Part shown: positions 1-32,581 of the stretch, piece after piece
Numbering within the stretch: position 1 is the stretch's first letter
Layout: the number at the start of each line of letters is the position of its first letter
DNA from: a virus
Lineage: Duplodnaviria; Caudoviricetes
Virus record (IMG/VR): IMGVR_UViG_3300003965_000017
Location: 1-32,581 of that record
Direction: 5' to 3' (one strand)
DNA length: 32,581 nucleotides
Made by a program: the position numbers and the translations under genes
The notes under the pieces: model-generated
Seen by the model: the letters and a program-made list of their open reading frames with translations, nothing else
Databases searched by the model: none
What the model was told of the DNA's origin: nothing

Positions 1-393
1 ATGCACGACCCACGGCTCGCCGGGCGCCGCGTCCTCATCATCGAGGACAATTTCTATCAGGCCGAGGACACCCGCGAAAGCCTCGTAGGCGCCGGGGCCG
101 TGGTCGCCGCATGCCGCGCGACGCCCCCTGACCTCGATGATCTGCTGGCGCACACGCCGGTCGATATTGCCCTGCTCGACATCAATCTCGGCCAGAACCG
201 GTCCTTTGACCTTGCCCGGGCCCTGCTTGGGCGGGGTATCCCCTGCGTGTTCCTGACCGGCTATGATCCCAGCGTCGTGCCGCCCGATCTTGCCGCCGCG
301 GCAGTGATCGCCAAGCCTGCCGACACCGGGTGCCTGATCGATGGGCTCGCCAGCCGGCTGGCGGCAAGCCGCGCGCAGGACGCGCCTGCCTGA
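1..393 (+). CDS. Single-domain response regulator (CheY-like receiver), host gene
   Basis: Receiver motifs: VLIIEDN acidic pocket, IALLDINLG phospho-Asp, FLTGY, and KP. Confidence 0.9.
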   Translation: MHDPRLAGRRVLIIEDNFYQAEDTRESLVGAGAVVAACRATPPDLDDLLAHTPVDIALLDINLGQNRSFDLARALLGRGIPCVFLTGYDPSVVPPDLAAAAVIAKPADTGCLIDGLASRLAASRAQDAPA

Positions 394-422
394 CCTGCCG
401 CGCCGCCCCGCATCAAGGGGTG

Positions 423-451
423 TTGACCGCCCGCCGCCGATCGTGCCATTG
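423..451 (+). promoter_or_regulatory. Possible sigma70 promoter for the tRNA
   Basis: TTGACC at 423-428 and GCCATT at 445-450, about 35 nt upstream of the tRNA. Weak match only. Confidence 0.3.
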
Positions 452-485
452 GGCACCCGCGCGGCCCATGATAGCGCAAGCCGAC

Positions 486-559
486 GCGGGTGTAGCTCAA
501 TGGTAGAGCAGAAGCTTCCCAAGCTTACGACGAGGGTTCGATTCCCTTCACCCGCTCCA
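486..559 (+). tRNA. tRNA-Gly(CCC)
   Basis: GCGGGTG/CACCCGC acceptor stem, D-arm AGCTCAATGGTAGAGC, anticodon loop TTCCCAA (CCC at 518-520), T-arm GGTTCGATTCC, encoded CCA end. Closely resembles E. coli glyU. Confidence 0.97.
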
Positions 560-714
560 CCTTTAGAGTAAGTGGGCCATCTCGGCCCCCGCGCGCATTG
601 ATCTGCAGCGCCCAGACCCGAGCCGAGCCATGTCAGACTGATTGCGCCTCCGATCGCGAGAAATCGCGGAAATGCGTGGCCAGCTTTTAAGTGCCGGGTA
701 TGCACGGGGATGAC

Positions 715-955
715 GTAACATTCCTAACATCCGTTCTGTTTCAGATACTTAAGACCTAATATTTTTGTAATATCGATGTAACCAGATTAGGTCCCTTAGG
801 TGTAATTTTCTCGGCTAGAAAACCACAATGAAATCAATGATGTTATATCTGAGGCCGAAAAATATTAGGTCAGATTACACCTCCACCCTAACCTGCAGAA
901 TGGCTGATTTCTGCGGGTTTCGAGGCCAGAATCTGGACAGATTACAAATGTTAGG
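715..955. repeat. AT-rich iteron/inverted-repeat array, putative phage replication origin
   Basis: Perfect inverted repeats GACCTAATATTTTT (753-766)/AAAAATATTAGGTC (858-871), AGGTGTAAT (798-806)/ATTACACCT (874-882) and CCTAACAT (723-730)/ATGTTAGG (948-955). CAGATTA occurs three times (783, 871, 938) and there are about a dozen STAAY pentamers. The origin role is inferred. Confidence 0.6.
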
Positions 956-1040
956 CCTTCCCCCACCATACCCGGCTCTGTAGCCGCGAGCGGCGGTCGC
1001 CCAGATTGCATAATCCGACACGCGAAAGCCGAAGGCGTGG

Positions 1041-1394
1041 CGTGACCTTGTCGACGACAAGTACTTCAACATCGCCCAGAAGACCGGGGCGACTGCGACC
1101 GAGGTCGAGGCGACCGATCGCATCATCCGTTCCGAGAAGATGCTCGGCGGCCTTCCGGCCATGCGGGTGAGCAGCTTCCCGGGCAATGCCCTGCTGATCA
1201 CCAAGCTCAGCAACCTGTCGATCTACTGGCAGGAAGAGACGCGGCGCCGGCAGCTGGTCGATGAGCCGGAGTTCGATCGCGTCGCGAACTATGAATCGGT
1301 CAACGAAGCCTACGTGGTCGAGGAATACGAGATCGCCTCGTTGGTCGAAAACATCGTCATCGGCAAGGCGCCGGCGCGCCCGGCCGCACCGTAA
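1041..1394 (+). pseudogene. gpN: P2-family major capsid protein, C-terminal fragment only
   Basis: The frame reads RDLVDDKYF...GGLPAMRVSSFPGNALLITKLSNLSIYWQEETRRR...DRVANYESVNEAYVVEEY, the typical gpN C-terminus. In-frame TAA at 1011-1013 upstream and no 5' part of the gene. Confidence 0.9.
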
Positions 1395-1548
1395 TATTCG
1401 AGGGGCGCTGACGGGCGGCGGCTGACATCCGGGTCGGCGCCGCCAAGAGCCCAGAGCATAGCGGAGAGGCTCCGGTATTCAGGACCGGCCAGCCAGCGTC
1501 CGCCCCCGCCGCCGGATAGAGCGGGGTTCAATTCTGGAGGTGATGCGC

Positions 1549-2280
1549 ATGTCCTACAGTCCCGCCCTTCGCAACCGCCAGCGCAAGCTCGCCGCGCTCG
1601 CCGGCACCGCGCTCACCGCCGTGGCCCTCGCCGAGCCCGATCCCGAAAGCGCTTCCGGGCAGGAATACGCCACCCTGCGCGCCGTTCTGCATGACAACCT
1701 GCGCAAGCTGCAGGACGTCGAAAGCCACGAAGCGCGGATCCCGATGAAGCGGGGTTTCATGACCGATTTCGCCCCGTGGATCACGGGCGTGCTCGAAGCC
1801 GACAAGCCGGTGCAGGACGAAATCCTCATGACCAACCTGGTCTGGGCGATCGACTGCAGCGAGTTCGACCTCGCGCTGATGCTCGGCCGCTTCGCGCTCA
1901 AGCACGGCCTTGCCCTGCCGGAACGCTACAGCCGCACCACCGCATGCTTCCTGCGCGAGGACATCGCCGAGTTCGCGCTGGCCCAGCCCGGCGCCGTGCC
2001 GCACGAAATCCTGGTCGAGATCGACCAGCTCACCGCCGGCGCCGACATGCCCGATGCCGCCAAGGCCAAGCTCGACAAGGCACTGGGCCGCAGCTGGCTC
2101 GTGAAGGCGGAAGACTTCGACCCCAGCGACGAAACCGGCCCGGCCGGCGGCGCGGCGGCCTTCGCCTCGCAGGGGCTCACCCACCTTCAGCGCGCCCTGA
2201 AGCTCAACGCCAAGGTCGGCGTGAAGAAGGACATCGAGCGCGCGGAAAAGCTGCTGCGCGATCTGGCGCCGAAGGACTGA
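1549..2280 (+). CDS. gpM: P2-family terminase endonuclease (small) subunit
   Basis: QDEILMTNLVWAIDC, ADMPDAAKAKLDKALG, ALKLNAKVGVKKDIER motifs. Follows N; GGAGG SD upstream. Confidence 0.9.
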   Translation: MSYSPALRNRQRKLAALAGTALTAVALAEPDPESASGQEYATLRAVLHDNLRKLQDVESHEARIPMKRGFMTDFAPWITGVLEADKPVQDEILMTNLVWAIDCSEFDLALMLGRFALKHGLALPERYSRTTACFLREDIAEFALAQPGAVPHEILVEIDQLTAGADMPDAAKAKLDKALGRSWLVKAEDFDPSDETGPAGGAAAFASQGLTHLQRALKLNAKVGVKKDIERAEKLLRDLAPKD

Positions 2281-2320
2281 ATTTCCGGCGTTGCGCCGGC
2301 ACGATGCGCCCCACCAGGCC

Positions 2321-2388
2321 GGGGAGGGCGGACAGGATGGCAACCCGGCACAGCCCGCGGATTGTCCACTCCTGTCCTCACCCTCCCC
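2321..2388 (+). other. Long imperfect RNA hairpin in the M-L intergenic region
   Basis: GGGGAGGG (2321-2328) pairs with CCCTCCCC (2381-2388) and GGACAGGA (2330-2337) with TCCTGTCC (2370-2377), with further inner pairing. Confidence 0.6.
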
Positions 2389-2455
2389 TTACCGGGGGCC
2401 AAACCTGAAGGGAGGTGATCATGTCCGCCGGTGCCGATGAACTGGGTGCGACCCG

Positions 2456-2962
2456 ATGACCGGCCTCACCGCGCCGCCCGACAACTACGTGCCCACCGGG
2501 ATCACGGTCCAAGCCGATGGCTGGTTCCCCGCCACCTCGACCGAGGACGTGCGCCGCGCGATCCGCATGGGCGAAGGCACGGTGACCGATCAGCGCCTGG
2601 TGCAGGCGATCGAGGGCGGCATTCTCTCCGGCCTGCGCGCGCTCCACGACTGGCGCACTGCCCGCGCGCTGGAAGGTGCGGAAAGCCTCGCCGACGTGAC
2701 CGAGGACAAGATCAACGGCAAGAACAAGGCCGAGCTGATCTGGCAGCGCGTCGTCACCTTCTATGCCGCGGCTGAGCTCGCCGACATGCACGTCGATGTC
2801 AGCGCCACGGACGAAGCGATCGACCGCAACGAGGAAAAGCGCGACACCGCCGGGATCTACCGCACCAAGGCCTACGATGCGGTCGCCGATCTGCGCGCGA
2901 TCGGCGCGGCCGATGCCAATGCGAAGGCGCTGGCGGCGCGCAACCGCGTGGAGCTGATCTGA
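2456..2962 (+). CDS. gpL: Head completion/stabilization protein
   Basis: DGWFP...RRAIR...VT..RL, YAAAEL, AVADLR...RVELI C-terminus; position after M. Confidence 0.88.
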   Translation: MTGLTAPPDNYVPTGITVQADGWFPATSTEDVRRAIRMGEGTVTDQRLVQAIEGGILSGLRALHDWRTARALEGAESLADVTEDKINGKNKAELIWQRVVTFYAAAELADMHVDVSATDEAIDRNEEKRDTAGIYRTKAYDAVADLRAIGAADANAKALAARNRVELI

Positions 2963-2964
2963 CC

Positions 2965-3183
2965 ATGATCGCCATCGCGCAGGCAGGCGAAACGCTCGAT
3001 GCGATCTGCTGGCGTGTGCTCGGCCGGACCGAAGGCGTGACCGAGCAGGCTTACGAGCTGAACCGCGATCTGGCGGTTCTCGGCCCGAACCTGCCCGGCG
3101 GCACGCGCGTGATCCTTCCCGATCTCACGCCCGCCGCGTCCGCCGCGCCGCCCCGCCGGGCGACCGTGAAACTGTGGGACTAG
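2965..3183 (+). CDS. gpX: Tail protein X (LysM-like)
   Basis: AQAGETLDAICWRVLG...VTEQAYELN..LA..GP.LP.GT.V.LP...VKLWD. Confidence 0.92.
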   Translation: MIAIAQAGETLDAICWRVLGRTEGVTEQAYELNRDLAVLGPNLPGGTRVILPDLTPAASAAPPRRATVKLWD

Positions 3184-3187
3184 ACCA

Positions 3188-3667
3188 GTGAGCAAGCTGA
3201 AATCCCTGCGGGCCGCGCTGATCGCTGCCATCCCCGAACTGCGCAACGAACCCTCGCGCCTGAAGCTGTGGATCGAGAACGGCGCGGTGCGCGCGCGCGG
3301 AACCGCCAACCACGGCTTTGCCCTCCAATATCCGCTTTCCGTGCTGATCGAGGAAGCGAAGACCGATATCGCGATCATCGCGCTTGCCATAACCCGCTGG
3401 CTGCGGATCAATCAGCCCGATCTGCTGAGCCCCAGTGGCGACAGCTTCCGGTTCGAAAGCGACATCCTCGATGTCACCTCCGCCGACATCCTGTTCACGA
3501 TCGACCTCACCGAAAACATCGCCGTCGCGCCCCGGCCCGACGGCAGCTGGCAGGTGACCTATCTCGATGAACCCAACCCGATGTTCGAAGATCCGCTGGG
3601 CCTCGGCGGGGTCGATCCCATTCCGCTGCTGGCGGAGGTGAGGCTGTCGGACAGCGCGAATGGCTGA
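3188..3667 (+). CDS. gpR: Tail completion protein R
   Basis: KLKSLRAAL.AAIPEL...P..L, WLRINQPDLL, DI.FTIDLTE motifs; GTG start. Confidence 0.88.
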   Translation: MSKLKSLRAALIAAIPELRNEPSRLKLWIENGAVRARGTANHGFALQYPLSVLIEEAKTDIAIIALAITRWLRINQPDLLSPSGDSFRFESDILDVTSADILFTIDLTENIAVAPRPDGSWQVTYLDEPNPMFEDPLGLGGVDPIPLLAEVRLSDSANG

Positions 3668-4142
3668 TTACGATTCCGATGCGCTCGCCGCGCTCGACCA
3701 GTGGTTCGGGCAGGTGCTCGAAGGGCTTTCCCCGGCGAAGCGCAAGCAGGCGGCAATGAAGCTCGGCAAGGCGCTGCGCAGGTCTAACCTCGATCGCATC
3801 GCCCGCAACGTCGAACCGGATGGCGGGCCCATGGAGAAACGCAAGGCCCGGCTCGACCAGCGCGGCCGGGTGCGTCGCAAGGCCGGGGGGAAAATGTTCC
3901 GCAAGCTGCGCCTCGCGCGCAATTTCCGGGTCACCGCCACTGCCGACAGCGTCGAGATCGCTCCGGTCGGCGGGGCAGCCAAGATCGGGCGGGAACACCA
4001 CTTCGGCCTGCGCGGCTTTGTCGGCCGTGCGCCCGATGGCGCCAAGGTCTACACCCGCTTCCCCGAACGGCGCTTGCTCGGCTTCGCGGATCAGGATAGC
4101 GATCTGGTGCTGGATGTGGTGGCCGATTTGTTCGACCTCTAA
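3660..4142 (+). CDS. gpS: Virion morphogenesis / tail completion protein S
   Basis: LRRSN..RIA.N..PDG.P...RK, MFRKLR, HHFGL, PERRLLG motifs. Confidence 0.9.
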   Translation: MADYDSDALAALDQWFGQVLEGLSPAKRKQAAMKLGKALRRSNLDRIARNVEPDGGPMEKRKARLDQRGRVRRKAGGKMFRKLRLARNFRVTATADSVEIAPVGGAAKIGREHHFGLRGFVGRAPDGAKVYTRFPERRLLGFADQDSDLVLDVVADLFDL

Positions 4143-4155
4143 GCAGCCCGGCTTC

Positions 4156-4220
4156 GGTGGAACCGGCTTCCACCTGCCGCGACCCTTCCCTTCGCGCGCG
4201 CGTGAAGGGCAGGTGGCCCC
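4156..4220 (+). promoter_or_regulatory. Putative Ogr-activated late promoter upstream of J
   Basis: Dyad GGTGGAA-CCGGC-TTCCACC (4156-4174), 18 nt spacer, then CGCGCGCGCG. Dyad centred about 56 nt before the ATG; the same layout recurs before W. Confidence 0.55.
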
Positions 4221-5150
4221 ATGGCCAGTTCCCCGCTCATCTCGACCGGCAGCAGCGCGAACGTGATCGACCTGTCGCGCCTGCCGCCGCCGGCGGTGAT
4301 CGAGGCGCTCGACTTCGAAACGATCTACGCCGCCAACCTCGCCTGGTTCTCCGCCGCGATCGCGGACACCGGCGGCACCTTCGATGCCACCGTCGAGAGC
4401 GATCCGGTGGTCATCCTGCTGCAGGCTGTGTCCTACCGCGAGCTGGTGCTGCGCCAGCGGGTGAACGACGCGGCCCGCGCGGTGATGGTCGCCTATGCCC
4501 AAGGGCCCGATCTGGATGCGCTGGGCGCGCTGCTCGGCGTTGCGCGGTCCGTCATCACGCCGGCCGACCCGCCCAACGATGTGGCCGAGGTGCTGGAAAG
4601 CGACAGCGATTTTCGCCGCCGCATCGTGCTCGCGCCCGAAGGGTTTTCGGTGGCCGGCCCGGAAGGCGCCTACATCTTCCACGCGATCTCCGCCTCGCCT
4701 GACGTGCGCGATGCCTCGGTGATCAGCCCCGAGCCTGGCGAGGTTGTGGTCACCATCCTTTCGCGCACGGGCAGCGGCGAGCCTTCGCCCGAACTGATCG
4801 CCACGGTCGAGGCCGCCCTGTCCGATGATGACATGCGCCCACTGACGGACCTGGTCACCGTCAACCCGGCCGAAATCATCCCCTTCACGGTCGAAGCGGA
4901 CATCACCTTCTTCGCCGGGCCCGATCGGGCGGTGGTGCTCGCCGCGGCCCGCGCCCAGCTCGACGATCATCTTGCCGAGAGCCGGCGTCTCGGCCGCGAC
5001 GTGACGAGGGCGGGCATCATCGCGGCACTGAAGCGCGAAGGCGTGCAGAACGTCATCCTGACGGCGCCCGCCGCCGATATCGCCATGACCCGGCTGCAGG
5101 CCGGCTTCTGCACCGGGATCACGCTGGTCGACGGGGGCGTCGCCGAATGA
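4221..5150 (+). CDS. gpJ: Baseplate assembly protein J
   Basis: IDLSRLPPP.VIE.LDFE, ESDP, RQRVNDAA, ESD.DFRRR, SVAGPEGAY.FHA, RPLTD.V.V. Confidence 0.95.
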   Translation: MASSPLISTGSSANVIDLSRLPPPAVIEALDFETIYAANLAWFSAAIADTGGTFDATVESDPVVILLQAVSYRELVLRQRVNDAARAVMVAYAQGPDLDALGALLGVARSVITPADPPNDVAEVLESDSDFRRRIVLAPEGFSVAGPEGAYIFHAISASPDVRDASVISPEPGEVVVTILSRTGSGEPSPELIATVEAALSDDDMRPLTDLVTVNPAEIIPFTVEADITFFAGPDRAVVLAAARAQLDDHLAESRRLGRDVTRAGIIAALKREGVQNVILTAPAADIAMTRLQAGFCTGITLVDGGVAE

Positions 5151-5704
5151 GCGCCGACAGCATCCTTCCGCCGAATTCGACCTTGCTCGAACGCGCGATC
5201 GAGCAGCTGACCGCGATGCGGTTCGGCGCGATCGGCACGCCGCTGCGCACGCTGTGGTCGCCGGCCGATTGCCCCGAAGACCTGCTGCCCTGGCTCGCCT
5301 GGACGCTGTCGATCGACCAGTGGGATTCCAGCTGGCCGGTGGCCGTGCGCCGCGCCCGCATCGCCAGCGCGATCGCGGTGCAGCGGCGCAAGGGGACGCG
5401 CCAGTCTGTGGTCGACGTGGTCCGTTCCTTCGGCGGCAACATCGCGATCCGCGAATGGTTCGAGGAAACGCCGCCTGCACCGCCGCACACCTTCAGCCTC
5501 ACACTCGGCCTTAGCGACGGCGCCGGCGGCGCGCCGGCCGCGGCGTTCGTCGACGCGGTGATCGCCGAGGTTGCGCGCACCAAGCCCGCCCGCAGCCACT
5601 TCACCTTCGCGCTGGCGACCGCCGCACGCGCCCGCATCGGCCTGCGCAGTGCCGGCCGCGCCGCCGTCTATGCGCGCCTGCCCTGCAGGGCGGCGGCCGC
5701 CTGA
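5147..5704 (+). CDS. gpI: Tail protein I
   Basis: LPPNST.LER, LW.P..CP..LLPWLAW.LSID.W, RKGT, EWFE, KPARSH. Confidence 0.95.
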   Translation: MSADSILPPNSTLLERAIEQLTAMRFGAIGTPLRTLWSPADCPEDLLPWLAWTLSIDQWDSSWPVAVRRARIASAIAVQRRKGTRQSVVDVVRSFGGNIAIREWFEETPPAPPHTFSLTLGLSDGAGGAPAAAFVDAVIAEVARTKPARSHFTFALATAARARIGLRSAGRAAVYARLPCRAAAA

Positions 5705-5717
5705 CAGAGGAACCAGC

Positions 5718-7367
5718 ATGGCCTTCGAAATCACCATCACCAACGCCGGCCGCGCCGCTCTGGTCAATGGCGCGAACACGGGCACGCTCCCGGTGGTCAT
5801 CGCCGCGATCGGCCTGTCGTCGAGCGGTGTGGCGCCGAGCCCCGCCGCGGTGAGCCTGCCGGGCGAATTCAAGCGGGTGCCCACGATCGCGGGCGAAGTG
5901 GTGGCTGATGACACGATCCATGTCACGCTGCGCGACGACAGCGCCGACGCCTATGAGCTGCGCTCGCTTGGCCTCTATCTCGAAAACGGCACCCTTTTCG
6001 CCCTTTACGGCCAGAGCACGCCGATCCTCGAAAAGACCGCCGGTTCCATCGCGCTGGTCGCCATCGATGTGATCTTTGCCGACATCGCGGCGGCCGCGAT
6101 CAGTTTCGGCAGCACCGATTTCACCAATCCGCCAGCCACCACCGAACGGCTCGGCGTGGTCGAGCTCGCCACCACGGCCGAAGCCCAGACGGGCGACGAC
6201 ACCACCCGCGCTATCACCCCGGCGACCGGCAAGGCCTCGGCCCCGCAGTGGCTGTTCCGCCGCCCGGTGCACTTCACCACCGTGATCGCCGAAACGCCGG
6301 GCGACGAATCCTCGGGCGCGATCAGGCTGGCGGGCAATGCCGGCACCCAGCGCGCGCACCTTCAGGTGCTAAGCCCCGATCTCGCCGCCCAGTGGGGCTT
6401 CTGGCGCTTCACACCCACCGGCGAGGCAGGCTGGAACGGGGCGGCGGGCCTGCGCAACAACGGCCATGTCGTCTGGCACGCGGGCAATGACGGTGCGGCC
6501 AGCGGGCTCGATGCCGATCTGCTCGACGGGGAACAGGGCAGCTTCTACACCAACATCCCGGCCCGGCTCGGCTACACCCCGGTGAACCGCGCAGGCGACA
6601 CGATCACGGGCGTCCTGCGCCTGATCTCCACCGTCATCTTCGGCGCCCCGGCGATCGGCCCCAGCATCACGATCATTTCGCCCAACCGCCTTTCGCTGTT
6701 CAACGACGATTCGGTCAACGAACGCTTCTCGCTTTCCGCGAACGGCTATCTCAACGTCGCCGGCGCGCGGGACATCGGCAGCAATGCCGACATCCAGGGC
6801 AGCGGGAACCTGCGCGTCTTCGCACGGACCCCGGGCGGCCAGGCGATCAGCACCTACGACACCCAGAACTACACCGCCGTGCAATTCGTTCGGGATCTGG
6901 CCGGCTCGCCCACCCAGGTGGGTTCGATCACCTGCAGCGAAACGGCGACCGCCTACAACACCAGCTCCGATTACCGGCTGAAGGAGGATCTGCGCCCGGT
7001 CGAGGATCCGATCGAGCGGCTGAAGCGCCTGCGGCCGGTGAACTTTGCATGGAAAGGCAGCGACGTGCGCGCCGATGGCTTCATCGCGCACGAGCTGGCC
7101 GAGGTGATCCCCGGCGCGGTCACCGGCCAAAAGGACGGGATGCGCGAGATCGAGGAGGTGATCTCGCCTGCCACCCTGCCCGGCGAGGATGCGCGCGGCC
7201 GGCCCCGCAAGGGCAAGCCCGCCAAGGTCCGCAAGCGGTTGGTCCCGGATTACCAGGGCATCGATCAGGCCAAGATCGTGCCCTTGCTCACCGCCGCGCT
7301 GATCGAGGCGGTCGAGCGGATCGAAGCGCTCGAAGCGCGTCTGGCCACCCAAGGAGACAGCGAATGA
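5718..7367 (+). CDS. gpH: Tail fibre with C-terminal peptidase S74 intramolecular chaperone
   Basis: N-terminal baseplate-anchor region (ITNAGRAAL), ATTERLGVVELATTAE repeat, SGLDADLLDG motif, and S74 signature SDYRLKED...GFIAHEL.EV.P.AV...IVPLL. SD AGAGGA before ATG 5718. Confidence 0.88.
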   Translation: MAFEITITNAGRAALVNGANTGTLPVVIAAIGLSSSGVAPSPAAVSLPGEFKRVPTIAGEVVADDTIHVTLRDDSADAYELRSLGLYLENGTLFALYGQSTPILEKTAGSIALVAIDVIFADIAAAAISFGSTDFTNPPATTERLGVVELATTAEAQTGDDTTRAITPATGKASAPQWLFRRPVHFTTVIAETPGDESSGAIRLAGNAGTQRAHLQVLSPDLAAQWGFWRFTPTGEAGWNGAAGLRNNGHVVWHAGNDGAASGLDADLLDGEQGSFYTNIPARLGYTPVNRAGDTITGVLRLISTVIFGAPAIGPSITIISPNRLSLFNDDSVNERFSLSANGYLNVAGARDIGSNADIQGSGNLRVFARTPGGQAISTYDTQNYTAVQFVRDLAGSPTQVGSITCSETATAYNTSSDYRLKEDLRPVEDPIERLKRLRPVNFAWKGSDVRADGFIAHELAEVIPGAVTGQKDGMREIEEVISPATLPGEDARGRPRKGKPAKVRKRLVPDYQGIDQAKIVPLLTAALIEAVERIEALEARLATQGDSE

Positions 7368-7465
7368 TCGGACGAATGACCCTCTTGATCGGGGGCAGGG
7401 TGATCCCCGCGCGCCTGGTCTTTCACTGCCACCCTGCTGCCGGGGGTGCGCGCCGTGGTGCATGA
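7364..7465 (+). CDS. Possible 33-aa small protein (MIGRMTLLIGG...)
   Basis: ATGA overlap with the fibre stop codon and AAGGAG SD; no recognisable homology. Confidence 0.3.
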   Translation: MIGRMTLLIGGRVIPARLVFHCHPAAGGARRGA

Positions 7466-7829
7466 ACTGAAAGTCCAGACGATCAGCGCCGGCATGGCGG
7501 GGATCAGCGCCGTGATGGGCTTCGCAGCGCCATGGCCGCATGTCGTGGCCGGGCTGTTCTTCGCCATCGCGGGCGGCTTCGTCGGGATGACCGTGTCCCC
7601 CTCGACCGAACGGCTTGCCCTGCCGCTGACCGTGATCGTGGCGCTGGTGATTGGCGTGTTCGCCGGGATCTCCCACCCGCATTTCGCCGGCGGCGGAAGC
7701 TGGATCGCATGGATATCCGTCTTGCCGGTGCAGCTGGTGATGGGGGTGGCGGGGCTCGCTTCCCCATGGCTCGCCAGGCGCGCTGCTGCCGGCGACATGT
7801 CGCTGCCGTGGAAAGGTGGTGCGCGGTGA
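7455..7829 (+). CDS. Multi-pass membrane protein, putative holin
   Basis: About 4 hydrophobic segments; first gene of the lysis cassette; GTG start after GGGGGT. Confidence 0.6.
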   Translation: MVHELKVQTISAGMAGISAVMGFAAPWPHVVAGLFFAIAGGFVGMTVSPSTERLALPLTVIVALVIGVFAGISHPHFAGGGSWIAWISVLPVQLVMGVAGLASPWLARRAAAGDMSLPWKGGAR

Positions 7830-8116
7830 TGACCCTCCTCACGATCGCCGATCTGGCGCTGGCCGCCGCGTTGTTCTGGCATTCGGCCAACAGCCCCGAT
7901 CGCGATCCGGGCCTGCGCGCGATGCTCTACGCCTTTGCCTTCGCCGCCATGTGCTTTGGCACGGCCCGGTTCCTGACTCTGTTCGGCGCCGATCCTGCCG
8001 AGTGGCGCTGGATGATCAACCTCGGTCACCTTTCCCTGATCGCCTTCGGGATCATGTGGGTGGCCCGCGAAACCGGCCGCATGGCCATGCTGAAAAGCCA
8101 GGGAGGAGGAAGCTGA
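7829..8116 (+). CDS. 3-TM membrane protein, putative holin/antiholin
   Basis: Hydrophobic segments; coupled to the upstream stop (TGATG); directly precedes the endolysin. Confidence 0.55.
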   Translation: MTLLTIADLALAAALFWHSANSPDRDPGLRAMLYAFAFAAMCFGTARFLTLFGADPAEWRWMINLGHLSLIAFGIMWVARETGRMAMLKSQGGGS

Positions 8117-8118
8117 CC

Positions 8119-8859
8119 ATGGACCCCCGCAAGCCTCACTTCGACGCCGCCCGCGCGGTCAGCCGCCTCGACGATGACGATGTCGACAAGATCCACGCCG
8201 CGCTCGACGTTGCCGGCGTGCCGCGCGCGACACCTGCGCCGCCGCCGGCGTTCTCGGCCGAAGCCTTCATCGAACGCTTCGTCAACCGCAACGCGCCCAA
8301 GCTGGGGAACTGCGACATCGAGTTGACGGCCGCCTCGCTTCAGGTGCCGAGCCGCAACCTGCGCGCAGTGATCGCGGTGGAGAGCAGGGGACAGAGCTTC
8401 AGCGACCTCGGCCTGCCGATGATCCTGTTCGAACCGCACATCTTCCACCGCCGCACGGACGGGCGCTGGAGCCCCAGCAGCTTCTCCTATGCCCGCTGGC
8501 GCGAACGGCCGTATCCCCGTGCCCAGATCGACCGATGGGGCCAGATGGCCGAAGCCGCGGCCCATGACGAACAGGCCGCGCTCGAAAGCGCCAGCTGGGG
8601 CTTCCCCCAGATCATGGGCTTCCACTGGAAGACGCTCGGCTATGCCAGTGCTGAAAGCTTCGCCCTCGCCATGGCGACAAGCGAAGCCGCGCAGCTTGGC
8701 GCGCTTGCGACCTTCATCAGGGTCAACGGCCTTGCCGACGAACTGCGCGCCGGAACTACCGAGGCGGAAAGCTGGCGCGCCTTTGCCCGCGGGTACAACG
8801 GCCCGGCCTATGCCGAGAATGGCTACCACGAAAAGCTGGCGCAGGCGGTGCGGTCATGA
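8119..8859 (+). CDS. Endolysin, N-acetylmuramidase (DUF3380 family)
   Basis: AVIAVES.G, ILFEPHIF, ALESASWG..QIMGFHW, FARGYNGP.Y..N.Y..KL motifs; GGAGG SD. Confidence 0.9.
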   Translation: MDPRKPHFDAARAVSRLDDDDVDKIHAALDVAGVPRATPAPPPAFSAEAFIERFVNRNAPKLGNCDIELTAASLQVPSRNLRAVIAVESRGQSFSDLGLPMILFEPHIFHRRTDGRWSPSSFSYARWRERPYPRAQIDRWGQMAEAAAHDEQAALESASWGFPQIMGFHWKTLGYASAESFALAMATSEAAQLGALATFIRVNGLADELRAGTTEAESWRAFARGYNGPAYAENGYHEKLAQAVRS

Positions 8860-9242
8860 ATCCGATACCCTTTCTGGGTGCTGCTGGGTTCGCGGGCATT
8901 CGGAACTGGATCTGGATCGCGATCGTCGGCGCGCTGATCGCCGGGGTCTGGGCGTTCGTCGCGATCGCTGATCGCCGGCATGAAAATGCGCTCGAAGCCG
9001 CATCCACCGCCGGCGCCGCTTCCGCCGTGGCGGCGGGGCAGCAAACCACTCTCGACCAGGTGAAGGACGCCAAAGATGCAGCTGACCAGATTCGCAACGA
9101 TCGCGGCCTTGTGCGCTATTGCCGGTGCGTGCGCGACGCCGCGCCAGGCTTCGCCGGAAACTGCAAGCGCGAGATCGCAGACCAGTCTGTGCTTGACGAT
9201 CTCGAAGCTGCCGCTGCGGCCTGCGCCAACCCGGCGGAATGA
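8856..9242 (+). CDS. Putative i-spanin (Rz-like)
   Basis: One N-terminal TM followed by a helical periplasmic region; directly after the endolysin. Confidence 0.65.
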   Translation: MNPIPFLGAAGFAGIRNWIWIAIVGALIAGVWAFVAIADRRHENALEAASTAGAASAVAAGQQTTLDQVKDAKDAADQIRNDRGLVRYCRCVRDAAPGFAGNCKREIADQSVLDDLEAAAAACANPAE

Positions 9243-9354
9243 CCCGGCCCGCCCGGCCGCGATCGATCCCGACAACATCGCCGACAGCGACGAAACCTTC
9301 GACTGGGGTCTGGAACACAACGCGAAGCTCGACGCCGCCTGCCCGCGGCCCTGA
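9076..9354 (+). CDS. Putative o-spanin lipoprotein (Rz1-like), overlapping the i-spanin in another frame
   Basis: Signal peptide MQLTRFATIAALCAIAGA-C with lipobox-like AGAC; Pro-rich mature part; overlapped arrangement typical of spanins. Confidence 0.65.
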   Translation: MQLTRFATIAALCAIAGACATPRQASPETASARSQTSLCLTISKLPLRPAPTRRNDPARPAAIDPDNIADSDETFDWGLEHNAKLDAACPRP

Positions 9355-9378
9355 CCCGAAAGACCAGAGGAACCGGCC

Positions 9379-10098
9379 ATGGTGACCATCCGCCACAAGA
9401 CGCCCGCCGCCAACCGCCCGCGCACCGGGATCGGTTCGAACATGTGGGACCAGGCGAACGAAGTGCCAATCGCGACCGAGCAGCAGGCGATCGAAGGACT
9501 GGCCGATGATGTGCTGATGACGCCGGAACGGGTCGGCCAGGCGATCGCCGTGGCCGGGCGGGAGGAAGTCGAGGCGATGCTGCAGCCAGGCCCCGGCTTT
9601 GTCATTACCCCGAGCGGAACGGGCGCGAACCGGACCCTCACCATTTCGGCGCCGGCAACCGAGGAAGCGGCGCAAAGCGCCCAGCAGGCTGCCGAGGATG
9701 CGGCAGCGGCGGCACAAGATCGCGCCCGTGCCCGGAACGCCCGCGGCTTCGACACGCGGGCGCAGCTGCTTGAAGCAACCGGCATGGTCGAGGGTGATCG
9801 ATCCGCCGTCCTAAAGTCACCTGGCACGACCCATGCGGCGGTGGCCGGAGAGGTGCGCCTAGGCGGCACGGCAGCGACCGTCGGCGAACCGATCCCAGAT
9901 GAAGGCGAATATGCCTACCAGGCAAGCCCGGCGGCGTGGCTGCGCATTGCTGATCTCGATAGCCAGACGGCGGCGGCTAGCGCTGACGATGCGGCGGCGG
10001 CCCCTGATTGGCGCGATGACGAAACTGGGCGAGCAATGGGGCCTGCGCGGGTTGTACTTCATCGCCATTTCATGGGTTCTGACGTTCGCAGCATCTGA
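9379..10098 (+). pseudogene. Second tail fibre/spike protein, N-terminal part only (runs into foreign sequence after ~10000)
   Basis: IATEQQAIEG..DDVLMTP motif resembling the gpH repeat; Ala-rich coiled segments (AAQSAQQAAEDAAAAA); same CAGAGGAACC RBS as gpH; abrupt change in composition at ~10001. Confidence 0.6.
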
Positions 10099-10189
10099 AC
10101 TGACATATCGATTTGTGGAGAGGCCGCTTAAAGATTTGAGGCACCGCCGAAAGAGTGAGATTGTCCGCAGTTCGGCTCAGCAAGCTTAA
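10001..10189 (+). pseudogene. Acyltransferase-3 (OafA/Oac-like) C-terminal remnant
   Basis: PLIGAM...FIAISWVLTFAASELTYRFVERPLKDLR carries the YRFVERP motif of the last AT3 helix; no start codon or N-terminal part. Confidence 0.7.
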
Positions 10190-10323
10190 GGCCGACTGTC
10201 TCGAGTTCCGGGGTCAATCGACCTGCAAATGGGCGCTAGATTCGGTGCTTTTTTGACGGGCGCCGCCTGAAAAAGTGCGATCCACCCTGCCACGCAAGAA
10301 AAGCCCATCGGAGCGGTGCAAGA

Positions 10324-10938
10324 ATGCTGAAGCCCCCCCCTCAGGAAGATATCCCGGCCGATCTTGCGAGCCTGGTGCGCATCGGAACCGTGATTGAGGT
10401 CGATCTCGACGAGGCGCGCTGCATCGTGCGCTTCGGCGATCCTGATGATGCCGAACCGGCCGAGACCGGGCCGATCCGATGGCTCACACCTCGCGCAGGG
10501 CTGACCCGGGTCTGGTCACCTCCCAGCGTGGGCGAACAGGTGCTGCTGGTCTGCCCCGATGGCCAGATCGGTGCCGCCGTCGCCATCATGGGTATCGTGC
10601 AAGACAGCTTCCCGCCGCTCGGCAGCACCACCGCCGAAATGATCGAGTTCGCAGATGGCGCGAGGATCAGCTACGATCCCGATGCGCACGAGCTGGTGGC
10701 GGTTCTGCCCGCCGGCGGGACGGTGGACGTGACTGCCGATGGCGGGATCACCCTGCGCGGCGATGTGACCATCGAGGGCAGCTTGACGGTCAACGGCGAT
10801 GCGGCGATCACGGGTGACGCCAGCGTCGACCAGACCGTGACTGCAGCCGATGATGTCGTGGGCGGCGGGATAAGCCTGAAGACCCACCGTCACGGGCAGG
10901 TGCAGGCTGGTGGGGCGCAGTCCGGCACACCGGTCTGA
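10324..10938 (+). CDS. gpV: Baseplate spike protein V
   Basis: LVRIGTV.EVD, WLTPRAG.TR.WSPPSVGEQV, F.DGA.I.YD, GISLKTH.H iron-binding apex motif. Confidence 0.95.
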   Translation: MLKPPPQEDIPADLASLVRIGTVIEVDLDEARCIVRFGDPDDAEPAETGPIRWLTPRAGLTRVWSPPSVGEQVLLVCPDGQIGAAVAIMGIVQDSFPPLGSTTAEMIEFADGARISYDPDAHELVAVLPAGGTVDVTADGGITLRGDVTIEGSLTVNGDAAITGDASVDQTVTAADDVVGGGISLKTHRHGQVQAGGAQSGTPV

Positions 10939-10946
10939 TCGTTCAG

Positions 10947-11014
10947 GGTCAAAGCCACTTCCACCGCCCCCGCCGCTGGTATTGCGCGCGCGAAGAGCGT
11001 TTCCCTCCATCCCG
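10947..11014 (+). promoter_or_regulatory. Putative Ogr-activated late promoter upstream of W-FI-FII
   Basis: GGTCAAAGCCACTTCCACC (10947-10965, GGT-N13-ACC), 18 nt spacer, then GCGCGCGCG; same geometry as 4156-4202. Confidence 0.5.
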
Positions 11015-11467
11015 ATGCAGGGAATGAACGCCTCGACCGGAAAGCCGATCAGCGACGAAGCGCACCTTGCGCAGTCGATCGGCAAGATCCTCTCGACCCC
11101 ATTGGGCAGCCGCGCGATGCGGCGCGACTTCGGTTCGCTGTTGTTCGAGCTGATCGACAAGCCGATCAACGGCGCGATCCGAATGCTGCTGCAGGCCGCG
11201 ACCGCGATCGCGCTGCGGCGTTGGGAACCGCGCATCCGCCTGACCCGGGTCACGCTTTCGGGCGAGCCCGCCGCGGGCCGGCTCATCATCCGTATCGAAG
11301 GGCTGCGCACCGATCTGCCACCTTCGAACGCGCTGGTTGCCTTGACCATTCCGTTCCAGGCGCGCCCCGTCGATCAGTCAGGCCTGACCCTGATCACGTC
11401 TCCCGTCGTCCGCACGGGCATCTTCGACACCAGCATCTTCAATGAAGCGGTCTTCAGTGCCGCCTGA
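11015..11467 (+). CDS. gpW: Baseplate protein W (gp25-like) with C-terminal extension
   Basis: MQGMNASTG, HLAQSI..IL.TPLGSR.MRRDFGS.L.ELID.P, ALRRWEPRI. Confidence 0.93.
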   Translation: MQGMNASTGKPISDEAHLAQSIGKILSTPLGSRAMRRDFGSLLFELIDKPINGAIRMLLQAATAIALRRWEPRIRLTRVTLSGEPAAGRLIIRIEGLRTDLPPSNALVALTIPFQARPVDQSGLTLITSPVVRTGIFDTSIFNEAVFSAA

Positions 11468-11481
11468 AAGGAACCCCTGAC

Positions 11482-12645
11482 ATGGTCCATGGCCTCACCC
11501 TTACCGAATCCGCTGCCGGCCCGCGCGCGCTGGGTGCCGTCAGCCTTGCCGTGATCGGCATCGTCGCCACCGCCACTGCCACCGGAGCACCGGAGCAGGC
11601 GGCGCTCGATGAAGCCTTCCCGCTCAACACGCCGGTCCTGATCACCGGCGGCGTCGATATTGCGGCGGGCAAGGCGGGCGACGGCGGCACGCTGGGCCCC
11701 GTGCTGCGCGCGATCGGCGATCAGGCGAGCCCGGTGGTGGTGGTGGTGCGTGTGGCGGAAGGCGAAGACCAGGCCGAAACCGATGCCAACGTGATCGGCA
11801 CCACGGACGGGACCACGTTCACCGGCCTGCAGGCGCTGGCCGTGGCAGAACAGCGCCTTGGCGTGAAGCCGCAGATCCTTGCCGCGCCCGGGCTCGACAG
11901 CCAGGACGTGGTCGAGGAGCTGGTCAGCGTCGCGAAGAAGCTGCGCGGCTTCGTCTATGCCGCGGCGGCCGGCGCCGATGTCGAAGACGCCCTGACCTAT
12001 CGCGAAAACTTCGGTCACCGCGAACTGATGCTGATCTGGCCGGGCACCACCGCCCAGTTCGCCGGCGACATCATTGCGCGCGCGATCGGCCTGCGCGCCC
12101 AGATCGATGAGACCGTGGGCTGGCACAAGACGATCAGCAACGTGCAGCTGGTCGGCGTGACCGGACTGAACCGCGACATCAGCTTCGACCAGACCGATCC
12201 CAGCACCGATGCCGGCGTGCTCAACGCGGGCGAGGTCACCACGATCATCCGCCAGAACGGCTTCCGGCTGTGGGGCAACCGGACCTGCGCCGACCCCGAA
12301 ACCAACCCCAGCTTCGTCTTCGAAAGCGCGGTGCGCACCAGCCATGCGCTGCAGGAAATCGTCAGCCAGATTGTCAGTCCGTTCATCGATCAGCCGATGA
12401 CCGTGGGGCTGGTGAAGGATCTCCTCGAAACCGGCAACGCCCGCTTCCGGCAGCTGGCCACCCAGGGCGTGATCCAGGGCGCGGAAATGTTCTTCGATCC
12501 CGATCAGAACAGCGCGCAGGAACTGGCCGCCGGCCGCCCGCGCTTCCGCATCCAGTTCACGCCGGTCGCCCCGCTCGAAAACCCCAACATCGATCTGGTG
12601 ATCACCGATTTCTACTACACCGACTTCGCCGACCAGCTGGTCTGA
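11482..12645 (+). CDS. FI: Tail sheath protein
   Basis: FPLNTPVLI, GTL...L.AI.DQ, KP.IL.APGLD, GWHKTISN, GFRLWGNRTC, FESAVRT, P..PLEN. Confidence 0.96.
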   Translation: MVHGLTLTESAAGPRALGAVSLAVIGIVATATATGAPEQAALDEAFPLNTPVLITGGVDIAAGKAGDGGTLGPVLRAIGDQASPVVVVVRVAEGEDQAETDANVIGTTDGTTFTGLQALAVAEQRLGVKPQILAAPGLDSQDVVEELVSVAKKLRGFVYAAAAGADVEDALTYRENFGHRELMLIWPGTTAQFAGDIIARAIGLRAQIDETVGWHKTISNVQLVGVTGLNRDISFDQTDPSTDAGVLNAGEVTTIIRQNGFRLWGNRTCADPETNPSFVFESAVRTSHALQEIVSQIVSPFIDQPMTVGLVKDLLETGNARFRQLATQGVIQGAEMFFDPDQNSAQELAAGRPRFRIQFTPVAPLENPNIDLVITDFYYTDFADQLV

Positions 12646-12709
12646 CGTTTTGTTGCGCTACCGCTTCGCTGCTTGAGCGCGGGCGGGTCCACCACCTTAG
12701 GAGGCCACG

Positions 12710-13219
12710 ATGGGTATCCCGAAGAAACTGAAGAACCTCACCGCCCATGTCGACGGTACGAACTACATCGGCCAGGTGGTCGAGTTCGAGGAACCCGGCC
12801 TCGCGCTGGCGACCGAGGAATATCGCGGCGGCGGCATGATCGGCCCGGTGATGATCGATCTCGGCCTGCAGGCGATGCAGGCAACCATGAAGATGGGCGG
12901 CCACGTGGTCGAGCTGATGCGCAAGTTCGGTGCCACCCAGGTGGACGCGGTCCGGGTGCGCCTGACCGGCGCCTACCAGCGCGACGACACCGGCGAGATC
13001 GACGTGGTCGAATGCTACATCGGCGGCCGTTTCAGCGAGATCGCCACGGGCACCGCCAAGCCGGGCGATGATACCGAGCACGATTACACCATCCCGCTCG
13101 CCTATTATCGCCGGGTGGTGAACGGGCGCCCGGAGATCGAGATCGACATGGTCGCCGGCACCTTCATCGTCGACGGGATCGACCGTTACGGCGAGATCAT
13201 GGCGGCGCTGCGCAACTGA
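12710..13219 (+). CDS. FII: Major tail tube protein
   Basis: P.KLKN, EEYRGGGM.GPV.IDLG, GAYQRDDTG, EIDMV....VDG.D. Confidence 0.96.
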   Translation: MGIPKKLKNLTAHVDGTNYIGQVVEFEEPGLALATEEYRGGGMIGPVMIDLGLQAMQATMKMGGHVVELMRKFGATQVDAVRVRLTGAYQRDDTGEIDVVECYIGGRFSEIATGTAKPGDDTEHDYTIPLAYYRRVVNGRPEIEIDMVAGTFIVDGIDRYGEIMAALRN

Positions 13220-13226
13220 CCGGAAA

Positions 13227-13275
13227 CCGCCGACCGGCGCTTGCGGGGCGGCCGGTCGGCGGGGGGGGGGGGGGG
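13227..13275 (+). other. 12-bp perfect hairpin followed by a G15 homopolymer
   Basis: CCGCCGACCGGC (13227-13238) pairs with GCCGGTCGGCGG (13251-13262); G run 13261-13275. Confidence 0.7.
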
Positions 13276-13333
13276 CCGTAACACCCGCCCTCAAGCAGCA
13301 ACGCGGTAGGGCACAAAGGAAGGAACGCCCCGC

Positions 13334-13693
13334 ATGGCTGACACTGTCACTCCCCCCACCCAGGACCCCGCAAAGATCGTGCGCAGCGATCCGATCACGC
13401 TGGCGGAACCGATCGTGCGTGGTGAGCAGGTGATCGCATCGATCACCCTGCGAAAGCCCAGGGCCGGCGAGATGCGGGGTCTGACCCTGCAGGATCTTCT
13501 GACCTCCGATATCGCGGCGATCCTTAAGGTGGTGCCCCGGATCAGCGATCCGGTGCTGACCCCGCACGAATGCGACGGCCTCGACCCGGCCGACCTCAGC
13601 GAAATCGGGGGCACGATCCGCGGTTTTTTTATGACGGCGTCGGAGAAGAAGATCCTCGAGGCGATGATCGCGGAACAACAGCCGAAGACCTGA
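13334..13693 (+). CDS. gpE: Tail assembly chaperone E
   Basis: L..PI.RG...I..ITLRKP.AG.MRGL.L, PRIS.P.LT, LDPADL. Confidence 0.92.
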   Translation: MADTVTPPTQDPAKIVRSDPITLAEPIVRGEQVIASITLRKPRAGEMRGLTLQDLLTSDIAAILKVVPRISDPVLTPHECDGLDPADLSEIGGTIRGFFMTASEKKILEAMIAEQQPKT

Positions 13694-13842
13694 TGGCCGA
13701 TATCGCCGGGATCTTCCACTGGCCTCTCAGCGAACTGAAAGCGCTCGACATCGATGAGCTGGCCGAATGGCGCGAGCGGGCTGTCAGCTGGTGGAACAGG
13801 GCCCATGCCGAGAGGGGCAGCGATAGGACACACAGGCGATGA
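13624..13842 (+). CDS. gpE': E' extension produced by programmed -1 frameshift (gpE+E')
   Basis: T7 slippery run at 13624-13630 (GGT TTT TTT ATG). The -1 frame encodes LMADIAGIFHWPLSEL...L.EWRERA, the P2 GpE' motif, and stops at 13842. Confidence 0.85.
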   Translation, partial: FFYDGVGEEDPRGDDRGTTAEDLMADIAGIFHWPLSELKALDIDELAEWRERAVSWWNRAHAERGSDRTHRR

Positions 13843-16088
13843 ACAACAAGCTGTCCCTGCTGGTGAACTTCGTCGGCGTCGACAAGATGTCGGGCGCGCT
13901 GCGCAACATCATCGGGCTCGGCCGGCAGGGCTCGCGCTCGCTCGGTGATCTGCGCAAGGAAAGCCAGGGTCTTGGCAAGGAGCTGCGCGAGATCCGGAAG
14001 GAAATGGCCGGCAGCGCGCAGGCGAGCCTGGAACTCGCCGGGCGCGAACGCGAGCTGGAACAGGCGATCGGCCGGACCAATGCCGAAATCGCCGAGCGCA
14101 AGCGGCTCTATGCGATCGAGGCCGGGCACCGCGCCAACCTCGCCAAGGCCGAGGCGCTGCAGCAGCGCGGACGCGAGAACATGGTGCAGGGGGCGGCGAT
14201 GGCTGCCCCGATCATCCTGGCGGTGAAGGCCGCCGGCGACTTTTCCAGCGGCATGGTCGATATCCAGCAGAAGATGGGGCTGACCAACACGGCGACGGAC
14301 GCGCTCGCCGGGCGGATCATCACCATGGCCGATCACGCCCGGATGTTGCCGGAAGACATGCGCGCGGGCCTCGACATGCTCGGCGGGCTGGGCGGGCTCA
14401 CCCTTCAGCAGATCGAGGCGGCGATGGCCCCGGCAGGCCGGCTCGCCACCGCCTTCAAGGTCGAACTTCCGGACGCGGCGGCAAGCGCCCATGCCAGCAT
14501 CACCAACCTCAAGGTCCCTGCCGCGCAGGTGGCGGCCGCTTTCGATGCCATGGCCGCCGCCGGGAACGAAGGCGGGTTCGAGGTGAAGGACATGGCCCGG
14601 CATTTCCCGGCGCTCACCGCCCAGATGCGGGCGCTGGGTGACGTGGGTGTGCCTGCGGTTGCCGACCTTTCGGCCGCGCTGCAGATCGTGCGCAAGAGTT
14701 CGGGCGATGCGGACGAGGCGGGGAACAACGTCAAGAACCTGCTCGCCAAGATCAACGCGCCCGGCACGATCCGGGCGTTCGAAAAGAACTTCGGCGTCAA
14801 CCTGCCGGCCGCGATGGCCAAGCTCACCAGCGAAGGGAAATCCTCGCTCGAAGCGATCGCCATGATCACACGGCAGGCAACCGGCGGGGATTTGAAGAAG
14901 CTGGGCTTCGCTTTCGAGGACATGCAGGCCCAGTCGGCCGTGCGCGCGCTGATCCAGGACCTCGATGAATACCGGGCGGTGCGCGACAAGGCGATGCGCG
15001 CGGGCGGAACGGTGGATGCCGCCTTCGACCAGCGCGTTCTGCGCGATGCGAACGTCAGCTGGAAAGCATTCATGGGCAGCGTCTCCGGGCTGGCCATCAC
15101 AATGGGCACCACCTTGCTCCCGGTGCTGAGCAGCGCCTTCGATCAGATCAATTCGGTTCTGAAGGTGGTTTCGGCCTGGGCAAAGGCGAACCCCGAGACT
15201 GCAGGGACGATCATCAGGCTGGCCGCCGGACTCGCCGTCTTCAGGATCGGGGTCGGCGCGGCGCAGCTCGCGATCGGCGGGTTCATGAAGCCCGCCGCCG
15301 GACTGCATGCGATGGTCATGAAGTTCGGAGGCTACAGTGCGGTGTTCGGCACGTTGCGCACTGCTGTCTTGGCGCTGGGCAGCGGCTTCATGAAGGCCGG
15401 TGCCCTGATGCTGGCCAACCCGATCGTGCTGGTCATCACCGGCATCGTCGCCGCGCTCGCGGTGGCGGGCTACCTGATCTACACCCACTGGGATACGATC
15501 AAGGCGGCGTTCCAGACCGGGTGGAACAACGTCAAGAGCCTCATGGCGGGCTCCCCCGGGTGGCTCACCAACATAGGCAAGATGATGATGGCCGGGCTCT
15601 TGGCGGCCATCAACCCGTTGGCGCTGGGGGCGCGGCTGATCCAGATGGCGAAGACCGGGATCCAGCAGTTCAAGGATTACCTCGGCATCCGATCCCCTTC
15701 GCGCGTGTTCATGGGGCTGGGGTCGGACACCGCGGCGGGCCTCATTCTGGGCCTGCAGCGCGGCGAACGCGGCGTGCTCGATGCGGCCGGGCACATGGCG
15801 AACCGGATGATCGCGGAAAGCACGCGCGGCCTTGCCGGCGCTCAGCAGGGAGTGCTGGGCGCGGCGGGACGCGTCGCCACGGGCATGGTCGCGGCCGGTT
15901 CGCTTGCGGCAGCACCGGCAAGCGCCTCCAGCGCCCCGGCCTCCGGCACGACGGGCGGAGGGCTGACCGTGACGATCAATATCCAGCAGCGGCCCGGGCA
16001 GGACGCGGCCGAGCTGGCGCGGGAAATCCGGCGCGAGCTGGAACGCATGGCCGGCCAGGCCGCGCGCAGTTCCTACAGTGACGCATAG
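13839..16088 (+). CDS. gpT: Tail tape measure protein
   Basis: 749 aa Ala/Gly-rich helical protein; G.FE.KDMA..FP.L core, ANPIVL..., LGI.SPSRVF motif; lies between E and U. Confidence 0.93.
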   Translation: MNNKLSLLVNFVGVDKMSGALRNIIGLGRQGSRSLGDLRKESQGLGKELREIRKEMAGSAQASLELAGRERELEQAIGRTNAEIAERKRLYAIEAGHRANLAKAEALQQRGRENMVQGAAMAAPIILAVKAAGDFSSGMVDIQQKMGLTNTATDALAGRIITMADHARMLPEDMRAGLDMLGGLGGLTLQQIEAAMAPAGRLATAFKVELPDAAASAHASITNLKVPAAQVAAAFDAMAAAGNEGGFEVKDMARHFPALTAQMRALGDVGVPAVADLSAALQIVRKSSGDADEAGNNVKNLLAKINAPGTIRAFEKNFGVNLPAAMAKLTSEGKSSLEAIAMITRQATGGDLKKLGFAFEDMQAQSAVRALIQDLDEYRAVRDKAMRAGGTVDAAFDQRVLRDANVSWKAFMGSVSGLAITMGTTLLPVLSSAFDQINSVLKVVSAWAKANPETAGTIIRLAAGLAVFRIGVGAAQLAIGGFMKPAAGLHAMVMKFGGYSAVFGTLRTAVLALGSGFMKAGALMLANPIVLVITGIVAALAVAGYLIYTHWDTIKAAFQTGWNNVKSLMAGSPGWLTNIGKMMMAGLLAAINPLALGARLIQMAKTGIQQFKDYLGIRSPSRVFMGLGSDTAAGLILGLQRGERGVLDAAGHMANRMIAESTRGLAGAQQGVLGAAGRVATGMVAAGSLAAAPASASSAPASGTTGGGLTVTINIQQRPGQDAAELAREIRRELERMAGQAARSSYSDA

Positions 16089-16099
16089 GAGCCCGACCG

Positions 16100-16606
16100 A
16101 TGGCCTCTCTCCCCCCGCTGCCGCGCATTCCCGCGATACCCGGTCTCTCTTCGGTCCGTGATGCGCAGCCCCGCACGCCGGCCGCCTCGCGCGAGCTGAT
16201 GACGTTGGGCATGTTCGTCTTCAGCGTCGAGACCGCGCTCTACCAAGCCCTTACCCGCAGCCGCGAATGGCGCCATGCCACCGCCGAACGGTTCGGCGCG
16301 CGGGCGGCGGCGCAATATGTGGGGCCGGGGGTGGACACGATCGGTCTTTCGGGGCTGATCGTGCCGGAAATCGCCGGGCGGTACAGCGCGCTCGAAACGC
16401 TGGCCGACATGGCGGCCACGGGCGACAGCTACCCGCTCATGGACGGGGACGGGCGCGTGCTCGGCCATTACCGGATTGTCCGGCTCGATGAGGACCACGC
16501 CGTGATCATGGCCGGCGGGATCCCGCGCAACATCGCCTTCCGCCTCGAACTCGAACGGTCGGACGATGACGGCGACGGGCAGGGCAATCTGGCAGCGGCG
16601 CCATGA
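16100..16606 (+). CDS. gpU: Tail protein U
   Basis: LM.LGMFVF...T..YQ.L.R...WRH....R.G.R...QY.GPG.D.I.LSG; start could be at 16199. Confidence 0.92.
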   Translation: MASLPPLPRIPAIPGLSSVRDAQPRTPAASRELMTLGMFVFSVETALYQALTRSREWRHATAERFGARAAAQYVGPGVDTIGLSGLIVPEIAGRYSALETLADMAATGDSYPLMDGDGRVLGHYRIVRLDEDHAVIMAGGIPRNIAFRLELERSDDDGDGQGNLAAAP

Positions 16607-17637
16607 CCGCCCGCCGCGCCGCCATTTCGCTGAGGCTGGAAGACGGCACCGATCTTGCGGACAGGATCCGACCGCGCCTGCTTTCCCTGCGCCTCTCCGA
16701 ACGGCGCGAGGACGATGCCGACGAAATCGATCTGGTGCTCGACAATGCCGATGGCCTGCTCGCCGTGCCGCGCACCGGCGTGCGCCTGGCGCTGGCGCTG
16801 GGATGGGAAAGCGGGGCGGATGTGCCGCTGGGCATGGTCGAGAAAGGCCGCTTCACGATCGACGAGATCGAGCTTTCCGGGCCACCCGATCAGATCGCGA
16901 TTCGCGGCCGCAGCGCGGACCTCACCGGGCTCTTGCGCAAGCGTGAGACGAAGACCTGGCGCAATACCACGCTGGGCACCGTGCTCGGCCAGATCGCATC
17001 ACGCCACAGCCGCATCGCCCGGATCGGCGGCGGGCTGGCCAATGCTGCGATCGGCGTGATCGAGCAGGAGGGCAAGAGCGACATGGCCTTCGTCCGCGAT
17101 CTGGGAAAGCGGTACGATGCCGTCGCCACTTGGAAGCATGATTATCTGCTGTTCCTGCCGATCGGCGTATCGGCCAGCGCGTCCGGGGTGCCGCTTGCCG
17201 GGCTGGTGTTGACCCGGCGCGACGGGTGGCAGTGGACCTTCCGCGAAGGCCAGCGGGAAAGCTACGCCGGCGCTGAAGCCCAGTGGCAGGACTCGGCCGG
17301 TGGCCGCCGCCGCACGGTGAAGGTGAAAGGCCCTGCTACCCCGGCGCGCGAAGGCGAGGCCGCGCCGACCGAGCCGAAAAAGCTAAAGCGGGTCTACGCC
17401 ACCGAGGCCGAGGCGCGCCAGGCGGCCGAGGCCGCGGCAAGCCGCGCTGCCCGGGTGCCTTTCGAATTCACCTATGATCTGGCGATCGCGGATCCCGCCA
17501 TCCAGCCCGACATGCGCGTGACGCTGCGCGGGTGGAATCCGACGATCGACGGGATCACCTGGCTGGTGAAGTCGGTCGAGATCAGCTTCGAAGGCGGCAG
17601 CGGGATGCGGCAGCGGGTCGAGCTGGAGAGCGCTTAG
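16603..17637 (+). CDS. gpD: Late control / baseplate hub protein D
   Basis: RLLSL.L....DADE.D..LD, LGW, KG.F.IDE.E.SGPPD...IR.RSAD, Q...SD..F...L...YDA. Confidence 0.93.
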   Translation: MTARRAAISLRLEDGTDLADRIRPRLLSLRLSERREDDADEIDLVLDNADGLLAVPRTGVRLALALGWESGADVPLGMVEKGRFTIDEIELSGPPDQIAIRGRSADLTGLLRKRETKTWRNTTLGTVLGQIASRHSRIARIGGGLANAAIGVIEQEGKSDMAFVRDLGKRYDAVATWKHDYLLFLPIGVSASASGVPLAGLVLTRRDGWQWTFREGQRESYAGAEAQWQDSAGGRRRTVKVKGPATPAREGEAAPTEPKKLKRVYATEAEARQAAEAAASRAARVPFEFTYDLAIADPAIQPDMRVTLRGWNPTIDGITWLVKSVEISFEGGSGMRQRVELESA

Positions 17638-17858
17638 GCTGGGCGCCGGAATGGGCTGACCCAAAGGCAAACCAACGGAGAGCCGAATAGAATTTCGGTC
17701 TCTTCCTTCCATTGATAGTGCTCGACGATCCTGACTTCGAAGGAACCGGTGTCACAGGTGAACACTTCGCCGCGGCGGGGCACCGCTGCGGTTTCGAAAT
17801 CGCCGATCAGCTTCTCGCTGTCGTAGTCTCGAACTGTGATGGCGACGCTCGGCTTCAT
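17634..17858 (-). CDS. Small hypothetical protein (lysogeny-side accessory gene)
   Basis: 74-aa ORF with AGGGGA SD, lower GC, same strand as cI; VPRRGE motif. Confidence 0.6.
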   Translation of the reverse strand: MKPSVAITVRDYDSEKLIGDFETAAVPRRGEVFTCDTGSFEVRIVEHYQWKEETEILFGSPLVCLWVSPFRRPA

Positions 17859-17904
17859 TGTTTGTCCCCTTACTACGCCAATAGCGGCTTATGGGGTGCC
17901 AGCG

Positions 17905-18591
17905 CTAATCGATCTTCGGCAGCTTGTTTAGATCAACGCCAAGCTCTGTAAGGGAGCCCATAAGGCCTGCGACACAGCGGATCGAACCCGATTGGATTTC
18001 CTCCATGGTGCCCTGCGCGCCCGCCATCTCCGCAACGCCGCCGTCTCCATTGATGACCTTTTTGACATCTTTCATGGCAGACCATTTGTTGGTGAATACG
18101 TAGGCGCATTCCTCTCGCGCCTCTGTCAGCTTTTCATGAACAGATTTGCCGACAGAAGAAGGAACATCAATAGCGCGGATGTCGCTGCCGACAGGTAGGC
18201 AGACAGACTCCGCAACTTCCACTGCGCGATAGGACCGGACCGCGTCACCCTTGGCCATCTCGCCCGAAGCGGCTGTGAAAGCTTTATCGCAATCCGTCCC
18301 GGCTCTAATAACCTTCTGGTAAAACGCCGTAGCATCGGCCTTTGCCGTGTCTTCAGGCTTTTCGGGTATGGAGCCTGTAGTAGCGACAGAGCAAAAGCTG
18401 GCGCCCAGAACCAAAAGCACTGCGAGAGCACCGCAGCCCACCAGCATACTCTTCCGCTCAGATCTCATGGTTGCTTTGTCAGCTGCGGTAAATTCGCTTT
18501 GGCAATGCGGGCACTTGTTTGCCTGTGCGTTGATCCATTCCTTGCAATATGGACATTGGGCTGTGTTCAGCCCTGCTTTCGACTTGGCCAC
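17905..18591 (-). CDS. Zinc-ribbon + TM + Cys-paired helical domain protein downstream of cI
   Basis: CPYC...CPHC, hydrophobic GCGALAVLLVLGASFC segment, four spaced Cys in the C-terminal domain. GTG start with GGGGGA SD 10 nt after the cI stop; lower GC. Confidence 0.75.
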   Translation of the reverse strand: MAKSKAGLNTAQCPYCKEWINAQANKCPHCQSEFTAADKATMRSERKSMLVGCGALAVLLVLGASFCSVATTGSIPEKPEDTAKADATAFYQKVIRAGTDCDKAFTAASGEMAKGDAVRSYRAVEVAESVCLPVGSDIRAIDVPSSVGKSVHEKLTEAREECAYVFTNKWSAMKDVKKVINGDGGVAEMAGAQGTMEEIQSGSIRCVAGLMGSLTELGVDLNKLPKID

Positions 18592-18601
18592 ACAAATCCC
18601 C

Positions 18602-19279
18602 CTACACCCGTCTTCCGATCCAGATCACCCGGCCTATTGCCTGCACCTCGCCGTCATAGGCGGTGAAGTTCCCCACGGCAGGGTTGTCGCTGATGATCAG
18701 CGCGCCGCCGTCAGGTTGCATGCGTACCCGCTTGATCATGCCCAGATCGCCGTAATTCAGGCACCAGAGCCGGTCCTGCTTGATGATCGTCTTCTGTGCC
18801 GTGTCGATGATCACGAAATCGCTGTCGAGGATCGTCGGCATCATGCTGTCGCCTTCGCCGCGAGCGACGAACAGATCGCCGAAGGTGCCGCCGATCATCG
18901 GGCGCAGCCATTCGCGCGGGAAGGGGATCAGCGCGGTCTGGGCGTATTCCTCGAACACCGAACCGCCGCCCATGGAATAGCCGATATCCAGTTGGGGGAT
19001 CATTACCGTGCCCTCGGGAATTTCGGAGGGAGGGCCGCGCCAGGCCAGCTGCTTTTCCCCGAGCGGGCAGGAAGGATCATCGGTCTCCCCACGAAGGTAT
19101 GCAGATGTCGTCCGCAGCTGTCGGGCGATCAGATCGAGAGCACGCGTGGTCTTTGTCTCGCCAGTCAGGAGCCGCGCAATCGAAGGCTGTTTCATCCCCA
19201 CGCGCTCAGCAAGCTCGGACTGGTTAAGTCCGGCTGCTTCCATGGCTTTTGCCAAGTGCGCGCGATTCACCTCCCACAT
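18602..19279 (-). CDS. cI: CI-like repressor (XRE HTH + S24 peptidase)
   Basis: HTH LNQSELAERVGMKQPSIARL; S24 GDSMMPTI (Ser) and IKRV (Lys). Start chosen at ATG 19279; upstream in-frame starts exist. Confidence 0.92.
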   Translation of the reverse strand: MWEVNRAHLAKAMEAAGLNQSELAERVGMKQPSIARLLTGETKTTRALDLIARQLRTTSAYLRGETDDPSCPLGEKQLAWRGPPSEIPEGTVMIPQLDIGYSMGGGSVFEEYAQTALIPFPREWLRPMIGGTFGDLFVARGEGDSMMPTILDSDFVIIDTAQKTIIKQDRLWCLNYGDLGMIKRVRMQPDGGALIISDNPAVGNFTAYDGEVQAIGRVIWIGRRV

Positions 19280-19327
19280 GAACGGGGTGGTAGAACGTTG
19301 TTCAACCAGCATCATCCAACTTTTCCG

Positions 19328-19364
19328 TTGACCGTAATACGTGCACGTATATACGTGAACGTAT
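19328..19364 (+). promoter_or_regulatory. Early promoter with two abutting 14-bp operators
   Basis: TTGACC at 19328-19333; perfect palindrome ATACGTGCACGTAT (19337-19350) directly followed by ATACGTGAACGTAT (19351-19364), which overlaps the cro ATG. Confidence 0.75.
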
Positions 19365-19713
19365 GACAAGGTTCGAAGCCCTCAAGGCGGTGCGCGCCGC
19401 ATTTCCTACCGAACAGGCCATGGCCGATGCCTTCGGTGTGTCTCAACCGACCATCTGGCGTTGGCTAAATCAGTCGAAGCAGATGCCAGCGGCGCATGTG
19501 CTGACCGCAGAAAGGCTGACCGGTGTTTCCCGCCACGATCTGCGCCCTGACATCTACCCGCGCGAAGCCATGGTCGACCGTCACATTGGCGCGCGCTTTG
19601 CCGGCGTCGATCGCCATGCGGGGTTCGATCCTGTCCATGGTGCCTATCCTACCGCGCGCCAGCATGGGGTCGATTTCAATCGCCCGCAGGCTTTGAAGGG
19701 AGCGGCCCGGTGA
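19363..19713 (+). CDS. cro: Cro-like (YdaS-family) HTH regulator
   Basis: Q..MADAFGVSQPTIWRW...P..HV...E..TGVSRHDLRPDIYP; divergent from cI. Confidence 0.88.
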   Translation: MTRFEALKAVRAAFPTEQAMADAFGVSQPTIWRWLNQSKQMPAAHVLTAERLTGVSRHDLRPDIYPREAMVDRHIGARFAGVDRHAGFDPVHGAYPTARQHGVDFNRPQALKGAAR

Positions 19714-20153
19714 CCAAGCGGCGCGAACCCCTGACCTATCACCGCGCGCTCACCACGATCGCCGCGCGCATCGGGTGGGATCGCTGCGCGGCGATCTGCG
19801 GCGTGACCGAACGCACGGTGCGCTACTGGTCCGATCCCGATTGCGAAACCGAGATTCGGTTGATCGATGCCGAGCGGCTCGATCGGGCCTTTATCGAGCA
19901 CGGCGGCGATCATGCGCCCTTCCTGCGCCTTTTCGGCCTGCGGCTCGACGTGCAGGCCCGGGTCGAGAACGCGGATCTGGTCAAGTTGGCGGGCGAACTG
20001 GCGAAGGAGTCGGGCGAAGCCATTGCTGCAACAATCGCCGCTGGCGCCCAGTCCGATTGCACGCGCAGCCAGCAGCGCGCGCGGCAGGAACTGGAAGAGG
20101 CGATCGCCAAGATGACCGATTGCCTCGCATCGCTGGGAGGCAGCGATGTCTGA
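19710..20153 (+). CDS. CII-like phage regulator
   Basis: N-terminal HTH (CAAICGVTERTVRYW) and helical C-terminus (KESGEAI...ELEEAI); position after cro. Confidence 0.6.
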   Translation: MTKRREPLTYHRALTTIAARIGWDRCAAICGVTERTVRYWSDPDCETEIRLIDAERLDRAFIEHGGDHAPFLRLFGLRLDVQARVENADLVKLAGELAKESGEAIAATIAAGAQSDCTRSQQRARQELEEAIAKMTDCLASLGGSDV

Positions 20154-20319
20154 CCCCGCGATCACCACTTCCCCGAAGGGGATTGCACACACCGCCCAAC
20201 CAGCGACGGTGCGAAGCCATGGCACCGGCAGGAGTGAACGGGGCCCCGAGGGGAACAGAGTGACCCCCGTGAATGCCATGGAATCTGGAACCTCTTTCGG
20301 GGTGCATGGCCATGCCTGA
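20146..20319 (+). CDS. Small hypothetical protein (57 aa)
   Basis: GGAGG SD; overlaps the upstream stop and the downstream ogr start. Confidence 0.4.
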   Translation: MSDPAITTSPKGIAHTAQPATVRSHGTGRSERGPEGNRVTPVNAMESGTSFGVHGHA

Positions 20320-20674
20320 CCGCGCCCCCGCCATCGACCGCCCCATGGTCGAAGCGCCGCTCAAGTTCCGGCTGCAGCCTGGCGGCAAGCGCGGCGGGGA
20401 CGGGTGCTTCGTGCGCTGTCCGAAATGCGATGCGCCGGGCATGATCCGCCGGTCTGACCGTCCGACGCCCACCGTGACCCAGATGACCGTGCACTGCACC
20501 GACAGCGCCTGCGGCCACACCTGGCGCGCGGACATCGTCTTCGTTCACACGCTGGTCGAAGGGAACATCGACCGGCCCGATCTCGACCTCCCCGTCTGCC
20601 CCAAGAGCGAACTGGTGCACGTGCGCCCGCCCTCGCGCGACGGGCCGGACGGGCAGGAAAGCCTGTTCGGCTGA
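20312..20674 (+). CDS. ogr: Ogr/Delta-like zinc-finger late activator
   Basis: CPKC...IRRS...C.DSACGHTW four-Cys pattern. Confidence 0.85.
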   Translation: MPDRAPAIDRPMVEAPLKFRLQPGGKRGGDGCFVRCPKCDAPGMIRRSDRPTPTVTQMTVHCTDSACGHTWRADIVFVHTLVEGNIDRPDLDLPVCPKSELVHVRPPSRDGPDGQESLFG

Positions 20675-20748
20675 CCGGGCCAGTCGCCCGCCAACCACCA
20701 CCACAACCGAATTCTTGGCGCGGCCGCGATTGCCGCAAGGGGGACGCT

Positions 20749-20880
20749 TTGACCTTTCCGATCCGATACTACCGGCCCGCGCGGCCACCCCGGCAAATCC
20801 CGGAAATCGTCTGGGCTGCACCCGGGCTGCTGCTCGCCGGCGCACTCATCGGCCACCTGATCGAGGCGGCATGGCGATGA
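20749..20880 (+). CDS. Small membrane peptide (43 aa, TTG start)
   Basis: AAGGGGGA SD; MTFPIRYY...IVWAAPGLLLAGALIGHLIEAAWR; ATGA overlap with the next gene. Confidence 0.5.
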   Translation: MTFPIRYYRPARPPRQIPEIVWAAPGLLLAGALIGHLIEAAWR

Positions 20881-21161
20881 CCGGCGCCAGATCCCTTTCG
20901 ATTGCCGAGGCTGAGCAGCAGATCCGCCTGATCATGGACCGGTACCGGGTCTATGCCGTCTCCATGCAGCGCGGCCGCTATGCGGTCTGGGCTGGAAGGG
21001 GCGAACAAACCCGGCAGGCCACGGCGCCGACCTCGCACAGGGACGCGACCGAGGCCCGGAACGCGTTCATCACAAGCGATATTCTTTCCCTGTTTCTGGA
21101 TGCAGGCTGGTCGCCGCAAGAGATCGAGCTGACAGCTGCCGGCACGGGGGCGCCGGCATGA
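20877..21161 (+). CDS. Hypothetical phage protein
   Basis: ATGA-coupled at both ends; GAGG SD. Confidence 0.6.
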   Translation: MTGARSLSIAEAEQQIRLIMDRYRVYAVSMQRGRYAVWAGRGEQTRQATAPTSHRDATEARNAFITSDILSLFLDAGWSPQEIELTAAGTGAPA

Positions 21162-21460
21162 ACGACATTCGCCCCGGGGACCGCGTCCTCTACCGCGACG
21201 GCGACCGCTACGGCGTCGCCCGCGTCGACATTGTCGGCGAGCGCCATATCACCGGCTTCCCCTTCGACCCAGCCCACCGGCGCTGGTCCCGTCGCAACCG
21301 CCGGATCGCGGCCAGCTTTGTCTTCGGCAAGCTGCCGCCGCAGGAACATGCCGGTCGCATCGCGGCCAAGCTGGAACGCCTCGCCATCGAGCGCGACATC
21401 ATGCGTTCGCAGGCCAATCGCTGGCTGGAAGATTGCGTCCGGGAGCTCGCCAAACCGTGA
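21158..21460 (+). CDS. Hypothetical phage protein (SH3-like N-terminus possible)
   Basis: IRPGDRVLY start; coupled to neighbours; typical codon usage. Confidence 0.65.
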   Translation: MNDIRPGDRVLYRDGDRYGVARVDIVGERHITGFPFDPAHRRWSRRNRRIAASFVFGKLPPQEHAGRIAAKLERLAIERDIMRSQANRWLEDCVRELAKP

Positions 21461-24105
21461 GCCTGCAAGACGAAATCATGAAGGCCCTGCAGGCCCAGTT
21501 CCAGTTCCGCAAGACCAAGGGCGACTGGCTGCAGGAAGGCACCTGCCCGCAGTGCGGGAAGCGCGAGGCCTATTGCGCGGCCAAGGAACCCAAGATCGTG
21601 CGCTGCGGCCGGGCCGAGCGTTGCGGGTGGGAAGACAGCGTTCGCAACCTGCTGCCCGATCTGTTCGAAGACTGGTCGAACAACCACAAGCCCACGCCTG
21701 AAAACCCCAACGCCACCGCTGATGCCTACCTGCAATACGAGCGCGGGCTGGATCTGCGGCTGCTGCGCGGCCTCTACACGCAAGAGGTCTACAAGGATTA
21801 CGAGACCGGACAGACCTCGGCCGCGATCCGCTTCCCGATCGGGGACAGCTATTGGGAACGGCTGATCGACCGGCCGGGCCGATTCAAGAAAAAAGCGCAC
21901 TTCCGCAAGGGCGGCAGCTGGGGCGGGCACTGCTGGATGCCGAACGGCACCACCTTCCAAACCCTCGCCCAGGCAAACGAGATCTGGATCACCGAAGGCA
22001 TCTTCGATGCGACCGCGCTCTCGCAGGGCGCGAAGCTCGCCGCCGTGTCGAACATGTCGACGGGCCCCTATCCCGAGCACTTTCTCGGGGCGCTGGCCAA
22101 GGCCTGCCTCGATGCCGGCCGGCGCGATCGGCCGAAACTGGTCTTTGCCTTCGATGTCGGCGCCGCCGGCGTGTTCTACACCAAGAAGCATATCGAGCGG
22201 GCAAAGCGAGAAGGCTGGGATGCCACCGCCGCGCAGGTCCGCCCCGATGGGGAAGGGACCAAGCTCGACTGGAACGACCTTTTGCTGCGGCACCAGAGCT
22301 GGAAGGGCGCGCCCGAGGACGCACCGCTCGCGCCGGCCGCGATCGAAGGCTACCTCTACAACGGCGCAATCACGATCGCGGCCAGCCCGCGCGACAAGGC
22401 CAAGCTGCTTGTCGCCCGCAACGCCGGGCGATCATCGTTCCACTTCCGCCACGCCAACCGCATGTTCTGGTGCCGGGTGAAGATCGACGAGGACAACAAG
22501 CCGCAGCTCGACGTCGCCGAAATCTGCAACTGCGCCTGGCGCATCCTCTACCGCGAATATGATCCGGTCGAAGACCAGGCCACGTTCTTCCTGCAGATCG
22601 ACTTCCCCTTTGGCGATGAAACCGTGCGCGCCCGCTTCAGCGCCGCCGCTGTCACCAACGCGGCCGAGTTCAAGAAGCGGCTGATGACCTTCGCCGGTTC
22701 ATGGTCCGGCACCACCGAACAGCTCGACATCATCGTCAAGGCCCAGACCCGGCAGCTCAAGAAGATCGAGCCGGTGAAGGTGCTGGGCTATTCGCGCAAG
22801 CATGCTGCCTGGCTGCTCGGCGATATCGCCGTGCACAAGGGCCGCGTGGTAGAGCCCAACGCCGAGGAATATTTCGAGTTCGGCAAGCTCTCCGCCAAGC
22901 TCGCCAGCCCCGAACGGCCGCTCGAAATCCGCTACGATCCCGACCGGGTCGCGACCGAATGGCTCGATGATCTGTGGACCGCCTATGGCGCCAAGGGCGT
23001 GGTGGTCCTCGCCTTCTTCATGATGGCGGTCTTTGCGGTGCAGATCCGCGCGCGCGACGGATCGCTTGGCTTCCTCGAAATCACCGGGCTGCCCGGGGCG
23101 GGCAAATCGACGCTGGTGGAATCGCTCTGGCGGCTGCTGGGGCGTCCCGACTTTGAAGGGTTGGATCCCGTCAAGACCAGTGCGGCGGGCCTCGCGCGCG
23201 AGCTGGTGAAGTTCTCCAACCTGCCGATCGGCCTGATCGAAAGCGGGCGCGAGGACGATCGCAACCACTCCAAGAAATTCGATCCCAACGAACTGCTGGT
23301 GCTGTTCAACGGCCGCTCGCCCCGAACGATCGGGCGGCGGTCCGGCGGGTACGAGACAGACAGCCAGCCCTTCCAGGGCGCGCTCTACCTCATGCAGAAC
23401 GAACGGATTTCGGCGATCCCGGCCGTGCTCGAACGCCTCATGTCGCTGCACTTCGACAAGGCGCATTTCAGCGAAGCCGGCAGGGAAGCCGCATCGCGCT
23501 TCAAGCAGATGCCGCTCTCCGACGTGTCGGGCACGATCATCCATGTCGCCCGCAAGGAGGACGTCTACCTCACCGCGCACACGGCCCGGTTCAACCACCA
23601 CCTGAAGGACATGCGCCGCCGGGTCAAAGGGCTCGGAAACGATCGCGTCATCCTCAACCACAGCCAGCTCGCCGCCGCGATCGAAACCCTGCCGCTTCTG
23701 TTCCCGAACACCCGCTCCGAATGGGTGGCCGAAGCCGTCAGGTTGGTCGACGCGATGGCGATCGACCGCCAGCAATCGACGGGCGGCGATCACCCGCTGG
23801 TTGCCGCTTTCTGGGAAAACATCGAGCACCTGCTCAACCGAGAGGATGCCAACGCGCACGCCGAGGGCAGGAGCATCAACCAGCATCGCAACCCCCACGA
23901 AAAGATTGCGATCAACCTGCCCGATTACGAAGCCCGGTGCCGCAACGCTGGTCTCAGCCCGCCAAATCTCGATCAGCTCAAGAAGCTTCTGCGCGGCTCG
24001 AAATCACGGCGTTGGATCGCGACTAAGGCGGTCAACTGCCAGGACGACAAAACCCGCAGCTGCTGGGTCTTCCAAATCCCGACCGAGAAGGGGCCCTTCG
24101 TATGA
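21457..24105 (+). CDS. Replication protein: Zn finger + Toprim primase + P-loop helicase
   Basis: CPQCGKRE...CGR..RCG; WITEGIFDA, FAFD, DWND Toprim motifs; Walker A GLPGAGKST; GTG start overlapping the upstream stop. Confidence 0.9.
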   Translation: MSLQDEIMKALQAQFQFRKTKGDWLQEGTCPQCGKREAYCAAKEPKIVRCGRAERCGWEDSVRNLLPDLFEDWSNNHKPTPENPNATADAYLQYERGLDLRLLRGLYTQEVYKDYETGQTSAAIRFPIGDSYWERLIDRPGRFKKKAHFRKGGSWGGHCWMPNGTTFQTLAQANEIWITEGIFDATALSQGAKLAAVSNMSTGPYPEHFLGALAKACLDAGRRDRPKLVFAFDVGAAGVFYTKKHIERAKREGWDATAAQVRPDGEGTKLDWNDLLLRHQSWKGAPEDAPLAPAAIEGYLYNGAITIAASPRDKAKLLVARNAGRSSFHFRHANRMFWCRVKIDEDNKPQLDVAEICNCAWRILYREYDPVEDQATFFLQIDFPFGDETVRARFSAAAVTNAAEFKKRLMTFAGSWSGTTEQLDIIVKAQTRQLKKIEPVKVLGYSRKHAAWLLGDIAVHKGRVVEPNAEEYFEFGKLSAKLASPERPLEIRYDPDRVATEWLDDLWTAYGAKGVVVLAFFMMAVFAVQIRARDGSLGFLEITGLPGAGKSTLVESLWRLLGRPDFEGLDPVKTSAAGLARELVKFSNLPIGLIESGREDDRNHSKKFDPNELLVLFNGRSPRTIGRRSGGYETDSQPFQGALYLMQNERISAIPAVLERLMSLHFDKAHFSEAGREAASRFKQMPLSDVSGTIIHVARKEDVYLTAHTARFNHHLKDMRRRVKGLGNDRVILNHSQLAAAIETLPLLFPNTRSEWVAEAVRLVDAMAIDRQQSTGGDHPLVAAFWENIEHLLNREDANAHAEGRSINQHRNPHEKIAINLPDYEARCRNAGLSPPNLDQLKKLLRGSKSRRWIATKAVNCQDDKTRSCWVFQIPTEKGPFV

Positions 24106-24653
24106 GCGCCGCACTTGCGCCGCGGCCGATGGGCCGCTGGTCATCCCCTGCCACAGACGACACGACCAAAGCCGGCGAACGCCGCTGGCCTGCGAAGGGA
24201 CGCCCCGCGATCATCCTTCCCGAACCGCCGCCCGCGTGGGCGGACTTCGGCGATCTGCGGCGCATGGCTGAGACGATGCTGTCTGCGCGGCGCGACAGCT
24301 TCCCCCGGCGCATCGCCGCCGGTGAACTGGCGGAGGAAGCCGCCACCCGCGAACTGCGCGCCTTCGCCGATCTGGTGCGCGACTGGGAATTCATCTGCGA
24401 CGGGGAGGGCGAGCCTGCCGGCATCGCCACCGAACAGGACCGCCGCGACGCGCTCGACCAGGCGATTGATCGTATCGCCGCCTACGCCGCGGAACACGGG
24501 GGCTTCTCCGACCAGCTCGAAGACCAGGCGCACCGCGTGATCGCCCTGCGCTGGCACCTCGAACCGGGGCAGCGAACCGTCGCGCTGGCCCGGCTCACCC
24601 ATGAACTGCGGGCGGAGGCCCGCACCAGCAAGGGAGACCCCCAGCATGCGTGA
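24102..24653 (+). CDS. Hypothetical phage protein
   Basis: Coupled to the primase stop; RRDSFPRRIAAGEL motif; typical codon usage. Confidence 0.7.
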   Translation: MSAALAPRPMGRWSSPATDDTTKAGERRWPAKGRPAIILPEPPPAWADFGDLRRMAETMLSARRDSFPRRIAAGELAEEAATRELRAFADLVRDWEFICDGEGEPAGIATEQDRRDALDQAIDRIAAYAAEHGGFSDQLEDQAHRVIALRWHLEPGQRTVALARLTHELRAEARTSKGDPQHA

Positions 24654-24819
24654 TCCGAACCGGCCATGGCCAATCCACCCGGCCGATTGCGGCTGCCCGC
24701 GCTGCGATCCGCACCTTTTGGGCGGTCGCCGCCGCCTGACCCTCGAACACGCCCTTGTCGGGCTGATCGTCGCCGCTGCCGCTCTGGCCGCGGCTCTCGC
24801 CATTCTTGGCGCCAACTGA
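24646..24819 (+). CDS. Small protein with HP.DC.CPRC motif and C-terminal TM
   Basis: AAGGGAG SD; Cys/His cluster; hydrophobic tail. Confidence 0.6.
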   Translation: MRDPNRPWPIHPADCGCPRCDPHLLGGRRRLTLEHALVGLIVAAAALAAALAILGAN

Positions 24820-24834
24820 AGGGAGTACGCCCCC

Positions 24835-25008
24835 ATGAACCGGACCGGACACCAGCACTTTACCTTCGAATGCGGCTGCGGAAAGCAGCACACCAGCCCC
24901 ACCACCGCCACGCCTTCGGGCTGGCAGATCGGCCGCGACGGCCAACCCATGTGCGACGATTGCGTGAGTGCCCGCACCGCGCGCAGGCCCCGGAGGGCGG
25001 CGGCATGA
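24835..25008 (+). CDS. Small zinc-finger protein (57 aa)
   Basis: AAGGGAG SD; CGCG...PSGW...CDDC; ATGA overlap with the next gene. Not in the supplied ORF track. Confidence 0.65.
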   Translation: MNRTGHQHFTFECGCGKQHTSPTTATPSGWQIGRDGQPMCDDCVSARTARRPRRAAA

Positions 25009-25325
25009 TGCTCTCAGGCGACGCGCGCGAGCTGCAGCCCAAGGCTAAGACCATTGATCTGACAGGGCAGGGCACCGGCGACCGGTATTATGCGGTGATC
25101 CGCACCTCGCCCTATCACTCGATCAGGCCGGAAACCGTCTACCCAGAATTCCTGACGGTGATCTTCAAGGCCCGCGACTTCAGCCATGCGGCCGACTTCG
25201 CGAAGGCGATGGCGACGATCATCCAGATCGGCCACGACGTTCACCGCGCTACGGTGAAAGAGGTCGGCAGGACCAAATTCGATCACGTCACGCGGCCCGC
25301 AGAACGCCCGGTAGTAGGGGCATGA
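25005..25325 (+). CDS. Hypothetical phage protein
   Basis: GGAGG SD; ATGA coupling at both ends. Confidence 0.6.
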   Translation: MMLSGDARELQPKAKTIDLTGQGTGDRYYAVIRTSPYHSIRPETVYPEFLTVIFKARDFSHAADFAKAMATIIQIGHDVHRATVKEVGRTKFDHVTRPAERPVVGA

Positions 25326-25645
25326 GCCGCCCGCTCCCGACCCTGCGCATCGGCAGTTACGCGGCGATGGCGCGCGATATCGAACACGTCCGCGTATTCG
25401 CCGAGGATGCCGATGCCTTCCGCGGCGTGATCACCGCTCGCGCCGCGCTGGTCGAAAAGCAAATCACCCGCTTCGTCGCGCCCCACCGGCAGGGCGAGGG
25501 CCTGTGCGAGGAAGCCCTCAACCTCACCCTCGATGCGCTGCTCGAACTGCGCAACGCCGGCGCCGATCGCGACAAGGCGATCCGCCACCTCGAACTCGCC
25601 GCCGCCATGGCGATCACCACCATCAACACACTGCGACAGGAGTAA
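25322..25645 (+). CDS. Hypothetical helical phage protein
   Basis: Coupled ORF with typical codon usage. Confidence 0.65.
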   Translation: MSRPLPTLRIGSYAAMARDIEHVRVFAEDADAFRGVITARAALVEKQITRFVAPHRQGEGLCEEALNLTLDALLELRNAGADRDKAIRHLELAAAMAITTINTLRQE

Positions 25646-25650
25646 TCGCG

Positions 25651-26283
25651 ATGGCTGCCCCGCAAATCGAATTCGCCTATCCCACCAACTGGCCGGTCGG
25701 CCGCCCGCGCACCCCGTGGAACGAACGCAAGAATTCCCCCTTCCGCCACCAGGGCGGCTCGCTGCTGTTCGACCAAGCGGTACGCCGCTTGCAGGAACAG
25801 ACCGAGCTGGTCACCCAGCGTGGTCATCGCTGGCGGATGCGCGAGCTGACCCTTTCCACCAACTTTGAGCTGCGCGCCGATGGCCGCCCCCGGCGCGACA
25901 GAGGAACGCCCAGCGGCCCGGATGTCGCCTTCTTCTTCGAGCTAGACGGCAAGCCCCACCTGCTCGCCTGCGACCGCTACGACACGATCCCCGGCAATAT
26001 CGCCGCCATCGCCGCCCACATCGAGGCGCTGCGCGGTCAGGAGCGCTGGGGCGTGGCCACCCTGCACGAGGCCTTCGCAGGTCACGTCGCGCTGCCGGCA
26101 CCCGAGCAGTGGTGGCAGGTCCTCGGCCTGACCGCCGCCGCACCGGCTGATCTGATCCAGCGTCGATACCGCGAGCTCGCCCGCGACGCCCACCCCGATC
26201 GCGGCGGCAGCACTGCCGCCATGGCGCGCCTCAACGCCGCCCGCGACGCCGGGCTGCGCGCAGCTGCAGGAGGTGCGGCATGA
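25651..26283 (+). CDS. Phage protein with C-terminal DnaJ (J) domain
   Basis: WWQVLGL...I.RRYRELA..AHPDRGG....MARLN.A (HPD motif); N-terminal YP..WP.GRPRT region; AGGAG SD. Confidence 0.88.
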   Translation: MAAPQIEFAYPTNWPVGRPRTPWNERKNSPFRHQGGSLLFDQAVRRLQEQTELVTQRGHRWRMRELTLSTNFELRADGRPRRDRGTPSGPDVAFFFELDGKPHLLACDRYDTIPGNIAAIAAHIEALRGQERWGVATLHEAFAGHVALPAPEQWWQVLGLTAAAPADLIQRRYRELARDAHPDRGGSTAAMARLNAARDAGLRAAAGGAA

Positions 26284-26802
26284 GCGCCTATCTGCTCTCC
26301 GGGGCCGAGGTCAGCCCCTGCGCCAACTATCGCTACCGGCTCTGGCGTGGCTGGGACCGCTCGCGCGTGGCCATCTGTGTCTTCGTCATGCTCAACCCCA
26401 GCACGGCCGACGCCGATCAGGACGATCCGACGATCCGGCGGTGCGTGACCTTCGCCAAGCGGCTCGGCTGCACGGGGATCGAAGTCATCAACCTCTTCGC
26501 CTGGCGGGCGACCAGCCCCAAGGAACTGCTTGCGGTCGGTCCCGAGCGGGACCCTTGCGGCCCCGGCAACCAGCGCGCGTTCCTCGATGCGCTCGCGCAC
26601 CCCAAGATGATCGTCTGCGCCTGGGGCGCCCACGGCACGCATCTAGGGCAGGACCAGACGGCCCTTGGCTGGATCGACCAATACAATGATCGCGGTGCGC
26701 CGGTGATCGCGCTCGGCCTGACCAAGGAAGGCCAGCCCCGCCACCCGCTCTACCTGCCTAGCGACGCGCAGCCGATCCCCTTCGGAGGTGCGGCATGAGC
26801 GC
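26269..26802 (+). repeat. 19-bp direct repeat GGAGGTGCGGCATGAGCGC flanking the DUF1643 gene
   Basis: Identical copies at 26269-26287 and 26784-26802, each containing the SD and an ATGA stop/start junction. Confidence 0.85.
26280..26798 (+). CDS. DUF1643 family protein
   Basis: S.C..YRY.L.R.W, FVMLNPSTAD...DDPTIRRC..FA, NLFA.RAT.P, CAWG, G.TK.G.PRHPLY. Confidence 0.9.
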   Translation: MSAYLLSGAEVSPCANYRYRLWRGWDRSRVAICVFVMLNPSTADADQDDPTIRRCVTFAKRLGCTGIEVINLFAWRATSPKELLAVGPERDPCGPGNQRAFLDALAHPKMIVCAWGAHGTHLGQDQTALGWIDQYNDRGAPVIALGLTKEGQPRHPLYLPSDAQPIPFGGAA

Positions 26803-26983
26803 TCCAATCACGCCGCGGACCCGCGAGGAGGAGTTGGACGCCGAGTGCACCCGCTTCCGGGAGGTCATGTGCAGGATCGTCACGGCCCGCGACGAAGGCG
26901 ACTTCGACGGCATGATGCAGGCGATCACCGAGGGGCAGACCGAAACGATCCTCTCGGCTCTCCGCAGGGCACGTGAGCGATGA
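26795..26983 (+). CDS. Small hypothetical protein
   Basis: GGAGG SD; ATGA coupling. Confidence 0.6.
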   Translation: MSAPITPRTREEELDAECTRFREVMCRIVTARDEGDFDGMMQAITEGQTETILSALRRARER

Positions 26984-27144
26984 CCGATCTCGACGCCCTG
27001 CGCCCGAAGACCCTCGAAGGGGTCAAGCGCCTCGCCAAGCAGCTGAAGAAGCGTGACGGCATCCAGTACGCCGACGCGCTCGATCTGGCCGCCCAGCAGG
27101 CGGGCTGTGCCAATTTCGAGACCGCAAGGATCGAACTCGCATGA
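26980..27144 (+). CDS. Small helical protein (54 aa) resembling the N-terminal module of DUF5623-type proteins
   Basis: RPKTLEGVKRLAKQLKK..GI.Y..ALD.AA..AG..NF; ATGA-coupled. Family call from memory. Confidence 0.55.
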   Translation: MTDLDALRPKTLEGVKRLAKQLKKRDGIQYADALDLAAQQAGCANFETARIELA

Positions 27145-27275
27145 TCCCCCGGATCACCATCGCCCGCTGGGGCGGCCCGTCAGACCATAGCGAAACATGG
27201 TTCGAAGGCCGCTCGATGGCCATCGAATGGCTGGGCCTCATCCTCGAACTCAACATCGGAAAGGCGCGCCCATGA
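27141..27275 (+). CDS. Small hypothetical protein (44 aa)
   Basis: Fills the gap exactly, with ATGA overlaps at both ends. Confidence 0.5.
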   Translation: MIPRITIARWGGPSDHSETWFEGRSMAIEWLGLILELNIGKARP

Positions 27276-28468
27276 CCGGTCTTTTCTCCGGCGGCGTCCG
27301 TATGCTCCACGAAGAGGCGGTCGAACTGACCCTGCAGTCCCTGCGCGCTTACTGGGATAGGCACCAGCACGTCGCCGTCGCCTGGTCGGGTGGGAAGGAC
27401 AGCACCGCCACCCTCACGCTCATGGTCCACCTGATCGAGGCCGGCCACCTGCCGCGCCCTGCGAAGCTCTATGTCTTCTACGCCGACACCCGGCAGGAAC
27501 TGCCGCCGATCCAGCGCGCGGCCGAGCTGCTCATGGTCATGCTCTCCCAGCGCGACTGGATCGAGGTCACCGTGGTGCGCGCGCCGCTCGAAAAGCGCTT
27601 CATGGTCTACATCCTCGGCCGAGGCGTGCCGCCGCCGAACAACAACACGCTGCGCTGGTGCACTCGGCAGATCAAGGTCGAGCCGATGGCCGAGGCGTTG
27701 GGGCAGGCGATCGAGAGCCTGCCCGGCACGGCCCTGATGATCACCGGCGTGCGTGAGGGCGAAAGCGCGGTGCGCGACGGCCGTATCGCCATGTCCTGCA
27801 GCAAGGATGGCGCCGAGTGCGGGCAAGGCTGGTACCAGCAGGTCCTGCCGGATGCGAAGGGGATCAAGGGTCGCATCGCCACTCTTGCGCCGATTCTGCA
27901 TTGGCGGGTCTGCACCGTCTGGGACTGGCTGCGCATCTACGCCCCGCGTCCTGAGTTCGGGGGCTGGCCGACCGCTATCCTCGCCGACGCCTACGGGGGC
28001 GACGATGCCGAAGAGGTCAACGCCCGCACCGGCTGCATCGGCTGCCCTCTCGCCGCGAGGGACACGGCGCTCGAAGTCATCTGCGACATGCCGGCATGGG
28101 CACACCTCGCGCCGCTCAAGGAACTCAAGCCCCTCTACCGGTGGATGCGCGAACCCGCCCAGCGCCTGCGCAAGTCGGGGGCCGAGCGCCTGAAAGATGG
28201 CAGCATCGCCAAGAACCCCCAGCGCATGGGCCCCCTCACGCTCGAGGCGCGCGCGGTGGCGCTCGAGCAGATCCTCGACATCCAACGCCGCGCCGGCGTC
28301 GACCTGATCAACCCCGAGGAAGAGACCCGCATCCGCGAGCTTATCGCCGCCCGCACCTTCCCGGACAAGTGGGCAGGGGACGAACCCCGCGCCGATCGCT
28401 GGCTCGATGCGGTCTATCAGGACGGCTCGGTGCAGCCGATCCTCTTCCGGGATCTGGTCGGCTCATGA
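27272..28468 (+). CDS. PAPS-reductase-family PP-loop enzyme, DndC-like
   Basis: SGGKDS PP-loop, DT..E.P, ILGRGVPPP....RWCTRQIK, GVR.GES..RD, PI..W....VW, RTGCIGC, GPLTLEAR...LE..L..Q...LI..EE. Confidence 0.85.
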   Translation: MTGLFSGGVRMLHEEAVELTLQSLRAYWDRHQHVAVAWSGGKDSTATLTLMVHLIEAGHLPRPAKLYVFYADTRQELPPIQRAAELLMVMLSQRDWIEVTVVRAPLEKRFMVYILGRGVPPPNNNTLRWCTRQIKVEPMAEALGQAIESLPGTALMITGVREGESAVRDGRIAMSCSKDGAECGQGWYQQVLPDAKGIKGRIATLAPILHWRVCTVWDWLRIYAPRPEFGGWPTAILADAYGGDDAEEVNARTGCIGCPLAARDTALEVICDMPAWAHLAPLKELKPLYRWMREPAQRLRKSGAERLKDGSIAKNPQRMGPLTLEARAVALEQILDIQRRAGVDLINPEEETRIRELIAARTFPDKWAGDEPRADRWLDAVYQDGSVQPILFRDLVGS

Positions 28469-29187
28469 CATTCACCATCGAGAACGAACTGCCCGGCAGC
28501 GGCACTCTGACCGTCCGCCTCGGCAACCGCGTCACGCTATACTGCGGCGACGCCTACGCCATCCGGCCCACTCTGGGCTGGATGGACGCCGACGTCATGG
28601 ATCCGCCCTACCTCTTCGACAACAGCGGCGGCGGGGCCTTCCGCAAGAGCCGGGAAGGCAGCAATCGCATCGTTGAGGAACGGCTCGATCAGGGCTTCGA
28701 TCATCGCATCATCAACCCGCTGCTCTGCGGCGCGGCCGTGGTCTTCTGCCACAACGACCAGCTGCCCCAGCTGCTGCCCTTCATGGCCGGCAGCTTCAGC
28801 CGCTTCGCGCTGCTGGTCTGGGAAAAGCCCAACCCCATGCCGATGCGGAACAAGCATTACCTGCCCGATACCGAGCCCTTCATCCACGCCTGGTCGAAGG
28901 GCTATGCACCCGTCGGCGATCATCACGACATGCACCGCGTGATCAGGGCGCGGTCGGTGAAGACCAGTACCTTCGATCACCCAACCGTGAAGCCCGACGC
29001 CGTCATGGACAAGATCGTCCGCAACGTCCCCGGCAGCACGATCTGCGATCCCTTCATGGGCACCGGCTCGACCGGCGTCGCGGCCGTGAAGGCCGGCAAG
29101 GCCTTCGTCGGGATCGAGCAAAACCCCACCCATTTCGAAACCGCCTGCCGTCGCATCGCGGCAGCACTGGAAGGAACCGCACAATGA
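28465..29187 (+). CDS. N6-adenine/N4-cytosine DNA methyltransferase, beta class
   Basis: Catalytic DPPY near the N-terminus, HPTVKP, and SAM-binding DPFMGTGSTG near the C-terminus. Confidence 0.92.
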   Translation: MTFTIENELPGSGTLTVRLGNRVTLYCGDAYAIRPTLGWMDADVMDPPYLFDNSGGGAFRKSREGSNRIVEERLDQGFDHRIINPLLCGAAVVFCHNDQLPQLLPFMAGSFSRFALLVWEKPNPMPMRNKHYLPDTEPFIHAWSKGYAPVGDHHDMHRVIRARSVKTSTFDHPTVKPDAVMDKIVRNVPGSTICDPFMGTGSTGVAAVKAGKAFVGIEQNPTHFETACRRIAAALEGTAQ

Positions 29188-30401
29188 CCTCAATCGAATG
29201 GACCGACGAAAGCTGGAATCCGATCCGCGCCCGCCTGCGCTCCGATCCCACCGTGATCGGGTGGCACTGCGAGCACGCATCGCCCGGGTGCGAGCATTGC
29301 TACTCCGAAACCCGCAACCGCTCCGGCCGCTGCAACATGGGGACGAAGCTGCCCTACAAGCCAAGCCACCGGAGGGACATCGAGGTCTTCCTCGACGAGG
29401 CCCAGCTGCTGAAGCCGCTCCGGTGGAAGAAGGGCCGCAAGATCTTCGTCTGCTCGATGAGCGATCTCTTCGCCGACTTTGTCACCGGTGACATGCTCGA
29501 CCGCATCTTCGCGGTGATGGCGCTCTGCCCCCAGCACACCTTCCAGGTGCTGACGAAGCGCTCGGCGCGGATGCGGGAGTATTTCGCCAATTCAGGTGAC
29601 TTCGGCATCTGCCATGGCACCCCTCGGCGCGTGTGGCAGGCGATGTATGGGGTGGCTAAGACCCGCGCTGCGGCCGAGACGCTCGATAGCTGGTACGGCG
29701 GCCCGACCGCGGCACAATGGCCTCTCCCGAACGTCTGGCTTGGCGTCAGCGTCGAGGACCAGCAGCGCGCCGATGAGCGCATCCCCGACTTGCTCGCCAC
29801 CCCCGCCGCCCTCCGCTGGATCAGCGCCGAACCCCTGCTCGGGCCGGTGGATTTGACGCGCATCATGGAGGCGGGCCGAGACGAGTGCTTTCGAGGCGAG
29901 CCGAAGATCGTCAAGACGCTTGATGGTCGCAGCTGGTCCGAGACGCGCGGCAACCTCAACAGTCTTACCGGCCATTACTGGGGCGAAGACCTGATCGACG
30001 GTCAATGGGAGGACTGGCTTGGAGAGGGCGAGCGATCGCCAGGCTTCGATCGGCCTGGCTATTACAAGCCTCTCGACTGGGTAGTAGTCGGCGGCGAGAG
30101 CGGCACGGGCGCGCGCCCGATGCACCCCGACTGGGCCCGCTCCCTCCGCGACCAGTGCGCCGCCGCCGGCGTCACCTTCTTCTTCAAGCAATGGGGCGAG
30201 TGGGCGCCGATCGGATGGGAGCATGCCGGCAGCAAGCACCTGGTCACCGGCGACGGGTTCATCGTCCCCAAGGCCTTGGCCGACATGAAGCGCAACCAGT
30301 ATGGCCACGGCCTGATCGAGGTCGCCAAGCTCGGCAAGAAGCGCGCCGGCCGTCGGCTCGACGGCGCGCTGCACGACGGGATGCCGGGTGTCCATGGCTG
30401 A
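29184..30401 (+). CDS. DUF5131 (phage Gp37Gp68) three-Cys protein
   Basis: IEWTD.SWNP, Cx6Cx2C (CEHASPGCEHC), FVCSMSDLF, HTFQVLTKR, NVWLGVSVE, SAEPLLGP, WVVVGGESG..ARPM, FFFKQWG. Confidence 0.93.
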   Translation: MTSIEWTDESWNPIRARLRSDPTVIGWHCEHASPGCEHCYSETRNRSGRCNMGTKLPYKPSHRRDIEVFLDEAQLLKPLRWKKGRKIFVCSMSDLFADFVTGDMLDRIFAVMALCPQHTFQVLTKRSARMREYFANSGDFGICHGTPRRVWQAMYGVAKTRAAAETLDSWYGGPTAAQWPLPNVWLGVSVEDQQRADERIPDLLATPAALRWISAEPLLGPVDLTRIMEAGRDECFRGEPKIVKTLDGRSWSETRGNLNSLTGHYWGEDLIDGQWEDWLGEGERSPGFDRPGYYKPLDWVVVGGESGTGARPMHPDWARSLRDQCAAAGVTFFFKQWGEWAPIGWEHAGSKHLVTGDGFIVPKALADMKRNQYGHGLIEVAKLGKKRAGRRLDGALHDGMPGVHG

Positions 30402-30720
30402 GCGGCCCTCCTATCCCCGCATCAACTGCTGCATCAAGGGCTGCAAGCGCGGCACGACGAAGTTCGCACCCGGCTACACGATCATCTGCGGCAAATGCTG
30501 GCGGCGCGCGCCGAAGGAGACGCGGGCCTCTGTGACTCGATGGCAGAAGCGCGGCAGACAATTCGCTGCCAAGGGTGATGATGAGGGCGCCGCAATCGCG
30601 TTCCGACGCGCGGACAGGTTCTTCGACCGGATCCGCGCACTGCTGAGCGACGAGGGTGAGGCTACGCCTGGCCTGCACCCAGTAATGGCCGAAGAGCTCC
30701 GCAAGGCGGGTCTGCTCTGA
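30394..30720 (+). CDS. Cys-rich hypothetical phage protein
   Basis: CCIKGC...CGKCW putative Zn site; overlaps the upstream stop. Confidence 0.7.
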   Translation: MAERPSYPRINCCIKGCKRGTTKFAPGYTIICGKCWRRAPKETRASVTRWQKRGRQFAAKGDDEGAAIAFRRADRFFDRIRALLSDEGEATPGLHPVMAEELRKAGLL

Positions 30721-30886
30721 TGCCGATGTTCGATCGCGTCTGGTACTGGCGATCACCCTGCCCCACCGCAAGGGGCAGCGCTGCCGCATCCTCGCGCGCG
30801 GCACCATGAACGCGTGCCGCATCGAGTTCGAGGATGGCGAGCGTCACATCGTCTCGCGCTTTGCGGTCAGGGAGGCCGCACCGTGA
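30720..30886 (+). pseudogene. Small phage gene with an apparent 1-nt frameshift
   Basis: One frame reads MPMFDRVWYWRS; the -1 frame continues LPHRKGQRCRILARGTMNACRIEFEDGERHIVSRFAVR to a stop coupled with the next start. Break at ~30756. Confidence 0.55.
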
Positions 30887-31032
30887 CCCCGCCGCCGCCT
30901 CCTGCCATCTTCGAACTGGCGAAGGTGCTTGCGCGCGCGGCGGTGGCGCGGGACATAGCCCGCCTGCGGGAAAGCGAATCGACCGATGCGAACCCTGATC
31001 TACGCCCGATATTCCAGCCAGCTGCAGAATAG
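30883..31032 (+). CDS. 49-aa ORF overlapping the recombinase 5' end
   Basis: GGAGG SD at 30871, GTG start, amphipathic helix IFELAKVLARAAVARDI. Confidence 0.5.
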   Translation: MTPPPPPAIFELAKVLARAAVARDIARLRESESTDANPDLRPIFQPAAE

Positions 31033-32581
31033 CCGCTCGATCGACCAGCAGATCGGCGTCTGCCGTGACCGCGCGAGCCGCGAGGGCTGGCCGGTGGTCG
31101 ACGTCTTCACGGACTATGCGATCGGCGGCGCGGCCGGCACCGACGAGAGCCAGCGCCCGGGCCTCGCCGCCATGCTCGCCCGCGTCGAGCAGGGCGATAT
31201 CGATCAGGTCCTGATCGACACCACCAGCAGGCTCGCACGCAACCAGGGCGACGCGCACCACCTGCGCGAGCGCCTCAACTTCCACGGTGCGCGCCTCTTC
31301 ACCCTCGGCGATGGCGAGATCGACAGCTTCAAGGGCGCGATCAAGGGCCTGCTCGATGAACAGCAGCGGGTAGAGCTGCGCCACAATATCAAGCGCGGGC
31401 AGGCGGGCACCGTGCGCCAGGGGCGCAGCCCGGCCGGGCTCGCCTATGGCTACCGCCTCGCCAACCGGATCGACGATGGGGGCAGGGCAGTGCGCGGCCT
31501 GCGCGAGGTCGACGAAGACCAAGCGGCGATCGTACGGCGCATATTCACCGAATACGCTGCCGGCAGAAGCCCCGTCGCCATAGCCCGCCAGCTCAACGCT
31601 GAAGGCATCCCCGGCCCGCGAGGCAGTAGCTGGCGCGCCAGCACCATCCGTCCCGATCGCACCCGCGGCAACGGCATGCTCTCGAACCGCCTCTACATCG
31701 GCGAGCTGGTCCACAACCGCACCAGCAAGGTGATCGAACCCGTCACCCGCACCACCCGGATCCGCCCCAACCCCGAAAGCGCATGGATCATCGAAAGCGT
31801 CCCCCAGCTGCGCATCATCGACGATGCCCTCTGGGAAGCGGTGCAGGCCGAACTTGAGCGCAACCGCATCGCGAAGCCGGTCTACGCTCGCCGCCCCCGC
31901 CACATCCTTTCGGGTCTCGGCCAGTGCGGCACCTGTGGCGGCGCATGGAACATCAGCACGGGGCGCTTCTGGTCCTGCGGCGCGCGCCGCGACGGCGGCA
32001 CCTGCACGAACAATCGCACGATCAGCACCGAAAGCTACGAGCGCCACGCGCTCGCGGCGCTGCAGGACCAGCTGCTGGATCCCGAAGTGGTCTCGGCCTA
32101 CGTCCGCGAATACCATGAGGAATTCGCCCGCCGCGCGCGGCAGGGCCGCCAGCGCAAGGCCGCGCTCGAACGCCAGCTGCAGGCCGCCACCGCCAAGGTT
32201 GAACGCTTGGTCGCCGCCGTGGCCGAAGGTGCAGGCGAATTCGCCGAGATCCGCGAAGCCCTGCGCGCCGCCCGCCTTGATCGCGATCGCACGGCGGCCG
32301 AGCTGGCCGAGATGGATGCGGTCCGGGTCATAGCCCTGCACCCCGCCATCGCCGAGGAATACCGCCGCCATGTGGACGACCTGCGCACCGCACTCGCCGA
32401 ACCCGCCGCCCGTGAGGCGGCGATACCCGCTGTGCGCGAGCTGATCGACCGCATCATCCTCACTCCCAACCCGACCGGACGAGGCGTGAACGTAGAAGTC
32501 TGCGCCCGCCTCGCCGCCGTGGTCGAACTCGCCACCGGCGAACCGCCCGAGCGCGCAGACAAGGGCCGTCAAGCCGGATGA
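30986..32581 (+). CDS. Large serine recombinase (integrase)
   Basis: YARYSS catalytic Ser, RPGL..ML, SRLARN, YGY recombinase domain, CGTCGG...C...C zinc ribbon, coiled coil. Confidence 0.95.
   Translation: MRTLIYARYSSQLQNSRSIDQQIGVCRDRASREGWPVVDVFTDYAIGGAAGTDESQRPGLAAMLARVEQGDIDQVLIDTTSRLARNQGDAHHLRERLNFHGARLFTLGDGEIDSFKGAIKGLLDEQQRVELRHNIKRGQAGTVRQGRSPAGLAYGYRLANRIDDGGRAVRGLREVDEDQAAIVRRIFTEYAAGRSPVAIARQLNAEGIPGPRGSSWRASTIRPDRTRGNGMLSNRLYIGELVHNRTSKVIEPVTRTTRIRPNPESAWIIESVPQLRIIDDALWEAVQAELERNRIAKPVYARRPRHILSGLGQCGTCGGAWNISTGRFWSCGARRDGGTCTNNRTISTESYERHALAALQDQLLDPEVVSAYVREYHEEFARRARQGRQRKAALERQLQAATAKVERLVAAVAEGAGEFAEIREALRAARLDRDRTAAELAEMDAVRVIALHPAIAEEYRRHVDDLRTALAEPAAREAAIPAVRELIDRIILTPNPTGRGVNVEVCARLAAVVELATGEPPERADKGRQAG

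Follow-up and report, generated by a model that had tools for sequence, protein, structure and literature searches.

The described systems closest to the locus reported here are the writers of DNA phosphorothioates. DndC/DptC (profile TIGR03183) belongs to DndABCDE, and both the role of its specificity loop and its Fe-S ligands have been assigned (PMC12193691). The writers of the Dnd, Ssp and BREX-4 systems depend on an ATPase partner (PMC12914056), and TdpC of TdpABC (An et al. 2025, Nat Chem Biol 21:1160) is reported, as cited in PMC12914056, to be a single-gene phosphorothioate writer. The title of the Tdp paper itself names ATP-driven adenylation of the backbone phosphate, followed by displacement of AMP by sulfur. 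On the phage side, bioRxiv 10.1101/2021.05.05.442762 describes a fusion of a PAPS domain and Dam that confers escape from Dnd; the anti-Dnd PAPS-Dam protein of Vibrio phage 44E38.1 is p0018 in that preprint and antiDnd_p0020 in PMC13223576. Phage 'PAPS reductases' have widely been counted as sulfur-metabolism genes, for example in PMC13369170, and have also been flagged as unexplained (PMC11437467, PMC12429752).

We analysed a window of 32,581 nucleotides, the whole stretch of viral DNA of IMG/VR record IMGVR_UViG_3300003965_000017, in which an initial annotation had proposed that three consecutive genes, the first of them DndC-like, form a DNA-modification module.

Three genes in a P2-like early region

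Gene 1 (27272-28468, 398 aa), gene 2 (28465-29187, 240 aa) and gene 3 (29184-30401, 405 aa) are all intact and lie on the plus strand, among the early genes of a prophage that resembles P2, flanked by a primase (21433-24105, PHROG 1139) and a serine recombinase (30986-32581). The ORF coordinates and the stop/start overlaps (ATGA at 28465 and 29184) confirm the annotated arrangement of three consecutive, ATGA-joined genes. Between the primase and gene 1 lie several ORFs, one of them with a J-domain and another DUF1643. The promoter and terminator scan gave 0 promoters, and 5 terminators compared with 8.2 expected. The window had also been said to hold no DndA/IscS, DndD or DndE, and none was found among the 11 proteins scanned against Pfam, the 7 scanned against NCBIfam or the other ORFs, which were inspected by eye.

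Gene 2 is a beta-class methyltransferase, as had been claimed. It scored 61 bits against PF01555 N6_N4_Mtase (cut-off 26.7) and matched PADLOC MTase_II PDLC03371 with an E value of 1.4e-22, and the order of its motifs, DPPY (residues 46-49) before DPFMGTG (195-201), puts motif IV before motif I. DPPY occurs in 76 of 86 frames related to gene 2, duplicates included. By its sequence, this small orphan amino-methyltransferase likely methylates adenine (m6A), acting alone and for the same broad purpose as gene 1.

Gene 3 (DUF5131, PHROG 2045) scored 285 bits against PF07505, and its C29-x6-C36-x2-C39 motif (29268-29300) is invariant in 52 aligned homologs. The 20 top structural rows are all radical-SAM enzymes, in agreement with the radical-SAM-like character first suspected from the cysteines. 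The best of them is spore photoproduct lyase (Z 11.9, rmsd 3.3, 204 aligned, 9% identity), and the Foldseek match is weak (E 0.02). The usual radical-SAM motif is Cx3Cx2C, and gene 3 differs from spore photoproduct lyase and megacluster 5 in its Cx6Cx2C as well as in the low identity. We predict the gene product to be a radical-SAM enzyme with a partial TIM-barrel resembling spore photoproduct lyase, and it likely performs radical chemistry on a nucleotide or a DNA lesion, again acting alone. DUF5131 is megacluster 5-2, beside lyase 5-3 (RadicalSAM.org, PMC9477430).

Gene 1 compared with the phosphorothioate writers

Every motif quoted for gene 1 in the initial annotation was found in the sequence and aligns with Salmonella DndC, to which gene 1 is 27% identical over 345 columns (E 1e-17, 70.9 bits). 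The PP-loop S39GGKDS (residues 39-44, 27386-27403) is kept, and is invariant or nearly so in our alignment A1. The counterpart of the DndC specificity loop, GRGVPPPNNNTLRWC (G116 to C130, 27617-27661), ends at the first predicted Fe-S ligand, C130, while the other two, C255 and C258, lie in R252TGCIGC258 (28025-28045), a motif invariant in A1. In the alignment these three cysteines are the counterparts of C146, C280 and C283 of DndC. Also shared with DndC/DptC are GxRxxESxxR, RxGCxxC and the C-terminal GP..L..R..L helix, and gene 1 carries G320PLTLEAR and LINPEE in this part. The pair C176SKDGAEC183G (Cx6ECG, 27797-27820) had been described as an extra Cys pair. It is indeed present, but it is not extra; it is a hallmark of the family, the Cys262/Cys273 loop of DndC (ECP..SCG) being absent from gene 1, and we predict that it stands in for that loop. 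Across 70 aligned proteins, with identities as low as about 30%, conservation of the pair is at least 90%. The DndC loop pattern, which is also missed by some dndD-adjacent DndCs, was found in 0 of 127 copies of the family.

The gene 1 protein is a typical member of PHROG 12882 (714 bits), a family already catalogued under the name 'phosphoadenosine phosphosulfate reductase' and for which we found no functional test in the literature. It is 92% identical to the protein of Mae-JY29, 63-64% to those of Pseudomonas phage Dobby and Rhizobium phage RR1-A, and 37% to gp3 of Thermus phage Tsatsa; phage IN93 does not have the gene. The family is widespread in phages and strongly conserved: the specificity loop is identical in 122 of the 127 non-redundant family loci, and all four motif groups are kept by 126 of the 127 non-redundant copies. 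Gene 1 is under strong purifying selection, with dN/dS values of 0.07-0.16 in 8 comparisons versus 0.13-0.40 for the primase.

The 'DndC-like' identity was right with regard to the PP-loop, the Fe-S cysteines and the loop; on the other hand, gene 1 scored 88 bits against TIGR03183, below its cut-off of 290.4, and falls outside the DndC clade. The assignment was refined to probable kinship with TdpC. (The PADLOC scores are 90 bits for DndC, 51 for BrxP and 35 for SspD.) In our tree, gene 1 belongs to a clade of 19 proteins with the Cys dyad (support 100/99), and the support is 98/99 once the dyad and DndC-loop columns are removed. A tree constraining the phage proteins with DndC was rejected (p-AU 0.002); the group it tests was defined with a first tree already in view. 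The clade also contains the protein of locus L294, which has the same type of pair and directly precedes homologs of TdpB (PDB 8wet_G, E 1.3e-48) and TdpA (8wet_A, E 1.5e-67). This predicted TdpC resembles gene 1 in its Cx(5-6)ECG pair, loop and size (379 vs 398 aa) and in having no dndD/E. The nearest characterised kind of gene 1 is probably TdpC rather than DndC, a link made through the single locus L294. The grouping explains a possible function of gene 1 without DndD and DndE.

The likeness to TdpABC has its bounds. The phage gene has no adjoining tdpA/tdpB and sits in a phage early region, not in a defence locus, and the match with the L294 protein (156 bits) amounts to 33% identity over 329 columns. 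This identity, together with the long branch of 0.66 that splits the phage subclade from L294, leaves room for an altered function. A second locus, L307, has a TdpA-like fragment (E 1.9e-25), but its writer lacks the dyad and stays outside the clade, unplaced at its base, so not every tdpA-adjacent writer belongs to the dyad clade. Of 452 loci, L294 and L307 were the sole ones matched by queries with the TdpA and TdpB of L294, and no tdpA/tdpB stood beside gene 1. No further tdp loci were found in plasmids, viral contigs, 401 genomes of the phylum of genome G036, 401 of the phylum of G451 and 2 single genomes, searches which included no positive-control genome; the first of these phylum sets gave no TdpB. 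A FastTree run placed two SspD-like rows within the dyad group, at the end of a very long branch; the careful tree was built without them. A supposed lack of the DndD-binding tail was dropped as an argument for independence: in 17 of 51 dndD-adjacent DndCs, the part that follows the PP-loop is no longer than in gene 1 (331-348 aa, versus 360).

The structure model of gene 1 has a pLDDT of 89.5. PDB sequence searches returned 0 matches for the gene 1 protein and 0 for Salmonella DndC, and with the family profile nothing beyond weak PP-loop matches came up; no TdpC chain was among the PDB matches. Apart from a DndC cluster at rank 15, the ESM Atlas search gave nothing but PAPS_reduct clusters, and the BFVD fold search returned other phage PAPS-like proteins (TM 0.3-0.4).

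Gene neighbourhoods and the three-gene module

No dndB, dndD or dndE was found in 160 loci of the gene 1 family, nor dndD near the proteins with the Cx6ECG pair (0 of 30 loci), and ssp/brx genes were not among the recurrent neighbours. Among the 127 non-redundant loci, 107 have flanks of 2 kb or more on either side. A DNA methylase, of one class or another, adjoins gene 1 in 28 of 107 loci, compared with 1 of 24 controls (p 0.026); the other 79 have no adjoining methylase. In a comparison of 4-mer usage between 111 carrier and 61 non-carrier loci, the medians differed by at most 0.08 (GATC 1.08 vs 1.10), with no informative shift. A cysteine desulfurase was present in all 5 sphingomonad genomes checked. 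The search for longer forms of gene 1 gave 3 proteins; P0396 and P0397 were rejected as true fusions, each being an apparent deletion junction at the ECGQG stretch with the neighbouring methylase gene.

In the module of the initial annotation, the three proteins would work in one pathway and produce a compound mark in addition to methylation. The translational coupling by ATGA overlaps is in line with this, as are the 5 of 76 methylase-anchored loci with all three genes (contiguous, in another order, in L210 and L218) and the adjacency of gene 1 and a gene 2-type methylase in the nearest relatives (L081, L082, L162 and Mae-JY29). However, the ATGA overlaps at 26280, 26795 and 26980 couple unrelated neighbouring genes of the same window too. 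Over the 127 non-redundant loci, this methylase family and DUF5131 occur together with gene 1 in 1 locus against 1.27 expected by chance, and any methylase together with DUF5131 in 12 against 13.4; 42 loci have neither. Gene 1 is found in 8 of the 76 loci of the gene 2 methylase family and in 0 of 19 DUF5131-anchored loci, and close phage relatives carry differing subsets of the three genes. The class of the adjacent methylase varies as well (C5 16, N6/N4 10, D12 1, MT-A70 1). Since the genes assort independently, an outcome which had been named beforehand as speaking against the module, and in no fixed order, the module is not supported, and we consider a common pathway very improbable. Within the early region of the temperate phage, each of the three genes is cargo that is exchanged on its own. 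What stands of the original reading is a gene 1 that branches apart from CysH, has no dndD/dndE beside it, is under purifying selection and adjoins methylases more often than controls do.

Possible functions of gene 1

We give about an even chance to gene 1 being a stand-alone, TdpC-like phosphorothioate writer for the phage's own DNA, without DndD and DndE. We counted in favour of such a lone writer the dyad clade, the tdpB/tdpA homologs at L294, the absence of dndB/D/E, the conserved motifs, the dN/dS values, the methylase adjacency and the PAPS-Dam precedent. Counted on the other side were the one-locus link to Tdp, L307, the long branch, no TdpB in 401 genomes and dndD in 5 of 50 carriers, and also the ATPase partner of the Dnd, Ssp and BREX-4 writers, the loci without a methylase and the unshifted 4-mers. 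Gene 1 would be switched on together with the early operon once the phage is induced or infects a cell, and a host desulfurase of the IscS or SufS type would build a [4Fe-4S] cluster on C130/C255/C258 and supply sulfur, with C176/C183 as a possible fourth cluster ligand or sulfur carrier. The specificity loop would select one short site, for which GATC is a weak guess. As the title of the Tdp paper suggests, the PP-loop would adenylate the phosphate using ATP, and AMP would be displaced by sulfur. The marked virion DNA might then be read as 'self' by phosphorothioate-based restriction, e.g. DndFGH, and might withstand some nucleases in the next host. The purpose of such a sulfur mark would probably be the evasion of host defences.

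Other readings were weighed against the lone writer. Gene 1 may be an active PP-loop/Fe-S enzyme making another mark: thiolation or adenylation of a base, a backbone that stays adenylated, or a modification of tRNA or of a free nucleotide. The PP-loop fold is common to base thiolases and ligases (NcsA, Z 11.4; TilS, Z 11.2; TtuA, Z 10.6), the Cys pair is placed differently from that of DndC, and the stem of the phage subclade is long. Yet these structural matches span mainly residues 1-265 at 10-14% identity, and full-length similarity, covering the loop and the C-terminal helical part, extends to phosphorothioate writers only; we regard this reading as unlikely. Still less probable, in our view, is a decoy or dominant-negative protein that leaves DNA unmarked and blocks defence by entering or titrating the Dnd/Ssp/Tdp complexes, or the IscS, of the host. 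A phage PAPS-domain fusion acts as an anti-Dnd factor (bioRxiv 10.1101/2021.05.05.442762), which would fit a decoy, but all catalytic and Fe-S residues of gene 1 are kept in 126 of 127 copies at a dN/dS near 0.1. Moreover, of 50 carrier genomes just 5 contain a dndD-like gene and 45 have no dndD match, which also weakens the idea that gene 1 helps a Dnd system already present in the host or, as proposed earlier, interferes with it.

An auxiliary sulfur-metabolism gene (CysH, PAPS/APS reductase) would agree with the sole Pfam match, PAPS_reduct, with the PHROG and GenBank names, with the usage of PMC13369170 and with a fold match to APS/PAPS reductases (Z 12-13). This match is no better than that to CysD or FAD synthase (Z 15). 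Gene 1 scored 13 bits against the CysH profile NF002537 (cut-off 154), the C-terminal ECG(I/L)H seen in host CysH occurs in 0 of 127 family copies, and CysH forms a separate branch (support 100/100). The grouping with ordinary CysH that had been put forward as a refuting outcome was thus not seen, and we attach very little probability to this reading.

Going by its description, the PAPS-Dam protein of 44E38.1 resembles gene 1 in that a PAPS-reductase-like domain of a phage goes together with a DNA adenine methylase, in a context of escape from phosphorothioate defence. It differs in that a short domain (aa 4-175) is fused to Dam in a protein of 479 aa, while gene 1 is free, has 398 aa and has a variable methylase neighbour. 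The 44E38.1 protein was not among the 60 matches listed of 135 phage matches (E up to 1), and its record may be absent from the searched set.

This locus is an ordinary member of its family, and the proposed module is not real. This analysis adds the grouping of the phage family with a predicted TdpC. For this family, the sequence evidence points to DNA backbone modification rather than sulfur metabolism. That hundreds of temperate phages carry a one-gene writer of the TdpC lineage, which sulfur-marks the DNA backbone at one shared site and is filed as a metabolic 'PAPS reductase', is a proposal that we rate at slightly under even. Cultured phages with the family exist (RR1-A, Tsatsa and Dobby). 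If the proposal is true, some counts of phage 'cysH' would need to be re-read, and phosphorothioate defence would face a counter-measure by mimicry. It would also mean phage-encoded backbone modification as anti-restriction, and a compact enzyme for adding phosphorothioates to DNA.

Co-occurrence of the three genes

The three ORFs at 27272..28468 (+), 28465..29187 (+) and 29184..30401 (+) of the window, hereafter genes 1, 2 and 3, their ATGA overlaps and every motif quoted in the initial annotation were all found in the sequence. The 398-aa product of gene 1 scores 714 bits with PHROG 12882 and 88 bits with DndC TIGR03183 (cut-off 290), and it is not grouped with CysH (13 bits against a cut-off of 154). 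Gene 2 encodes an N6/N4 methylase with the beta motif order and DPPY; by an established rule of thumb DPPY denotes m6A, and judged from this motif gene 2 is likely an ordinary orphan m6A methylase. Gene 3 matches the DUF5131 profile. The best structural match of its predicted model (pLDDT 77) is spore photoproduct lyase (Z 11.9, rmsd 3.3, 204 aligned), the next has Z 9.3, and the lower rows are other radical-SAM enzymes, with weak agreement from Foldseek. The earlier guess of a radical-SAM-like protein is backed by these matches and is in line with PMC9477430.

A joint DNA-modification pathway had also been proposed for these genes. Gene 1 relatives are encoded in 324 viral and 201 genome stretches, and the best 80 of each were compared, counting flanks of up to 10 kb (less on small contigs). 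The gene 2 methylase family was found in 6 of the viral and 4 of the genome loci, and DUF5131 in 18-19 (by score filter) and 10, respectively. When copies at least 95% identical were removed, 127 loci were left, among which the gene 2 family and DUF5131 occur together in only 1 compared with 1.27 expected, any methylase and DUF5131 in 12 compared with 13.4 expected, and neither partner in 42; restricting the count to the 107 loci flanked by 2 kb or more on both sides left the result unchanged. In the reverse count, gene 1 is present in 8 of 76 methylase-anchored loci and in none of 19 DUF5131-anchored loci (20 loci, of which one gave no anchor that could be used). Phages nearest to the window by primase also carry differing subsets. 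L257 (primase 86%) has all three genes, with a 485-nt gap ahead of DUF5131; L235 (83%) combines a methylase remnant with DUF5131 but lacks gene 1; L163 (80%) has the methylase and lacks gene 1; phage Mae-JY29 (62%) lacks DUF5131 but has the other two; and in L161 (60%) gene 1 is missing while the methylase and DUF5131 are present. In favour of the proposal, all three genes meet in 5 of the 76 methylase loci and are contiguous in two loci (L210 and L218), but in an order different from that of the window. With co-occurrence at chance level and near relatives differing in subset, the three-gene module is rejected.

A looser association of gene 1 with methylases is real, the evidence being modest because most seeds of the methylase profiles came from gene 1 loci, there were few controls, and the loci are related to one another. 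In 28 of 107 loci a methylase is found within 300 nt of gene 1 (16 C5, 10 N6/N4, 1 D12 and 1 MT-A70); the number rises to 48 when 2 kb is allowed and to 63 for the locus as a whole. The corresponding counts are 1, 5 and 8 of 24 for control loci anchored on DUF5131 or DUF1643 (p 0.03-0.04) and 3, 8 and 16 of 36 for loci anchored on another phage PAPS family. In phages Dobby and RR1-A, a C5 methylase is directly upstream of gene 1. Two longer proteins (P0396 and P0397) are apparent deletion chimeras in which the ECGQG stretch is the point where gene 1 halves meet neighbouring methylase genes, and in a cluster of two loci a reverse transcriptase (RVT_1) lies two genes upstream of gene 1 (L110:8096-9565).

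Prophage setting

The 32,581-nt window, an entire virus record, reads as a P2-like prophage. From the left, a host response-regulator ORF is followed by tRNA-Gly(CCC) (486-559, +), the left prophage edge and likely attachment site, and then by head, baseplate, tail and lysis genes, structural names being assigned by reading translations by eye. Further right are the repressor region, the primase (PHROG 1139), the cargo genes and, at the right end, a serine recombinase, at whose stop codon the record stops, leaving the second prophage end outside view. The host is probably a sphingomonad, because the nearest gene 1 copies with named hosts sit in Erythrobacter, Porphyrobacter and other sphingomonads (best 80 of 201 genome stretches).

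Just upstream of gene 1, a DUF1643 gene (PHROG 3230, 26280-26798, +), present in 9 of the best 80 of 324 viral loci, is another cargo gene assorting independently. Of 6 primase-related loci, 5 also have the gene at 25552-26283 (+; PHROG 9210), whose product carries a DnaJ domain at its C-terminus; one of these is a 40-aa match. GC drops to 0.58 at 18001-19000 over two minus-strand genes: that at 18602-19369 is repressor-like, and the small one at 17905-18591 encodes a putative membrane or lipoprotein. The region is possibly a lysogeny cargo slot.

Conservation of the gene 1 family

Gene 1 is typical of a phage family that is already catalogued. Of 8,000 scored candidates, 4,951 matched it, the best 120 at 79-95% identity; 11 phage records in GenBank, including Mae-JY29, RR1-A and Dobby, have a match of at least 61%. 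Against Salmonella DndC, gene 1 aligns at 27% over 345 columns. Its C130, C255 and C258, invariant among 70 aligned proteins, occupy the places of the DndC cluster ligands C146, C280 and C283 (C273 is the predicted fourth), and alteration of the DndC loop ahead of C146 abolishes modification (PMC12193691). C176 and C183, the Cys dyad of the family, are at least 90% conserved among the 70, whereas the ECP..SCG loop of DndC is lacking in gene 1. The PP-loop, specificity loop/C130, dyad and RTGCIGC motifs are all kept in 126 of 127 copies, the exception (L041) being frameshifted, and the specificity loop is identical in 122. The count of the dyad itself (127 of 127) is biased because one search pattern contained the ECG stretch; the patterns that gathered the wider relatives (sets of 454 and 311) did not include it. 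NNT in the loop resembles NQT of the GATC-type DndCs in PMC12193691, a weak hint. Roughly residues 1-265 of the AlphaFold model (pLDDT 89.5) align with CysD, FAD synthase and APS/PAPS reductases (Z 12-15), and such matches to a predicted model show fold, not function. Gene 1 has a dN/dS of 0.07-0.16 (8 comparisons, two from the same contig); the primase has 0.13-0.40, gene 2 has 0.15-0.48 and gene 3 has 0.25-0.58.

In the literature, a phage protein in which a PAPS domain is fused to Dam is reported to give escape from Dnd together with one small gene (bioRxiv 10.1101/2021.05.05.442762), the protein of Thermus phage Tsatsa is noted as unexplained (PMC11437467), a DndC-like gene is noted in a Sinorhizobium prophage (PMC12429752), and a phage PAPS reductase is treated as metabolic (PMC13369170); PMC8569181, PMC12839542, PMC12707154, PMC13223576 and 10.64898/2025.12.10.692286 serve as background only. 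A literature search that covered main texts and few subscription papers found no paper testing the family or tying it to TdpC.

Partners and predicted role of gene 1

None of dndB, dndD and dndE was found in the 160 gene 1 loci (best 80 viral and best 80 genome). In whole-genome searches of 50 carriers, picked from the 80 genome loci for long contigs, DndD was matched in 5, with 3 above cut-off, close to the dndCD background of 4.3% (PMC12914056). Among the wider relatives (best 80 of 454 and best 80 of 311) with at least 2 kb downstream, dndD is near 0 of 30 dyad proteins compared with 42 of 46 non-dyad ones. The gene 1 protein may use host desulfurases: IscS-like and SufS genes, typed by reading the sequences, are present in all 5 sphingomonad carrier genomes examined. 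In published work, IscS can replace DndA (PMC3519819), and the Cys dyad of DndC is described as the likely sulfur acceptor (PMC10853773).

Other loci with predicted DndC/TdpC-like phosphorothioate enzymes (writers) were met among the relatives. Dyad-clade writers beside HATPase_c_3 (GHKL-type) ATPase genes (L295:9064-10713, L298:1672-3597 and L299:9611-11308; in the first, DUF429 and genes resembling type I restriction genes are present too) possibly represent a further phosphorothioate defence arrangement. No dndD is present at L293:610-3516, where a dyad-clade writer precedes a small membrane protein and then a gene of the DndB family. In one viral contig a gap of about 3 kb separates two dyad-clade matches (L391:5052-8855). 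Non-dyad DndC-like writers without dndD each follow a putative membrane protein of about 220 aa in L306:99-2969 and L369:7274-9041. L307:152-4056 contains a TdpA-like fragment, a writer that lacks the dyad but has a Cys pair of its own, and an Mrr-type nuclease, as well as a short ORF, IscU/NifU-like by eye.

The link to TdpC comes from one metagenome locus, L294, where a dyad protein precedes a TdpB homolog (E 1.3e-48) and a TdpA homolog (E 1.5e-67), both identified through PDB 8WET; from this gene order we infer that the dyad protein is probably a TdpC. Gene 1 scores 156 bits against it, compared with 71 bits against DndC. A 119-row FastTree placed the dyad proteins together with a weak support of 81 and two long-branch SspD-like rows inside. 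In a 39-row IQ-TREE run under LG+G4 without a mixture model, from which long rows, SspD-like ones among them, were omitted, 19 dyad rows were supported at 100/99 and 12 DndC rows at 96/96, and at 98/99 and 97/90 without the dyad and DndC-loop columns. A tree constrained to place the phage rows with DndC was rejected (p 0.002), in a run that warns of two long outgroup branches. The counter-case is L307, where the writer beside the TdpA-like fragment lacks the dyad and falls outside the dyad clade; no tdp loci beyond L294 and L307 were found in a search of plasmids, viral contigs, 401 genomes from each of two phyla and two single genomes. According to PMC12914056, tdpC alone suffices for phosphorothioate synthesis, at GATC. 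The best-supported role of gene 1, to which we give about an even chance, is that of a predicted stand-alone TdpC-like phosphorothioate writer.
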